A stretch of 64,000 bases of DNA from Terriglobia bacterium. GTDB taxonomy: Bacteria; Acidobacteriota; Terriglobia; Acidiferrales; UBA7541. The DNA is taken from NCBI GenBank assembly GCA_963695545.1, contig OY968796.1:2816001-2880000 (forward strand), read 5' to 3'. Below, piece by piece: positions 1-64,000 of this stretch; position 1 is the stretch's first letter; each line of letters begins with the position of its first letter. A program made the translations under genes and the position numbers. A model generated the notes under the pieces. The model did no database searches. It saw only the letters and a program-made list of their open reading frames with translations, and had not been told where the DNA came from.

Positions 1-1
1 A

Positions 2-340
2 GATCTTTATGTCGATGGCGAAGTGCACGGTAAAATTCAAATTCTCGAAGGCAAGGTTACCATCGGGCCGCAGGGACGCGTTTCGGCGGACATCGATGCA
101 CGCGAAATTCTGGTGCGCGGCAAGGTGCAGGGAAGTCTCCACGGTCGCGAACGCGTCGAGATTGCTGCCGCCGGAGACGTGCACGGCGACGTGACGGCGC
201 GTCGCTTAGTGATCGACGAAGGAGCAGTGGTTCAGGGTTCAATAGAGATCGAACGGCCGGCGGACGCGCCGCCGCGCGTTTCGCGCGCGACAGTGCCCGA
301 GGCCGAGCAGCCGGTCGCGTTCGAGACCGCGAAGCTGTAG
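2..340 (+). CDS. Bactofilin / polymer-forming cytoskeletal protein (5'-truncated by window edge)
   Basis: The frame is open from the window start: DLYVDGEVHGKI..VTIGPQGRVSADIDAREILVRGKVQGSLHGRERVEIAAAGDVHGDVTARRLVIDEGAVVQGSI, a typical bactofilin beta-helix pattern. Confidence 0.85.
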   Translation, partial: DLYVDGEVHGKIQILEGKVTIGPQGRVSADIDAREILVRGKVQGSLHGRERVEIAAAGDVHGDVTARRLVIDEGAVVQGSIEIERPADAPPRVSRATVPEAEQPVAFETAKL

Positions 341-349
341 AAAACGGAC

Positions 350-1123
350 ATGAGCTTTCTGAACCGATTGCGATTTTCCGCCGCCGCCCCAGTGGGCGCC
401 CAGCCCTCGCGGCATCTTCAGGCGGAAGGCCCATCGGGGTCGTCCGGGCGATTTGCGATGTCCGCGTCGCCGGTTTCAGTGCCGGTGGGAACGCCGGCCG
501 GGCCGGCATACGCGCCGCGAACGCCGCGCCCCTCGAACGGCCTCAAAGAATTCTTGTGGCACCTTGACGGCGTAGGCCATGGCCAGTTGCTCGACGTCGG
601 TCCAGCGTGGCAGCACACCGTGGGATTTTTCATCGAGCGTGGCTTCCGCGTTTACAGCGAAGATGTGCTGAGCGAATGGCAGTCGTTTCGTTCCGATGAA
701 GAAGCTAAGGTGCGCGCGCTCGGACCGGGCGAAGGCGATGAAGACATGACTCCCGCGGGGCGCGCCGAACGCTTCGTGAAGACGATCTTTCAGCAGCAGC
801 CGGGCACGCTGGACGGAATATTGCTGTGGGATTCGCTCGATTATTTCGATAGCGCGCTCGGTGCGCGCGTGGTATCGCGAGTCACGTCGCTGGTGCGCGA
901 TGGCGGCGTGGTTCTGGCGTTGTTCCACAGCCGCAAGCCGGAAAGCTTTCACCGCTATCGGGTGCTCGATTCGCAGAATCTGGAATTCGTCGGCGCGTCG
1001 TGCTCGCTTGCTCCGCAGCGCATTTTCCAGAACCGCGAGATTCAGGATTTGTTCAGTCGTTTCCGCTCATCGAAGACGTTCGTGGGCCGCGATCAGGTTC
1101 GCGAAGGACTCTTCATCAAGTAG
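350..1123 (+). CDS. Class I SAM-dependent methyltransferase-like protein
   Basis: Degenerate motif I (LLDVGP), LDGILLWDSLDY and LVRDGGVVLALF. Starts 9 bp after the bactofilin stop. Confidence 0.65.
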   Translation: MSFLNRLRFSAAAPVGAQPSRHLQAEGPSGSSGRFAMSASPVSVPVGTPAGPAYAPRTPRPSNGLKEFLWHLDGVGHGQLLDVGPAWQHTVGFFIERGFRVYSEDVLSEWQSFRSDEEAKVRALGPGEGDEDMTPAGRAERFVKTIFQQQPGTLDGILLWDSLDYFDSALGARVVSRVTSLVRDGGVVLALFHSRKPESFHRYRVLDSQNLEFVGASCSLAPQRIFQNREIQDLFSRFRSSKTFVGRDQVREGLFIK

Positions 1124-1266
1124 CTTCTTGCCGTAGATTCTTCCTGGCGCGAACACACCCGTCCCGCAATTTCCGATGCGCTCCCGATTCAGAACGGATT
1201 CAGATCGCCCGATGAGATCTTCGGCAATATTCCAGCCCACCGGGCGAATGGCCTGATGAGGCGGTT

Positions 1267-1410
1267 CTAGTAGCGGTGATGATGACGATGATGCCAGCGA
1301 TGCCAATGCGAACTGGTCTGCTGGACGTCGATGGTGTTAGCGCTGGCTGCCACCGGAATCGCCGTGACGATTACTGCGGCGAGGAACAGAGTGATTAGAA
1401 GTGCCTTCAT
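1267..1410 (-). CDS. Small secreted His-rich peptide 1 (47 aa)
   Basis: MKALLITLFLAAVIVTAIPVAASA-NTIDVQQTSSHWHRWHHRHHHRY. AGGAG RBS 8 nt before the ATG and an AxA signal-peptide site. Paralogue of the next gene. Confidence 0.75.
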   Translation of the reverse strand: MKALLITLFLAAVIVTAIPVAASANTIDVQQTSSHWHRWHHRHHHRY

Positions 1411-1575
1411 GATGTGGTCTCCTGACGTCTGACTACAGACAACAGTCTGGACTGAAATTACCGGGTTGTCTGTGCCGTTGGAGACACATCGCCGGATATA
1501 CGCGCGCTTAGGAGCACGGCCGACGCGCGACATTCACTCGCCCATCCATCCGCAAAACGGCCCGCGAGGAAACAA

Positions 1576-1731
1576 CTATTCGGTGAGGTGCGGGTGATGA
1601 TGGCGATGATGACGGTGATGGTGCTGATCGCCGGTCTGATGGATGTCGATGGTGGTCGCACTGGCCGCCGCCGGAATGGACATGACGGCCGCCACAGCGA
1701 GAAAGAGAACTGCCAAAAGTCGCGATTTCAT
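1576..1731 (-). CDS. Small secreted His-rich peptide 2 (51 aa; below ORF-track cutoff)
   Basis: Translated by hand: MKSRLLAVLFLAVAAVMSIPAAASA-TTIDIHQTGDQHHHRHHRHHHPHLTE*. AGGAG RBS 8 nt before the ATG. Confidence 0.75.
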   Translation of the reverse strand: MKSRLLAVLFLAVAAVMSIPAAASATTIDIHQTGDQHHHRHHRHHHPHLTE

Positions 1732-1960
1732 GGTTCTGGCTCCTGACTGCAAGTGAGATCATACAACTGCAGTCTAAACGAATTCGAGCCTTAGGGCGCC
1801 AGAGTTCCAATATGTAAAGAGGCGATGCGGAGTCGCGCGCCGGCTTGCGGCTGTCGCGCGCGGCGTTTGCGTCGGCCGGGCGAACAACCCGTAGAGTAAG
1901 CGCGCGTCGCTTGGCGGAAATGCCTGGCGCGCGATGCTTCGTGTAAAGGACCGTATCTCT

Positions 1961-2128
1961 CTAGTGCCCGGGCCAAATCACGCGAATTAGATCGCGCTGA
2001 TTTTCAATCACGCCCGATTGCCACAGGATGGCGCAAAGCATCAGGCTCATGGTGACGACGGATAACGCGAGCGCGATTGCCATTTGCGATTCCGTGGCGG
2101 GTATGGTCAATTTCCGAAGTATCCGCAC
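1961..2128 (-). CDS. Small single-pass membrane protein
   Basis: GTG/TTG start after GGGGAGGG. VRILRKLTIPATESQ, then a hydrophobic stretch MAIALALSVVTMSLMLCAILW and a short tail. Confidence 0.5.
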   Translation of the reverse strand: MRILRKLTIPATESQMAIALALSVVTMSLMLCAILWQSGVIENQRDLIRVIWPGH

Positions 2129-2394
2129 CAAGATTCCCTCCCCCTGTTGCGTCCCTGGAAGCGCCAACAAAAAATATGGCGCGCAGTATACCCCACGGCC
2201 CCGAGCGCCGGAAGAAACTTCCGACATTTCCTGGTGGAATACGTGGCAATCGGAATGCCAAGACGAACGCGCCGATAAGTCTTGCATTCGCGTCTATATC
2301 GATCGGAATCCGATAAATTCGGCGCTCAAATCCGGAAGGCGTGGAAAACTTCTGCGCAGTGGCGGGTTAATTACGGCAAATTATTCCGCGCGAT

Positions 2395-3285
2395 CTAACG
2401 CGGTGCTAGGACTCCCAGTACGACGCCGGCCCAGCCTTCAGGACCTGAATATTCGGCTTGCTCGAACGGACGCGAATGTTTTGACGAATGCGGCCGTATC
2501 AGTTCGCTGAAGCTGTGTGCGCCCGCCAATTCGGGTGGCGTGGCGGAATTTTTCGCCACGTCTTCCGGTGGCAGCATGATTCCGCGGTCCGCGGCAGATA
2601 ACATCGCGCGATCATCTGGTCCTGCGCCGATGGCGACGATCTGTGACTGGAGCCGTTTGGGCGCGGAGGCGCGAAATAGTTTCGCCAGGCGCCGCGCCGC
2701 CTCTGCGCTATCCGCTATCGAAGAAAAACGCCAGAAGGGCTCGTCCGGTTGGGCGTGAAAGCCGCGCTCACGCGCCAGCGCGACGAAGCGCGCAGCGTCG
2801 TCGTCGGAGGTTCCAGCGAAGAAAAACGGCTCCTCAAAATCGCGCAGACGAAACTGTTCGGCTTCGCGCCGCGAGAGTCCGGTATTCTGCTCGATTTCGT
2901 GAAGGCTCATTTGGCTCACGCCCACCACGCTGACGCCGGCTTCCTCCGCCAATTCTTCCAGCGCGGCAGCCACTTCGCTGTAGGGTTTGCCCAAGGACAG
3001 CATTTGGAAATTGCCGGAGCGTTCCTGTCCTTCGATGCGCACGGGGAAATATCCCTGGGGAACGAACAAGCCGCCGCCATGTTCGCTGACGAACGGTCCG
3101 CTGTGGCCAAGTTTGCGGCGAATGGGATCGAGTTGCGCGCGTGTGAGCCCCGAAAAAATCACCCAGGGCACAGCGCGGAGCTCGAGTTCGTCGATGCCCG
3201 GCTGCGCACCCGCCCACGAGCCCGTGCGGGCATCGAGCAAACATCCTTCGAGCGCGGTAAATAGGATTTTTCGGGTGGCCAGCAC
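2395..3285 (-). CDS. Mannosyl-3-phosphoglycerate phosphatase-like (HAD IIB) protein with degenerate catalytic motifs
   Basis: MpgP/YedP-like segments (PFVSEHGGGLFVP, LGKPYSEV, TGLSRREA..RDFEEPF). Motif I reads FTALEGCLLD and motif IV reads GAGPDD. Start placed at GTG 3285 (approximate). Confidence 0.75.
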   Translation of the reverse strand: MLATRKILFTALEGCLLDARTGSWAGAQPGIDELELRAVPWVIFSGLTRAQLDPIRRKLGHSGPFVSEHGGGLFVPQGYFPVRIEGQERSGNFQMLSLGKPYSEVAAALEELAEEAGVSVVGVSQMSLHEIEQNTGLSRREAEQFRLRDFEEPFFFAGTSDDDAARFVALARERGFHAQPDEPFWRFSSIADSAEAARRLAKLFRASAPKRLQSQIVAIGAGPDDRAMLSAADRGIMLPPEDVAKNSATPPELAGAHSFSELIRPHSSKHSRPFEQAEYSGPEGWAGVVLGVLAPR

Positions 3286-3469
3286 GGGAAATGAGTGTAG
3301 CGCGATCACGACGTCCGGCGAAGCGACTACTGAACCGCGGGCGAAATCGCCGGCGGGCGAGCCGGCAATTCGCACGTCACGCCGGAGAAAGACGGGACTC
3401 TTGATCTTTGTTGTGGGCAATTGTATCGTTCGCGTGACTATGAGACTCACCCACCGAATATTTGAGTCA

Positions 3470-4312
3470 ATGCGCTCCGCGCGGGCCGCGCTGCTGGCGA
3501 TGATGTTGTGTATCGCGATTGTTCCGCTGCGCGCACAAGCGCCGGCCGCGCCGGCAACACCTGCGCAGGGCGCGCCCGCGACGTCTGCGCCTGTCGCTCC
3601 GGCATGGGCCCAGCCGGGTTCTCCGGGGCATCCGCAAGTTGCTCCGCCGGCGGATTTTCACCGAGCGAGCACGAATTTCGACACGCCCATCGGAATATTC
3701 GATGGACAGTCCGATATTGGAAGCGCGGTGGTGCCGGGCAGCGCGAGCTACGACCCGAGCACGAAGCAATACACGATCAATTCCGCGGGCTACAACGTCT
3801 GGTACACGCGCGACGAATTTCGTTATCTATGGAAGAAAATGTCCGGCGACGTATCGCTCGCGGCAGACATCGCGTTTCCGGATCCGAATGGCTACGGCGA
3901 TCGCAAGGCTGTGCTGATCATTCGCCAGGATTTGGACGACGACTCCAAAGAGGCGCTGGTCGCGCTGCATGGCGCCGGCATGATTCAGCTGGCGCAGCGT
4001 CCTGAGAAGGACGCGCGCGTGAAGGACATGGAGTTTCGCATCGGCGGACGGGGGCGCCCCGGCGGCACGAGCCCGGACAGCCTGGTCACCGTGATGGCGC
4101 AGCGCATCGGAATCGAAAAGCACGGCGATTCCTTCACGCTCTTCGTCAGCCTGGAAGGCGAACCGATGCATCAGTTCGGACCGCCGATTACGCTGCACAT
4201 CGACGGGCCATTCTACGTCGGCATCGGATTCTGCTCGCACCTGCCGGATAAGTCCGATACTGCGGTGCTCTCCAACGTGGTCCTTGAAAATTCCTCCGGC
4301 GAGGTGCGTTAG
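3470..4312 (+). CDS. Secreted beta-sandwich (lectin/ConA-like) protein of unknown function
   Basis: Signal peptide and Ala/Pro linker, then GIFDGQSDIG..GYNVWYTRDEFRYLWKKMSGDVSLAADI..FYVGIGFCSH. The start may instead be ATG 3440. Confidence 0.6.
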   Translation: MRSARAALLAMMLCIAIVPLRAQAPAAPATPAQGAPATSAPVAPAWAQPGSPGHPQVAPPADFHRASTNFDTPIGIFDGQSDIGSAVVPGSASYDPSTKQYTINSAGYNVWYTRDEFRYLWKKMSGDVSLAADIAFPDPNGYGDRKAVLIIRQDLDDDSKEALVALHGAGMIQLAQRPEKDARVKDMEFRIGGRGRPGGTSPDSLVTVMAQRIGIEKHGDSFTLFVSLEGEPMHQFGPPITLHIDGPFYVGIGFCSHLPDKSDTAVLSNVVLENSSGEVR

Positions 4313-4403
4313 CGGCGTCCCACTTTAGTCGGAGTGAAGCGAGCCGCTCATTTGCTACAACGATCGGCGCGATGGGACGAAGTTGCAGCACGTGGAGAAG
4401 CGC

Positions 4404-5693
4404 ATGATCTCGCCGGTGAATCCGCAAGGCCCCAGCAGAGGAACAAAAAAATGGCTGCGAAGGTGGCAGTTCTTCGCGCGCGCGACTGTTTGTGCTGTTC
4501 TTCTGATTGTTTCCGTCGCGTTCGCCCAGTCGCAGGGCCACGCAGGAAGCTCGGCATCAGCCCCGGCGCCAAAACAAGAATCGAGCGGCGACAAAGGAAT
4601 ACAGCCCGATCTGGAATATCCGATTCTGGCGATCGGCGCGCCCGCTCCTGATTTCGATCTGCCGGGAGTAGACGGCAAAAACCATAGGCTCGCCGACTAC
4701 GCCAAAGCCAAAATTCTTGCGATCGTTTTCGAGTGCGATCACTGCCCGGTATCGCAGTTGTACGAAGACCGCATTGAAAAAATCTACCACGACTATAAAG
4801 ACAAGGGCGTGGCGCTCGTGGCGATCAACCCGAATAATCCGAAGGCAATCCGCCTGGATGAAATGGGATTTACGGACGTGGGCGATTCGCTGGCGGACAT
4901 GAAAATTCGCGCGGCGTTTCGGCACATCGATTATCCGTATCTATATGACGGCGAAACGCAAGCCGTGGCCATGAAGTTCGGCGTGGTGGCCACACCGCAT
5001 ATTTTTATTTTCGATCAGCAGCGCAAGCTTCGCTATCAAGGCGGAATTGACGACAACATGACGGAATCGCTTGCGACGTCACACGCCGCGCGCGACGCAA
5101 TTGACGCGCTGCTGGCGGGACACCCGGTCGCGGTTGAGACTACGCGCGCTTTCGGCTGCTCGACCAAGTGGCTCTCGAAATCCACGGGCGTCGAGGCCGA
5201 AATGGAGAGGATTGATGCGGAGCCGGTGACCGTGACCATGGCCAGCGCGGACGATTTGAAAAAGTTGCGCGCGAATTCGACCGGCAAGCTGTTGCTCGTG
5301 AACTTCTGGGCCACCTGGTGCGGTCCCTGCATCAGCGAATTCCCGGATTTGCAGGATACCTATCGGATGTACCGGAACCGCGACTTTACGATGGTGACGG
5401 TCTCGGAAAACGATCCGAGCGCAAAAGCGGCCGTTCTGAAATTTCTCGAGAAGATGCATGCTTCGACCACGAATCTGGCTTTTGCGTCGGCCGACACGAA
5501 TGCCATGCAAGACGCGTTCGATCCGAAAATGGGAGCGGCCGTGCCGTTCACACTGCTGATCGCTCCGAATGGCGATGTGGTTTATCAGGAGCAGGGCGAC
5601 GTGACCATTCTGAAATTGCGCCGCGCGATTCTGCTGAACCTGCCGGACACCGCGGATTATCCAGGCCAGCAAGCATTTTGGTCGGGAAGATAG
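4404..5693 (+). CDS. Exported double redoxin (AhpC/TSA-like + TlpA-like thioredoxin domains)
   Basis: APDFDLPGVDG, CDHCP and FGCSTKW in domain 1; VNFWATWCGPC in domain 2; N-terminal signal or anchor. Start uncertain. Confidence 0.85.
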   Translation: MISPVNPQGPSRGTKKWLRRWQFFARATVCAVLLIVSVAFAQSQGHAGSSASAPAPKQESSGDKGIQPDLEYPILAIGAPAPDFDLPGVDGKNHRLADYAKAKILAIVFECDHCPVSQLYEDRIEKIYHDYKDKGVALVAINPNNPKAIRLDEMGFTDVGDSLADMKIRAAFRHIDYPYLYDGETQAVAMKFGVVATPHIFIFDQQRKLRYQGGIDDNMTESLATSHAARDAIDALLAGHPVAVETTRAFGCSTKWLSKSTGVEAEMERIDAEPVTVTMASADDLKKLRANSTGKLLLVNFWATWCGPCISEFPDLQDTYRMYRNRDFTMVTVSENDPSAKAAVLKFLEKMHASTTNLAFASADTNAMQDAFDPKMGAAVPFTLLIAPNGDVVYQEQGDVTILKLRRAILLNLPDTADYPGQQAFWSGR

Positions 5694-5883
5694 GGACCGA
5701 CGTCCCATTCGCCGGTGATTTCCGAACAGCTCGGCGGCCGAACCACCTTCTTTGCGCATGGTTAAACAGCGCCTAGCTGTATAATTGGTACTAATAAGTT
5801 AGAGTACCCCGCACGACAGCCTAAGGAATTCAGATTTCATAATTGGTGGCGGCATTTACTGGGCAATGCTCCGGAGCCGCGAT

Positions 5884-5925
5884 TGCCAATAAGTGTCGTT
5901 TCAAAGCGACAGAAAACGGCGGAAT
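5884..5925 (+). promoter_or_regulatory. Putative upstream activator site of pilin 1 (palindrome TGTCG-N8-CGACA)
   Basis: TGCCAATAAGTGTCGTTTCAAAGCGACA aligns with the element upstream of pilin 2. It lies about 160-185 bp upstream of a sigma54 promoter. Confidence 0.6.
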
Positions 5926-6069
5926 TCACTGCTAAGCCGGCGCGGGAAGACGATGTCGGCCGCCGCTCGAAAAGGTCCCACCCCTCGCTTACATCGCTAA
6001 GTCTTGTATTTCGAGCCGGTTGAGGATGATTCTCTTGTGTCGTGCCCTGGAATCAGCAGTGTGCCCATG

Positions 6070-6085
6070 TGGCACAGCGCTTGCA
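6070..6085 (+). promoter_or_regulatory. Sigma54 -24/-12 promoter of pilin 1
   Basis: TGGCAC-AGCGC-TTGCA is an exact match to TGGCAC-N5-TTGCW. Confidence 0.85.
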
Positions 6086-6154
6086 CGTATACCCACCGGG
6101 TATCGGTCGAGTTCCTCGGCGCGAAAGTGGCGCTCCAGATTCTGAGGAGATGTC

Positions 6155-6634
6155 GTGCGAAACAGGCAGAAGGGATTTTCACTCATCGAATTATTGATCG
6201 TTGTCGCGATCATCCTGATAATTGCGGCGATCGCCATACCGGCTTTAATGCGCTCGAAGATGTCCTCGAACGAGGCCTCGGCTGTCAGCTCGCTGAGGAC
6301 GATGAACACGGCTTGCGTGACGTTTTCAGACGAGTACGGCGGATTTCCCAGTTCGTTGAACGCTATGGGCGGCGAAGGAACAACTGCGCTGCCCACTTCG
6401 ACATCCGCGGAGTTGATCGACAACGTGCTGCAGAGCGGCATTAAGACCGGCTACACGTTTTCGTTTTCGGCGGGCGCTCCCGATAACGCGGGCAACGTCG
6501 ACACCTACATCATCAATGCGGCTCCGATCGTGCCGGAAGTGAGCGGCATTCGTTATTTCTACACGGATCAAACCGGTGTGATCCGCTCCGACCCAGCGAC
6601 CGCTGCAACGTTCGCCAGCACGCCGATCAGCTAG
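6155..6634 (+). CDS. Type IV pilin (PilA-like), copy 1
   Basis: QKG/FSLIELLIVVAIILIIAAIAIP prepilin cleavage/methylation motif. GTG start after GAGGAG. Confidence 0.92.
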   Translation: MRNRQKGFSLIELLIVVAIILIIAAIAIPALMRSKMSSNEASAVSSLRTMNTACVTFSDEYGGFPSSLNAMGGEGTTALPTSTSAELIDNVLQSGIKTGYTFSFSAGAPDNAGNVDTYIINAAPIVPEVSGIRYFYTDQTGVIRSDPATAATFASTPIS

Positions 6635-6824
6635 AATTCGCGCCAGTCCAAGTTAGCGAAAGGCGCATTCCGTGACCAGCGCCGCGGGGGCAAAGCGAAA
6701 AGCTTCGTCGCCGCGCGTCGTTCGGTACGTCATGACCGGCGACCTGGCGAGAGTTGTGTTCGGGCGCGAAATTACCGGCTACAATCGCGTCACGAGAGGG
6801 AAATTCGGTTAGCCTCTCGTTGGA

Positions 6825-7718
6825 ATGAATCTCGATAGCCGCCTCGCTTTCGTGCTTCTCTACTGCGCCGTAATTCTCAGCGTGCTCTCGTTTTCTGTTT
6901 TCGCGGTAGCGGCGCCTGCTCCGGTTCATGGACTGTGGGTCTGGAAAAGCCCGACGGTGCTCGAAGCGCCTCGGGGCGCGGAGGACCTGGTCGAATTCTG
7001 CAACTCGGTCGGCATCAACGAAATCTATGTGTCAATTTCCGCGAGCACCGAGGCCGATGAGGAAAGCGATCTCGTTCATCTCATAGACCTGGCGCATCGC
7101 TCCGGGATTCGCGTGGAAGCGCTGCTATCGAGCACGGACGCGGACGAGCCGGGTAAACACAGAGATACGCTGCTCGATCACGTGCAGGGAATTGTCGCGT
7201 TCAATCGGAAGCATCCGGCGGCTCGATTCGATGGGATTCATCTGGATATCGAGCCACAGCAGCGGCCGGAGAATAAGGGTGCAGGGAATCTGCAATTCGT
7301 GCCGGATCTTGTCGACGCTTTTCGCGCTGTGCGCGCCATTGCGGAGCCGGCCGGGATGACGGTGAACACGGACATTCAGAATAAACTATTGAAGGGCGAT
7401 GCCGCCGAGCGGCAGATGCTTTTGACGTCTGTGCCGCGAATCACGCTGATGATGTATGAGCTGAGCAGCCCCGGCGATGGTGAGAGCGCCGCACAACAAG
7501 CCGAGAAGGTAGCGACATCGAGCACGAAATATCTCAGCATGGCTTACGACGGAATAGTCGGCGCGAATCTGGCGAAAATGTTGATCGCATTGCGAACGCC
7601 GGATTACGACGAGCTGCTTCCACAGATGCTCGAGAAACTCGACGACGCGAATCGCGCGAACCCGCATTACCTGGGATGGGCGCGCCATTCTTACAACGAC
7701 TATTTGCAGGCGCACTAA
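6825..7718 (+). CDS. Secreted glycoside-hydrolase-like TIM-barrel protein
   Basis: Signal peptide, GLWVW, GINEIYVS, FDGIHLDIEP (GH18-like DxE motif) and ITLMMY. Confidence 0.6.
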   Translation: MNLDSRLAFVLLYCAVILSVLSFSVFAVAAPAPVHGLWVWKSPTVLEAPRGAEDLVEFCNSVGINEIYVSISASTEADEESDLVHLIDLAHRSGIRVEALLSSTDADEPGKHRDTLLDHVQGIVAFNRKHPAARFDGIHLDIEPQQRPENKGAGNLQFVPDLVDAFRAVRAIAEPAGMTVNTDIQNKLLKGDAAERQMLLTSVPRITLMMYELSSPGDGESAAQQAEKVATSSTKYLSMAYDGIVGANLAKMLIALRTPDYDELLPQMLEKLDDANRANPHYLGWARHSYNDYLQAH

Positions 7719-7838
7719 AACGACGGCTCACCCACGATGCGCGCGCCCGCGTCTTGCGCAGCGACGCTCGTAGCTTCTTCAGCTGCGCGGTCCAGTTCGT
7801 CACCCGCGTGCCGCGCGTCCTAAATGGCCGAACGAGTA

Positions 7839-8885
7839 TTACGGTCGCACACCCGCAATCTTGAGCCGGATGCGATAGATGCTCGTGCTCGCCGCGATGT
7901 AGAGAGTCTTGCCGTCTGCATCTCCCCAGGCGAGATTGGCCATGCGCTCCGGAACCGCGATCGTTCCCAAATGTTTCCCCTCGGGCGAAATAATCCACAA
8001 GCCGCCCGGACCCGAACCATATAGGTTCCCCTGCTCATCCACCTTGATGCCGTCAGGCCCGCCCACGCCAGGGGCCTTCGACGCGTCCAGGAAGACCATT
8101 TCGTCGGTGACGGATCCATCCGGAAGCACGCGATATCGCAACCACTGCTTCAATCCCGACTCCGCGATGTACAGATATTTTTCGTCGGGGGAAAATGCGA
8201 TCCCGTTTGGTCTCGCGAGGTCCCCGATCACAAGTTGCAGGTGTTCGCGATCCGGCGGAGCGCCCGGCTTCTGCCGGCTCGCATTCGGGATGCGGTACAC
8301 GCCGTTCACTTTCAATTCTTTCAGCGGGTCGTCGTCGCCCTGCGTGGGCAGGCCATAAGGCGGATCGGTGAAATAAAGCGAGCCGTCCGATTTGTATACC
8401 AGGTCGTTCGGACTGCTGAGTTTCTCGCCCTGATAGGAATCCGCCAGAACCGTGATTTGCGCGTTCGGATCGAGCGATTCAAGTCGCCAGACGTTGCGCC
8501 GCGCGTGCCCTGCGACCGTCAGGCGTCCCATAGCGTCGAGAGTCATCGCATTCGAGCCGGGCTCAGGCCCTCCGTAGGGCGCTGTGCCCGTATATCCGCT
8601 CGGGTGCAGGAAGACCGTCGCGCCGCCGGCGGGGGTCCAGCGGTCAATGTTATTCGCGGGAATTTCCGCAAAGAAAAGACGGCCGTCGGGTGTCCAGACC
8701 GGCCCTTCGGTCCACTTATCGAATCCCGTCGCCACGCGCTCTAGCTTCGCATCCGCCGGCACGATCGCGTCCAGCGCGGGATCGAGCTTCTGAATCTCTT
8801 GCGGCGCTACGGAACCAGCCGCGATCGCCGCCATCAGCACCAATCCCAGCAACCATCCTGCTATGTAGGTTTTCATGCGCCGCAT
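7839..8885 (-). CDS. SMP-30/gluconolactonase family protein, secreted
   Basis: WTEGPVW, SPNDLV, YFTDPPYG, PNGIAFSPD, PDGIKVD and NLAWGD motifs. Confidence 0.93.
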   Translation of the reverse strand: MRRMKTYIAGWLLGLVLMAAIAAGSVAPQEIQKLDPALDAIVPADAKLERVATGFDKWTEGPVWTPDGRLFFAEIPANNIDRWTPAGGATVFLHPSGYTGTAPYGGPEPGSNAMTLDAMGRLTVAGHARRNVWRLESLDPNAQITVLADSYQGEKLSSPNDLVYKSDGSLYFTDPPYGLPTQGDDDPLKELKVNGVYRIPNASRQKPGAPPDREHLQLVIGDLARPNGIAFSPDEKYLYIAESGLKQWLRYRVLPDGSVTDEMVFLDASKAPGVGGPDGIKVDEQGNLYGSGPGGLWIISPEGKHLGTIAVPERMANLAWGDADGKTLYIAASTSIYRIRLKIAGVRP

Positions 8886-9079
8886 TCTACTCCAGCATTC
8901 TGTTCAATTGCCATGCGGCCGCCAGCCCGACGGGCGTTGGGCGACTTCAGAATGGAAGGGGAAAAACGGCGGACACGTCAGACGGGCTAGTTGGCGGTTC
9001 GTCGAACACCGGCTCGCGGACGACACGTGGGGCAAATCCGCATCTCAGTGATTGCCTCGGAGTCGGTGCATAAACGCCA

Positions 9080-9114
9080 AAATGGGGAGGAAGCTTTTCG
9101 CTTCCTCCCCATTT
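9080..9114 (-). terminator. Intrinsic terminator-like hairpin after pilin 2
   Basis: 15-bp stem AAATGGGGAGGAAGC/GCTTCCTCCCCATTT, 50 bp past the stop codon. Confidence 0.7.
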
Positions 9115-9163
9115 GGCGAACGCCGAAACACCTTTGAGCCACTCGGATGGAACGGCGCGGATC

Positions 9164-9643
9164 TTAGCTGATCGGGGTGCTAGCAAACGTCGCTGCGGTG
9201 TTGGGGTCGGCGCGGATCACACCTGTCTGATCGGTGAAGAAGTAGCGCAGCCCGGTCACACCTGGGTTGATCGGAGCCGCGTTGATGATGTAGTTGTCGA
9301 TGTTGCCCGCGCTATCGACCGCACCGGACGAGAACGAGAACGTGTACCCGGTCTTCGTACCGGTCTGCAGAACGTTGTCAATCAATTCCGCGGAAGTCGA
9401 AGTCGGAAGCGCGGTCGTGCCTTCTCCACCCAGCGCATTCAGGGACGAAGGGAATCCGCCGTAGGTCACCGAATACGTGATGGCAGACGTGTTCAGAGTA
9501 CGAAGTGAACCGACGGCCGAAGCTTCGTTGGCGGCCATCTTTGAACGCAGCAAGTTCGGTATGGCAATCGCTGCGATAATTAAGATAATCGCAACGACGA
9601 TCAAAAGCTCGATTAACGAAAAACCTTTTTGCTTATTCCGCAT
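9164..9643 (-). CDS. Type IV pilin (PilA-like), copy 2
   Basis: Same prepilin motif as copy 1. 159 aa with 28 differences from copy 1 by manual alignment. ATG start with an AAGGAG RBS. Confidence 0.92.
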   Translation of the reverse strand: MRNKQKGFSLIELLIVVAIILIIAAIAIPNLLRSKMAANEASAVGSLRTLNTSAITYSVTYGGFPSSLNALGGEGTTALPTSTSAELIDNVLQTGTKTGYTFSFSSGAVDSAGNIDNYIINAAPINPGVTGLRYFFTDQTGVIRADPNTAATFASTPIS

Positions 9644-9727
9644 GAAGTCTCCTTAAAATCGTCGAAAGAATGGTCGGAAGGTGTGTGTATGTTCGGGACC
9701 ACAGACGCTTCTTCTGCCGCTTTATGT

Positions 9728-9743
9728 TGCAGGCCGCCCGCCA
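9728..9743 (-). promoter_or_regulatory. Sigma54-type promoter of pilin 2
   Basis: Minus strand reads TGGCGG-GCGGC-CTGCA, keeping GG-N10-GC. Its position parallels that of the pilin 1 promoter. Confidence 0.65.
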
Positions 9744-9868
9744 TCCGGAGTGGTACAGGTAACCGAACTGGTACATTCGGCCCAACTATCGATTAATCAG
9801 TGTCATAACGGGACAGTGGGACCGAAGCGACCGCCAAGCCGCAAGGAAAACACTCCCTAATCTACGCT

Positions 9869-9910
9869 ATTCGGCCACTAATTGTCGTTACTTCACGACA
9901 CAAATTGGCA
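9869..9910 (-). promoter_or_regulatory. Putative upstream activator site of pilin 2 (TGTCG-N8-CGACA)
   Basis: Minus strand reads TGCCAATTTGTGTCGTGAAGTAACGACA..GGCCGAAT, matching 5884-5925. Confidence 0.6.
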
Positions 9911-9937
9911 GTAACTCGACGGGCAGCAAAAATGAGA

Positions 9938-9962
9938 ACGGGCGGATTGTTCATCCGCCCGT
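9938..9962 (-). terminator. Terminator-like hairpin after the coiled-coil gene
   Basis: ACGGGCGGAT/ATCCGCCCGT stem followed on the minus strand by TCTCATTTTT. Confidence 0.55.
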
Positions 9963-10063
9963 CTGCTGCCTCGTCCGGACCGGCCGAGGTTCCCCGCGGG
10001 CCGATCCAAGTTGTTGTGAAACCCTTCGTGCGTCGGGCGTCTTGCCTCGACCGGAGCCAGCGA

Positions 10064-10927
10064 CTAGTCGCTGCTGGCCGAAGCCGAGACCGCCGCCTTC
10101 GGTGGCTTGGGCACACTGATGTAGCCGGTGATGGTGTCCTTGCCGACAGAGTTCACCACAAATTCGCACGGTGTGCGCACGCCGCCCTCATGGAAGAAGA
10201 TCGGGTCGTTCGCCGCGCGGTTCTTGCGGTCGATATGCACGTCATCCACGAGCAGGTCGACGGTGAATTGTTTCTTGTTTGGGTTGGTGCTGCGCAGGGT
10301 GACCTGAAGATTGCCGACAGTCTGCGCCTTGTTACGCGAGGTGATGGTGAATTCCGTGTAATCCCGTTCACCCATGCGCTGCAATTCCGCGATCTGTTCG
10401 CCGTTGGTGGCAATCAGCGTTCCCATCTGGCTTTTGGCCATTTGCAGATCGGTGCGCGTGGAGTCGAGATCGGTGCGCACGCCGGTCACGCGCGTGTCCA
10501 CGGCTTTGACGTCATCGGAGCTCGCCTTGGTGGCAAGCTGGGTGGTCACGGTGGAGTTCACGTCGTCGATTTTCTGCTCGCTGGCCTGGAGATCGTCAGC
10601 TTCCTGCTTGCGCGCCTTGGCCAGCTGGCCCTGCGTCAAATTGAGTTTCTTGGTGACCGTGTTCAGGTCGCTCTGCAGCTGGGTATCGGTCGCATCGACC
10701 GTGGCCTCATGCTGCTGGACCGTTGCGATCTGGCTCGTGTAGTCCGCCTTCGCGCTCTTCAACTCGTTCTCGAGCGTCGCCTGGTACTGATCAGCACGCG
10801 AGGAAGCCATCCAGCCTACGCCGATTCCGGCCAAGCCCGCGATGATTCCCAAAATTACCGCCGGAATAACCCAGCCCGGAGTGCTCTTCTGCTCTACGAC
10901 CGTCGTGTACTCGTGCTCGTCTGCCAT
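10064..10927 (-). CDS. Membrane-anchored coiled-coil protein of unknown function
   Basis: One N-terminal TM helix, a long heptad-rich region and a beta-rich C-terminal domain. GGGGGA RBS. Confidence 0.75.
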   Translation of the reverse strand: MADEHEYTTVVEQKSTPGWVIPAVILGIIAGLAGIGVGWMASSRADQYQATLENELKSAKADYTSQIATVQQHEATVDATDTQLQSDLNTVTKKLNLTQGQLAKARKQEADDLQASEQKIDDVNSTVTTQLATKASSDDVKAVDTRVTGVRTDLDSTRTDLQMAKSQMGTLIATNGEQIAELQRMGERDYTEFTITSRNKAQTVGNLQVTLRSTNPNKKQFTVDLLVDDVHIDRKNRAANDPIFFHEGGVRTPCEFVVNSVGKDTITGYISVPKPPKAAVSASASSD

Positions 10928-10970
10928 GTTTATTCCCCCCGAAGGTGTGATGAAACCTCAGTGGTGTCAT

Positions 10971-10986
10971 AGCAAGGCGAGCGCCA
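10971..10986 (-). promoter_or_regulatory. Sigma54 promoter of the coiled-coil gene
   Basis: Minus strand reads TGGCGC-TCGCC-TTGCT, 44 bp before the ATG. Confidence 0.7.
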
Positions 10987-11191
10987 ACTCCCGGACGCTG
11001 CGGCGAGATCGACAACTTACTGACGAGACTGTACTTCCCGAAGCGCCGCAATGAGCGGCGTCGGGCGATGCTAGTACTAGTCCGTGCAATCTTTACCGTA
11101 TACCGTGCGATGTGGCACGCTGTGCGCGGCAATTTTGCCGCGCACGGCGTGCGTTGAAGTTGCTTGAGTGAACTGTCCGGAGCTGCTAGCG

Positions 11192-14100
11192 TCAGCGGCC
11201 CGGGCCCGGTGGATACGCCGGGAGGTCCGGCGGACGCGGAGGCAGTTGCTGCCGCTTCGGGTTGGCCTGAATGGCCTGGGTGACAACCTCAATGGCCTTT
11301 TCAAGCTGCGGATCGTGCCCGGCCATCACCTGGTCCGGCAGATTGTCGATGACAATGTCGGGCTCGACGCCGTGATTTTCGACCACCCACTGGCCATCGA
11401 GGTCATAGAGCGAGAATTCGGGCCGGGTGACGTATCCGCCGTCCAGCAGCGGGATCAACCCGCGAATTCCGCGGACGCCGCCCCAGGTGCGCATGCCGAT
11501 CAGCGGCCCGAGCTTGTCCTGCTTGAAGAGATAGCTGAAAAAATCGCCGTCGGACGCGGCGTACTCATTCGTCACGCAGGCCATCGGCCCATTGAAGGTG
11601 ACGTACGGAATCGTGCTGGAGGGCCAGTTGCGCGCCGATGACATGGCCACCAGCATTCGCTGGAGCCTGAGAAGAATCATATCCGCCACGAAGCCGCCGC
11701 CATTGAAGCGCACGTCAATGATCAGTCCTTGCTTACGGATCTGCGGAAAGAACTGGCGCACAAATTCGTTCAGGCCGTCATCTTCCATGTTGGGGAGGTA
11801 GATGTAGCCGATCTTGCCATCCGAAGCGGCATCTACCTTGCGGCGGTTGGTTTCGATCCAATCGAGTTCGCGCAAATGGTATTCGCTGGCGATGGTGCGC
11901 ACGACGACGTTGCGCGAGCCGGCGTCGGTGGGTGTGGAATTTACGGTGAGCGTGACGTTCTGCCCCGCCGTATTCACGAACAGCTCGTACGGATTCTGCG
12001 GAACGCGCAGAGCATGACCGTTCACGGCCAGAAGATAGCTGCCTTCCGGCACATTGATGCCCGGTTCGGTGAGCGGCGAAATGCGTTGCGCGTCCCAATT
12101 TTCGCCCGCATAGATTTTCTTGATGCGATACATTTCGTGCGCGGCGTCGGCTTCAAAATCGACGCCCAGCAGTCCGACGTTCACCGGATGCAAATCCGGA
12201 GAATCGCCGCCGCCGGCATAAGTGTGCGAATTGCTCAGCTCGCCGATCATGTCGCCGATCAGCAGCGTCAAGTCATAGCGATCGGCTACGTAGGGAAGCA
12301 GCGCTTCGTACTTCTTGCGTACCGCTTCCCAATCCACGCCGTTCATCGAAGGCTCGAAGAAATAATCGCGTTCCTGGCGATAAACTTCGTCGAACATCTG
12401 CCGCCATTCGGCCCGGGGATCGATGTCCGCGCGGAGATTCGAGAGGTCCAGTGCGTCCTCGCCCGGATGATGCGCTGCTCCGGCGAATGCCGTGTCCACG
12501 ATGCCGTAGGTGCCGGCGCCGCCTTCGCCGGGCGGCCCGGCGTAAAGCAATTTTTTGCCATCGGTCGAGACGGCGAAGGCTGTGGCGCCGGCGACGAAGA
12601 CATGGTCCTCGCGCGCCGTCATGTCGAAGATGTGAATCGCGGGCTCTTCACCGGGGAGCGGGCCGGATAGGCCCTGGACCGGCTGCGTGGCGTAAAACAT
12701 ATAGCCCTTGGAGGCGCCCACCTGAGAGATCACCGAAGGCGCCATTGGAAACACCACGATGCGATTCGAAATGCCGTCGAGGTCGATTCGGAATTCGCTC
12801 TTCGCCGCCGCTGCGGGCGCGGGCGTTGCGGAGGCGGCGGGGGCCGGCGTTTGATTGCCTTTCACCGGTTTCTGCGCTTTTCCTTTCGCAGCTTTCGCTT
12901 TCTCTTGCGCGGCGGCGGGGTTTGTGGCTGGCTGAGTCAGAGTATCGGGCGCGGCGGGCGCCGGAGCCGCCGCCGCCGCCGCCGATGTTTCTTCCTTGGT
13001 GCTGACTTCGTCGCTGCGCGTGGCGAACGGCGAAGGCAGATCGTTGCGCAGCGTGATGGCGTAAATGCGCGAGGCCTTGGGATTCGAGAATTCCTCGTCG
13101 TAGACGCCCATCACTTCGTTGTAATCGCGCTGCGATATCACATAGAGATATTTTCCGTCGGGATCGAAGGCCGGATTGGATGTGTTCACGAATTCGTCGC
13201 CGACTTGCGTGACCGTTTTCGTGTCCAGCGAATAGAGCTGCAGGGCATTGTTGTTATTTGCGAATTGCTTCGAGTACGCGATCCACTTGCTGTCGGGCGA
13301 CCAGGTGTAATCCTGAATTTCCGCATACACCGCGGTGTCCGCGAGCATCGGCTTCTTGTCTTTCACATCCACGTACCACAGCCGCAACTTCTGATCGGCG
13401 TAGGCGAGTTTCTTGCTGTCGGGCGACCACACCGGCGGGAATAGGAAGCCTTTGCTGCCCGTGGTGATGCGCTGCGCGGGTCCCAAACCGTCCTGCGGCA
13501 CGACGTACAGTTCTTCCTCGCCGCTGGCGTCGGAAATGTACGCGATCCATTTGCCGTCGGGCGACCAGGCCACGCCGTGCTCGCGCGTGCCCGGTGAAGC
13601 GGCGAGGTTGCGGATGCTGCCGTGCTTGGCCGGCACGGTATAGACCTCGCCGCGCGCCGCGAATGCCGCGCGGCTTCCGTCCGGCGCGATGGCGAAATCG
13701 GTGATCAGCTTGGCGACGTTGTCCCAGTGCGTGCGCGCCAGCGGCAGATCGCCCGGCAGATAGACGGTCAGCTTGCGCGATTGTTCCGTGGCCGTGTCGA
13801 ACAAATACAAATAGCCCGCGTTTTCAAACGCGATGGTATCGCCGCCAAGGCTCGGCCAATCCACGTCGAAGTCCGTGAAGTGCGTGAGTTGCCGCGTTTG
13901 CTTCGATGTAAGGTCGTACGCAAAAAGATTCATGCGATGATCGGCGCCGCGATCGGAGCCGAAATAAATCGTGTTGCCGTGCCACATCGGATAGGTGTTG
14001 GTGCCGTCGTAGTCGGTGATTTTCTCCACGTGATTTGCGGGGAAATTGTAAATCCAAATCGATTGCGCCATTCCGCCGGTGTAGCGCTTCCAGGTGCGGA

Positions 14101-14671
14101 AATTTCGGAAGATGCGGTTGTAGGCGATGCTTTTTCCGTCGGGCGAAAAAGAAGTCAGGCCGCCCTTATCCACCGGCAATTGCACGGGCAAGCCGCCGGT
14201 AACGGGCACGGTGAACAATCGGCCGAACCAATCGTTAAACGTGTTCCGGCGCGAGAGAAATACGATGTTCTGGCTGTCGGGGGTCCAGGTGATCACTTCG
14301 TTGTTCGGCCCCATGCGTTCGGGCATCGGCTGAATATCTGGCAGGAAAGTCAGTTGGCGCGGCTCGCCGCCCGTCGCCGGCATCACGTAGACGTTGAAAT
14401 TGCCGTCGTACTGCGCGGTGAAGGCGATCCATTTTCCGTCGGGCGAGAATTTCGGAAATATTTCGAGGCCCGGACTGCTGGTAATCCGTTCGGCCACGCC
14501 TCCGTCGGTCGAGACCAGCCACAGATCGCCCGCGTAACTGAACACCACTTTGTCGCCGTGCACATCGGGGAAGCGCATCAGGCGCCCCTCGGGCATGGTT
14601 TGAGCCATCGCCGCGGATGACGCGAACAGCAGCACGCACAGGAATACAAGCAGAGCACGGTAGTGTTTCAT
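11192..14671 (-). CDS. Tricorn protease (peptidase S41), exported
   Basis: Signal peptide MKHYRALL.., WSPD propeller repeats, WKRYTGG, GELSNSH, PDZ domain, IDVRFNGGG, catalytic ASDGD and RTWGG. Confidence 0.95.
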   Translation of the reverse strand: MKHYRALLVFLCVLLFASSAAMAQTMPEGRLMRFPDVHGDKVVFSYAGDLWLVSTDGGVAERITSSPGLEIFPKFSPDGKWIAFTAQYDGNFNVYVMPATGGEPRQLTFLPDIQPMPERMGPNNEVITWTPDSQNIVFLSRRNTFNDWFGRLFTVPVTGGLPVQLPVDKGGLTSFSPDGKSIAYNRIFRNFRTWKRYTGGMAQSIWIYNFPANHVEKITDYDGTNTYPMWHGNTIYFGSDRGADHRMNLFAYDLTSKQTRQLTHFTDFDVDWPSLGGDTIAFENAGYLYLFDTATEQSRKLTVYLPGDLPLARTHWDNVAKLITDFAIAPDGSRAAFAARGEVYTVPAKHGSIRNLAASPGTREHGVAWSPDGKWIAYISDASGEEELYVVPQDGLGPAQRITTGSKGFLFPPVWSPDSKKLAYADQKLRLWYVDVKDKKPMLADTAVYAEIQDYTWSPDSKWIAYSKQFANNNNALQLYSLDTKTVTQVGDEFVNTSNPAFDPDGKYLYVISQRDYNEVMGVYDEEFSNPKASRIYAITLRNDLPSPFATRSDEVSTKEETSAAAAAAPAPAAPDTLTQPATNPAAAQEKAKAAKGKAQKPVKGNQTPAPAASATPAPAAAAKSEFRIDLDGISNRIVVFPMAPSVISQVGASKGYMFYATQPVQGLSGPLPGEEPAIHIFDMTAREDHVFVAGATAFAVSTDGKKLLYAGPPGEGGAGTYGIVDTAFAGAAHHPGEDALDLSNLRADIDPRAEWRQMFDEVYRQERDYFFEPSMNGVDWEAVRKKYEALLPYVADRYDLTLLIGDMIGELSNSHTYAGGGDSPDLHPVNVGLLGVDFEADAAHEMYRIKKIYAGENWDAQRISPLTEPGINVPEGSYLLAVNGHALRVPQNPYELFVNTAGQNVTLTVNSTPTDAGSRNVVVRTIASEYHLRELDWIETNRRKVDAASDGKIGYIYLPNMEDDGLNEFVRQFFPQIRKQGLIIDVRFNGGGFVADMILLRLQRMLVAMSSARNWPSSTIPYVTFNGPMACVTNEYAASDGDFFSYLFKQDKLGPLIGMRTWGGVRGIRGLIPLLDGGYVTRPEFSLYDLDGQWVVENHGVEPDIVIDNLPDQVMAGHDPQLEKAIEVVTQAIQANPKRQQLPPRPPDLPAYPPGPGR

Positions 14672-14883
14672 TAAGTTTGCACCCCTACCCGATTCAAATT
14701 GAGGCCACTCGCAGCGGAATATGATAGCGCAACCGCCCGCGCCGCGCGAATAGCGGCTGCGGCTCAAATGCCCAGCCCCCGCTTGGGTAGAAGCGATCGG
14801 CAACGCCGTGGCGCGCGCGACGCGAAGACCTCCGGCGCGAGCGTGCGGCGGCAATTCACTTCGTGCGATTTAGTTGGCGAGAA

Positions 14884-17550
14884 TCACTTAACGGGAATCA
14901 GAGGAGGCTCGGCAAGAATCTTGGTTCCGAGATCGTGATCTTTGTCTTTGTTGTAGGCATTCGCCGCGTGCAATTGATCTTCTATGAGCTTGAAAAGCTC
15001 CGAGGTGCGGATGGGTTTGGAAAGGTAGGCGTCCATTCCGGCTGCAAGGCATCGCTCTTGATCTCCTTTGAGCGCGTGGGCGGTCATCGCGATGATCGGA
15101 GTGTGGGCGCCCGTGGATTTTTCCTTGTTGCGGATCGCGGCGGTAGCCTGCAAGCCGTCCATTTCCGGCATCTGCACGTCCATGAGGATCGCGTCAAACG
15201 GTCCTTTTTCGAGTGCCTCGAGCGCGGCCCGTCCGTCGCCGACAACCGTCACATCGAATCCGCGCTTTTCAAGCAATCGCAGCGCTAGCTTTTGGTTCAC
15301 CAGATTGTCTTCGGCCAATAGGATTCGATTGCGATGACGCTCCTCGCGCAAGGTGTGTTTCGTCACCAATCGATCGGGATTTTTTTGCGGCGCGTCTTGC
15401 AGCACAGCGCAGATCGCGTTCAATAATTCGCCCTGGCGAATCGGCTTCACCAGGTAAGCCGAAATGCCCAGTTCGCGGCAGCGCGCCGCGTCTCCGATTT
15501 GACCAGCCGATGTCAGCATCATGATCGTGGCGCCGGCGAGCGACGGATCTTGCCGGATCATTTCCGCCACCATGAACCCGTCCATGCCCGGCATCTGCCC
15601 GTCCAGCAGAACCAGCGGAAACGGTTGGCCTTGGCTCTTGGCGATCTGAAGCGAGCGCAGTCCCGTCTGGCCTCCTTCGCTTATGCTGGGCCGCATGCCC
15701 CAGCGCGCCAGCATACCCTCGAGCACTCGCCGATTCGCGTAATTGTCGTCCACAATCAGAGCGCGCACGTTGTACAGGCACGCGGGCTCAGGGGGCGCGG
15801 GTCGCGTCGTGGGCGAATCCGGCAGCGCGAGCTGCAATGTGAAGTGGAAAGTGCTTCCTTCGCCCGGCTGGCTTTCAACCCAGATGCGTCCGCGCATCAT
15901 GTCCACGAGTCTCTTGCAAATCGTCAGCCCGAGGCCTGTGCCGCCGTATTTTCGAGCCATCGAGCCGTCCGCTTGGGAGAACGGCTCGAAGATCGTGGCT
16001 TGTTTTTCGGCTGGCACGCCGATGCCTGTATCGCGCACGGAAAAGTGCAGGGTGGTCCGTCCGGCCTGTGCCTCCTGCGCTTGCTCTTCGACACTCACCA
16101 CGATCTCGCCTGCTTGGGTGAACTTGATGGCGTTGTTCACCAGGTTGACCAGGATTTGGCGAATTCGGCCCGGGTCGCCCAGCAGTGTTTCGGCAACCTC
16201 CGGCTGAACCTCGTAGACCAATTCGAGGTCCTTCTGATGCGCGCGGAAGCCCATGGCCTGCATGGTTTCTCCAAGGCTCTCGCGCAGATCGAAGGTGATG
16301 GATTCGAGATCGAGTTTGCCGGCCTCGATTTTCGAGAAATCCAGAATGTCGTTGATGATGGAGAGAAGCGATTCCGCCGATTGACGAACCAGCTCCAGAT
16401 GCTCGCGCTGCTCCGCAGTAAGCTCGGTATCGAGCGCAAGCTCGGTCATTCCGAGTATGCCGTTCATCGGCGTGCGGATTTCATGGCTCATGGTGGCCAG
16501 GAATTCGCTCTTGGCGCGATTGGCGTTCTCCGCCTCGCCTCGCGCGGCCTCGGCGTCGCTCCGGGAACTTTCCGCGTCCAGGCGAGCGGCTTCCGCATTC
16601 CGTTTTGCGGCGCGCGCGTGGCGGATCAGCCAGCCGAATTGGAGCAGGACGAACGCCAGGATCACGGCTCCGGCGGCCAGCAGGCTCTCGCTGCGCTGCG
16701 CGGCCAGCAAATAAAACAGGCCGCGGGTTTGGGGCAGGCTATTGTCCAGCCATTCGAATTCGATGTTGGCCAGGGTGCCGTCCTTGGCCATTGCGCTCAG
16801 CGCATCCCGAAGAACGTTTGCAGCTTCCACGGCGTTCGGCCGGCGATAGCTCGCGCCAATGCCATACATCACGGAAAAACCGGGAGCGTCGACCATCCGC
16901 AGCGGAACGTTCTGGCATTCCTCTGGCAAAGCGATGCGGTCGAAGTTCTGCGAGATTACGGCGGCTTGCGCCTGGCCCGTGCAGACGGCGATCAATTGGC
17001 CCAGCGTGTTCCCGACGTTCACGAATTTCGCGTTCGGGAAGTTTCGCTTTCCGAGCTTGTTCTCGACGCTGCCGGGAAAGTCGGCCAGCGTTAGGTTCGA
17101 AGACCGAGTGAAGCCCACAATCGGATTGGCTTCTCGAGATACCAGTCCGTACGCGCGCAAAGTCCAGGGAGCGGAGACGTACACGCGCCCTCTGCGCTCC
17201 GGCAGGGCCCCGATGATCGGCCACAGATCGACTTGACCCGATTCAAGCGCCGCATCTGCGTCCTCCGGCGAATAAACCCATTCAAGTTTGATGCCGCTTC
17301 GCCGCGCGGCTTCGTTCAACAAATCGACCGTATTGCCGGAAGCTTTTCCATCGGCACTCAGAAAGTGTTCGTTCCGGGCGTTCAGGAAGCCGATTCGGAA
17401 CGGCGTTTGGCGCAGACGCGTGTATCGCAAATGGAGAATTCCGACGACGCCAAAGCTCGCCAGCACTCCCACGAAGAGCAGCACGGCGATTGCCCATCTT
17501 CGACGCGCGTTCACGTTGCTCGACATAATCCTCGAAGTAAGTTCCGGCAC
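14884..17550 (-). CDS. Hybrid sensor histidine kinase with periplasmic-binding-protein sensor and two receiver domains
   Basis: H-box [11 protein letters not shown]-box [10 protein letters not shown]-boxes, REC1 LLDGQMP and REC2 LMDVQMP. The N-terminal PBP-like domain lies between two TM helices. Confidence 0.95.
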
Positions 17551-17842
17551 GATTCAGAAATCTCCGCCGCTCTCAGTTCCTTATCTGGATTACAGATCTT
17601 GTCTACTGCTGGCGCTGGCGATTGCGGGAATTAAGGCAGCACGGCGACGCCCATACGCCGCTGGCGGCACGCCTGATAACTTGTCTGGAATCAGATTTTA
17701 ATGGTACACCGTGGAGCGCGGTGGTCGGTTCTTTTTCCTACCAGTGTTCCGCCTGGGTACCTTGGCGCCGTATCGGTACATCCGCATCGGAAAGAGTTTT
17801 GAATTCTGCGAGCTGCGAAAGGCGCCGCAGCGCGACCCAAGG

Positions 17843-18499
17843 CTAGCCGCCGAGCAATGCATACCGGCGCAGCTCGCTCCTCAAAGTCGCGAGGCCCGTA
17901 AATCTCACTCCCAACATTCCGATCTCTCTGGCGGCCTGAACGTTCTCCTCGATGTCATCGACGTATAACGTTTCGCCCGCGGCCACGCCGATCTCCTGTA
18001 GCGCGCGGAGATAAATCCCTGGCGCCGGTTTGCATATGCCGACTCGGCAGGAATAAACCCGCACTGGAAAATAGCGCATGAAAGAAAGATTCTTTTCCAT
18101 GTACGCTACGTGGAGCGGATCGGTGTTTGAGATCAACCCCAGCCGCGCGCGCGCTCGAAGCTCGCGGAAAAGTCCGTCGCCGATGATCGGATCGGGCTCC
18201 AGCACTCGGCACCACGCTTCCGAGAACGCCTCGAAATCGATCGGCGAATCCAGTTTTCGCGCCAAGTGCCGGTGCCATTCGCGCGGCTCAATCTTGCCCG
18301 TTTCCCAATCGTTCCACAGAGGATCAACTTGAATCGCTGTCCAGATCTGCTCCGCGGAGAACCCCGTGCCATGTTGCAGGGCAGCCAGCGCGCGCGACAC
18401 ATTCACGCGCACGATCACGCCGCCAATATCGAATATCACGGCGCGCGGCGGCGCGGCGGACGGCGACTCGCCCGCTCTCATCGCGTTTCCAACGATCAT
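17843..18499 (-). CDS. HAD family phosphatase (YihX-like)
   Basis: FDIGGVI, LISNT, KPAPGIY and YVDDIEENV motifs. Confidence 0.88.
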   Translation of the reverse strand: MIVGNAMRAGESPSAAPPRAVIFDIGGVIVRVNVSRALAALQHGTGFSAEQIWTAIQVDPLWNDWETGKIEPREWHRHLARKLDSPIDFEAFSEAWCRVLEPDPIIGDGLFRELRARARLGLISNTDPLHVAYMEKNLSFMRYFPVRVYSCRVGICKPAPGIYLRALQEIGVAAGETLYVDDIEENVQAAREIGMLGVRFTGLATLRSELRRYALLGG

Positions 18500-19188
18500 G
18501 GCTGTTCTTGTTCGGCCTTACGCGAAGCGAGCGGAGCTTCCGATGGCTTGCCATAACGCGCGCGCAGCAAGCCGATAATCGCCGGCAGCAGCGAGAGAAA
18601 CACCACCACGGCGATCACGTAGTGAATCTTTTGGCTGATGTTCGGGATCACCGATCCCAGAAAATACCCGCCGAAAATCATGCTGCCCACCCAGACGATG
18701 CCACCCACGATGTCGTAACTCAAATAGTGCCTGTAATCCATGCGCGCCGCGCCGGCCACCGGCGGGCAGAATGTGCGCACGATGGGCACAAAGCGCGCCA
18801 GGATAATGGTCTTGCCGCCATTGGCTTCGTAAAACTGATGCGCGCGCTCGAGATGTTTTCTGCGGAACAACAGAGAATCGCGGCGGCTGTAAAGCGCCTG
18901 GCCCGCGCGCCGTCCAATCCAGTAGCCGAGCTGATCGCCTGCGATCGCGCACAGCGTCACAAGTGCCGCGAGCTTCATCACCGGCAAGCGCCCTGCGCCC
19001 GCAAGCACCCCAGCCGTCACCAGCAGGGAATCGCCCGGCAGAAAAAAACCGGCGAACAGTCCCGTTTCCGCGAACACGATCGCGCAGACCAGCAGCGTGC
19101 CGCCCCATTCGATCAGGCCCTTCACGTTGTACAGCGTGTCGAAAAGATGCTTGAGCGTCGTAAGCATGTGCGGAATTCGGCTGGCCAT
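18496..19188 (-). CDS. DedA (VTT/SNARE-associated) family membrane protein
   Basis: AETGLFAGFFLPGDSLL, GKTIILARFVPIVRTF and AGAARM motifs. Confidence 0.93.
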   Translation of the reverse strand: MASRIPHMLTTLKHLFDTLYNVKGLIEWGGTLLVCAIVFAETGLFAGFFLPGDSLLVTAGVLAGAGRLPVMKLAALVTLCAIAGDQLGYWIGRRAGQALYSRRDSLLFRRKHLERAHQFYEANGGKTIILARFVPIVRTFCPPVAGAARMDYRHYLSYDIVGGIVWVGSMIFGGYFLGSVIPNISQKIHYVIAVVVFLSLLPAIIGLLRARYGKPSEAPLASRKAEQEQP

Positions 19189-19465
19189 AACGTTATCAGA
19201 AAATCTAGCTTTTCTCGCGCGTCGCTTTTGCGCCGCCTACCGATCCGTCATCGCCGTCTTCCGCCATCTTCGTGGTGCGCGCGCAGATTCATTTGAACCG
19301 CGCATCGCGCTGCGCGCGACCGCGCGCCCTGTTTGTGCTGCAACGGGCAACAGTACTTTCGGTTCATGACTGTGTGAGCACCGTACTATTGCCCCCTCTG
19401 TTTTTCGCCGCGAGAATCGAAATTGTTCGGCGAGATTTCCATCGTCGACTGAGGGTACCAACGCC

Positions 19466-19681
19466 ATGAAGAGCGTCTACGCCGCCTGGATCGGGCAACC
19501 GGTGGTCATGCAGCTTGCTTCCGACGAACTCCGCGTGCCGCTGCGCGGAACTGTGGTCGGCGAAACCGACGCCATCGTACGTTTCCGGCTCGGCGACGGC
19601 CTCGACATCGACATTTACAAGAAGATGATTTTGGCCATTGAGGAGGACACCTTCGCGGGTCTCCTCATGAGCAAGGATTGA
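19466..19681 (+). CDS. Small Sm/Hfq-like fold protein (putative)
   Basis: Short helix followed by five beta strands. LRGTVVG and IYKKMILAI resemble the Sm1 and Sm2 motifs. GAGG RBS. Confidence 0.55.
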   Translation: MKSVYAAWIGQPVVMQLASDELRVPLRGTVVGETDAIVRFRLGDGLDIDIYKKMILAIEEDTFAGLLMSKD

Positions 19682-19908
19682 TCGTGATCGCCGCTCAAAG
19701 CGGTGCGCGCGTGTCCCCGCAAGCCATGCAGGGACAGATCGATGAAGGCCGCGCCGCCGTGCTTCTCGGATTCAGCCGCGAATCCTTACGGCGCATGTCC
19801 GAGGAACTCGGCATCGGCCGCAAAAACGCCGACGCCGCGAGCGACACGATCGTTTTCACCTACGAGGAATTGTATCGGCTCTGCCGCTCCTCAATTCGAG
19901 CGGCCTGA
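19678..19908 (+). CDS. Small MerR/excisionase-like HTH protein (putative)
   Basis: IDEGRAAVLLGFSRESLRRMSEELGIG..FTYEEL. The start overlaps the upstream stop; an alternative ATG is at 19726. Confidence 0.55.
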   Translation: MIVIAAQSGARVSPQAMQGQIDEGRAAVLLGFSRESLRRMSEELGIGRKNADAASDTIVFTYEELYRLCRSSIRAA

Positions 19909-19961
19909 CAGCCACACAAACGAGTTTACTCCGGCCCCCGCTTCTGTTTTATCCCCCACGG

Positions 19962-20005
19962 CCCCGGGTCTGCATCCCCCTGACGGACCCGGGGTCTTCC
20001 TCTTC
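19962..20005 (+). terminator. Terminator-like hairpin
   Basis: CCCCGGGTC..GACCCGGGG stem followed by TCTTCCTCTT. Confidence 0.45.
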
Positions 20006-20090
20006 CCGACCTGCGCGGAGCGCATTGCCCTAAACACTGCACGCGATCGCCCGCTTCCCAACTCGGCGCCCCACATTAGATACTACGGTC

Positions 20091-21677
20091 GTGACCTCGC
20101 CCACCGCCGCCGTCCTCGGCGAAATTGGATTGCCCGCCCCCATTCGTGAATTGTCCGCGCGCCGCTGGGATGTAGTGATCGTTGGCGCCGGCCACAACGG
20201 CCTCGCGTGTGCGGCCTACCTCGCCCGCGCCGGCAAACGCGTGCTGGTTCTCGAGAGCAGCGCGCGAGTCGGCGGCGCGTGCACCATCGAGGAACCTTTC
20301 GCTGGCGTGCGCATGTCTCCCTGCGCGTATCTAGCCGGACTGCTCCATCCCTTGGTCATTTCGGAATTGAATCTTCCCGAGCGCGGCTTCGCGTGGACGC
20401 CCGCCGTCAACGGCCTCTTCGTTCCGTTCCTCGACGGCTCAAGCGTTCAGCTCTGGGACGACGACGCGCGCTGCGAAGCCGAAATTCGCGCCCTCGCTCC
20501 GCGCGATGTAGAAGGCTGGCGCGCGATGAACGACGTCCTCCGCCGACTGCGCGATGCTCTCCGCCCTCACGGCGATGGCGATCTCTGGATCGGCGAGCCT
20601 CCCACGCAAGAACAACTCGAAGCGCGCCTCGCCGGCGACGAAGAAGCGCGCCTCGTGCTCTTCGATTGGTCCATGGCCGAATTCGTCGAACACTATTTGC
20701 GCGATGAGCGCCTGCAAATCGCCTACCTCGGCCAAGGCGTAATCGGCACCAACGCCAGCCCCTTTGACGCCGGCACCGCCAGCATTCGCTTCCATCATGC
20801 ATCCGGCCGCCTCGGCGGAATGCCCGGCATGTGGGGCTACGTCAAAGGCGGCATGGGCATGGTCTCTTTTTATTTTTGCGATGCCGCGCGCGATGCCGGA
20901 GCGGTCGTCGCCACAGGCGTCCCCGTCGCGCGCATCGCGCCCGCCGAAGGCGTCTTCCTCGAATCCGGCGAATTCATCGCTGCGCCAATCGTGATCTCGA
21001 ATGCTGATCCTCGCCAGACGCTCCGGCTCCTCGGCCCCGCGGCCGATCCCGCGTGGCGCGCGCGCGTCGAAGAAATTCCCATCGAAGGCTGCACCGTGAA
21101 GCTCAACGTTCTTCTCCGCGAGCTGCCCAATTTCACCACGCGCCCCGGCGTCAACGAGCCTCACCACTACGGACAAATCAACACTCCGCTCACCAAGCCC
21201 GAATGGCGGGCCGCATTCGCCGCCGCCCGCCGCGGCGAATTGCCCGAGCATCTCTGGTGCGAACTTTATTTCCAAAGTGTCCACGATCCGAGCGTCGCCC
21301 CCGCCGGCCGTCACACCATGAGCGTCTTCGCGCAGTACGTGCCCTACAATTTCGCGCGCGGCACATGGGACGAGCGCCGCGAAGAAGTCCGCGCCCTCGC
21401 GCTCCGCTCGCTTGCCCGCTTCTGCTCCAACATCCCGAGCGCCGTGATCGACGCGCAGGTCCTCGGTCCCCCCGATATCGAACGCCGCGTCGGCCTCACC
21501 GGCGGCCACATTTTTCAAGGCGAATGTTTGCCGCCCTACATGTGGTCGCATCGCCTTTCCGCGCGCACGCCCATGCCCGGCCTCTATCTGTGCGGCGCTT
21601 GCACGCATCCCGGCGGCAGCGTCATCGGCATCAACGGCCGCAACGCCGCCATGGCCGTCCTCCGCGACACCGCGTAG
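20091..21677 (+). CDS. Phytoene dehydrogenase-like (PYROXD2-type) FAD oxidoreductase
   Basis: VIVGAGHNGL, GGMG, GGHIFQG and LYLCGACTHPGGSVIGINGRNAA motifs. Confidence 0.9.
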   Translation: MTSPTAAVLGEIGLPAPIRELSARRWDVVIVGAGHNGLACAAYLARAGKRVLVLESSARVGGACTIEEPFAGVRMSPCAYLAGLLHPLVISELNLPERGFAWTPAVNGLFVPFLDGSSVQLWDDDARCEAEIRALAPRDVEGWRAMNDVLRRLRDALRPHGDGDLWIGEPPTQEQLEARLAGDEEARLVLFDWSMAEFVEHYLRDERLQIAYLGQGVIGTNASPFDAGTASIRFHHASGRLGGMPGMWGYVKGGMGMVSFYFCDAARDAGAVVATGVPVARIAPAEGVFLESGEFIAAPIVISNADPRQTLRLLGPAADPAWRARVEEIPIEGCTVKLNVLLRELPNFTTRPGVNEPHHYGQINTPLTKPEWRAAFAAARRGELPEHLWCELYFQSVHDPSVAPAGRHTMSVFAQYVPYNFARGTWDERREEVRALALRSLARFCSNIPSAVIDAQVLGPPDIERRVGLTGGHIFQGECLPPYMWSHRLSARTPMPGLYLCGACTHPGGSVIGINGRNAAMAVLRDTA

Positions 21678-21855
21678 CGCCGCACTCACGGCGCCTCCGC
21701 GCAAGCGATGAGCGTGCACCCCGCGCTCGCGTCACCTGTCCTTGCAGCCAGCTATCGGTTTCGCGCCATTTGCCGCGCGCGCCCGTGCGCAGCATCGCGA
21801 TTGCATATCATGGAACAGCGCGCCACCGGAGCTCGCGATCCAATGGGGAGGCACC

Positions 21856-22191
21856 ATGCCCAAGACTTCGTTTTCGGTTAAGCGCGCGAATCCGCGTTTC
21901 TCGTTTGTCGCCGACGCCGAAATGGTCGGCCTCCGCGACGGCAGTCGCATCGTCGGCCGCATCGCCGAACTCAGTTCGCTCGGCTGCTATGTTGACGCCG
22001 TCGATCCTGCTCCAATCGGCACGCTTCTGCGTCTGCGCATCCGCTATGGCTGCAGCACCTGCGATATCCCTGGAAAAGTTATTTACACGCACTCCGGCTG
22101 GGGCATGGGCGTGCTCTTCGGAGACGCGTCGCCCCGTCAGCGATCCACCATCGAAGATTGGCTCAGCGAACTCGCCCGCAAATCCGCCTAG
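21856..22191 (+). CDS. PilZ domain protein
   Basis: RANPR and ELSSLGC c-di-GMP motifs, plus GMGVLF. GGGAGG RBS. Confidence 0.85.
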   Translation: MPKTSFSVKRANPRFSFVADAEMVGLRDGSRIVGRIAELSSLGCYVDAVDPAPIGTLLRLRIRYGCSTCDIPGKVIYTHSGWGMGVLFGDASPRQRSTIEDWLSELARKSA

Positions 22192-22436
22192 CCACTGCGT
22201 CAATCCTTGCCGCAAACAATTTATTCCACCTTCAACCGCGATTTCATTAGCACCACCACATACGCATTCCAGATCGATAGCGCGTAGTACAAGCTCAACT
22301 CCGATCCATTCACCTTCGTCCATCGCTCCACGGCCCCCACGGCGTGCGCGAATAGCTCAACGCGATTCCACGCGGCGCGGTTCGTCTGTCGTATATGCTT
22401 CACACCAAGCATTCGGCACGGCAAAGGAGCAACACC

Positions 22437-23414
22437 ATGAAAGCCGCAATCGTCACCGCAGCCGCCAAGTCGCCCGTCTACGGCGACTTCGATGCGCCCG
22501 TCGCCAAGCCCGGCGAAGAACTCATTTCCGTTCGAGCCTCCGCACTGAGTCAGTTCACGAAATCGCGAGCCTCGGGCGCGCACTACAGTTCCGACGGCGC
22601 CTTCCCGTCAATCGCCGGTTCCGATGGCGTCGGCCTAACGCAGCATGGCAGGCGCGTCTATTTCGCCTTGCCTGAGCCGCCCTTTGGCTCGCTCGCGGAA
22701 CTCTGCCCCGTCCGCGCGAATCGCTGCGTCGATCTTCCCGGTTCTCTCGATGACGTCACTGCCGCCGCCATCGCCAACCCCGGCATGTCCGCCTGGGCCG
22801 CGCTCGTCGAGCGCGCCCACCTTGTCGCCGGTGAAACAGTCCTCGTCAACGGCGCCACCGGCACCGCCGGCCGGCTTGCCGTTCAACTGGCGAAGTACCT
22901 CGGAGCGGCCAAAGTCATCGCCACAGCTCGCAACGCGCAAGAACTCGAAGAGGTAAAGTCGCTCGGCGCAGACGTCGTCATTCCGTTCACCCTCGGCGCC
23001 CTGCATCCATCAGGAGCAAAGGACTACGAGAACGCCCTGAAACAGGTTTTCGCCTCCGGCATCAACGTGGTCATCGATTATCTGTGGGGCGAAAGCGCGA
23101 GAACCGTGATCGTAGCCATCGCGAAGGCTGTGGACGACGCCACACCCGTCCGCTTCGTTCACGTCGGCGGAGCAAGCCGTGAGGAGAGCATGGATCTCCC
23201 CGGCGCCGCGCTTCGCTCATCGGCCATCATGCTCATGGGCAGCGGAGCCAAAAGTGTGCCTCTCCCCGTTCTCCTGCAAGCTGTCAGCAGCGTCTTCCAA
23301 GCCGTCGCGCCCGCAGCCCTGAAGATCGCAACCAACGTCGTCCCGCTCTCCGACGTCGAAGAAGTGTGGGACAAAGCCCCCGGCAAACCGCGTGTAGTCT
23401 TCTCCATCGAGTAG
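22437..23414 (+). CDS. MDR family / quinone oxidoreductase-like protein
   Basis: VLVNGATGTAG, AVQLAKYLGA and VIDYLWG motifs. AAGGAG RBS. Confidence 0.9.
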   Translation: MKAAIVTAAAKSPVYGDFDAPVAKPGEELISVRASALSQFTKSRASGAHYSSDGAFPSIAGSDGVGLTQHGRRVYFALPEPPFGSLAELCPVRANRCVDLPGSLDDVTAAAIANPGMSAWAALVERAHLVAGETVLVNGATGTAGRLAVQLAKYLGAAKVIATARNAQELEEVKSLGADVVIPFTLGALHPSGAKDYENALKQVFASGINVVIDYLWGESARTVIVAIAKAVDDATPVRFVHVGGASREESMDLPGAALRSSAIMLMGSGAKSVPLPVLLQAVSSVFQAVAPAALKIATNVVPLSDVEEVWDKAPGKPRVVFSIE

Positions 23415-23524
23415 CACAGCCACTCTTGGCTGTGTGCCTTTGCTTTCTCCCCGCGCGTGCCGCGCTCCGCGCGGTCCCGACCGCAGTCCAGGGCTCGGCG
23501 AACTCGTAAGTTTCTCAGCGATTC

Positions 23525-23975
23525 CAGCCCGTAGGGGCGGCACATTTTAGCCCAGGGCGAGGAAACCCTGGGTACGCAAAGCAAAAAAAGCCCTTCTAGC
23601 AATTGTCTTGTATGAGCCCGCAGAGGCGACGCGGCCTCGCGCCGAGAATGCCTGCGCCACTCCGCGCGCCCGCCACCACGGCGCGGGGTCAGCCCCGTAG
23701 GACCGGCAGAGCTCAGCCTGGGGCGTCGGCCTTGGGTACGGAAAGCAAAAAAGGCCCTCTATCAATTGCCTTATTTGACCCCGTAGAGACGACACAGCCT
23801 CGTGCCCAGGGATGCGTGCGCCACGCCGCGCGAGCGCCCGCGCGGCGCAGAACCAGCCCCGTAGGGGCGGCAGAGCTTAGCCTGGGGCGAGGAAACCCTG
23901 GGTACGCAAAGCAAAAAAATCCTTCTATCAATTGTTTTGTATGAGCCCCGTAGGGGCGACACAGCCTTTCGCCGT
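23525..23975. repeat. REP-like tandem array, about 165-bp unit, ~2.75 copies
   Basis: Units start at about 23525, 23690 and 23854. Each has GCCC(C)GTAGGGGC palindromes, a CCCAGGG..CCCTGGG hairpin and GGTACGCAAAGCAAAAAA. Confidence 0.85.
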
Positions 23976-24046
23976 GCGCCCCAGCCGCATCCACCTCGCG
24001 TCCCCGTGATATACTTCGCGTAGTTTTCAGCTTTGCGGAGGCCAAG

Positions 24047-25252
24047 ATGCCGAACACGCTCCGTCCCGCCCTGTTAGTCTTGGTTTCCTTTGCGATGTGT
24101 CTCTCGCTCAGCGCACAGACTCCTGAGTCCGTCGCCGGGACGCACCAAACCGATCCCTCCGATCGCTCCGCGCTCAGCGCTGACGATCTAGCGATCGCAC
24201 GGGACTGCTGGGGCGGCACCGCCGCGCACTGGGAAGGCCTAACAAAACAGGCGCTCCGCAACCAGGTCACCTACGGCGGCTCGATAACATCTGTTGCCTT
24301 CAGCCCCGACGGTAGCGCGCTCGCTTCCGGGTGCTGGGGCGGCGCAGTCAGGCTGTGGGACGTCGCGACCGGGCGGGAATTCCGCACGCTGACCGGCCAC
24401 GAGTGCGCGGTCACATCCATCGCGTTCAGCCCCGACGGGAATTCGATCGCCTCGGCGTCAGGCTGCGGCTCGGCTGACGACTCGATAGGAAACAATACGA
24501 TCAGGCTCTGGGACGTCACGACCGGACATTTTCGCGCCGCCGTGGCCACCGGTGGCAGGATCGTCGCGGTCGATGCGGCCTCTTTTAGTCCAGACGGACG
24601 CATTTACGTCACCGCGAATGATTACCCGCCGGACGGTTCGATTATGGTTTGGGACGCCGCGACCGGCCAGTATCTCAGCACGCTATATGCGGAGGCTGGG
24701 GTGGTCATCGATGTTGCCTTTAGCGCGGACGGCCGCACGCTCGCAGCCGCAACCAGCGCTCGCGCAGTAACGCAATGGGACGCCGCGACCTGGCAGGAAA
24801 TTAGTTCGTTCGTCGCGGGCGATCCTCACAATCTCACGTCTGTTCCCGTTCGTCTCATGGCTGTTGCTTTCAGTCCGGACGGGTCTGCTGTTGCGCTAGG
24901 AAGTGGTCGCGATGTCCAACTTTGGGACCTGGCGACCCAGCGGGAAATTCTCACTCTTAGCAGCGACGACGGCGGAGTCTACTCGATTGCTTTCAGCCCC
25001 GACGGACGTACTCTTGCATCGGGAACAAACAGCAGGATAACGATTTGGAATCTTACCAGCGGCCAGGAAATCCGCACTCTGAAGGGCCACGCTCAAGACG
25101 TCTACGCTGTTTCGTTTAGTCCCGACGGACGCACGCTTGCCTCAGGAAGCTTCGACAAGACGATCAAACTATGGGACCTCGCGACAGGGCAACTAATTCG
25201 CACGCTCGGCGGTCCCGCCCTCGAAGCCTCATCCGCGTCAGCGTCCCACTGA
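24047..25252 (+). CDS. Secreted WD40-repeat (7-blade) protein
   Basis: Signal peptide, seven (A/S)FS(P/A)DG repeats with WD/WN ends, and GH dipeptides. Confidence 0.92.
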   Translation: MPNTLRPALLVLVSFAMCLSLSAQTPESVAGTHQTDPSDRSALSADDLAIARDCWGGTAAHWEGLTKQALRNQVTYGGSITSVAFSPDGSALASGCWGGAVRLWDVATGREFRTLTGHECAVTSIAFSPDGNSIASASGCGSADDSIGNNTIRLWDVTTGHFRAAVATGGRIVAVDAASFSPDGRIYVTANDYPPDGSIMVWDAATGQYLSTLYAEAGVVIDVAFSADGRTLAAATSARAVTQWDAATWQEISSFVAGDPHNLTSVPVRLMAVAFSPDGSAVALGSGRDVQLWDLATQREILTLSSDDGGVYSIAFSPDGRTLASGTNSRITIWNLTSGQEIRTLKGHAQDVYAVSFSPDGRTLASGSFDKTIKLWDLATGQLIRTLGGPALEASSASASH

Positions 25253-25287
25253 TATACATTATTCTTACACATTTACTCTGTTACTAC

Positions 25288-25316
25288 TTGACCCTATGTC
25301 TTAGATGTGCTATCGT
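25288..25316 (+). promoter_or_regulatory. Sigma70-like promoter
   Basis: TTGACC, a 17-bp spacer and TATCGT, in an AT-rich context. Confidence 0.45.
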
Positions 25317-25886
25317 TCTTCGTGTCAGCCGAATTCAATTCGAATTACACCCCTCATCGCTCTCCAGAAAACCGGCCCACATATGCGTCTCCGCGCGCAG
25401 CCATCTGCGTCCATTCTCCGCAGCCCCACCGACTGGTTCGCCCGATATACCCATCCAATCTTGAATCTCGCTTCCATGCGACCAAACCCCCTCTGCAACC
25501 CCATGTGTTTTCAATCCATTACAAAAGAGTGCGCAACAACCTCAAAATAATAGATTTCAAGTCCCTGCATTTTCACACTCATCCGCACTCTTTTGCTGCA
25601 AACCACCTAGTTTCAATACTTTCGCAAAATCATACCGGGGGTGTATATAGGCATCGCGATCGGCGCCCTGGCGAACGCGCTAAGTCCTGTGAAATCAGAA
25701 CATCGAAATCCGGCCTTTCCACTACACCTCTCCGCTTTTCTCCTTCACCACACGTTATTGACACCGCGCCGCGCCGCGAACAGACTGTGCAACCGAATCC
25801 GTCGCGCGAAATCGCAGCCAAGAATTTCCGCGCCCCGGAAGAACGCATTCGGGTGCGGGCTCTACTTGGAGCCCGCCGGAACATCT

Positions 25887-27701
25887 ATGACCCTCTCGCT
25901 CCTCGATTGGCTGGCCATCGCCGCGTATCTCACGCTGATGCTGGTGCTCGGCCTGCATTTCCGCCGCCGCTCCGCGCAGAGCACCGAAGACTACTTCGTC
26001 TCCGGCCGACAAGTCAGTTGGTGGCTCGCCGGCACGTCCATGGTCGCGACCACCTTCGCGGCCGATACGCCGCTCGTCGTCACTGGCTTGGTCTTCGCGC
26101 AAGGAGTAGCAGGGAATTGGCTGTGGTGGAGTTTTCTGCCGTCGGGAATGATGACAGTTTTTCTCTTTGCTCGCCTCTGGCGGCGTTCCGGTCTCCTGAC
26201 CGACGTGCAGTTCGCCGAGATGCGCTACGCCGGCGGCGCCGCGGCCTTCCTGCGCGGATTCCGCGCCGTCTATCTCGGCCTGCTCATGAATTGCCTGATT
26301 CTCGGCTGGGTCACCAAGGCGATGACCAGCATCGTCGCCGTCACTCTCGGCGTCACGCAAACCCACGCGCTCGCCATCTGCATTTTCTTCCTGATTCCGT
26401 TCACCGGGTTTTACGTTTCGCTCGGCGGTCTCTGGGGCGTTCTCTGGACCGATCTCTTCCAGTTCGTCCTGAAAATGTCTCTGGTAATCGCCGTGGCCTG
26501 GTTCGGAGTGCGCAGCGTAGGTGGCATGCACGCGCTTCTGGCTCATCTCGCGGCGCAGCGCGCCGCAGCCGGGCCCGGCGCTTCCAATATCACCGCCATG
26601 CTCCCCGATTTTTCGCACGGCTGGACATCCGAAGCGCTCTGGACTCTGCCCGTGCTCACGTTCTTCGTGCATCTCGGCGTGCAATGGTGGGCGTTCTGGT
26701 ATCCCGGAGCCGAACCGGGCGGCGGCGGCTACATCGCGCAGAGAATTTTCAGCGCGCGCAACGAACGCGAAGGCCTGCTCGCCGTCCTCTGGTTCAATAT
26801 CGCGCACTACGCCATTCGCCCCTGGCCGTGGATCGTCACCGCGCTTGTCGCCGTCGCGCTCTATCCCGGCCTCGCGCATCCCGAAGATGGCTATATGCGC
26901 GTCGCGACCACCACCATGCCGCACGCGCTGCGCGGCGTGCTGATCGCCGGATTCATGGCCGCGTTCATGTCCACCATCGCCACGCAGCTCAATTGGGGCA
27001 GCTCGTATTTAATCGAAGATTTCTATCGCCGCTTCCTGCGCCGCAACGCGAGCGAGCGCCACTACGTGCACGCCTCGCGCGTGGCAACTCTTCTTCTCGT
27101 CGCGGCCGCCGCCTATGTTTCCGCGCAACTCGCCACGGTCGGTCAAGGCTGGGAAGTTGTGCTCGAAGTCGGCGCGGGCACCGGCGGCGTCTATCTGCTG
27201 CGTTGGTATTGGTGGCGCATCAATGCCTGGAGCGAAATTTCCGCCATGGCCGCGGCTCTGGTCTCCACTCTCGCGCTGCACTGGCGAAATCCATTCGTCG
27301 GTTCCGTGCCGCTGGTCTTCGCCAAGACCACGCTCACGACCACCGCGATCACCACGATCGTTTGGGTCGCCGTAACTTTTCTCACTCCCGCCGAGCCCGA
27401 CGACGTCCTCACCCGCTTTTATCGCCACGTGCGTCCCGACGCGCTGGGCTGGCGTCCCATCGCCGCGCGCGCGCCGGAGGTGCCCCCGACCCATGACCTC
27501 GGCCGCAATCTTTTCGATTGGCTGCTCGGCTGCGTGATGGTTTACGCCGCGCTCTTCGCCGGCGGAAAATTTTGCTTCCTTCAATATCGCGCCGGCTTCG
27601 CGCTCAGCGCCGTAGCCATTGTTTCCGCCGTACTGCTCCATCGCGACATCACGCGCCGCTTCGACGCCGGCGCCAGTGCGACCGAGACCACAAGTGCCTG
27701 A
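25887..27701 (+). CDS. Sodium:solute symporter (SSS) family transporter
   Basis: EDYFVSGR, SMVATTFAADTPL, YIAQRIFSA, PWPW and AAFMSTIATQLNWG motifs; many TM helices. Confidence 0.93.
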   Translation: MTLSLLDWLAIAAYLTLMLVLGLHFRRRSAQSTEDYFVSGRQVSWWLAGTSMVATTFAADTPLVVTGLVFAQGVAGNWLWWSFLPSGMMTVFLFARLWRRSGLLTDVQFAEMRYAGGAAAFLRGFRAVYLGLLMNCLILGWVTKAMTSIVAVTLGVTQTHALAICIFFLIPFTGFYVSLGGLWGVLWTDLFQFVLKMSLVIAVAWFGVRSVGGMHALLAHLAAQRAAAGPGASNITAMLPDFSHGWTSEALWTLPVLTFFVHLGVQWWAFWYPGAEPGGGGYIAQRIFSARNEREGLLAVLWFNIAHYAIRPWPWIVTALVAVALYPGLAHPEDGYMRVATTTMPHALRGVLIAGFMAAFMSTIATQLNWGSSYLIEDFYRRFLRRNASERHYVHASRVATLLLVAAAAYVSAQLATVGQGWEVVLEVGAGTGGVYLLRWYWWRINAWSEISAMAAALVSTLALHWRNPFVGSVPLVFAKTTLTTTAITTIVWVAVTFLTPAEPDDVLTRFYRHVRPDALGWRPIAARAPEVPPTHDLGRNLFDWLLGCVMVYAALFAGGKFCFLQYRAGFALSAVAIVSAVLLHRDITRRFDAGASATETTSA

Positions 27702-29001
27702 CGCTCCCGGGCCATCGAGCGGCGGCGCAAGCAACGCCGGCGCGAGCGGCAGGGACGCGAGCGGCAGCAGCGGCGCGAACCGCGGCGAAGGTGTTGGTCG
27801 CAACACTCGCACCGGCCGCTCTCACGCCATCGCCGCCGGCCTGCTCGGCTTCACGTTCGACGCGTTCGATTTTTTCGTCGTAGTTTTTCTCATCGGCACG
27901 CTGGCCACCGCGTTTCGCGTCGACAAATCCGCCATCGTCTGGGCCATGACGCTCACTCTCGCCATGCGTCCCGTCGGCGCGCTGCTCTTCGGCCTGCTCT
28001 CCGACCGCTACGGCCGCCGCGTTCCGTTGATGATCAACGTAATTTATTTTTCGATCGTCGAAGTTCTCTGCGGCTTCTCACCCAACTTCACATTTTTTCT
28101 GGTGATGCGCGCGCTCTTCGGCATCGGCATGGGCGGCGAATGGGGCGTCGGCGCGTCGCTCACCATGGAAGCCGCGCCCATTCGCTGGCGCGGCTGGCTC
28201 AGCGGTGCGCTGCAAGGCGGATATCCCGCCGGATATTTGCTCGCCGCGGTCGCCGCGCGATTCCTCTTGCCCACCTGGGGCTGGCGCTCGATGTTTTTCG
28301 TCGGCGCGGTTCCCGCGCTTCTCGCGCTCTACATTCGCTCGAAAGTACCCGAATCCACGGCCTGGCAGCAGCGACGCGCGCCGTCGATGCTCGCCGTGTT
28401 GCGCTCGGTCGCGCAGGATTGGAAGAATTTCGCGTATCTCGCCGCGCTGATGGCTTTCATGCCGTTCCTTTCTCACGGCTCGCAGGATTTGTACCCCGAT
28501 TTCCTCCGCACCGTGCATCACGTCGCTGACGCCACCATCTCCAACATCGCAATCCTCTACAACGCCGCGGCCATACTCGGCGGCATCGCCTTCGGCCAAA
28601 TCTCGGAGTGGGTTGGCCGGCGAAAAAGCATGGTCGGCGCGCTCGTCGTTGCGCTTCTCGCGATTCCGCTCTGGGCCTTCGCCACCAATCTGCACGCGCT
28701 CGTGATTGGCGCCGTGCTCATGCAGATCGGCGCGCAGGGAACCTGGGGCGTCATCCCCGTTCATCTGAACGAGATGTCGCCCGATCACGCCCGCGGCCTC
28801 GTTCCCGGCCTCGCGTATCAGCTCGGAATCCTGATCGCCGCACCCACAAATTCAATCGAATACGCCCTGCGCGACCGTTTTGGTTACCAGTGGGCCCTCG
28901 CCGGTTTCGAGAGCGTGACGATCGTGGTGCTGATCGTACTGGTCTCGCTTGGTCACGAGCGCCGCGGCCGCAGCTTTTCCGCTCCCGCCGCGGGCCCGTA
29001 G
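27694..29001 (+). CDS. MFS transporter, SHS (NanT/Jen1-like carboxylate) family
   Basis: DAFDFF, MRPVGA, SDRYGRR, GMGGEWG and HGSQDLYP motifs. The GTG start overlaps the SSS stop. Confidence 0.9.
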   Translation: MPDAPGPSSGGASNAGASGRDASGSSGANRGEGVGRNTRTGRSHAIAAGLLGFTFDAFDFFVVVFLIGTLATAFRVDKSAIVWAMTLTLAMRPVGALLFGLLSDRYGRRVPLMINVIYFSIVEVLCGFSPNFTFFLVMRALFGIGMGGEWGVGASLTMEAAPIRWRGWLSGALQGGYPAGYLLAAVAARFLLPTWGWRSMFFVGAVPALLALYIRSKVPESTAWQQRRAPSMLAVLRSVAQDWKNFAYLAALMAFMPFLSHGSQDLYPDFLRTVHHVADATISNIAILYNAAAILGGIAFGQISEWVGRRKSMVGALVVALLAIPLWAFATNLHALVIGAVLMQIGAQGTWGVIPVHLNEMSPDHARGLVPGLAYQLGILIAAPTNSIEYALRDRFGYQWALAGFESVTIVVLIVLVSLGHERRGRSFSAPAAGP

Positions 29002-29249
29002 GTGCTCCTAGCGGCCCTGAGGGGTGGGCTGCGAGCCAACAAAACGGGCATCGGAAGGCATTTGTTTTATGGTACAACAATATACCCCCAGAGGGCGCCG
29101 GGGAGCCGGTCCGGCCACCAGATTGGTCGAATGCGACGACTAACCCAGGCCGAAACAGCCTGTTGGGGATCGGCACAGCGCTACGTAACTTCCGGGCGTA
29201 AACCCGCTGCGGGCTCTGCGTAGAGTTCGCTGGTTCCAGGAGGAAAAAC

Positions 29250-30320
29250 ATGCGGCCAGAACAATGGGAAACATTCAAGCGAGCGGCGCGCCGCGAAAAG
29301 ATGGACAAGATTCCGATGGCGCTGATCATCGACAGCCCATGGATTCCCGGGTACCTCGGAATCAAACACCTGGACTATTTCCTCGATCCTGAGCTCTGGT
29401 ACCGATCGAACCTGAAGATCATGGAGGAATTTCCCGACATCATCTTCGTCCCGTCGTGGTGGATGGAATACGGGATGGCGGCTGAGCCTTCCGTGCTCGG
29501 CAGCAAAATAAAATTTTGGCAGGACAATACTCCGAGTGAATACCACACGCTGCAACGCCTCGAAGATATCGATGAGTTCCCTGAGTACGAGGTCGAGGCG
29601 GATGCGTTCGCCGGTCTGACGTTGCATCGCATCGGAATGCATAAACAGCGTATTTTGGACGCCGGCTACATCCTTCCGATGGTCACGTCACGAGGCCCGT
29701 TGTGCACCGCGGGATTTGTGCGCGGAACTACAAAATTCATGATCGATCTTGTAGAAGATCCGAAGGGCGCGCACAGACTCATTGACCTTTGCACGCGCGT
29801 GATCATCGACTGGCTGAAGGCGCAGCAAAAAGTGATGGGCGATACGGTGGAGAGCATTTTTATTCTCGACGACATCGTTGGATTCATCAACGAGGAGCAT
29901 TACCTGGAGTATGCGCATCCTTACTTGAAGCGCATCTGCGACGCGTTCCCGAAAGATTGGGTGAAGGTCTATCACAACGACGCAGAAGTCGACGCGTGCC
30001 TCGATCACCTGCCGGACACCGGATTCACCGTGCTCAATTGGGGCAAGCAGCGGCACATCACCGAAGTGAAGAAGCGCGTGGGAGACAGGATGTGCCTGAT
30101 GGGCAATGTGAATCCTCTCGAAATCGGAGTTCGCGGTACGCCCGAAGAAGTGAGAGACGAAACTCTCGAAGTGCTGGAAGGCTCGGGCGGCGAGGGAATC
30201 ATTCTGTCCGTGGGCGGCGGCACAAGCCCGGGCATGCCGCGCGAAAATATCGTGGCCATGCTCGAGGCACTGAATGAATTTAACGGGCGGCGCTCCGGCA
30301 GCCGCGTTGCGAGCCGCTGA
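29250..30320 (+). CDS. UroD/MtaA-fold corrinoid-dependent methyltransferase
   Basis: RGPLCTAGFVRG, MGNVNP, GTPEEV and MPRENI motifs. Lacks the HemE RQAGR motif. Adjacent to a corrinoid protein. Confidence 0.85.
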   Translation: MRPEQWETFKRAARREKMDKIPMALIIDSPWIPGYLGIKHLDYFLDPELWYRSNLKIMEEFPDIIFVPSWWMEYGMAAEPSVLGSKIKFWQDNTPSEYHTLQRLEDIDEFPEYEVEADAFAGLTLHRIGMHKQRILDAGYILPMVTSRGPLCTAGFVRGTTKFMIDLVEDPKGAHRLIDLCTRVIIDWLKAQQKVMGDTVESIFILDDIVGFINEEHYLEYAHPYLKRICDAFPKDWVKVYHNDAEVDACLDHLPDTGFTVLNWGKQRHITEVKKRVGDRMCLMGNVNPLEIGVRGTPEEVRDETLEVLEGSGGEGIILSVGGGTSPGMPRENIVAMLEALNEFNGRRSGSRVASR

Positions 30321-30340
30321 CAGGGGCAAAGGAGAGCAGC

Positions 30341-30982
30341 ATGCCCGACTATGCGTTGATGAATCAGTTGCTCTATGAGGGCAACGCCGTCGAAGTGGAG
30401 CGGCTTACGAAAGAGGCTCTCGCCGAAGGGCGTACCGCGCAGGAAATATTGAACGATGGATTGATCGCGGGCATGAGCGTGGTTGGCGAGGATTTTAAGC
30501 ACAACGTGCTTTACGTTCCGGAAGTGCTGATCGCGGCGAGGGCGATGAAAGCGGGCATGGCGGTGCTGAAGCCGTTGCTGAGCGCGAAGGACGGTGGAAC
30601 CAAGCCCAAAGGCGTGCTGCTGATGGGCACGGTTCGAGGCGATCTGCACGACATCGGGAAAAACCTGGTGGGCATGATGGCAGAAGGCGCCGGATTTGAA
30701 GTGCACGACATCGGCGTGGATCAGAGCGTGGAAAAATTCATGGCCGCGGCGGAAAAGTGCAAACCGAACATTATCGGCATGAGCGCGCTTTTGACCACGA
30801 CGATGACGTACATGAAAACGGTGATCGATGGATTTGACGCCGCGGGCCTGACGCACATCCAGATGGCCGTGGGCGGCGCGCCGATCAGCCAGATGTTTGC
30901 CGACGAAATCGGCGCGGATGGTTACGGAGCGAACGCTTCAGCCGCGGTCGATTTATTTTTGCGGCTCACGGTGAAGGTGTAG
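30341..30982 (+). CDS. Corrinoid (B12-binding) protein
   Basis: Cap domain YVPEVLIAARAM, GDLHDIGKNLV, MSALLTTT and VGGAP. Confidence 0.95.
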   Translation: MPDYALMNQLLYEGNAVEVERLTKEALAEGRTAQEILNDGLIAGMSVVGEDFKHNVLYVPEVLIAARAMKAGMAVLKPLLSAKDGGTKPKGVLLMGTVRGDLHDIGKNLVGMMAEGAGFEVHDIGVDQSVEKFMAAAEKCKPNIIGMSALLTTTMTYMKTVIDGFDAAGLTHIQMAVGGAPISQMFADEIGADGYGANASAAVDLFLRLTVKV

Positions 30983-30988
30983 ACGACA

Positions 30989-31243
30989 GTGGCCACGTAC
31001 AAAATTCTTTATTGGCAGGAAATTCCCTCGCAAATCAAGGCCGAGGACGATTCAGACGACGTCACGCTGCCGCTCGATGACAAGTTCGCCGAACAGATCG
31101 ACAAAATGGCCGCGCAAAGAGGATTGACGAGCGCGGACGATTATCTCGCCCAGTGGAAATGGAGCGAGGAAGAAGAGCGCGAAGGTACGGCGCGCGAAGT
31201 AGCGGAAGCAGTGAAGGCGGAGCTTGAAGCGAAGGGCTGGTAG
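30989..31243 (+). CDS. 'Virulence factor' (PF13769-like) small protein
   Basis: YWQEIPSQI, F..IDKMA and DDYLAQWK. This family is found next to split methionine synthase genes. Confidence 0.8.
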   Translation: MATYKILYWQEIPSQIKAEDDSDDVTLPLDDKFAEQIDKMAAQRGLTSADDYLAQWKWSEEEEREGTAREVAEAVKAELEAKGW

Positions 31244-31255
31244 GAACTCTCCGGT

Positions 31256-32896
31256 ATGGCAGTGACCCTCACGATCAATGGACAGTCCATCGAGGCGAAT
31301 CCCGCTCTCTCGCTCTTCGACCAGGCCGAAGGCTTGGGCATTGATGTGCCCACTTCTTGCCGGAAGCAAGGCAAATGCAAGGAGTGCATGGTCGAAATTG
31401 TCGCGGGGATGGACGCTCTTTCGCCGCCCACCGCGCCCGAGCAGCATTTGAAAGGGAATTTTCGACTGTCGTGCCAAACGTATGTGACCGCAGAGAGCGG
31501 CGAGGTGCGCTGCCACACTATGCGCCGCGGGCATATGCGCATCGAACGCCATGCGCTCGGACTTCCGAACAGCGATCAGAAAATGAGGCTCGATCCGGCG
31601 GTGACTCGCGACGGAGATCGCATTCTGATTGACGGCGTCGAAGTGGAACGCTCGACCGGACCAATTCACGGCATCGCCATGGACCTTGGCACAACCACGA
31701 TTGTGCTTCGGCTGATCGATCTTGAAAGCGGCGAATTGATTGCGGACGCTTCGTTTGAGAATCCGCAACGATTCGGTGGATCCGACGTGATGGCTCGCAT
31801 CAGTTACGACGGCGAGCATCCCGGAAGACTTTTGATGCGCACGCTCGCGGGATATCTGAGCCACGCGATCGAAAAATTTCCGGTCGATCCAAAAACGATC
31901 TACGAGATGGTGGTGGTGGGCAACTCCACGATGCGCGATCTTTTTTTCCGCAAGAGCGTTTATTCGATTGGGCAGAACCCCTATCGCTCGATTACGGAAA
32001 TCGAAATGGCCGAAGGCAAGCGCTTGACGACAAGTCTTGTGGAAACTGGCGTGAGATGTTTGCTGCCGATTCATCCGAAAGCGCGCGTGTACGGCGCGCC
32101 GGTGATCAGCGGCCATGTGGGCGCGGATGCGGCGGCGTGCATGCTGGCGGTTGACATCGCGAATGAAGAGCGACTGGTGGCGGTGATGGACATCGGCACG
32201 AACACCGAACTGATCCTCGGCAACAAGCACCGCATTCTCGCGGCGTCTTGTCCGGCGGGGCCGGCGTTCGAGGGCGGCGCGATCGCGTGCGGCATGCCGG
32301 CTTTGGATGGGGCGATCGAGGAAGTCGCGATTGGCGACGACGGAAAAATTCGCCTGCGCGTGATCGGCGACGTTGCGCCCGAAGGCATTTGCGGATCGGG
32401 ATTGGTGGATGTGCTGAGCGAATTGCTTCGCACGGGGCGCATGAACGACATGGGACGATTCACGGATGACGTGCATCGCGTCACGCTCGATGAGGAACAC
32501 GACATTTATTTGCTCGAGAGCGACGTGAACGAATTGGCGCAGGCCAAGGGCGCGAACGTGGCTGGTCTGCACGTGGTTTTCAGCAGCTACGGCATCGACT
32601 TCGACGACATCGACGTTTTTTATCTGGCGGGAGGATTCGGGCGTCACCTGAACGTGGAAGCCTCGAAACGCATCGGCCTGGTGCCCAGTCTGCCGTCGCG
32701 AAAAATCGTGCAGGCAGGAAATACCGCGATTGAAGGCGCCACGATTGCGCTGCTCTCGAAATCGAAACGCGAGGAACTTGAACGTCTCGTAAAGAAAGTG
32801 GAGCACTGCCGGCTGGAAACGCATCCGCGCTTTTTCGATTTCTTCGTGGAGGGCTGCCAGTTTAAGCCCGTGGAGCCGATTCCATGCGCCCGGTAG
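31256..32896 (+). CDS. ASKHA reductive activator of corrinoid proteins (RACo/RamA-like) with [2Fe-2S] domain
   Basis: CRKQGKCKEC..RLSCQ, DLGTTT, ENPQRFGGSDV, DIGTNTE, GPAFEG, GICGSG and AGGFG motifs. Confidence 0.93.
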   Translation: MAVTLTINGQSIEANPALSLFDQAEGLGIDVPTSCRKQGKCKECMVEIVAGMDALSPPTAPEQHLKGNFRLSCQTYVTAESGEVRCHTMRRGHMRIERHALGLPNSDQKMRLDPAVTRDGDRILIDGVEVERSTGPIHGIAMDLGTTTIVLRLIDLESGELIADASFENPQRFGGSDVMARISYDGEHPGRLLMRTLAGYLSHAIEKFPVDPKTIYEMVVVGNSTMRDLFFRKSVYSIGQNPYRSITEIEMAEGKRLTTSLVETGVRCLLPIHPKARVYGAPVISGHVGADAAACMLAVDIANEERLVAVMDIGTNTELILGNKHRILAASCPAGPAFEGGAIACGMPALDGAIEEVAIGDDGKIRLRVIGDVAPEGICGSGLVDVLSELLRTGRMNDMGRFTDDVHRVTLDEEHDIYLLESDVNELAQAKGANVAGLHVVFSSYGIDFDDIDVFYLAGGFGRHLNVEASKRIGLVPSLPSRKIVQAGNTAIEGATIALLSKSKREELERLVKKVEHCRLETHPRFFDFFVEGCQFKPVEPIPCAR

Positions 32897-34143
32897 CCGA
32901 GATGGTCGAGCTGGCCAGCACTTCGCCGAATGTTGAGGTGTCGCCGGCGGAATACACGCGGCTGCTTGGTTATCCGCGCGATTGGGTGCTGGAAGGCCGG
33001 GCTCTGGAATTAGCGGATTTGGCGCGCGCGTGGTACGCGAAGTACGGGCGGCCGTGGGTTTATGCCCGCCAAGCGGAAAGCCTCGAGATCGACGGCGAAT
33101 CGATTCTGATCGATGGAATGCCGTTCGCGAGCAAACGGCTGCAGAGCACGCTGCAGCAGGCTGCGGCCCACAGCGTGATTCTGGTCGCGGTGGGCGCGGG
33201 TCCCGAAGCCGAGGAGGAAGCTCACAGACGCTGGGAGGATGAAAAGCCCGACGAATATTTTTTTCTTGAGATGTTCAGCTCCGCGGTCGTCGAGCATTTG
33301 ACCACTGTGACCGGAGCGAATCTGTGCGACTGGGCGGAACGCCACGAGATGGCTGTGTTGCCGCACTACAGCCCTGGATATCCCGAATGGGACATCGCCG
33401 AGCAACCGCACCTGCTCGAACTGGTGAAGCGCACGCGAAAGCACGCGTTGCCCTCCGCCGTCGAAGTGCTCGAGTCCGGCATGTTACGGCCGAAAAAAAG
33501 TTTGCTCGCGGTTTTCGGATTGACGCGGCACACGGACCGGTTGCGCAGACTGACGGAGCTTGTTCCTTGCGAGAATTGTTCGTTCGCGCCGTGCCAATAC
33601 AGGCGCGCGCCGTACCGGCGGGCTTTGCGCGCGAAGGGCGAGGAAGCGCCGGTGCGCATCGAGGTGCTGGACCAGGAAGCGGCGTACAGCGTGAATACCA
33701 GGGCGCTGAAGAGATGGGCGCAGGAACGGCTATCGATCGAGACCTGCGAGGACGGCAGTGTCGACGCGGTGTTCCGCTACGACGGAACCACTTGCAACAA
33801 CATGGGCCGGCCGCTGACTTTTCTTTACAGCGTGAAGCTCGGGCCGCGCGCCGATGGATATCCGATACGAGAGCAGCGCTGCGCGCCGGCCACGGGGGAT
33901 ACGGGCCACGCGCAGATGTGCCAATATCTTGAGAATCCCGAGCGGTTGATGAGTTCGATCGAAAGCGAGAAGCCGCTCAGTGGACAACGGTTGAACGCCG
34001 TGTTGTCATGGCGGCGCGAAGCCTGCGCCGCGGGGTGCTACTGCGAGCCTTATAGCCGCGAGCACAAGTGGGGCCTGGTGCTGGAAACGATTCACTACGC
34101 GCTGGTGCAAAAGGAATTGGAGCAGGAAGCGGAACGATCATGA
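32884..34143 (+). CDS. Methionine synthase activation-domain-like protein fused to a Cys-rich C-terminal domain
   Basis: YSPGYPEWDI, MLRPKKS..AVFG and CENC-x4-CQYR, followed by about 170 aa of unknown domain. Confidence 0.75.
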   Translation: MRPVAEMVELASTSPNVEVSPAEYTRLLGYPRDWVLEGRALELADLARAWYAKYGRPWVYARQAESLEIDGESILIDGMPFASKRLQSTLQQAAAHSVILVAVGAGPEAEEEAHRRWEDEKPDEYFFLEMFSSAVVEHLTTVTGANLCDWAERHEMAVLPHYSPGYPEWDIAEQPHLLELVKRTRKHALPSAVEVLESGMLRPKKSLLAVFGLTRHTDRLRRLTELVPCENCSFAPCQYRRAPYRRALRAKGEEAPVRIEVLDQEAAYSVNTRALKRWAQERLSIETCEDGSVDAVFRYDGTTCNNMGRPLTFLYSVKLGPRADGYPIREQRCAPATGDTGHAQMCQYLENPERLMSSIESEKPLSGQRLNAVLSWRREACAAGCYCEPYSREHKWGLVLETIHYALVQKELEQEAERS

Positions 34144-35081
34144 AGAAACTCTTGCAGGAAGCGATTCTCGAACGCCCATTGCTCAGCGACGGAGCTATGG
34201 GCACGCAGCTGATGATTGCCGGACTGGAACAGGGCAATTGCGGCGAGGAATGGAATCTGACGCAACGCGAAAAAGTGCTGGCGATTCATCGGCGTTACGC
34301 CGAGGCAGGAGGAGAGTGCCTGCTCACGAATACCTTCGGCGGTTCGCGCATCATGCTCACGCGCCACGGCAAACCGGATAAGGTCGTCGAAATCAACAAA
34401 GCGGCTGTGGGGATCGTCCGCGAAGCATTCGGCGCGAAGGACGGATACGTGATCGGGGACATCGGACCTTTCGGCGGGCTGATGGAACCGTACGGCGATT
34501 TCACCGAAGCCCAGGTACAGAGCGCGTTCGAGGAACAGGCCGGGGCGCTGGTGGACGCGGGAGCTGACGCCATCATCATCGAAACGCAGACGGGCCTTGA
34601 AGAACTTCTGCTGGGCATTCGCGCGGCGCAGAAAGCCGGCGCGCCGTGCATCATCGGGTCGATGGCCTACGACGTTACGCTCGACGGCTCGACGTTTCGG
34701 ACGATGATGGGTGTGGAACCGGAGCGCGCGGCCGAGTTCATGGAGGAAAACGGCGCGCATATCGTGGCGCTGAACTGCGGCACGCGCATGGACATGGTGC
34801 GCGCGAGAGAAGCTGTGGAGCGCTACAAGCAGGCGACAAGTTTGCCGGTGATGGTCTCGCCAAATGCGGGGCAACCGAAACTGATCAACATGAAAATCGT
34901 GTACGACGAAACGCCGGAGCAAATGGTGCAAGGTCTTGTGCCGCTGCTTGAGTCGGGCGCGAACATCGTGGGCGCATGTTGCGGCAGCACGCCGGAGCAT
35001 ATCGCCGCGTTCCGAAAAGCGATGGACGGATTTCTGGGATCGAATCACTCGAAATCGAACGGAGCTCGACGTGAAAGTTAA
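34140..35081 (+). CDS. Homocysteine S-methyltransferase (stand-alone MetH Hcy domain)
   Basis: DGAMGTQL, TNTFG, LNCG, PNAG and GACCG (Zn ligands). ATGA overlap with the upstream gene. Confidence 0.93.
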   Translation: MKKLLQEAILERPLLSDGAMGTQLMIAGLEQGNCGEEWNLTQREKVLAIHRRYAEAGGECLLTNTFGGSRIMLTRHGKPDKVVEINKAAVGIVREAFGAKDGYVIGDIGPFGGLMEPYGDFTEAQVQSAFEEQAGALVDAGADAIIIETQTGLEELLLGIRAAQKAGAPCIIGSMAYDVTLDGSTFRTMMGVEPERAAEFMEENGAHIVALNCGTRMDMVRAREAVERYKQATSLPVMVSPNAGQPKLINMKIVYDETPEQMVQGLVPLLESGANIVGACCGSTPEHIAAFRKAMDGFLGSNHSKSNGARRES

Positions 35082-35400
35082 ACTGTGCGATGTGAATCTG
35101 GGCGCGGCGGAAAAACTTCCGCCGCGCGGCGAAGACAAGTCGGGCGTCGGAGTTCATTACATGGACGCGTACATCAAGCCGATGAACGTGAAGCTCGAGG
35201 ACGGTACGCCGGTAAAGTGCAAACGCCGTGGATTGAAAATCACTCTTTCGGCTGGCGGAAAAAAGGGCGAAGGGCTGATGCGCAGGCTGGATGTGAGCCC
35301 TGATCCGGTCGTGATGCTCGACGCGGCGCTGCAGGAAGCTGCCAAGGCCGCGGGGATCGAGCTCGCGGTGGAAGACGGCGCGATATTCGTAACGCTCTGA
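35071..35400 (+). CDS. Hypothetical protein, last gene of the corrinoid operon
   Basis: GTG start after GGAG overlaps the upstream stop. 109 aa with normal composition. Confidence 0.65.
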   Translation: MKVKLCDVNLGAAEKLPPRGEDKSGVGVHYMDAYIKPMNVKLEDGTPVKCKRRGLKITLSAGGKKGEGLMRRLDVSPDPVVMLDAALQEAAKAAGIELAVEDGAIFVTL

Positions 35401-35497
35401 GTTTTCCTTCGGAGCAATCCGAAACGCGTTCGCGAGGCTCCGGTTCTTCACGCATTTTGTGATTCCGCGATTGTGATGCTAAACTTTTCCGCGCGGC

Positions 35498-35574
35498 GCG
35501 CCCGTAGCTCAGCTGGATAGAGCGTCTGGCTACGAACCAGAAGGTCGGAGGTTCGACTCCTCTCGGGCGCGCCA
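35498..35574 (+). tRNA. tRNA-Arg (ACG)
   Basis: GCGCCCG acceptor stem, D-arm AGCTCAGCTGGATAGAGC, anticodon loop CTACGAA, GTTCGACTC T-loop and encoded CCA. Confidence 0.98.
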
Positions 35575-35791
35575 TTACTATCTGATTTTCCCCTCTTGGG
35601 TGTGATTGGGCCAGTGGCGCAATGCAATAGCATCGTCCGCTTCCGGCCTGGCGACGAAAAATAATTAACGATATGTCAGGATCAGGATGGCGAAGCGGCG
35701 CCGGCGGCGCGGAGGTGTGCGAAGAACGGGTGGTGAAACCGCGTGAGCGATCGCGGAGGACGGTCGCGCGCCCGCGAAGGGAGGCGCGAGC

Positions 35792-36328
35792 TCAGAGGAA
35801 AATGTGAAATGCGGAGAAGCCGAGTGCGGCGCCGATTGCGGAGCCGGCGATCACGTCGCTCAGGAAATGCATGCCGAGAATAATTCGCGAAGCCGCGATG
35901 CATAGGGCCACGAACAGCAGCGCGTCTTGCAATTGCGGATAGAACATTCCGATGCACACGGCCATGGCGAACGCGGTGATCGAATGGCCCGAGGGAAACG
36001 AGAACTGATCGGGAGGAAGCACGCGCGACCAGCAGTGAGGTTCTAGCTGGCAGGGACGCGTGCGGTGGCTGACGCGCTTGATTAGCTTGAAAATAAAAAT
36101 TCCGGCGACGGACGCGGTTCCTGCCGCGAGCACAGCGGTGAATCGCCGCGGACCGCCGAAGATCAGCAGGATGCAACCCAGCGAATACCACAGCCAACCA
36201 TCGCCGCAGCGGGTGGCTGAAACCATCAGCACGCGAAACCATCGCGGCGGGCGCCAGCGGTGCACGCGGCGCATCAGCCGGCGATCCCGGCTGTCGATAA
36301 AACCCCAGACGGCGCGCGTTACGGTCAT
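35792..36328 (-). CDS. PAP2 family lipid phosphatase
   Basis: K-x6-RP, SFPSGH and SRIILGMHFLSDV motifs. Confidence 0.93.
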   Translation of the reverse strand: MTVTRAVWGFIDSRDRRLMRRVHRWRPPRWFRVLMVSATRCGDGWLWYSLGCILLIFGGPRRFTAVLAAGTASVAGIFIFKLIKRVSHRTRPCQLEPHCWSRVLPPDQFSFPSGHSITAFAMAVCIGMFYPQLQDALLFVALCIAASRIILGMHFLSDVIAGSAIGAALGFSAFHIFL

Positions 36329-37218
36329 AGCGTTTTCTCCATCCCCACCGGCCGAAGCGAAGGACCGAGCGATCGTCCGCTGCGGCGCCGGCGGCGTGGC
36401 GGAACGACACGTTGCGCCCAGCGGCGGGCGAAAATGCGTTCCGACTCAAAGTTACCATAAGTGAAAGCGGGAACCAGAAGAGCGAGCGGCGCGAGCAAGG
36501 CCGGCCAGCGTTCTTCGCGCAGCAATTCCCATACGACGCGCAGCGCGACGCGCGTGGTCTGCGTGTAGCTTCCGCTTGAACCGCGCGCGCGGCACGAGCC
36601 GCGGCGCAGGCCAGCGAGAAATTCTTCTTTACTCTTGGCGCCGGGCACTTCGGTGTAGGCCGTGGCCGCGGCGCACACGGTGTGCGCGTCGCTGCCGCCG
36701 AGCGCGATTTTTTCGGTGCGCCGCGCGAGACGCGCGGCATGGCGATTCGTCTCCGGCAACATGTGGCCGTTCAGAGTTTCAAACGCGGGAAAGCTGTCGA
36801 TGAACCAGCGAAAATCTTCTTCGTGTCGCGGACCGGTGACGGAAGAAAAGATGTGGTTCACGGAAAAAAACAGATCCTGTTCGCCGAGATAGGCGACGAG
36901 AGCGGGCACGTCGGTGGCGCGCCGCTGAATTTCGACGTGCTGGCGCGGGGAGAGGTCATACACAGCGATGTGCGCTTCAGTGCCGCTGGGCATGCGGCAA
37001 GTGACTTCTTCGCTCGCGAAGAAATCGGGGTGCGCGCGCAGCGCCTCGCAACCATCGAGAGAATCATGGTCGGTTAATGTGACGAGGTGCATCCCCCGGC
37101 GCTTCACGACGGAGTAGACCTCTTCCGGTTCGCTGTAAGATTCCAGGCAAAAAGATTTGAGGACCGGCATCGTCGACGGCCCCGAGAACCGCGAGTGGAT
37201 GTGCAGGTCACATTTCAT
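36325..37218 (-). CDS. PHP-domain metallophosphoesterase
   Basis: DLHIHS, LTDHDS, NH and GGSDAH motifs. Confidence 0.9.
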   Translation of the reverse strand: MKCDLHIHSRFSGPSTMPVLKSFCLESYSEPEEVYSVVKRRGMHLVTLTDHDSLDGCEALRAHPDFFASEEVTCRMPSGTEAHIAVYDLSPRQHVEIQRRATDVPALVAYLGEQDLFFSVNHIFSSVTGPRHEEDFRWFIDSFPAFETLNGHMLPETNRHAARLARRTEKIALGGSDAHTVCAAATAYTEVPGAKSKEEFLAGLRRGSCRARGSSGSYTQTTRVALRVVWELLREERWPALLAPLALLVPAFTYGNFESERIFARRWAQRVVPPRRRRRSGRSLGPSLRPVGMEKTL

Positions 37219-37371
37219 AATACGTTCGTAGCTCCGGAATGTTACGGGGCGATGAAAACGCGGCTACATTATTGTAAATAAAAGACTTATTACTCTTTGG
37301 GCACGGACGGGCGTGGACGGCTAAAAGTCGGCGTTGCGTTTGGCCACGCTTGTGCTATTCCTAGCTCGATC

Positions 37372-38547
37372 ATGAAGCGAATCGAATTTATTTTCTTCGA
37401 TGCCGGCGGCGGCCACCGCAGCGCCGCGACCGCGCTGCAACTGGCCATTAAGTCGCGACAGATTGCGTGGGACGTGAATTTGATGAACCTGCAGGAGGAG
37501 CTCGACAAGCTCGACATCCTGCGGCGGATTACCGGCGTGCGCATCCAGGATGCTTACAATTCGATGCTGCGATCCGGATGGACGCTGGGCAGCGCGCAAA
37601 TTCTGCTCGCGTTGCAGGCGACTATTTGGGTGCATCACACGCTGCTGGTGAAACTGCTGGTGAAATACTGGCAAACGGTTTCGCCGGACATGGTGGTTTC
37701 GTTTGTGCCGCACTTCAATCGCGTGATCGGCGAAAGTTTTGAGATTGCGTTTCCGGGGCGGCCATTCGTGACGATACTCACGGATCTTGCGAACTATCCG
37801 CCGAATTTCTGGATGGAGCGGCGCGAGCAGGATTTTATTTGCGGCACGGATCGCGCCGAACAGCAGGCCTTGGAATTCACGGGCACGCGCGAGCGTGTGT
37901 TTCGAGTGTCGGGAATGATTCTTCATCCGCGCTTTTATGAGCCGCAGACGGCGGATCGCGCGGCGGCGCGCTCGGCGCTTGGCCTCGGCGCGAATCTGGC
38001 GACGGGGCTGGTTCTTTTCGGCGGCTTCGGATCCAGTGCGATCGAAAAAATTGTCGATCGTTTGGACGAAGCGGATTTGCCGATACAACTGATTCTGATT
38101 TGCGGACGCAACGAGCAAGTGCGCGCGCGACTGGCGGCGCGAGCGACGCGCATGCCGATTTTCGTCGAAGGATTCACCACGAACATTCCGTATTACATGC
38201 ACCTTTCGGATTTTTTCATAGGGAAGCCCGGCCCGGGCAGCGTGAGCGAAGCGATCGCCATGCAATTGCCGGTGATCGTGGAGTGCAATGCGTGGACGCT
38301 TCCGCAGGAACGCTACAACGCAACGTGGGTGACGGAGAAGCAAGTGGGAATCGCTGTGGATAATTTCCGCAGCATCGTTCCCGCCGTCGAGCAGTTGCTG
38401 CGCGACGGCACGCTCGAACGATTTCGCGCGAACGCCGCCGCGCTGCCGAACCGCGCGGTCTTCGAGATTCCCGATATCCTCGAGCAGATCCTCGAACGCA
38501 GCGCAGAGCCGTCACAGGTTTTTGCGAAGGCGGCTGAATGCCGTTGA
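37372..38547 (+). CDS. MGDG synthase/UgtP-like glycosyltransferase (GT28)
   Basis: GGGHRSAA, TILTD, ICGRN, GKPGPGSVSEA and PQERYNA motifs. Confidence 0.9.
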   Translation: MKRIEFIFFDAGGGHRSAATALQLAIKSRQIAWDVNLMNLQEELDKLDILRRITGVRIQDAYNSMLRSGWTLGSAQILLALQATIWVHHTLLVKLLVKYWQTVSPDMVVSFVPHFNRVIGESFEIAFPGRPFVTILTDLANYPPNFWMERREQDFICGTDRAEQQALEFTGTRERVFRVSGMILHPRFYEPQTADRAAARSALGLGANLATGLVLFGGFGSSAIEKIVDRLDEADLPIQLILICGRNEQVRARLAARATRMPIFVEGFTTNIPYYMHLSDFFIGKPGPGSVSEAIAMQLPVIVECNAWTLPQERYNATWVTEKQVGIAVDNFRSIVPAVEQLLRDGTLERFRANAAALPNRAVFEIPDILEQILERSAEPSQVFAKAAECR

Positions 38548-38614
38548 CGCTTCGCGCCGTGGAGACTTGCGAGAACGCGCTTTACATTTCAAGTTTCCCC
38601 GCGATGAGCGGCGC

Positions 38615-39598
38615 GTGGTAGCACCCATCCGCAAGGCCGTCTTGATTTACAACCCAGTGAGCGGGCGGCGGCGCTCGCGGCGCCTCGTCGAGATCGAGAC
38701 GGCGGGCAAAATTCTTTCCGACGCGGGTATCGCGATCGAATTCGCGCCGACGTTCGACCCCGGCTCGGGGACTACGATCGCGCGGCAGGCCGTGGCGCAA
38801 AAGTTCGATCTGGTGATCGCGTGCGGCGGCGACGGGACGGTGAACGAAATCGTGAACGGCCTGGCCGGCAGCAGAGTGCCGATGGCGCTGCTTCCCGCGG
38901 GCACGGCCAATATTTTGGCCAAGGAACTCGGGATTCCGTGGAACATTCCGGCCGCGGCTCGCTTGATACCTTCGAGCACGCCGCGGCGAATCGCGCTTGG
39001 GAGCATCGCGGCGCCGGGAGAACAGACCAACGGCAATTCGCCGCACGCGGATCGCTACTTCCTGTGCGTTGGCGGCAGCGGGCCGGACGGCGCAATCGTC
39101 AACGGTGTGGATTCCAAGCTGAAAAAAAGCATCGGCCAATTTGCGTATTGGGCGGAAGGGATGCGTCAATTATTCACGTACAAATTTCCGTTGATGCGCG
39201 TCGAATCGCGCGAGCGCACCGTCGACGCCACGATCGTAGTCGTCGGGCGAACGGCCGAGTACGGCGGGCCATTCAGAATCACCGACGGCGCCAGCCTATA
39301 CGAGAATTGTTTTGAGATCGTGGCTTTTTCAACGCGGAGCCGGCTGCGTTATCTGTTTGCGTTGCCCGCGCTTTACTTCGGCAAATTGCGCGGCGTGCGC
39401 GGAATCAGCGCGTGGAAGACGGCGGACGTGACATGCACGCCGCTCCCGGGCGGAACGCTCTACGCGCAACTGGACGGCGAGCCGGTCGGCGCGCTGCCGC
39501 TGCGATTTCGCATCGTTCCCGACGCGCTCACGCTGATGGTTCCATCCAGCGCGGCGAAAGCCAGCGACGCCGCCCAAGCGCCGAAGCAAACTGAATAA
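38615..39598 (+). CDS. Diacylglycerol/lipid kinase family protein
   Basis: NPVSG, GGDGTVNE, PAGTAN, YGG and QLDGE motifs. Start approximate. Confidence 0.9.
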   Translation: MVAPIRKAVLIYNPVSGRRRSRRLVEIETAGKILSDAGIAIEFAPTFDPGSGTTIARQAVAQKFDLVIACGGDGTVNEIVNGLAGSRVPMALLPAGTANILAKELGIPWNIPAAARLIPSSTPRRIALGSIAAPGEQTNGNSPHADRYFLCVGGSGPDGAIVNGVDSKLKKSIGQFAYWAEGMRQLFTYKFPLMRVESRERTVDATIVVVGRTAEYGGPFRITDGASLYENCFEIVAFSTRSRLRYLFALPALYFGKLRGVRGISAWKTADVTCTPLPGGTLYAQLDGEPVGALPLRFRIVPDALTLMVPSSAAKASDAAQAPKQTE

Positions 39599-39717
39599 AA
39601 CCGAACGACGCGCCGGCACTTTGGGGGAAGCCCGCATCGATTATGCGGAAAGCATGATCGTGCGGCCGCCGATATGATAGATATTCTGGGGCGTCAGAGC
39701 GAGGGGATATCAATTTT

Positions 39718-40650
39718 ATGAAGCGAGTCGCGATCGTTCTGCTTTTTGCGAGTTTCGCGGCAGCGATCGGCGCGGTGGACCAACCGCCACGGCCGCGCAT
39801 CCTGGGCATTTCGCACATGGCGTTATTTGTGAGCGACCTTGCGAAGTCGCGCTGGTTTTACGAGGACTTTCTCGGCTTCGGCGAGCCCTACAATTTGAAG
39901 CGCGACGACGGTTCGGTGCGGATCGCTTTCGTCAAGATCAACGACGATCAATCCATCGAGCTGTTCACGGATCCGCCCAAGCAGGACGGCCAACTGAGCC
40001 ACATCGCTTTCTATACCGACTCGGCCGAAGGCATGCGCGAGTATCTCGCCGCGCAGGGCGTGAAAGTGCCGGCAGCGGTGGGCAAGGGCAAAATCGGAAA
40101 TTTGGAATTCAACGTCACGGATCCTGACGGACATACCGTCGAGATCGTGCAGTACGAGCCGGATGGCTGGACGCGCCGCGAGCGAGGAAATTTCATGCCC
40201 CACACACGCATATCAACGCACATCCCGCACGTTGGCGTGACCATCCGCGCGCTCGATCCCGCGATTAAATTTTACGGCGGCATTCTTGGCTTCAACGAAT
40301 TCTGGCGAGGCAGCTCGAACGGCAAAATCCTGAGTTGGGTGAACATGCGCGTCCCCGATGGGCAGGATTATCTCGAGATGATGCTCTACTCGGGGACGCT
40401 CGATGCAAAAGGACTCGGCACGAAGAATCACATCTGCCTGGTCGTGCCGGATATCGACAAAGCCGTGGCTGAGCTCAAGTCCCGACCCGACGCGAAGAAT
40501 TATTCGCTGCCGATTGAAATCAAAGTGGGAGTCAACGGAAAGCGCCAGGCAAATCTTTACGATCCGGATGGCACGCGCGTCGAACTGATGGAGCCCGACA
40601 CATTCGATCACAAGCCGGTGCCGCCGTCGACGGCTCCGCCGCCGATGTAG
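39718..40650 (+). CDS. Exported two-domain VOC/glyoxalase family protein
   Basis: Signal peptide, SHMAL, DPDGHTVE, PHVGV, NHICL and DPDGTRVE. Confidence 0.88.
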   Translation: MKRVAIVLLFASFAAAIGAVDQPPRPRILGISHMALFVSDLAKSRWFYEDFLGFGEPYNLKRDDGSVRIAFVKINDDQSIELFTDPPKQDGQLSHIAFYTDSAEGMREYLAAQGVKVPAAVGKGKIGNLEFNVTDPDGHTVEIVQYEPDGWTRRERGNFMPHTRISTHIPHVGVTIRALDPAIKFYGGILGFNEFWRGSSNGKILSWVNMRVPDGQDYLEMMLYSGTLDAKGLGTKNHICLVVPDIDKAVAELKSRPDAKNYSLPIEIKVGVNGKRQANLYDPDGTRVELMEPDTFDHKPVPPSTAPPPM

Positions 40651-40955
40651 GACAAGACCGCGACGGAAGCGCCGTCAGCCAGCTAGCTGCTCTGCCAATC
40701 TTATTGAGCTCCCGCGTGCCGCGGCGGCTCGAAAATCCATTCGCATGTTTTTTTCGCCCTCGAAGTTTGGGCCGGCGCGCTGTGTAAGATGCAGAAACAT
40801 ATAGACTTAAGTCCTGAACCGCATCGGAACACGGGGTATCCGAAGTACTAGAACCGGGCTACCGTACCACCGGTACCAGTGCCCTATAGGGCCGCGGCGT
40901 TCCGCTTTGTATCCTTTACGCCGTGGGCACGCAGACCACAAACGGAGCACCTCTG

Positions 40956-41738
40956 ATGGAAAACAATCGGCCAGAAGCGCGTGTTGAGAGTATTCCTGAG
41001 CCAGAGACTGGAGTCGCGATCCCGCCTAAGGCCGCTCAGAAATACGAGAACACCAGAAAGTTTCGGAGAGCGAAGCTCCGCATGCGTCTGCGGGTGCGTC
41101 CGGGAGAGTTTGACTCCGGGGCATTCGAGGAAGTCGCGAACACGGTGGACGCTTCGCGCAAGGCGTTTTACTTCCACACTCCGTCCGACCGGTACCATCC
41201 GGGAATGCGTTTGCGCGTACGGTTTCCGTACGAACCAGGAGCGCTCGCGAACGAGGCGGACGATTTCGGCGAAGTCATCCGAGTGGATAAGCGGCCGCGC
41301 GGCTTTGGGGTGGCGGTGCTGTTCTGGAAGGCAGGCGCGGAGCCCACGGCTACGATTGCGGTCATGCCGAAGGCTGAAGTCGCGCAGCAAGAACGCCGCG
41401 GCGATACCGAACGGCGCACCCATGAGCGCCAGTCGCTGGTAGCGGCCGTCGAGTTGGTGGATCTGCCGACTGGAATCCGAATGCGCGCAAATACCACGGA
41501 CCTGAGTTTGGGAGGTTGCTACGTCAATACGCTGAACCCGTTTCAACCCGGCACCACGCTCGGGGTGAAGATCGAGCACAGCAACGTGACGCTCGAGGCC
41601 GAAGCGGTGGTGTGCGCGCGATTCGAGGGATCGGGGATGTGCCTGGAGTTCCGGAACATCACCGCCGAGCAATGCTCTCGGCTGAGTGAATGGCTGGGCG
41701 TGGCGGCGAACATAATGGTCGCCGACGTCGAGAGCTAA
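40956..41738 (+). CDS. Tandem PilZ-domain protein
   Basis: RKFRR..DASRKA in domain 1; RRTHER..DLSLGG in domain 2. Confidence 0.8.
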   Translation: MENNRPEARVESIPEPETGVAIPPKAAQKYENTRKFRRAKLRMRLRVRPGEFDSGAFEEVANTVDASRKAFYFHTPSDRYHPGMRLRVRFPYEPGALANEADDFGEVIRVDKRPRGFGVAVLFWKAGAEPTATIAVMPKAEVAQQERRGDTERRTHERQSLVAAVELVDLPTGIRMRANTTDLSLGGCYVNTLNPFQPGTTLGVKIEHSNVTLEAEAVVCARFEGSGMCLEFRNITAEQCSRLSEWLGVAANIMVADVES

Positions 41739-41746
41739 GCGAAACG

Positions 41747-41790
41747 AAAAAGGGGCAATCCCGCTCGAGCGGGATTGCCCCTTTTTTTTT
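41747..41790. terminator. Bidirectional intrinsic terminator
   Basis: AAAAAGGGGCAATCCCGCTCGAGCGGGATTGCCCCTTTTTTTTT, between convergent genes. Confidence 0.92.
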
Positions 41791-41824
41791 GCGCGCACGC
41801 TAACGCATGCGTTAAGAAAATAGC

Positions 41825-42643
41825 CTACATTTCGACGCTAATTTCGATGCGTGTGCCGGGATAATACGGGTCGTACATGTAATATCCGCCGTCTACGAAA
41901 TCAATGTAGACGTCGTCTGTGTAATACCAGTCCGCCGGCCACGGTTGGACGAATCCAAACCAAAAGCCGCCGTATTGGAAGCGGGAATATCCGCCGACCA
42001 TTTCTGGATTGCCCATGCGGAAGCGATGGCCCTCTCCAAAGTTGGCCTGGAAGCGAGCTTCAGGAATGCGGGTCGAAGTTCTGCCGCTTTCCCGCAATGC
42101 CGGCTGCGATCGTTGAGTTTGCTGCTCGGACGCGGTCCGCTGAACGTGTCCCTGCTGCGCTGGTCTGGCTTGCTGCTGTTTCGCTTGCTGAGGCTTTTGC
42201 GACTGTTTAGCCGCGGGCCTGGTGGTCGTTGTCGATTTGGCTTGTCGCTGCTCAGCGGGCTTGGCTTGCTGCTGCTTCGCTTGCTGGGGCTTTTGCGACT
42301 GCTTAGCCGCGGGCCTGGTAGTCGTTGTCGATTTGGCTTGTCGCTGTTCAGCAGGCTTGGATTGCGGCTGCGGCTTCGCTGCTTGTGCCTGTCGCTGCGG
42401 AGCGGGCTTGGCAGCTGGTTGCTGATGCGCGGCGGGCTCGGCCCGCTGCTGTTGCGCCGGCTTGGCTTGCGGTTCGGGCTTCGCCGCTGGTCTGGCCTCC
42501 GGCTGTTGCGCCGGCTTGGCGTCGGAGTGGCTTGCCGCCTGGCCGCCGTGATCATCCGGCTTGTCCTGTCGTGCAAACGCCGGAGCGCTGATTCCGAGAA
42601 GAAGGAACAGAGCTCCCGTACCGATCAATCTGACTGGTTTCAT
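41825..42643 (-). CDS. Secreted Gln/Ala/Pro/Lys-rich protein with aromatic C-terminal domain
   Basis: Signal peptide, low-complexity tract, then RFQYGGFWF..WPADWYYTDDVYID. GGAGG RBS. Confidence 0.75.
   Translation of the reverse strand: MKPVRLIGTGALFLLLGISAPAFARQDKPDDHGGQAASHSDAKPAQQPEARPAAKPEPQAKPAQQQRAEPAAHQQPAAKPAPQRQAQAAKPQPQSKPAEQRQAKSTTTTRPAAKQSQKPQQAKQQQAKPAEQRQAKSTTTTRPAAKQSQKPQQAKQQQARPAQQGHVQRTASEQQTQRSQPALRESGRTSTRIPEARFQANFGEGHRFRMGNPEMVGGYSRFQYGGFWFGFVQPWPADWYYTDDVYIDFVDGGYYMYDPYYPGTRIEISVEM
42167..42358 (-). repeat. Intragenic 96-bp tandem duplication
   Basis: KPAEQRQAKSTTTTRPAAKQSQKPQQAKQQQA occurs twice. GTCGATTTGG recurs at 42231 and 42327. Confidence 0.9.
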
Positions 42644-42787
42644 AAGCGCTGCCTCCAATGACAGCTATTGCACGCGCTGGTCGCTCGTCGCGTCGGGCGC
42701 GTTCCGTTCTTCGGTTCGAAAAATTCCTTGTGAGGCGGCTCGGCTTGTAGAACTGCGCCCCGCGCGGCGCGGCGCTGCAAAGTTTGG

Positions 42788-42979
42788 CTACGCCTTGATG
42801 TGAATCCCAGACAGAGTGTGCAGGAATCCGAAAATGTCCAAGAGCCATAGAACCACGACGATCACGACAATGGCGTTCAAAATGGATTTGATCGTGCCCT
42901 GCATCGGTATGAAGCTGTTGACCAGCCAAAGCAGCACGCCGACCACGACCAGGATCATCAAAACTTGAAGTAGAGGCAT
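42788..42979 (-). CDS. Thivi_2564-like small membrane protein
   Basis: VVGVLLWLVNSFIPMQGTIKSILN..VVLWLL. AAGGAG RBS. Confidence 0.85.
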   Translation of the reverse strand: MPLLQVLMILVVVGVLLWLVNSFIPMQGTIKSILNAIVVIVVVLWLLDIFGFLHTLSGIHIKA

Positions 42980-43265
42980 TGTCTTTTTGACTCCTTTTCT
43001 TCGCAGGAAGACACTCCGGCCTGTCCCAAGGTCCTGCGACTTACTGTGTTGATCCCAGAGCTATTGCGGCGTATGGAGAGGGAGGGAACCCGTATTTGCC
43101 GGCGTTGATTGGTCTGAAGCTTGAGGAATCGCGCTCGGTTCAGACTAAGCGCTCTCCTCCATACAGCGACATCGTAGAGGATGCGAGGGCGCGTGTCTGT
43201 CCCGTTGCGGACACATCAGCATTTCCGTTGCGGATTCGCCTGCCAGTCGCTAACATTTTGCGACT

Positions 43266-44651
43266 ATGGCAAACACAGATTCCGACGCATTGGTATTCTT
43301 CGGCGCGACAGGCGACCTGGCCTACCAGCAGATTTTTCCCGCGCTGCAGGCCCTGATTCGGCATCGCCACTTCGATCTGCCCATCATCGGCGTGGCATTG
43401 CCTCCGTGGACGCTCGATCAGCTTCGCGCGCGCGCGAAGGAGAGCATCCAGAAGAACAGCCACCTCGACGAAGCGGCGTTCGCGATTCTCTCCGCTAAAC
43501 TCCAGTACGTGAGCGGCGACTACACCGACCCTGAGACGTTCACAAAATTGAAAACGGCGCTGGGCTCGGCGTGCCGGCCGCTGTTCTACCTGGCGATTCC
43601 GCCAGAACTGTTCGGCCCCGTGGCTAAAGGGCTTGCCGCCGCGAAGTGCAATACGGGGGGCCGGGTGGTCGTCGAAAAACCGTTTGGCCGTGACCTGGCA
43701 TCCGCGCAATCGCTGAACCAAACGTTGTCGGCGACCTTTCCCGAAAGCGCGGTTTTCCGAATCGACCATTTTCTGGGCAAGGAGCCGGTCCAGAATCTGC
43801 TGTATTTCAGGTTCGCCAATTCGTTCCTCGAGCCAATTTGGAATCGCGAATACGTCGCGAGCGTGCAGCTCACCATGGCCGAACATTTCGGCATCGCAGG
43901 GCGCGGCGCGTTCTACGACAAGGTGGGCGCGATTCGCGACGTGGTGCAAAATCATTTGCTCGCGATCGTCGCGCTGCTGGCGATGGAGGCGCCGATTGCG
44001 CACGGCCTCGACGCGGTGCGCGACGAGAAGCAGCGCGCGCTTCGCGCCGCCCGGCCGCTCGCGCCCAAGGATGTCGTGCGCGGCCAATTCCGCGGCTACC
44101 GGAACGAGCCCGGCGTGGCGCCGAATTCCGACGTCGAGACCTACGCCGCGCTCAAAATGTACATCGACACATGGCGCTGGGCGGGCGTGCCCTTTTATAT
44201 TCGCACCGGCAAGGAACTGCCGGTCACCGCAACGGAAGTATTCGTTCGATTGAAACGCCCGCCGCAGAATGTGTTCGACCGCGTCGCTCCGAACGACGCG
44301 AACTATCTTCGTTTCTGTCTCAGCCCGGACGTATCGATCTCGCTGGGCGTGCGCGCGAAAACTCCGGGCGAGGCCATGGCCGGCAAACAAGTGGAACTTA
44401 CGATGCACGAAGCCACGGGCGACGAAATGCTGCCCTACGAGCGTCTGCTGGGCGACGCCATGCGCGGCGATCAGACGCTGTTTGTGCGCGAGGATAGCGT
44501 GGAGGCCTCGTGGAATATTGTCGATCCGATCTTGCCCGGCGTCGGCGAGGCGCCTCCCGCGCTCGAGTACGATCCCAACACCTGGGGACCGCCTGAAGCC
44601 GACGCGATCATTGCCGACGATGGCGGCTGGCACAATCCGTGCGGAGCATAG
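43266..44651 (+). CDS. zwf: Glucose-6-phosphate 1-dehydrogenase
   Basis: [28 protein letters not shown] and RWAGVPF motifs. Confidence 0.97.
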
Positions 44652-44877
44652 GCTGGTCGGCGACGGAAGCTGCCGGTTCGGGCGGGCATCTGGGGAGCAG
44701 CCAAAGCACGCGCATCCTTGCGCATGATATCCCCAGGCAGAGAGTTGATGACCCGCCTGCACGTGTCGCAACACCATCAGTGACCGCGCGGAACACTTCA
44801 GATTAATCATACGTATATCAGTTAGCGGAGAAGGCGTATCTCGACGGGACGCTTCGCACAATTTCGGGAGAAATTAC

Positions 44878-45825
44878 GTGCGTCAAATGCACATCGCGCT
44901 GATCGTGCTTGGTGTGCCGCTGTTGCTCGCGGCTGCGCTCTCCGGCGTGGTCGGATATGAGGAAGGACCTTGGATTTTGCGGCCCGCTCGGCGGCCGCTT
45001 TCGCAGGAATTGATCGCGGGGGCCGGGGGCGCTTTCGGCGCCGTCGGTGGCAGCCTTGATGATTTCGATGTTCGCGCGGCAGACGCCGCGATACTTCGCG
45101 GGTGGCTCGGTCGTCCCTCGTCCGCAAATGGCGACTGGGTCTTGCTGTTTCATGGCATTGGCGACAATCGGGCCGGGATGGTCAGCTACGCTAGCTTCCT
45201 GCTTCGCAAAGGTTACGGAGTGGTGCTAATGGATTCGCGAGCGCAGGGTGAGAGCGATGGAAATCTCGCGACGTTCGGCTGGAAGGAGCGTTACGACGTA
45301 CGGGCAATTCTTGATGCGCTCATCGCCCGCGTGCATCCTCGCCACATTTTTCTGCTCGGTGAATCGATGGGAGCGTCGATCGCGCTGCAAGCGGCCGCGG
45401 TGGACGATCGGATTGACGGTGTGGTTGCTGAGGCTCCCTTCAGCAACCTGCGGGAAGTCGCTTATGACTACGCGGGCCTGCATTGGAATCCGTGGCTGGG
45501 CAAAACCCTGTTTCGCCCAGCGGTGATTTTCGCGATTCGCGCTGTGGAACGCGAGGGCGATTTTCGCGCCGATAATGTTTCTCCAGAAGAAGCGGTCGCC
45601 GCTCGCTCATTTCCAATTCTGCTGATTTGCGGCGGTGCCGATCACACGGTGCCTTGCCGTCACGCGCTTCGCATTTTTGCGGCCGCTTCGGGCGCGAAGC
45701 AGCTTTGGGTAGTCGCTGGCGCGGGCCATACGCAGGCGTACGGTGCTGATCCGGCGGAATTCGAGCGGCGCGTGTTGGGGTTCTTCGGTGAGATCGGCGC
45801 GTCGGAGCGGGCGCCCGCACAGTAA
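44878..45825 (+). CDS. Alpha/beta hydrolase, membrane-anchored
   Basis: LFHG, DSRAQGES, GESMG nucleophile, D (GADHTV) and H (GAGH). Confidence 0.88.
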   Translation: MRQMHIALIVLGVPLLLAAALSGVVGYEEGPWILRPARRPLSQELIAGAGGAFGAVGGSLDDFDVRAADAAILRGWLGRPSSANGDWVLLFHGIGDNRAGMVSYASFLLRKGYGVVLMDSRAQGESDGNLATFGWKERYDVRAILDALIARVHPRHIFLLGESMGASIALQAAAVDDRIDGVVAEAPFSNLREVAYDYAGLHWNPWLGKTLFRPAVIFAIRAVEREGDFRADNVSPEEAVAARSFPILLICGGADHTVPCRHALRIFAAASGAKQLWVVAGAGHTQAYGADPAEFERRVLGFFGEIGASERAPAQ

Positions 45826-45948
45826 AGCGCGGTGGCTGGCGAGGGGAAACGCGACAATCCCAAAAGCAGGCGGCTTCCGCCCGCCCGCAGAGCATCTAAC
45901 TATGTGTCGGAGTAAAGGCGAGAGGTAAGACCGGAGCAGGAGCGTGCT

Positions 45949-46890
45949 GTGCGAAATAAATTCATTTTGAAATTCGCGATGATCTCGGTTGCTGCGGTGA
46001 GCCTGGCCTCGGCGCCGATTGGCGCACAAGCGCAGGCGGCAGGCACGAAGCCGGTGAATGTGATTGTCACCGTGCTCGGCAAGGGCAAGGAAGCTGCGCC
46101 TGAGGTCACCGAAGATTCGGTGAACGTGCATCAGGATGGTAAGGCGCGCCCGGTGCTGGGTTGGCAGCGATTGCCGGAGGATGGGCAGGGTCTCGAATTG
46201 ATCGTGTACGTAGACGGATCGGTGGACGCCAGTGTCGCCAATCAGCTGCAGGACGTCTCCGCGTTTATCCGCGCGCTGCCGCGTGAGGCAAGCGCGGAAG
46301 TGGTCTATTCCTACGGAGGCGAACCACAAATCGTGCAATCGCCGACAACGGACCGCGAGCTTGCGGCGAAGTCAGTAAGGATTCCCTCGGGGCGATTCGC
46401 CGCTTCGTCTGGTCTGTATGCGGGCCTCGAGGATTTTGCGAAACACTTGCCGGACGGCGGGAGTCGGCGCGTGTTCCTGGTGATCAGCAATGGGATCGAT
46501 CTGCTTCGAGGCGTAGGGGAGAGCGATCCGGGGATCAATCCCGACTTGCAATCGGCGATCGACGAATTGCATCGCAAAGATATTTCCGTTTACGCCATCT
46601 ACGCGGGTGGCGGCGGACGCATGCTGGAAAACGAATATCTGGTGAACAACGGGCAAGGGTGCCTGGCGCGGCTGGCGGCGGAAACGGGCGGCGAGTTTTT
46701 CTCGATGGGGCTTTCCACGCCGATCGATTTCGAGCCTTATCTTAAGGACGTTTCGGAGGGATTGACGCACCAATATCTGCTTACGTTTGCCGCGGTCACT
46801 TCAACCAAGGCGCATCTCTCGACGCTCCGAGTTGGAGTCGAGGTCGAGGGCGCGGATGTGCTCGCGCCGGATCATGTTTTCGTGCCGTGA
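45949..46890 (+). CDS. Secreted VWA-like protein
   Basis: Signal peptide, VYVDGS, LVISNGID, LAAETGG and QYLLTF. Confidence 0.7.
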   Translation: MRNKFILKFAMISVAAVSLASAPIGAQAQAAGTKPVNVIVTVLGKGKEAAPEVTEDSVNVHQDGKARPVLGWQRLPEDGQGLELIVYVDGSVDASVANQLQDVSAFIRALPREASAEVVYSYGGEPQIVQSPTTDRELAAKSVRIPSGRFAASSGLYAGLEDFAKHLPDGGSRRVFLVISNGIDLLRGVGESDPGINPDLQSAIDELHRKDISVYAIYAGGGGRMLENEYLVNNGQGCLARLAAETGGEFFSMGLSTPIDFEPYLKDVSEGLTHQYLLTFAAVTSTKAHLSTLRVGVEVEGADVLAPDHVFVP

Positions 46891-46936
46891 GAGGAATGAC
46901 TGGCGGAAGCGCGAACGCCGCGGCCGGTGCGCGCGG

Positions 46937-46975
46937 AAAAGAAAAAGCCCCACCCGCAAATTCGGCGGGTGGGGC
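46937..46975 (-). terminator. Intrinsic terminator of the aldehyde dehydrogenase gene
   Basis: GCCCCACCCGC stem followed on the minus strand by TTTTTCTTTT. Confidence 0.8.
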
Positions 46976-47000
46976 ACCCAGTTAACAATATGCTGCCTGA

Positions 47001-48509
47001 CTAGATTGGCGTGCAGACGGCTTTTACCTCGGTGTAGGCCTCGAGGGCTTCGTGGCCCATTTCGCGGCCCCAGCCGGATTGCTTGTAGCCGCCGAAGGGA
47101 AGCGCGGCGTCGAAAATATTGTAGCAATTGATCCAGACGGTACCGGCGCGAAGTTGGGACGCGAGGCGATTGGCTTTCTGAATGTCGCGCGTCCAGATTC
47201 CGGCGGCCAGGCCGTATTCGGAATTGTTTGCGTGTTTGATCAAATCGTCGGCATCGCGGAAGGGAATTGCGGTGACCACGGGGCCAAAGATTTCTTCGCG
47301 CACGACTTTCATATTTTCGTTGGTGTTCACCAGGACCGTAGGCTTCACGAAGTAGCCTTTATCGCCCTGGCGGCTGCCGCCGACCGTGGCCTTGGCTCCT
47401 TCGGAGAAACCGGATTCGAGATAGCTGCAGACGCGATTGAGTTGTTCTTCGGAGACGAGCGGTCCCATTTCGGAAGATGGCTCCATGCCGGGGCCAATTT
47501 TTATTTCGCTCGCGGCAGTGGAGACGCCGTCGACAACTTTGTCGAACGAATCCTTCTGCACGTAGAGGCGCGAGCCGGCGCAGCAGCACTGGCCGTGATT
47601 GAAGAAAATCGCGCTGGCCGCTCCGGGTATCGCGATTTCGAGATCGGCGTCTTGCAGGATCACGTTGGGAGATTTGCCGCCGAGTTCGAGCGAGACTTTT
47701 TTCAGATTTCCGGCGGCGGCCTTGACGATCAGCCTGCCGACTTCGGTGGAACCGGTGAAGGCGACTTTGTCGACGTCGGGATGCGCGGCGAGCGCGGCGC
47801 CGGCGGTTTCGCCGAAGCCGGGAATGATGTTCACGACGCCGTCGGGGAAACCGGCTTCCTGGATCAGTTCGCCGAGGCGCAGCGCGGAGAGCGGCGTCTG
47901 CTCGGCCGGCTTCAAAACGACCGTGCAGCCGCAGGCGAGCGCGGGGCCAAGTTTCCATGCGGCCATCAGCAGCGGAAAATTCCACGGGATGATCTGGCCG
48001 ACCACTCCGACCGGTTCGCGCAGCGTGTACGCGAGATATTTCACGCCGGGGGTATAGGGCACGGAAAGCGGAATCGTGTTGCCTTCGATCTTGGTGGCCC
48101 AGCCGCCCATGTAGCGGAAAAGCTCGATGGCGAGGGGAACGTCGGCGGCGCGCGCGATGGTCAGCGGCTTGCCGTTGTCCAGGCTTTCAAGTTGAGCGAA
48201 CTCTTCGATATTTTGCTCGAGAAGATCGGCGAGTTTCCAGATCAGTTTGCTGCGATCGGACGCGGTGAGTTTCTGCGTCCACGGACCGCTATCGAATGCG
48301 GCGCGCGCGGCGGCCACGGCTCGATTGATATCTTCGCGATCGCCTTCGGCGACACGCGAGAGAACTTCGCCAGTGGCGGGGTTGTAAGTGTCAAACGTTT
48401 TGCCCGACGCGGCGTCGACCCACTTTCCGTTGATCAACATTTTCTGAGTTTTTGCGAGGTACCGGCTGACTTTGTCGTCCATGCGAACTGCTGACGTGGC
48501 AGTTGCCAT
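47001..48509 (-). CDS. NAD-dependent aldehyde dehydrogenase (ALDH1/2-like)
   Basis: PWNFP, FTGSTEVG, LELGGKS, GQCCCAG and EEIFGPV motifs. AAGGAGG RBS. Confidence 0.96.
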   Translation of the reverse strand: MATATSAVRMDDKVSRYLAKTQKMLINGKWVDAASGKTFDTYNPATGEVLSRVAEGDREDINRAVAAARAAFDSGPWTQKLTASDRSKLIWKLADLLEQNIEEFAQLESLDNGKPLTIARAADVPLAIELFRYMGGWATKIEGNTIPLSVPYTPGVKYLAYTLREPVGVVGQIIPWNFPLLMAAWKLGPALACGCTVVLKPAEQTPLSALRLGELIQEAGFPDGVVNIIPGFGETAGAALAAHPDVDKVAFTGSTEVGRLIVKAAAGNLKKVSLELGGKSPNVILQDADLEIAIPGAASAIFFNHGQCCCAGSRLYVQKDSFDKVVDGVSTAASEIKIGPGMEPSSEMGPLVSEEQLNRVCSYLESGFSEGAKATVGGSRQGDKGYFVKPTVLVNTNENMKVVREEIFGPVVTAIPFRDADDLIKHANNSEYGLAAGIWTRDIQKANRLASQLRAGTVWINCYNIFDAALPFGGYKQSGWGREMGHEALEAYTEVKAVCTPI

Positions 48510-48649
48510 TTTCGTGGCCTCCTTGAAGCGACTAATCCTGCGAGAGCGGGGCCCCGAGGGCCCGCTACCGGGCGACTCTAACTCATTCTGCGCGCGAATT
48601 TCAATCGAAGGGGTACCGAGCGGGCGGGCGCCGGCACGCGGGCCTGCCG

Positions 48650-51600
48650 TTACTCGACGGAGGCGTCGGCGCCGGGACGAACAAGAACCATCGAGCATCC
48701 GCTGTCAGGCTCGCAATCGAGAATGCCGTGGACGAGCAGGCGCGTGGGGCCGTCGTCCGGAAAAGGAAGGTCAAATTTAGCGGCTTCGAGCGCGGCATCG
48801 GCGTTCTTGAGCAGATCGGAGCCGCTGACAAATTTCACGCTGACGACTTTCGGCGACGGCGAGCCGGGGGCGAGCAGCAGAAAAAATTCGGCGCTGGCGT
48901 GCTCTTTGACAATTCGAGCGACGGTAACGGTGCGCATCAGCGAAATCACGCCGGGATCGGTGCCAAAATGTGATTCGTTCTTGCTGAGGAGTACGTCGAG
49001 GCGCGCCCGTGTCCCACTTGGCGGAGACCCCGTGTCGATTGCCCACCCATAGGCTTCGATGGCTTTCTGCCTCGCGCCCATTTTTTCGTAGATCTGGCCG
49101 AGATGATCGGCGTCGGTCGAATCCTGGTACATACTCCAAGCCGAGCGGCAATATTTTTCGGCTAGATCGTAGTGGCCCAAACGGAATTGGATCCAACCGA
49201 GAGTATCCCACGTGGCGGACAAGAGGTTCATCGTCCCCTTGTCTTTGTCGACGATGTTATCGAGAGAGATCGCGGCGGAATCGGACTCGAGTTGCGCGAC
49301 GGCCTTCTGAGCCCATTGGAGGGATTCGTCGAGCTTCAGATTGTTGTCGGCCAGATACCAAGCGGCATCGTTGAGCGTTTCGGGCGAGGGATCGATCGCG
49401 ACGGCTTGCTCGAGGGCGGCGGCGCCGGCATCGGAGTTGAGGGTGTAGATATGGGCTTCTCCGAGTTGCAGGAGCAGAGCGGCGTTGTGCGGATTATTCT
49501 TTACGGCGCTTTCGGCTTGTTGGAGAGCGTCGGGATAGCGCTTCATGTCGAGAAGCGCGGCGTCGATCGCGAGCAGCGCTTCCGGATCCGTTGGCTTTGA
49601 CTTTTCGAGTTCGGCGATAATTTCGAGCGCCAAGTCGTCTTTGTGCATGTTCGCAAGTTGCGTTGCGGTGGTCGCGTAATACGCGGCGGGAGCCGGGTCG
49701 AGATCGATGGCTTTTTTAATTTCGTCGGCGCCGGAGTCTAAGGCGCCGATACGAATGTCGGAATAGCCCAACAAGCTCCATGCGAATGCGAAATTCGGAT
49801 CCGCAGCGACAGCTTCGCGGAGATCCTGGATGCCCGTTGCCCAATCGCCGCGCCGTTCGGCGTCTGTCGCAAGTTGGCTCAAGTTGCGGGCCTCGGGGTT
49901 GCCGGTAGTGTCGACGCCGGACGCGGACACGGGCGCGGACGGCGCATACACGGCGAACAGTTTGGCCTCGTCATCGGTGACCGACTTCACGAACTTGCGG
50001 TAGGCATCGAACTCCGAAGGGGCAAGCATATCGACCTTGACGACTTCGGGGCGTTCGGCATGCCAGACGCTGTTGGAAAACGTAAACGATGAGTGGTATT
50101 CGGCGAAATCGTTGTTGAGGTCCACCGCGGCGGGCAATTCCGGATTCGTGCCTTCGGGGAGGTGCACATCGGCGGTTAAGGACTCGGTCATCGTGCCCAG
50201 GCGGATGGATGTGGCCGGCGCATCGGCGCCTTCCGGGATGATGGTGAGATCCACTTCGGGCAACGGCGGGGAGATTTGGTTGTCGTCCCAGGGCTGGTAG
50301 TGGTCGCGAGCGTAGCTGTAATCGAACTCAAACGGCGTGGCCGTGGAGTCGGGCGGGGTGGCGGTGGCGTCGCTGACGGTGCCGCCGAAATCCCACGCTT
50401 GCGAAATGCGTTGGACCAAGTCGTTCCACTGCGATTGGCCGGTTCGCCGGAAATCATCGCGGAAGGCAACCTCAAAATCGCCGCGAATGCTTACGTGCAT
50501 CTTGCTCTTGACCGCGCCGGTGCTGTCGATCGTGCTGTCGGCATGGAAATTGAAAAAGGACGCGAAAGGCGGGTCGGCGGGGGTGACAACCATCTGCATG
50601 GGCCCGGCGTCCGGGACAATCATGGCCTTTTTATTTCTGATGGTCACGCTGAGGTAACCGAGCGGCGCAACGCCGGGAGTCGTGTCAAGGAAAAGAAAAC
50701 CGCTGGCCTGAGGAATGGCGGTGATTACGTGGTCAAACATCATCGGCGAGGGAAGCGTGGTATCCAAGGTTCCAGCGGAATCCATGAGCGCGGGGTAAGC
50801 CTTGATGTTTTCGGCGGCGAGCAACGCGGCGAACAGGGTGTGCTTGTCCTTGCAATCGCCGAAACCGTTCTCGAGGACATCCGAGGCCGAGTGCGGCTGG
50901 TAGCGTCCGATGCCGAGTGAAATTCCGATGTACCGGAATTTCGTGGAGACGTAATCGTAGAGAATCTGGATTTTTTCGGCGTCGGTCTTGGCGCCGGCGG
51001 TGAGCGCGTCAGCTTTGGCTTTGACGTCAGGCGTCGGCACGGCGCGGGGCGCGGCCAAGCCGCGGAACCATTGGCCCACCTGGTCCCAGCTATCGAACGA
51101 AGAAATCAGAATGTCGGGAGGGGGCGCGAGTCCGATTTGAGGCGCAGGAGTTTTCTTGCCGGAGTCGGCGTCCGAAAGATTCGACGACTTCCAATCGTAG
51201 ACGCTGTTCGCGCCGTCCAGAGTGACGGTCGGTTGAACGTCGATCGATTTGAAATTGACGTGGCGATTCTTCGGTGCGATGAAACGTAACTCTTCCGAAA
51301 GGACGATTGCACCTTTCGTGAAATTGTAAAAGTACCAGAATTGGCCGGGGTCGAGCGGCGCCGTGTCGCGCACGACTGTTTGGTACTCAAGCGTGTCGCC
51401 GGCCTCGAGGCCTCGCACGGCGAGCTGTTTTTCCTGGAGGTCACTGTACTCGGGGGCTTCGCGGGTGACGTCGGCGGGAATGGCAAGCGCGTCGGCGGGG
51501 TCGGTGGTGACGACTCGACCATCGGGTTTTGTGACCTTCACGGAGACGAAATCCGCGGCGGAACTGGCCGAGGCATACTGGATGTCCAAATTGCCGAAGG

Positions 51601-51871
51601 CTTGAACTCCGGCCGCGGATTGAATGCGGGCGCGCGCGGAATTCTCGACGGTGCAGATTGCGTTGGCGTCGCACGTGATCGTGGTTAGCCACTTTTCGAG
51701 GACCAACGGCTGGTTGGAGTAGTCCGGGGCTTTGGCCGCGGCGGCGGGTGCGGCCTGGGCGGCGGACTCGGTTTGAGGCGCGGGAGTTTGCGCTGCCTGA
51801 ATGTCGCCGATCGCGGCCAGCGAAACGCAGAGACATGCGATTGTTGCCATGCGCGACAACGTGGTGATCAA
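48650..51871 (-). CDS. DUF3857 / transglutaminase-like / TPR protein
   Basis: GDCKDKH, FDHVI and LDTT form a Cys-His-Asp triad; C-terminal TPR repeats; signal peptide. The start may be ATG 51850. Confidence 0.85.
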   Translation of the reverse strand: MITTLSRMATIACLCVSLAAIGDIQAAQTPAPQTESAAQAAPAAAAKAPDYSNQPLVLEKWLTTITCDANAICTVENSARARIQSAAGVQAFGNLDIQYASASSAADFVSVKVTKPDGRVVTTDPADALAIPADVTREAPEYSDLQEKQLAVRGLEAGDTLEYQTVVRDTAPLDPGQFWYFYNFTKGAIVLSEELRFIAPKNRHVNFKSIDVQPTVTLDGANSVYDWKSSNLSDADSGKKTPAPQIGLAPPPDILISSFDSWDQVGQWFRGLAAPRAVPTPDVKAKADALTAGAKTDAEKIQILYDYVSTKFRYIGISLGIGRYQPHSASDVLENGFGDCKDKHTLFAALLAAENIKAYPALMDSAGTLDTTLPSPMMFDHVITAIPQASGFLFLDTTPGVAPLGYLSVTIRNKKAMIVPDAGPMQMVVTPADPPFASFFNFHADSTIDSTGAVKSKMHVSIRGDFEVAFRDDFRRTGQSQWNDLVQRISQAWDFGGTVSDATATPPDSTATPFEFDYSYARDHYQPWDDNQISPPLPEVDLTIIPEGADAPATSIRLGTMTESLTADVHLPEGTNPELPAAVDLNNDFAEYHSSFTFSNSVWHAERPEVVKVDMLAPSEFDAYRKFVKSVTDDEAKLFAVYAPSAPVSASGVDTTGNPEARNLSQLATDAERRGDWATGIQDLREAVAADPNFAFAWSLLGYSDIRIGALDSGADEIKKAIDLDPAPAAYYATTATQLANMHKDDLALEIIAELEKSKPTDPEALLAIDAALLDMKRYPDALQQAESAVKNNPHNAALLLQLGEAHIYTLNSDAGAAALEQAVAIDPSPETLNDAAWYLADNNLKLDESLQWAQKAVAQLESDSAAISLDNIVDKDKGTMNLLSATWDTLGWIQFRLGHYDLAEKYCRSAWSMYQDSTDADHLGQIYEKMGARQKAIEAYGWAIDTGSPPSGTRARLDVLLSKNESHFGTDPGVISLMRTVTVARIVKEHASAEFFLLLAPGSPSPKVVSVKFVSGSDLLKNADAALEAAKFDLPFPDDGPTRLLVHGILDCEPDSGCSMVLVRPGADASVE

Positions 51872-51958
51872 GCGACCCTCAATACTGCCGATATAATTAC
51901 GTGGCGGGATTCTACCCGGAAACTTTGCGACTGGCTAGCGGCGCGGGATTCGGGCAAT

Positions 51959-51993
51959 AAAAAGCCCGCTCACCGGTCGGCGATGAGCGGGCT
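51959..51993 (-). terminator. Intrinsic terminator
   Basis: AGCCCGCTCA/TGAGCGGGCT stem followed by TTTTT on the minus strand. Confidence 0.75.
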
Positions 51994-52038
51994 CGATTCC
52001 ACGCGGAGTCTAAGACGTTCCGCGCGGTACAACGCTGA

Positions 52039-52563
52039 TTAAAGCAATGCGCTCGGCGCGGTCCAGTAGAGCGCTGCGCTTACTTGGACGGCGGGGCCGT
52101 CGCGGTTCCGGGCTCGATATCGACCGTTCAGGCCGGGAAGCACGTTGACGCGCTCCTGATAGAACGTGTGACCGCTGGGATCGCGCAGTTCGATATCGTG
52201 CGCGCCGGCTTTGAGCGGGAAATTCTTGAGCTTGCCGGACAGGCCAGCGTAGCCGCCGTCAACGTAAACCAAGGCGTCCTTGGCCTGCATATCGAGCTTC
52301 ACGTGTCCGGTGCCGGTATAGGCGCCGTCGCCGCGATACCCGTAGTAACCATAGCCATAGGGACCCCAGTAAAGGCCGGGGCCGTAGAACCAGCCGGGTC
52401 CATAGAAACCGAATCCTATAGACGGTCCGTAGAAGCCTCCGCCAAAGCCTCCGCGGAACCCTCCGCGGAACCCTCCGCCGAAACGTTGAGCCGAAGCCGT
52501 GGGAACCATCAGCGCCATCGCAAACAAGCCAATCGCCGACATTTTAAGAATTCGGGAAATCAT
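52039..52563 (-). CDS. Secreted Gly/Tyr-rich PEGA domain protein (probable frameshift near the C-terminus)
   Basis: Signal peptide, GGFR repeats and ALVYVDGGYAG..LKAGAHDIEL. Confidence 0.75.
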   Translation of the reverse strand: MISRILKMSAIGLFAMALMVPTASAQRFGGGFRGGFRGGFGGGFYGPSIGFGFYGPGWFYGPGLYWGPYGYGYYGYRGDGAYTGTGHVKLDMQAKDALVYVDGGYAGLSGKLKNFPLKAGAHDIELRDPSGHTFYQERVNVLPGLNGRYRARNRDGPAVQVSAALYWTAPSALL

Positions 52564-52700
52564 ACTTGGCCTCCCTTCCTTCCTGCTTCCGAGCGCGATA
52601 CCTTGTGAGCTTCCTTCGTGGCGATCGCCGGCTTTTATCGCGTCCAGTAACTTTGATGCGGGGATGTTCGGAGGAGTTTCCTCGGTGCGTGCCGCGTGTT

Positions 52701-53798
52701 TCAGAGCTTCGGATCCCAGTTGTCTGCGCCGCGAAGGAATTTGCGAGGGGCGAACTGCGCGGCCTCTGAAGCCGTGAGCATTTTTTCCTGGGGTATGCGC
52801 GCGGATGGGGCCGCTGAGTTCGGACCGCCCGCGGAGGCGGCGTGGGGCGCGCCGTCGCCGAACGACCCATACTCGGCGTAGAAGGCGTTGGTCAGGCCGG
52901 ACCTGCCATCGTGCATCCATTCAACCCATCCAGCAGGGTCGATGTGGCCGCCCATGTCGGTCGCGAGAAACACGACGAAGGCGTATAGACGCCAGGGGCG
53001 ACGGAGATAAACATCGGTGACGCCCGGATCGGCGGTGAGCATGCAGTGGTCGAAAACGTAGCCGCTATCTTCGGCGGGATAGAGGCGGCTCTGCGCGGTG
53101 ATCGAATCGATCTCGTGAGGACGACTGTGGATTTCGCAGCGCTCGAAAACGGCTTTGGCGTCGCCGAAGATGAAGTCAACGGTGCCGGCGATGTAGGAAT
53201 CGGAATAAAGTTGGCGCGAGGCAGCGCATGGAGAAGTGCCGCTGCGACACGTTTTACTGTCGGCGTACAGGCTGTCCTGGCGGGCCACGATGCGAACGTG
53301 GCGGAAGATATCGCGGTCGCCGGTGACGTGCAGCGCGACGGCCTGCGCGTCAACATTTACGTCGGGATGCTCGTCGCTGAAAGTGTTCTGGAAGGTGATA
53401 TTTTCCGCGAGGAAGTCGTCGCCGGTGACGGTGGTGCTGGCGGAGCCGAAAGTCGAGCCGACGTCGTGGTGGCTCAAATCGTAGGTGAGCACGACCCGGC
53501 TGGGGTCTTTCCCCAGGCCAATTAGAGTGACGTGCGGCTTATCGATGTGAATTTGTTCGCGATATGTTCCGGAGTGTATGTGAATCACGCCGCCTGTGGC
53601 CGGGAGCGCATCGACGGCTTGCTGGACGGTTTTGAAATCCCCGGCGCCCGATGCGTCGACCGTGAAAGTCGATCGCGACCAACCCGTGGGCGTCTGGGAC
53701 TCGGGCGAGTCTGCGGCGCCGTGGGAAAATGCGACCATGGCGGAGCAGACGACTCCGCAGGCGACTAGTGCTAGCCGCGCTCTTCGTTGTGAACTCAT
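52701..53798 (-). CDS. Pectin methylesterase (CE8)
   Basis: GDFKTVQQAV, GTYRE, QAVAL, QDSLY, GTVDFIFG and RPW motifs. Confidence 0.92.
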   Translation of the reverse strand: MSSQRRARLALVACGVVCSAMVAFSHGAADSPESQTPTGWSRSTFTVDASGAGDFKTVQQAVDALPATGGVIHIHSGTYREQIHIDKPHVTLIGLGKDPSRVVLTYDLSHHDVGSTFGSASTTVTGDDFLAENITFQNTFSDEHPDVNVDAQAVALHVTGDRDIFRHVRIVARQDSLYADSKTCRSGTSPCAASRQLYSDSYIAGTVDFIFGDAKAVFERCEIHSRPHEIDSITAQSRLYPAEDSGYVFDHCMLTADPGVTDVYLRRPWRLYAFVVFLATDMGGHIDPAGWVEWMHDGRSGLTNAFYAEYGSFGDGAPHAASAGGPNSAAPSARIPQEKMLTASEAAQFAPRKFLRGADNWDPKL

Positions 53799-54223
53799 GC
53801 GCGCGATCGAGGGCTCAGAGCAAGGCCGCCTGAGTGCTCAAAGGATATTTTCATCCCGCGTTCGCTCCATTGAATATGCTTTGAGAAATTCGCCGGGCCT
53901 ATCAAGCAGGATAGCGGAGACCGCGGCGCGCCGTCGGAAACAGGTGGGAGGGGATTGCCTCTGCCGACCGCCATACAAATATATGCCGGCGCGGGGCGCA
54001 TCGATACGGTTCGAGCGAGGCGATGTTTGGAATCGGTCAATGGACCTCGAAGAATCTGTATTCAGTTCGGTTTCGCGCGCGGAGAGCCCTTCGGATGGCA
54101 GCGCGCATTCATGCGCTGACGGGTTGGTTCCAATGTACGGGCAGTGACTTACTGCATCGCGGTTGCGTGCTGCCCGCGCGCCGCCTATGATTTCGTTGCG
54201 ATACTCGACCGCGCACAAGGAGC

Positions 54224-54811
54224 GTGCCAGTGAACGCGAAAATGAAAAGATGCGGATGTGGAATCGGACTGCTGCTTGCGCTGATCGGCGTCGCGACGAT
54301 GGGCGCGGCGGCGCAGATGGCGGGCGGGCAATCTGCGGCGCCGACGCAAGCCCCGCCGATGGCGGCGCAAGCCACGCCGGCGCAGCTTTCCTTGACCGGC
54401 GAGGTGACGCAAGAGCTGCACCTTTCGGGCGCGGATCTGAAGGCGCTGCCGCGTACGAGTGTGACCGCGACGGACGCGCACGAGAAGCAAACGCATGTGT
54501 TCGAGGGCGTGACGCTGCAAGAACTCCTGAAGAGCGCGGGAGTGCTCACTGGCGAGGCTCTTCGCGGCAAAGGACTGGCGATGTGCGTTGTGGCGGGCGC
54601 ATCGGACGGTTATCACGCCGTTTATTCACTCGGCGAGCTTGATCCGAGCATCGGCGGCGAGATGGTTTTGGTGGCCGACACAGTCGATGGGCAGCCGATC
54701 CCTGCGGGGCAAGGCCCACTGCGACTCGTCGTTCCGAGCGACAAGCGCCCCGCTCGCTGGGTCCGGATGCTACAAAGCCTCACCGTAGTTTCGGTTTCCG
54801 CTGGGAAATAG
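54224..54811 (+). CDS. Exported molybdopterin-oxidoreductase-like domain protein
   Basis: FEGVTL, ASDGY and GPLRLVVP..RPARWVR motifs. Confidence 0.75.
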   Translation: MPVNAKMKRCGCGIGLLLALIGVATMGAAAQMAGGQSAAPTQAPPMAAQATPAQLSLTGEVTQELHLSGADLKALPRTSVTATDAHEKQTHVFEGVTLQELLKSAGVLTGEALRGKGLAMCVVAGASDGYHAVYSLGELDPSIGGEMVLVADTVDGQPIPAGQGPLRLVVPSDKRPARWVRMLQSLTVVSVSAGK

Positions 54812-54873
54812 CGGCGATTCGGCGGATGTGGCCGTGTGCCGCCGACGCAAAGCGCTCGCGCTCACAGAAACTC

Positions 54874-56499
54874 CTACGGGTTTGACGGAGGCTGAGCCGG
54901 CGTCTGCGCCGGGGCCGAAGGCGGCGGGACAGCCGGCGAATCCGGCGGCGGATTGGTCGGCTGAGACGGGTACTTCCCGGACAACGAAGCGGCCGCGGGT
55001 AACTGCGAGGAATTCCAGCCGCCGCCGAGCGCCTCGATCAATTGCACGTTGGCGTCCATGGCTTGTTCGCGAAGATTGACGGCGGTCTGCTGATTCGTAA
55101 ACAGAGTTGTTTGCGCCGTGATCACGTCGAGATAGGGATCGAGTCCCAACTTATAGCGATTCGTGGCGACCTGCAGATAGTTCACCGAGGATTTCACGGC
55201 ATCGTCCTGCTGCACAACTTCTTCAGAAAGAATGCGAAGAGACGAGAGGTTATCCTCGACCTGCTGGATTGCCGTCAGCACCGTCTGGCGGTAATTCGCG
55301 ACGCTTTCCTGAAATTGGGCGACGTACTGTTGCACGGTGGCGCGGCGCAGTCCGCCGTCGAAAATTGTTTCGGAAATCGTGGGTCCAACCGACCAGGCGC
55401 GGCTGGGCCAAGCGAGCAAGTTCGCGAGCGAGGAGCTTTGGAATCCGGCCTCGGCCGTGATCGTGAGAGTCGGGAAGTACGCGGCGCGCCCGACGCCGAT
55501 CTCGGCGTTGGCTTGAGCTACGAGCCGCTCATCTTGGGCAATATCCGGGCGCCGTTCAAGAAGCTGCGAAGGCACGCCGACGGGAATCGGCGGCGGCGAT
55601 TGTTTCAGTGGCTCGGCCGGAATCGAAAACGTCGAAGCAGGTTGGCCAGTCAGTGTGGCGATCGCGTGTTCGTATTGCGCCCTGAGTATGCCGAGGTTGG
55701 TGGCTTCGGCTTCGGCTGTGTCGAGCTGCGTTTGCGCCTGGGCCACGGCCTCTTCATTCTGAATTCCCGTGTTGTAAAGAACTTGATTCAACCGCAGAGA
55801 TTCCTTGTACGCCGCTACCGTGTCATTGAATAACTGGATTAGGGAATCCTGGCCTCGCAACTCGAAATAATCCACGGCGAGATCCGCGTGCGCCGTGAGG
55901 CGCAGGTTTTCAAGGTCCGCGGCGTCTGCTTGCGCGCCATACTGCGCGGCGCGCACCGTGTTGCGAACGCGGCCGAATAAATCCGGCGTCCACGAGGCGT
56001 CAATGGGAAGCGAAAACTCCGCTTCCGTTCCCGTTGACTTCGACGCGACGAAACCACTCGACGTAGACGCGCCCGCGTTGGCCGAAGGTTTGCCGACGGT
56101 GAGGCCCGGCGCCACAGAAATGGTGGGGAAGTACTGCGAGCGAGCTTCTCTGACGAGAGAGCGCGCGGCGAGGAAGTTTGCGAAAGCCGAGGCCACGTTC
56201 TGGTTCGAGATGTCGACTTTTTCTTCGAGCGAGTTGAGCTCGGGATCGTCGTAGATTTCCCACCATTTGTCGCGAATCGCGGCGTCGCTCGGCTGCGCTT
56301 CTTTCCAGATGCCGGCGGCGGTTGAGTCCGCGGGAGCGAGTTCCTTATAGGCGGGAGGTGCAGCCGCACTTGGCTGGTGGTAGTGAGGGGCGACATTGCA
56401 CCCGGCCACCAGGACGGCGATCGCCAACGCCGACACCAGCCGAAGCGTCCGGATATCCCGGCGTTGGCTATCTCGATGGACTCGGCTCACGATCTGCAT
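54874..56499 (-). CDS. RND efflux outer membrane lipoprotein (NodT/OprM family)
   Basis: Lipobox VAGC, WWEIYDDPELN, LLERRPDI and ALGGGW. Confidence 0.93.
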   Translation of the reverse strand: MQIVSRVHRDSQRRDIRTLRLVSALAIAVLVAGCNVAPHYHQPSAAAPPAYKELAPADSTAAGIWKEAQPSDAAIRDKWWEIYDDPELNSLEEKVDISNQNVASAFANFLAARSLVREARSQYFPTISVAPGLTVGKPSANAGASTSSGFVASKSTGTEAEFSLPIDASWTPDLFGRVRNTVRAAQYGAQADAADLENLRLTAHADLAVDYFELRGQDSLIQLFNDTVAAYKESLRLNQVLYNTGIQNEEAVAQAQTQLDTAEAEATNLGILRAQYEHAIATLTGQPASTFSIPAEPLKQSPPPIPVGVPSQLLERRPDIAQDERLVAQANAEIGVGRAAYFPTLTITAEAGFQSSSLANLLAWPSRAWSVGPTISETIFDGGLRRATVQQYVAQFQESVANYRQTVLTAIQQVEDNLSSLRILSEEVVQQDDAVKSSVNYLQVATNRYKLGLDPYLDVITAQTTLFTNQQTAVNLREQAMDANVQLIEALGGGWNSSQLPAAASLSGKYPSQPTNPPPDSPAVPPPSAPAQTPAQPPSNP

Positions 56500-56548
56500 C
56501 TCGATTTTCCCCGTAATTCGACGTTGTTGGTCATAAGATGCGCGCCCA

Positions 56549-59500
56549 TTAGTCCGCAGGTTGCGGCGAAGGCGCGGCCGAAGGCGCTTGCATGCCGGGG
56601 TGGCGCTTGCCTTCCCACCATAGACGCATGCGATCCATATAAAGATAGACGACCGGCGTGGTGTACAACGTGAGCATCTGGCTGAAGATCAGACCGCCGA
56701 CGATGGTGATGCCCAGGGGACGCCGCAATTCCGATCCAACGCCATGATTGATCACCAGAGGCAGTGCGCCGAACAACGCGGCCGCGGTGGTCATCAGAAT
56801 CGGCCGGAAGCGCAGGAGGCACGCCTGGTAAATGGCATCGCGCGGGCTCATACCTTCGCGGCGCTCGGCCGCCAGCGCGAAATCGATCATCAGAATGGCG
56901 TTCTTCTTGACGATTCCGATCAGCAGGATGAGTCCGATGATTGCGATGACGCTGAGGTCGGTCTTGAAAATCATCAACGCCAGAACGGCGCCGACGCCGG
57001 CCGACGGAATCGTCGAAAGGATGGTGATGGGGTGGATGAAACTTTCATAGAGAATCCCGAGCACAATGTAGACCGCGAGCAACGCCGTGATGATCAGCAT
57101 TGGCTCGGTTGACATGGATTGCTGAAAGGCCTGCAGCGTGCCAGAGAACATGCCGGTGATCGTGCTGGGCATGCCGATGTTCTGTTCCATCTGGATGATC
57201 TCACGCGTGGCGTCGCCGAGAGCCACGCCGGGTGCCAGATTGAAGGATACCGTCACCGAAGGGAACTGCCCCTGGTGGTTGACGGACAAAGGCGCCGTGT
57301 TCGGCGCATAACTGCTGACGGCGCTTAGCGGTATCTCTCTCCCGCCGGACGACGAATTCAGGTAGACATTGCTTAAGCCCTGCGGCCCTTGCCAGTACTC
57401 CGGCGCGACCTCCATCACCACGTGATACTGATTAAGCGAAGTGTACATTGTGGAGACCTGCGCCTGCCCGAACGCGTCATAGAGCGCGCTGTCGAGCGAT
57501 TGCGGCGTGACCCCGACTCTCGACGCCGTCGGACGATCGTAAGTGAGAAAGGCTTGCAAGCCGCTATTCTGCTGGTCGGTGTTGACGTCGGTGAGGCCCG
57601 GAATCTTTCGGATATTTTTCAAGAGCTCAGGTCCCCATGTCACGAGGTCCTGAATATTCTCGCTCTGGATCGTGTATTGGTAACCGGCGCTGCTTTGCCT
57701 CCCGCCGATGCGCAAGTCCTGACCGGGCTGCATAAAGACGCTCGCGCCGGGGACGGAAGTCATTGCGGGACGGAGTCGATTGACGACCTGGAGGGCGCTG
57801 ACCTTTCGTTGGTTGAGCGGTTTGAGGCCAATGAACAAGAATCCGCTGTTGGTGGAACCCTGCCCACCGGTGAAGGCCACGACGTTGGCCACGGCGGGAT
57901 CGGCCTTGACGGAGTTGACGAAACCCTGAGTGAGTACGTTCATGGCTTGAAAGGAGATGTCTTGTGCGCCCTGTATGCCGCCTTGGATCGTTCCGTTGTC
58001 CTGCAGGGGGAAATAACCCTTGGGCACGATGATGAGCAGATAGACGTTGACGGTGATCGTGAGCAGCAGGACGGCGAGCGTCAGAGGCGCGTGGCGAAGC
58101 ACCCATTGCAAAGTGTGCTCGTAGAGATTCAGGATAGCGGTAAAAACGCGCTCGCTCGCGTTGTAGAGGCGCCCATGCCTTTCCGTCCCGTGCTCGCGCA
58201 GCAGTTTGGCGCACATCATGGGCGTGGTCGTGAGCGAGATTGCAAGAGACACAGCAATCGCGGCGGAGAGCGTGACGGCGAATTCGCGGAACAACCGCCC
58301 GAGGATGCCGCCCATCAGCAGGATTGGGATGAACACGGCAATCAGCGACAAACTGATCGAAAGCACGGTGAAGCCGATTTCCGCGGCGCCCTTGAGCGCG
58401 GCCTCCTCCGGAGACATGCCCTGCTCGAGATAGCGCGTGATGTTTTCGATCACCACGATCGCGTCGTCCACCACGAAGCCGGTGCAGATGGTCAGCGCCA
58501 TCAGAGATAAATTGTCCAAGCTATACCCGCATAGATACATCACGCCGAACGTGCCGATCAGCGAGGCGGGCACCGCCACGCTCGGAATCAGCGTGGCCCG
58601 GACGTTGCGGAGGAAAACAAACACGACCAGGATCACCAGGCCAATCGCGATCATCAGCGTATCTTCGACATTGCTCACCGACGCGCGGATGGTGGTCGTG
58701 CGGTCGATCACGATCGTCAGATTAATAGCAGCGGGAATCGAAGCTTTAAGCGAAGGCAGCGCCGCGCGAATGCTGTCCACGGTTTGAATGATGTTCGCGC
58801 CGGGCTGTCGAAAGATGATCAGCAACACTCCCGGTTTGCCGTTTATGTAGGCCGCGCTGCGTATGTTTTCCACAGAATCTTCAACATCGGCCACGTCGGA
58901 TAGCTTGATCGCCGCGCCGTTGTGGTAGCCGACGACGAGGGGTTTGTAGTAATTGGCCACCAGGAGTTGATCGTTCGCCAGGATGTCCGCGCTCGTCTGG
59001 CCGTTGGTAATCTGGCCCTTGGGCAGATTCGCATTTTGCTGTTTCAGCATGCTCGCAACGCTTCCGAGGCTGAGACCGTAGCTATTTAGCTGGGTTGGAT
59101 TCACTTCCACACGCACAGCAGGAAGCGCGCCGCCGCCGACATTCACCTGACCCACGCCCTGAACTTGAGACAATCGTTGGGCCATGATCGTGGACGCGGC
59201 GTCATAGAGCGCTCCACGGTCGTACACCTCCGACTGCAGCGCGATGATCATGATTGGCGAATCGGCCGGATTCACCTTGCGATAGCTTGGATTGCTCGGC
59301 AGATTGGCGGGCAGATAGCTGCGCGCTGCGTTGATAGCGGCCTGAACGTCGCGCGCCGCGCCATTGATATCGCGGCTCAAATCGAATTGCAGGGTGACGT
59401 TGGTCGATCCCAAACTGCTCGAAGAGGTCATTTCCGTGATTCCGGAAATGCGGCCGAATTGCCGCTCGAGCGGTGTGGCCACGGCCGAGGCCATGATTTC

Positions 59501-59668
59501 CGGACTGGCGCCCGGCAGGCTCGCGCCCACGGAGATGGTCGGAAAGTCCACCTGCGGCAGCGGCGAAACGGGGAGTTCGATAAACGCCACAGCGCCCGCG
59601 AGCGCGATGGCCGCAGTCAAGAGCGTGGTGGCCACCGGTCTGCGGATGAATGGAGTCGACAGGCTCAT
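56549..59668 (-). CDS. mdtC: RND permease MdtC-like
   Basis: FIRRPVAT, GFVVDDAIV, IVKKNAI and RFRPILMT motifs. Second of the paired permeases. Confidence 0.9.
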   Translation of the reverse strand: MSLSTPFIRRPVATTLLTAAIALAGAVAFIELPVSPLPQVDFPTISVGASLPGASPEIMASAVATPLERQFGRISGITEMTSSSSLGSTNVTLQFDLSRDINGAARDVQAAINAARSYLPANLPSNPSYRKVNPADSPIMIIALQSEVYDRGALYDAASTIMAQRLSQVQGVGQVNVGGGALPAVRVEVNPTQLNSYGLSLGSVASMLKQQNANLPKGQITNGQTSADILANDQLLVANYYKPLVVGYHNGAAIKLSDVADVEDSVENIRSAAYINGKPGVLLIIFRQPGANIIQTVDSIRAALPSLKASIPAAINLTIVIDRTTTIRASVSNVEDTLMIAIGLVILVVFVFLRNVRATLIPSVAVPASLIGTFGVMYLCGYSLDNLSLMALTICTGFVVDDAIVVIENITRYLEQGMSPEEAALKGAAEIGFTVLSISLSLIAVFIPILLMGGILGRLFREFAVTLSAAIAVSLAISLTTTPMMCAKLLREHGTERHGRLYNASERVFTAILNLYEHTLQWVLRHAPLTLAVLLLTITVNVYLLIIVPKGYFPLQDNGTIQGGIQGAQDISFQAMNVLTQGFVNSVKADPAVANVVAFTGGQGSTNSGFLFIGLKPLNQRKVSALQVVNRLRPAMTSVPGASVFMQPGQDLRIGGRQSSAGYQYTIQSENIQDLVTWGPELLKNIRKIPGLTDVNTDQQNSGLQAFLTYDRPTASRVGVTPQSLDSALYDAFGQAQVSTMYTSLNQYHVVMEVAPEYWQGPQGLSNVYLNSSSGGREIPLSAVSSYAPNTAPLSVNHQGQFPSVTVSFNLAPGVALGDATREIIQMEQNIGMPSTITGMFSGTLQAFQQSMSTEPMLIITALLAVYIVLGILYESFIHPITILSTIPSAGVGAVLALMIFKTDLSVIAIIGLILLIGIVKKNAILMIDFALAAERREGMSPRDAIYQACLLRFRPILMTTAAALFGALPLVINHGVGSELRRPLGITIVGGLIFSQMLTLYTTPVVYLYMDRMRLWWEGKRHPGMQAPSAAPSPQPAD

Positions 59669-59678
59669 CGTCGGTTCG

Positions 59679-62600
59679 TCAGTCGGCCGGCACTGGTTCG
59701 GGGCTCGCGCCCGGCTCGGAAGCGCGCGCGCCAAAATGCTTCTTTCCGAGCTTGTCGAAGAAGATGTAAATCACCGGCGTCGTGTAAAGCGTAAGAACCT
59801 GGCTCAAGAGCAGGCCGCCGACCATGGAGATTCCCAAGGGCCTGCGCAATTCCGAACCGATGCCAGAGCCCAAGGCGAGCGGCAGGCCGGCGAGCAGTGC
59901 GGCCATCGTGGTCATCATGATGGGCCGAAATCGCAACAGACAAGCCTGATAGATCGATTCTTCGGCGGTCTTGTGTTCGGTTCTCTCGGCTTCCAGCGCG
60001 AAATCAACCATCATGATGCCATTCTTCTTCACGATGCCGATCAGCAGGATGATGCCGATCAGTGAAACGACGTTCAGCGACTCGCCGCAGATGAGCAGCG
60101 CGAGAATTGCGCCGACTCCGGCCGAGGGCAACGTCGAAAGAATCGTGATCGGATGGATATAGCTTTCATACAGCACGCCGAGAACGATGTAGACAGTTAC
60201 GAGCGCGGCCAAAATCAACAGTGGTTCGTTGGTCAGCGAAGCCTGGAACGACGCCGCCGAGCCCTGGAACGCGGTCTGAATGCTGAGCGGCATGTTCATA
60301 CTCTTTTGGACCTTGTCGATCGCATCGGTAGCGGCGCCGAGGGAAGCATTGGGCGCGAGGTTGAACGACACGGTGACCACCGGGAATTGCCCCTGATGAG
60401 TGATCAATAGCGGTTCGCTGGTGGGCTCGAAATGCGCAATCGCGCTCAGTGGCACAGCGGCGCCATTCGATGCGGTGACGGGCAGACTGAGAGAAACAGT
60501 CGTCGCTGTCGGCCCCGGGCCCGAAGGTCCGGGAGCCGGCGAGCTCGATCCCGTGGTAACCAATGTCGCCGACGCGCTCGTACCAGCGGAGCTGCCCGCT
60601 GTGGGGCTTCCGGTCGAACTCACATTTCCCGAGCGCACGTAAATGTCTTCGAGGTTGCTAGGATCCGTCTGAAAGTTCGGCAGCGTTTCGAGAATCACGT
60701 GATACTGATTCAGCTGCGTATAGAGCGTGGAGATTTGCCGCTGGCCGAATGCGTCATACAGAGTCTCATCGATCATCTGCGGGGAAATTCCCATACGCGA
60801 AGCGGTGACGCGGTCGATGACTAGAGTCTCCGCCAAGCCGCCATTCTGCTGATCGGTGGCGACGTCCTGCAACTCAGGGAGTTGCTTCAGCTTGGTGACG
60901 AAGCGCCGCGTCCACTGGTCGAGTTCAGTCGCATTCGGATCTTCGAGCGTGTACTGGTATTGCGTCCGGCTGGTACGATCCTCGACCGTCAGGTCCTGCA
61001 CGGGCTGCATGTAGAGCGCTACGCCGTCCACTTTCGCCAGTTGCGGTTGCAGGCGGCGGATGACGTCCGAGGCGTTGATCTTGCGAACGTCGATCGGCTT
61101 CAGGTTGATCAGGAAACGCCCGCTGTTCAACGTGGTGTTTGTGCCGTCAATGCCGATGAACGACGACAGGCTGTCGACGGCGGGATCTTTCAGAATCACC
61201 GCGGCGAGCGCTTGCTGGCGGCTGGCCATTTCGTCAAACGATGCGGTTTGCGCGGCTTCCGAGATGCCCTGGATGAGCCCGGTGTCTTGCACTGGAAAGA
61301 ATCCCTTGGGAACCAGGATGTAGAGCACGATGGTGAGCACCAGCGTGGCCGCCGCAATCAGCAGCGTGATGGTCTGAAATTGCAGCACCCAGCGCAGCGT
61401 CCTGGAATAGAAATCGATGATCTTTTCCCAAATTCGTTCCGACCAGCGATAGAACCACCCCTGCTGGGATTCGGGCGTGTGGCGCAGAAGGCGCGAGCAC
61501 ATCATCGGCGTCAGCGTCAGAGAGACGACCGCGGAGATCAGGATCGTGACCGCCAGCGTGACCGCGAATTCGCGGAACAACCGTCCCACGATGTCTCCCA
61601 TGAACAAAAGCGGAATCAGAACCGCGATCAACGAGATCGTGAGCGAAATGATGGTGAAGCCAATTTGCTTCGAGCCCTTCATGGCGGCCTCGAGCGGCGG
61701 GTCGCCTTCCTCAAGAAAACGCGTGATGTTCTCGATCATCACGATGGCGTCGTCCACGACGAAGCCCGTGGAGATCGTCAGCGCCATCAGAGATAAATTG
61801 TCCAGGCTGTAGCCGGCCAGATACATCACGCCAAATGTGCCGATCAGCGAGACCGGCACGGCCACGCTCGGGATGATGGTCGCCGAGAGATTCCGCAGGA
61901 ACAGAAAGATCACCATCACCACCAGCGCCACAGTCAGCATCAGCTCGAACTCAACGTCTTTCACCGAGGCGCGGATGGTCGTGGTGCGATCGGTCACAAT
62001 CGTCATTTGCACCGCGCCCGGCAAACTGCTTTGCAGCAGCGGCAAAAGCGCCTCGATGCGATCCACCACTTGGATGATGTTTGCGCCGGGCTGCCGCTGG
62101 ACGTTTAGGATCACGGCGGGAGTCTGGTTTACCCAGGCGGCCTGCGTTTGATCTTCGACGCCATCGACGACCGTGGCCACATCCGACACCAACACCGGCG
62201 CGTTGTTGCGGTACGCGATCACTACTTTCTTGTAATCGGCGCTGGTGACCAATTGATCGTTGGCATCGATTTGGTAGTCCTGGTGCGGCCCGTCAAAAGT
62301 TCCTTTCGCTTGGTCCAGGCTCTGCTGCTGCAAAGCCGAGCGGACGTCTTCGAGGTTGATGCCGTAGGAGGAAAGCGCCGCGGGATTCACCTGTACGCGA
62401 ACCGCCGGCTTTTGGCCGCCGCTGATGCTGACCAGACCGACGCCGGATAATTGGGAAATCTTTTGCGCGAGGCGCGTGTCTGCCAGATCCTCGATCTGCG
62501 AAAGGGGCATGGTGTTCGAGGTTAGTGCCAGCGTCAGAATCGGCGCGTCGGCGGGGTTGGTCTTGCTGTAGATGGGCGGGGTCGGAAGATCGGGCGGAAG

Positions 62601-62954
62601 GTAGCTCTGCGACGAGTTGATCGCCGCTTGGACCTCCTGCTCTGCCACGTCGATACTTAAATCGAGCGCAAATTCCAGGACAATGATCGAGCTTCCCTGC
62701 GAGCTCGTCGAAGTCATCTGATTCAAGCCCGGCACTTCGCCGAACTGGCGCTCAAGCGGCGCCGTCACGGCCGACGCCATTACGTCGGGACTCGCTCCCG
62801 GGTAAAACGTGACAATTTGTATGATCGGGTAATCGACTTCAGGCAGAGCGGAGATCGGCAGTTGCGTGAAAGCGACGAATCCTGCCAGCAGGATCGCCGC
62901 CATCAACAGCGACGTTGCGACGGGTCGCAGGATGAACGGAGCAGACGGATTCAC
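59679..62954 (-). CDS. mdtB: RND permease MdtB-like
   Basis: MNPSAPFILRPVATSLLM, LPEVDYP and DTRLAQKISQ. Confidence 0.9.
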   Translation of the reverse strand: MNPSAPFILRPVATSLLMAAILLAGFVAFTQLPISALPEVDYPIIQIVTFYPGASPDVMASAVTAPLERQFGEVPGLNQMTSTSSQGSSIIVLEFALDLSIDVAEQEVQAAINSSQSYLPPDLPTPPIYSKTNPADAPILTLALTSNTMPLSQIEDLADTRLAQKISQLSGVGLVSISGGQKPAVRVQVNPAALSSYGINLEDVRSALQQQSLDQAKGTFDGPHQDYQIDANDQLVTSADYKKVVIAYRNNAPVLVSDVATVVDGVEDQTQAAWVNQTPAVILNVQRQPGANIIQVVDRIEALLPLLQSSLPGAVQMTIVTDRTTTIRASVKDVEFELMLTVALVVMVIFLFLRNLSATIIPSVAVPVSLIGTFGVMYLAGYSLDNLSLMALTISTGFVVDDAIVMIENITRFLEEGDPPLEAAMKGSKQIGFTIISLTISLIAVLIPLLFMGDIVGRLFREFAVTLAVTILISAVVSLTLTPMMCSRLLRHTPESQQGWFYRWSERIWEKIIDFYSRTLRWVLQFQTITLLIAAATLVLTIVLYILVPKGFFPVQDTGLIQGISEAAQTASFDEMASRQQALAAVILKDPAVDSLSSFIGIDGTNTTLNSGRFLINLKPIDVRKINASDVIRRLQPQLAKVDGVALYMQPVQDLTVEDRTSRTQYQYTLEDPNATELDQWTRRFVTKLKQLPELQDVATDQQNGGLAETLVIDRVTASRMGISPQMIDETLYDAFGQRQISTLYTQLNQYHVILETLPNFQTDPSNLEDIYVRSGNVSSTGSPTAGSSAGTSASATLVTTGSSSPAPGPSGPGPTATTVSLSLPVTASNGAAVPLSAIAHFEPTSEPLLITHQGQFPVVTVSFNLAPNASLGAATDAIDKVQKSMNMPLSIQTAFQGSAASFQASLTNEPLLILAALVTVYIVLGVLYESYIHPITILSTLPSAGVGAILALLICGESLNVVSLIGIILLIGIVKKNGIMMVDFALEAERTEHKTAEESIYQACLLRFRPIMMTTMAALLAGLPLALGSGIGSELRRPLGISMVGGLLLSQVLTLYTTPVIYIFFDKLGKKHFGARASEPGASPEPVPAD

Positions 62955-64000
62955 GGACTGCTTCCCCCACTGGCCTGCGTCTGGCCGCCCGAGGTTGAGC
63001 CGCTTGCCGCGCTGCCGGCACCGCCACTCCTGGCCCCCTTGCCCTGCTGCCCGGTGGTCACCTTAGCGCCGTCCTGCAGCTTATCGAAGCCGTTGATGGC
63101 CACGACGTCGCCGGGGTTGATCCCCTGCACTACGGACGAAGTGGCGTCGGCGGTTCCGAGGGTGACGTTATGGACCGTGGCCGTTTGGTTGGCGATCACA
63201 TATACGAACGCGCCCTGGGCGTTGCGCTGCACGGCCGCGGAGGGAACCAGCGTGACGCCGTTCTCCGTGGCGAGCAGGAGTTTCGCGTTCACGAATTGGT
63301 TCGGGAAAAGGGCCAGGTTGGTGTTGGCGAAGGTCGCGCGCAACTTGACGGTGCCGGTCGTCGTATCGATTTGATTGTCCAACGTCGTCACCGTGCCCGC
63401 GGCGATCTCCGACTCTTGCGTGCGATCCAGTGCCTGCACGGTGAGATGATTCCCTTTTTGCATCCCTTTCTGAATCTGCGGCAGGTAATCCTCCGCGACG
63501 CTGAAAATCACGGTGATCGGCTGGAGCTGAGTCACCACGACCAGTACCGCTGTGCTGCCGGCTTGGACAACGTTCCCGGGATCGACCAGGCGAATTCCTA
63601 CGCGGCCGTCAATCGGCGAGGTGATATGGCAGTACTCCAAGTTGACCTGCGCGGCTGCCACCGTTCCGTGATCGTTCTCCACCGTTCCTTCGTCCTGCAT
63701 GACAGTCTGTTGCTGGTCGTACACCTGCTGTTCCGCGATGGCATTCTGGCTGAACGCCGTCTGGTAGCGGCCCAGGTCAATTCTCGCTTCGCTCAGCACA
63801 GCCTGATCGTGCGCCAGTTGTCCCTGCGCCTGAGTCAGTGCCGCTTGGTATGGCCGCGGGTCAATATCCACCAAGGCGTCGCCTTTGTGCACGATCTGGC
63901 CTTCCGTGTAGTGGACGACCATAATCTGACCTTGCACTCGGCTCGTAACTTGAACGGTGTACACGGGCGTGACCGTACCGAGCGCCTCCACGTAGTCCCC
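62951..64000 (-). CDS. mdtA: RND periplasmic adaptor MdtA-like (5'-truncated by window edge)
   Basis: ALGTVTP..SRVQG, IDPRPY, SPIDGRVG, DNQIDTTTGT and LFPNQFV motifs. Confidence 0.9.
   Translation of the reverse strand, partial: GDYVEALGTVTPVYTVQVTSRVQGQIMVVHYTEGQIVHKGDALVDIDPRPYQAALTQAQGQLAHDQAVLSEARIDLGRYQTAFSQNAIAEQQVYDQQQTVMQDEGTVENDHGTVAAAQVNLEYCHITSPIDGRVGIRLVDPGNVVQAGSTAVLVVVTQLQPITVIFSVAEDYLPQIQKGMQKGNHLTVQALDRTQESEIAAGTVTTLDNQIDTTTGTVKLRATFANTNLALFPNQFVNAKLLLATENGVTLVPSAAVQRNAQGAFVYVIANQTATVHNVTLGTADATSSVVQGINPGDVVAINGFDKLQDGAKVTTGQQGKGARSGGAGSAASGSTSGGQTQASGGSSP

Follow-up and report, generated by a model that had tools for sequence, protein, structure and literature searches.

A conserved seven-gene B12 cassette of soil Acidobacteria and its candidate role in passing sugar methyl groups to homocysteine

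We describe a conserved, uncharacterised B12 cassette of soil Acidobacteria in which a relay from a methyl donor through a corrinoid protein to homocysteine is encoded in one unit, as originally predicted. Among donor classes, a methylated sugar fits best, and we lean slightly towards a mechanism in which 4-O-methylglucuronate, or its catabolite, would be demethylated via cob(I)amide and its methyl group delivered to homocysteine, in an MtgBCDE-like manner with a new donor module. The broader reading has about an even chance of being right: g1 would represent the first cobamide-dependent sugar O-demethylase family, which would cleave the 4-O-methylglucuronate ether without O2 and, in Acidobacteria that abound in soil and peat, would pass the xylan methyl group via g2 and g6 to methionine, with a reactivation set (RACo, a divergent Cys-extended MetH activation domain, a PF13769 protein and an orphan) not described elsewhere and with distant clades acting on other methylated sugars. 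If so, plant xylan methyl groups would be recycled straight into methionine by soil and peat Acidobacteria.

Gene content and conservation of the cassette

The source is a Terriglobia bacterium genome (G000 in the analysis, 93.8% complete), and the window, that is, the whole stretch of DNA analysed, comprises 64,000 nt. Seven open reading frames occupy positions 29250-35400 on one strand, with intergenic gaps of +20, +6, +12, -13, -4 and -11 nt (Table 1). Conservation was assessed in the 80 closest related loci; in 69 of them, 6 kb or more of sequence follows g1. The seven-gene order was identical in 69/69, so the grouping is more than chance; together with the Pfam domains, this confirms that the predicted B12 operon is real. 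The g1 gene precedes g2 in 79 of the 80 loci and is the best-conserved gene of the cassette (88-93%).

Table 1. Genes of the cassette, with positions in the window
Gene	Position	Strand	Length	Product
g1	29250..30320	+	356 aa	UroD-superfamily TIM-barrel methyltransferase, putative donor-side MT1 (candidate 4-O-methyl-uronate:corrinoid methyltransferase)
g2	30341..30982	+	213 aa	corrinoid protein on a chain of its own, with cap and B12-binding domains; methyl carrier
g3	30989..31243	+	84 aa	PF13769 protein, putative accessory
g4	31256..32896	+	546 aa	RACo/RamA-type ATP-dependent reductive activator, N-terminal [2Fe-2S] domain
g5	32884..34143	+	419 aa	N-terminal ~245 aa with the MetH activation-domain fold, followed by a Cys/His-rich C-terminal domain
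g6	34140..35081	+	313 aa	stand-alone homocysteine S-methyltransferase (HMT) domain, MtgE/MetH type
g7	35071..35400	+	109 aa	conserved orphan alpha/beta protein, overlaps g6

The g1 product matches URO-D (PF01208, E 1e-40), and its UroD barrel is encoded beside a corrinoid protein and an activator, as expected of a UroD-superfamily MT1. Its best solved relative is CdmB (E 1e-11), with which the C-terminal half alone aligns, and the family motifs are D28-S-P-W, E73-Y-G, E79, R148-G-P, D207, H242-N-D244 and N263. In the family tree, the cassette clade nests inside a sister clade. HemE is recognised by an RQAGR motif, a catalytic Asp and a C-terminal His, and the thiol methyltransferases MtaA, MtbA and Mlp by an H-x-C...C zinc site. 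In g1, IDSPW replaces RQAGR, and MEYG and GGG stand at further HemE motif columns; the zinc columns read H242-N-D244 for H-x-C and Gly for the last Cys/His in nearly all 49 family rows. The scores of g1 fall below the NCBIfam cut-offs for hemE (TIGR01464, 58 vs 303 bits) and MtaA/CmuA (TIGR01463, 98 vs 235 bits), and the true hemE of the genome lies elsewhere (388 vs 140 bits), shares 21% identity with g1 and is far off in the tree. Both assignments are thus strongly disfavoured, and the grouping with true HemE that had been named as refuting the original prediction was not seen. Two points count against a sugar ether as substrate: the leaving group is harder to displace from an alkyl ether than from the aryl ethers on which known O-demethylases act, and no metal site was seen in g1.

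UroD-family donor-side MT1s, some of them Zn-free, are described in PMC13222342. The g1 protein is predicted to bind g2: the modelled complex scored 0.75 (best of 3 controls, 0.00), with at least 78% of contacts in agreement between runs and a partner pLDDT of at least 90, although the score possibly reflects likeness to solved methyltransferase-corrinoid complexes. The mark used for such predictions is reached by 116/157 solved complexes and 2/215 mismatched pairs.

The corrinoid protein g2 contains B12-binding_2 (PF02607) and B12-binding (PF02310) domains and a DLHDIG motif at 101; its top NCBIfam models are of the MtgC/MtbC type, every one below cut-off, and its sole other tblastn match in the source genome is MetH. 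The g3 product matches PF13769 (E 1.5e-16); of the 12 class loci, three (L122, L129 and L131) yielded no g3. Matches above cut-off to Fer2 (PF00111), Raco_middle (PF17651) and RACo_C (PF14574), together with Cys 35/41/44/73, identify g4 as a RACo/RamA-type activator, of which tblastn found no second copy in the source genome.

For g5, no Pfam match was obtained, PF02965 included, and the AF2 model has a pLDDT of 65. Its top structural match is TM0269 (1j6r; Foldseek E 1.4e-6; VIA Z 15.3 over 184 aligned residues at rmsd 2.9, against Z 7.0 for the next unrelated row), with the likeness to the MetH activation domain covering residues ~6-245 only, and profile alignment (hhalign) matches it to the PF02965 protein of a distant locus, L263 (prob 96.7). 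The predicted label "MetH activation-like" is therefore upheld for the fold, but not by Pfam score or by the Arg of RxxPGY, which serves AdoMet binding in the MetH activation domain: RYSPGY of the L263 protein is HYSPGY in g5. H161 is invariant in 46 g5 sequences, as are C148, C229, C232, C237, C304, C333, C346, C385, C387, H394 and H404.

PF02574 proteins are characterised by three Zn cysteines and homocysteine-pocket motifs. In g6 (S-methyl_trans PF02574, E 2e-57; closest solved structure that of T. maritima MetH, E 1e-43), alignment to MetH places C213, C280 and C281 with DGAMG, GDIGP, ET and PNAG, and these conserved residues support the acceptor site. For the orphan g7, GTG 35071 is the most probable start codon, in place of the listed TTG 34936. 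It occurs in 69/69 complete loci with 70-89% identity in 41 sequences, had 7889 matches among 8000 candidates scored and has an AF2 pLDDT of 74; Pfam gave no family and the searches assigned no fold.

Genomic links to glucuronoxylan and to folate

In a class sample of 400 genomes (16 cassette-type, 384 others), GH67 alpha-glucuronidase was present in 15/16 cassette-type genomes vs 85/384 others, in counts where kin genomes are not independent; it was not found in one cassette-type genome (G654, 95% complete). Within families, the corresponding figures were 3/3 vs 11/78, 2/2 vs 26/79, 6/6 vs 20/69 and 1/2 vs 19/76, with 3/3 in a family without comparator. GH67 lies within 10 kb of g1 in 8/13 fetched class loci (8/16 cassette-type genomes), and these eight together with L054 and L063 represent at least five gene arrangements. 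Among 20 sister-clade loci, GH67, GH115 or CE15 is found in 8, with 12 lacking all three marker families, and any uronate gene in 11; the control, 19 further loci of such genomes, gave none. Recurring neighbours are GH67, GH115, CE15, uronate isomerase, a UxuB/KduD-like SDR and ExuT, and L263, whose g1 homolog shares 33% identity with g1, holds GH115, corrinoid, HMT, PF02965 protein and g1 homolog in one run. The source genome encodes GH67, GH115, CE15, kduI/kduD, uxaC and manD, with no match to MtaB or MttB (PF06253). A corrinoid gene lies near sister g1 homologs in 1/20 loci, and in 5/5 genomes tested whose sister gene stands alone, a corrinoid protein is encoded elsewhere, each with DUF1638. 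The co-occurrence and neighbourhoods favour the methylated sugar among the donor options of the original prediction.

Other observations weigh against this link. GH67, GH115 or CE15 is near only 3/80 of the closest loci, and GH67 lies ~1 Mb from the cassette in the source genome. GH67 is also present in 72/363 genomes without a g1-family match; the cassette is therefore not needed for glucuronoxylan use. Among the 80 loci of the distant clade, 43 of which span 8 kb or more, GH115 occurs in 1, GH67 or CE15 in none and a corrinoid gene in 2; this clade adjoins Gfo/Idh/MocA (35/80) and DUF6807 (20/80) genes, not xylan genes.

With regard to folate, tblastn gave no pterin-binding or MetF match inside the window, as had been noted originally, and the cassette domains lie on separate ORFs and not in a fused MetH. 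Elsewhere, the source genome carries a full, fused MetH (C1:604046-607612), a YitJ-type HMT-MTHFR fusion and, ~275 kb from the cassette, a stand-alone pterin methyltransferase with MetF-MetV, for which g2 is the sole evident stand-alone corrinoid partner; Fhs, for onward oxidation, had no match there. Since long frames with a pterin domain of MetH type occur in 13/13 cassette-type genomes examined, the cassette is not the cell's methionine synthase, a further point that weakens the original proposal. The stand-alone pterin methyltransferase is present in 7/16 cassette-type genomes and was not found by profile search in 9/16, among them G259 (single contig, 99%) and G241 (two contigs, 99%), and therefore looks optional. 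A trio of MetF-MetV, pterin methyltransferase and amidohydrolase adjoins the cassette in 8/80 loci (MetF-MetV gene within the available sequence in 7) and is present in 22/50 further cassette genomes; gcvT adjoins the trio in 8/11 loci, and 4/4 close pterin-methyltransferase copies in the class sample belong to cassette-type genomes. Thus, "folate-independent" is only partly right: the nine genomes lend it support, the seven, which include the source genome with its unlinked copy, do not, and the syntenic pterin methyltransferase named as refuting is partly present. The cassette is better described as a hub whose folate branch is optional than as a strictly folate-free operon.

Candidate methyl relay and competing explanations

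From the observed gene content, order, folds, motifs and co-occurrence, we infer the donor, the direction of transfer and the roles of g3, g5 and g7 as follows. By family, g4, probably aided by g3, g5 and g7, would hold the g2 cobamide at Co(I). Gene context suggests that CE15 de-esterification precedes the release of 4-O-methyl-D-glucuronate from glucuronoxylan by GH67/GH115. The O-methyl group of this sugar, or of its first methylated catabolite, would pass to Co(I)-g2 on the predicted g1-g2 complex, and the demethylated uronate would enter the ordinary UxaC/UxuB/ManD or KduI/KduD route. Then g6 would transfer the methyl group from CH3-Co(III)-g2 to homocysteine, yielding methionine with no folate step in the cassette. 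In a subset of genomes, the source included, the separate MetF-MetV and pterin methyltransferase operon may tie g2 to the tetrahydrofolate pool, as methyl overflow or a second entry route.

The same xylan linkage would be accounted for by methanol salvage, in which a GlucD-like enolase (or ManD/UxuA) would eliminate methanol from the 4-O-methyl uronate and g1, as a non-MtaB methanol:corrinoid methyltransferase, would use that methanol to feed methionine. In L122 and L123-L127, the enolase ortholog is the gene immediately before g1; in L129 and L131 it is divergently oriented, and 7/20 sister loci carry it nearby. It occurs with GH67 in 38/56 genomes, without the g1 family in 37, and MtaB was not found in the source genome. 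We consider this rather unlikely, as 7/16 cassette-type genomes, the source genome among them, yielded no enolase ortholog, the conserved R148, E73, E79, D207, H242, D244 and N263 suggest a larger polar ligand, and a methanol user need not stay by one glycosidase family. Similarly improbable is the same relay with another donor, either a different methylated sugar, of pectin/RG-II type, or an aryl methyl ether derived from lignin; the xylan link would then reflect shared plant-wall regulation. CE15 acts on lignin-xylan esters, and the neighbours of the distant clade are not xylan genes. Moreover, the characterised UroD-family MT1s described in PMC13222342 use aryl methyl ethers or haloalkanes, and methoxy-type mtxB genes are reported as expressed by Acidobacteriota in peat (PMC10805028). 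Against this stand the recurring xylan and uronate neighbours and the absence of aromatic-catabolism families from the annotated subset of recurring neighbour clusters.

A folate-dependent split MetH would place the real donor in methyl-THF, supplied by the unlinked pterin methyltransferase or by the fused-MetH pterin domain in trans, with g1 as a corrinoid-independent sugar enzyme or minor input. The distribution of the pterin methyltransferase and its trio, g2 as its sole evident partner, the missing Fhs match and the scarcity of corrinoid genes near sister and distant g1 homologs are consistent with it; yet the nine genomes where this enzyme was not found, the near-constant placement and high conservation of g1, the predicted g1-g2 binding and the redundancy of a second folate-fed synthase with fused MetH make it quite improbable. 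A role for g1 as a decarboxylase like HemE, or as a thiol methyltransferase of MtaA type in methyl-sulfide metabolism, is hardly credible given its replaced motifs, low scores and distance from true hemE, despite the shared Pfam family, the weak NCBIfam matches and the mlp clusters for which this chemistry is proposed, likewise without a folate methyltransferase (PMC10418091).

Relation to known corrinoid systems

The cassette design has a precedent, because the MtgBCDE hub, or split methionine synthase, is known from Ruegeria pomeroyi and Phaeobacter inhibens (PMC12478193, PMC5764234). As described there, one stand-alone corrinoid protein serves a donor-specific MT1, a PF02574 module and, together with a paralog of MetF, a pterin module, and RamA-type reactivation operates outside strict anaerobes; the cassette shares the stand-alone corrinoid protein, the stand-alone PF02574 module and the RamA-like activator. 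In contrast to the donor module MttB of that system, that of the cassette is UroD-fold, with no PF06253 match in genome or cassette, and MT1 and HMT share one operon. The seven genes include no DUF1638 (PF07796) but a MetH-activation-fold protein, a PF13769 protein and the orphan. MtgD is described as essential, whereas the pterin module looks optional here, and fused MetH, absent from most MtgBCD genomes, is kept in cassette genomes.

The anaerobic O-demethylase and Cdm systems (OdmB, VdmB, MtvB, MtoB, CdmB; PMC13222342) likewise combine a UroD-superfamily MT1, a corrinoid protein and an activating enzyme, but with THF or CoM as described acceptor in place of homocysteine and with aryl ethers or haloalkanes as donors, whereas the cassette context suggests a sugar ether. 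Like fused MetH and TM0269, the separate activation domain of T. maritima, the cassette has a Zn site in its HMT, a cobalamin motif and the fold of the activation domain; it differs in having no pterin domain, a RACo, a g5 His at the RxxPGY Arg position and an extra Cys-rich domain. Type 1 mlp clusters, as reported in PMC10418091, resemble it in their UroD-family methyltransferase, corrinoid protein and Ram/RACE; however, they encode 2-3 MtaA-like Mlps with proposed methyl-S/Se chemistry, in contrast to one non-MtaA enzyme with HMT in conserved synteny. P450 sugar demethylases (PMC6292453) also remove a sugar O-methyl group in the context of polysaccharide use, but their described reaction is oxidative and O2-dependent, whereas the cassette would conserve the methyl group via cobamide transfer.

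Organization and conservation of the cassette

The original prediction described a run of seven genes, encoding a UroD-fold methyltransferase (g1), a corrinoid protein (g2), a PF13769 protein (g3), a RACo activator (g4), a MetH-activation-fold protein (g5), a homocysteine S-methyltransferase or HMT (g6) and an orphan (g7). This run was borne out by open reading frames separated by +20, +6, +12, -13, -4 and -11 nt. A species-representative genome scan yielded at least 539 g1 relatives in 597 stretches, the best 80 of which were 88-93% identical to g1 and all labelled Acidobacteriota. All seven genes occurred in identical order in 69/69 of these best 80 loci that were long enough (6 kb or more of sequence past g1), with apparent frameshifts splitting genes in some of them. 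The spread is patchy: with the source genome G000 counted, 16 of 400 genomes sampled from the class and 4 of 301 from the phylum had g1 at ≥83% identity, the mark of a cassette-type genome. The first 12 class loci fetched comprised eight with all seven genes, three lacking g3 and one reaching the contig edge. The cassette is real and conserved. No description of it was found in the literature searched, which covered main texts and few subscription journals.

Features of the cassette, its surroundings and other loci (window positions unless contig C1 of G000 or a fetched locus, L, is named)
Feature	Position	Content
SSS symporter, MFS transporter	25887-29001	directly 5' of cassette
Cassette	29250-35400, + strand	g1-g7
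g1		URO-D (Pfam)
g2		B12 cap, B12-binding (Pfam)
g3		PF13769 (Pfam)
g4		Fer2, RACo middle, RACo C-terminal (Pfam)
g5		no Pfam match
g6		S-methyl_trans (Pfam)
g7	most plausible start, GTG 35071	no Pfam match
tRNA-Arg	35498	after cassette
Cluster past tRNA-Arg	35792-39598	PAP2 phosphatase, PHP-domain protein, glycosyltransferase 28-like, DAGK/YegS kinase
Fused MetH	C1:604046-607612	
Possible core-MetE-like protein	C1:2735397-2735927 (L008)	weak Meth_synt_2 match, 29.9 bits, 356-aa frame
Pterin trio	C1:3126250-3130099 (L091:10251-14100)	MetF-MetV fusion, divergent stand-alone pterin methyltransferase, amidohydrolase
Natural fusion	L106:3521-7882	GH67-CE15-GDSL, 1453 aa
GlucD-like enolase	L123:5697-6956	
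Cytochrome bd oxidase genes	L128:4510-6968; L132:3890-6320	subunit I Pfam-confirmed for L128
O-demethylase-like operon, complete	L139:8464-16329 (G692)	MetV, MetF, corrinoid protein, UroD-family protein, RACo, pterin methyltransferase, amidohydrolase
MetH in two pieces	L162:6787-10493 (G241)	HMT part and rest in separate frames
Natural fusion	L174:2481-7397	GH67-GH3, 1638 aa

No riboswitch or other Rfam element besides the tRNA-Arg was detected, and promoter and terminator counts were at chance level or below. The upstream transporters were rejected as cassette parts, having close counterparts in 1 of 80 loci (L051); the best model for the MFS transporter, a sialate:H+ symporter, fell below the cut-off. 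The cluster past the tRNA looks like ordinary lipid metabolism. At two loci, cytochrome bd oxidase genes adjoin the cassette, hinting at a micro-oxic niche.

Predicted functions of the cassette proteins

That g1 would not group with true HemE was confirmed: the genome's hemE scored 388 bits versus 140 for g1, the two share 21% identity, and they lie far apart in a tree made by a quick method without bootstrap, with HemE on a long branch. At the columns of RQAGR and H-x-C...C, the motifs of HemE and of MtaA-type thiol methylases, g1 has IDSPW and H-N-D...G, respectively. Ten distant g1 relatives fall in clusters all named 'uroporphyrinogen decarboxylase' and nothing else; bit scores, tree distance and replaced motifs disfavour a HemE- or MtaA-type enzyme, and we consider this identity very improbable. 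The best solved relative of g1 was CdmB, a donor-side methyltransferase or MT1 (E 1e-11), and UroD-family MT1s include O-demethylases, some of them zinc-free (PMC13222342). The reading of g1 as a sugar O-demethylase stands at about even chances.

The predicted g1-g2 complex scored 0.75 and the best control 0.00, on a scale whose mark was met by 116/157 solved complexes and 2/215 mismatched pairs. Contacts were at least 78% consistent between runs, with a partner pLDDT of at least 90. The score may reflect likeness to solved pairs.

Alignment to T. maritima MetH showed all three Zn cysteines of g6 to be present and its pocket motifs intact. The 'MetH activation-like' label of g5 proved sound at the level of fold for the first ~245 residues, with 1j6r as best match (E 1.4e-6; Z 15.3, rmsd 2.9, 184 aligned), and the N-terminal part matched a PF02965 protein in profile comparison. 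Because an invariant His replaces the Arg of that protein's RYSPGY, AdoMet use by g5 is uncertain. Its C-terminal domain, with five invariant Cys and two invariant His, had no Atlas match and was given no fold, and the g5 profile had no sequence match in the PDB. Thousands of close homologs were found for g7, but Foldseek gave nothing at E≤0.001, VIA nothing above Z 3.3 and Atlas no match; g7 thus has neither a family nor a fold assigned, null results that do not demonstrate a new fold.

The analysis establishes which genes are present, how they are ordered, what folds and motifs they encode and with what they co-occur; from this we infer a donor and a direction of transfer, as well as roles for g3, g5 and g7. 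In the proposed relay, g4 would reduce Co(II)-g2 using ATP, g1 would take the O-methyl group from 4-O-methylglucuronate (MeGlcA), or from the first catabolite of MeGlcA, and place it on Co(I)-g2, and g6 would pass it to homocysteine. The freed uronate would enter hexuronate catabolism, and the MetF-MetV/pterin operon, where encoded, would exchange methyl groups with folate. On balance, we lean slightly towards the whole relay from MeGlcA or its first catabolite through g2 to homocysteine.

Xylan-linked neighbourhoods and alternative donors

Glucuronidase families GH67 and GH115 and esterase family CE15 served as markers for glucuronoxylan use; GH115 and CE15 target the same (4-O-methyl)glucuronate residue as GH67. 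The cassette clade is nested within a sister clade (49-59% identity), in which GH67, GH115 or CE15 occurred in 8/20 loci and some uronate gene in 11/20 (20 loci, 21 genomes). GH67 lay within 10 kb of cassette-type g1 in 8 of the 13 class loci fetched, or 8/16 genomes; in the remaining three cassette-type genomes, it was distant or on a separate contig. The arrangements were enolase-cassette-SDR-GH67, divergent enolase-SDR-GH67, enolase-GH67-cassette, SDR-GH67-uronate isomerase-cassette-CE15, and a divergent GH67-GH3 fusion. None of the three markers appeared in 19 control loci from the same kind of genomes. Genome-wide, GH67 was encoded in 15/16 cassette-type versus 85/384 other genomes (a tally including G620, flagged unpublished), an excess that persists inside four families; related genomes are not independent, and the g1-relative, further-cassette and class samples overlap. 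GH67 frees (4-O-methyl)glucuronate from aldouronates (PMC4194401). G000 itself encodes GH67 with GH3, kduI, kduD, CE15, GH115 and uxaC/manD, and no match to MtaB or MttB was found in this 93.8% complete genome. In 5/5 genomes tested with a lone sister-clade gene, a corrinoid protein was encoded elsewhere, always beside DUF1638 and in three beside RACo, as expected of a plug-in donor module. Natural GH67 fusions adjoin g1-family genes at L106 and L174. At L263, a distant metagenome locus (33% identity to g1), genes for GH115, a corrinoid protein, HMT, a PF02965 protein and a g1 homolog are contiguous; GH115 counts rest on full-length queries, a partial query missing this locus.

Against a xylan-derived donor, GH67, GH115 or CE15 lay nearby in only 3/80 closest loci, GH67 occurred in 72/363 genomes without a g1-family match, and G654 carries the cassette with no GH67 match. 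Among 80 distant-clade loci (L185-L264; 43 of at least 8 kb), GH115 was found in one, GH67 or CE15 in none and a corrinoid gene in two, the other 78 including many short loci. Their usual neighbours were gcvP (36/80), a Gfo/Idh/MocA oxidoreductase (35/80) and DUF6807 (20/80), distant g1 typically lying directly 3' of gcvP and 5' of a gene for either a PF16490 oxidoreductase or DUF6807. A different methyl ether as donor is considered unlikely, and so is salvage of methanol. The latter remains a rival because a GlucD-like enolase could, on chemical grounds, plausibly split off the 4-O-methyl group as methanol, and such an enolase lies directly 5' of g1 in many loci; however, no ortholog was found in G000. 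This candidate 4-O-methyl-uronate methanol-lyase (61-97% identity among orthologs) was encoded in 56/400 genomes, comprising 9/16 cassette-type, 10/21 sister-type and 37 with neither (G658, G422, G620 and G633 in this tally being flagged unpublished), and GH67 was co-present in 38 of the 56. Genomes flagged unpublished enter these two background tallies and no other result.

In the literature searched, no explanation was found for the bacterial fate of the 4-O-methyl group of xylan glucuronate, and a xylan-locus paper sends MeGlcA straight into the uronate pathway (PMC4194401). Since the cassette supplies a clonable candidate, g1, and a competing GlucD-like enolase, the question is directly testable. 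If MeGlcA is the donor, corrinoid O-demethylases would extend from aryl to sugar ethers, hemicellulose decay in a dominant soil phylum would be tied to the need for B12 and to the making of methionine, and plant methyl groups in peat might be kept from becoming free methanol.

The folate branch and known corrinoid systems

The original prediction held the operon to be folate-independent, which was borne out only partly. In 9/16 cassette-type genomes, including a single-contig and a two-contig genome at 99%, profile searches gave MetH- and YitJ-type pterin domains only; 7/16 encode a stand-alone pterin methyltransferase, a count that includes a second type of MetF-MetV/pterin pair. The different pair in G715, G468 and G607 went undetected by a single-protein pterin query. 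G000 encodes a fused MetH, a YitJ-type HMT-MTHFR fusion and the pterin trio. A PF00809 profile search of this genome returned DHPS and MetH alone; because it missed the stand-alone enzyme, custom profiles were applied to family-search blanks. The trio was fixed in 11/11 loci fetched, with gcvT adjoining in 8/11 other genomes and a convergent NAD-formate dehydrogenase in G000. Fhs and full MetE had no match in G000.

The pterin gene adjoins the cassette in 8/80 loci and was present in 22/50 further cassette genomes, drawn from the 80 after leaving out those 8. In the class sample, 4/4 close copies belong to cassette-type genomes; a fifth, 39% identical, lies within its own corrinoid/UroD/RACo operon. 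As g2 is the sole stand-alone corrinoid protein of its type and g4 the sole RACo in G000, the most likely partner of the G000 pterin methyltransferase is g2. Each of the 13 cassette-type genomes examined retains, in a frame of 594-1300 aa, a pterin domain of MetH type. Because of this, and because separate pieces of MetH are able to work in trans, strict folate independence is beyond proof from sequence. We regard a folate-fed split MetH as quite unlikely. In G241, the two-piece MetH represents either a split gene or an assembly error.

In its proposed working, the cassette parallels the Ruegeria MtgBCDE hub, where one corrinoid protein joins a pterin module and an HMT to the donor MT1 (PMC12478193), and also the split MetH of Phaeobacter, which uses RamA (PMC5764234). 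It belongs to neither, having no MttB module, no DUF1638 in the cassette, an apparently optional pterin module, and MetH retained in its genomes. O-demethylase sets are of the same type as its front half but differ in acceptor, mlp clusters use another enzyme type (PMC10418091), and P450 sugar O-demethylation is oxidative (PMC6292453). In peat, mtxB genes of methoxy and methanol type are expressed by Acidobacteriota, not tied to the seven-gene cassette (PMC10805028). Besides the complete operon of G692, further corrinoid hubs were seen in sister-clade genomes (L155, L158 and L159), L155 combining corrinoid protein, MetF-MetV, pterin methyltransferase, HMT, DUF1638 and RACo, and L159 combining HMT, DUF1638, two UroD-family proteins, RACo, corrinoid protein and MttB.
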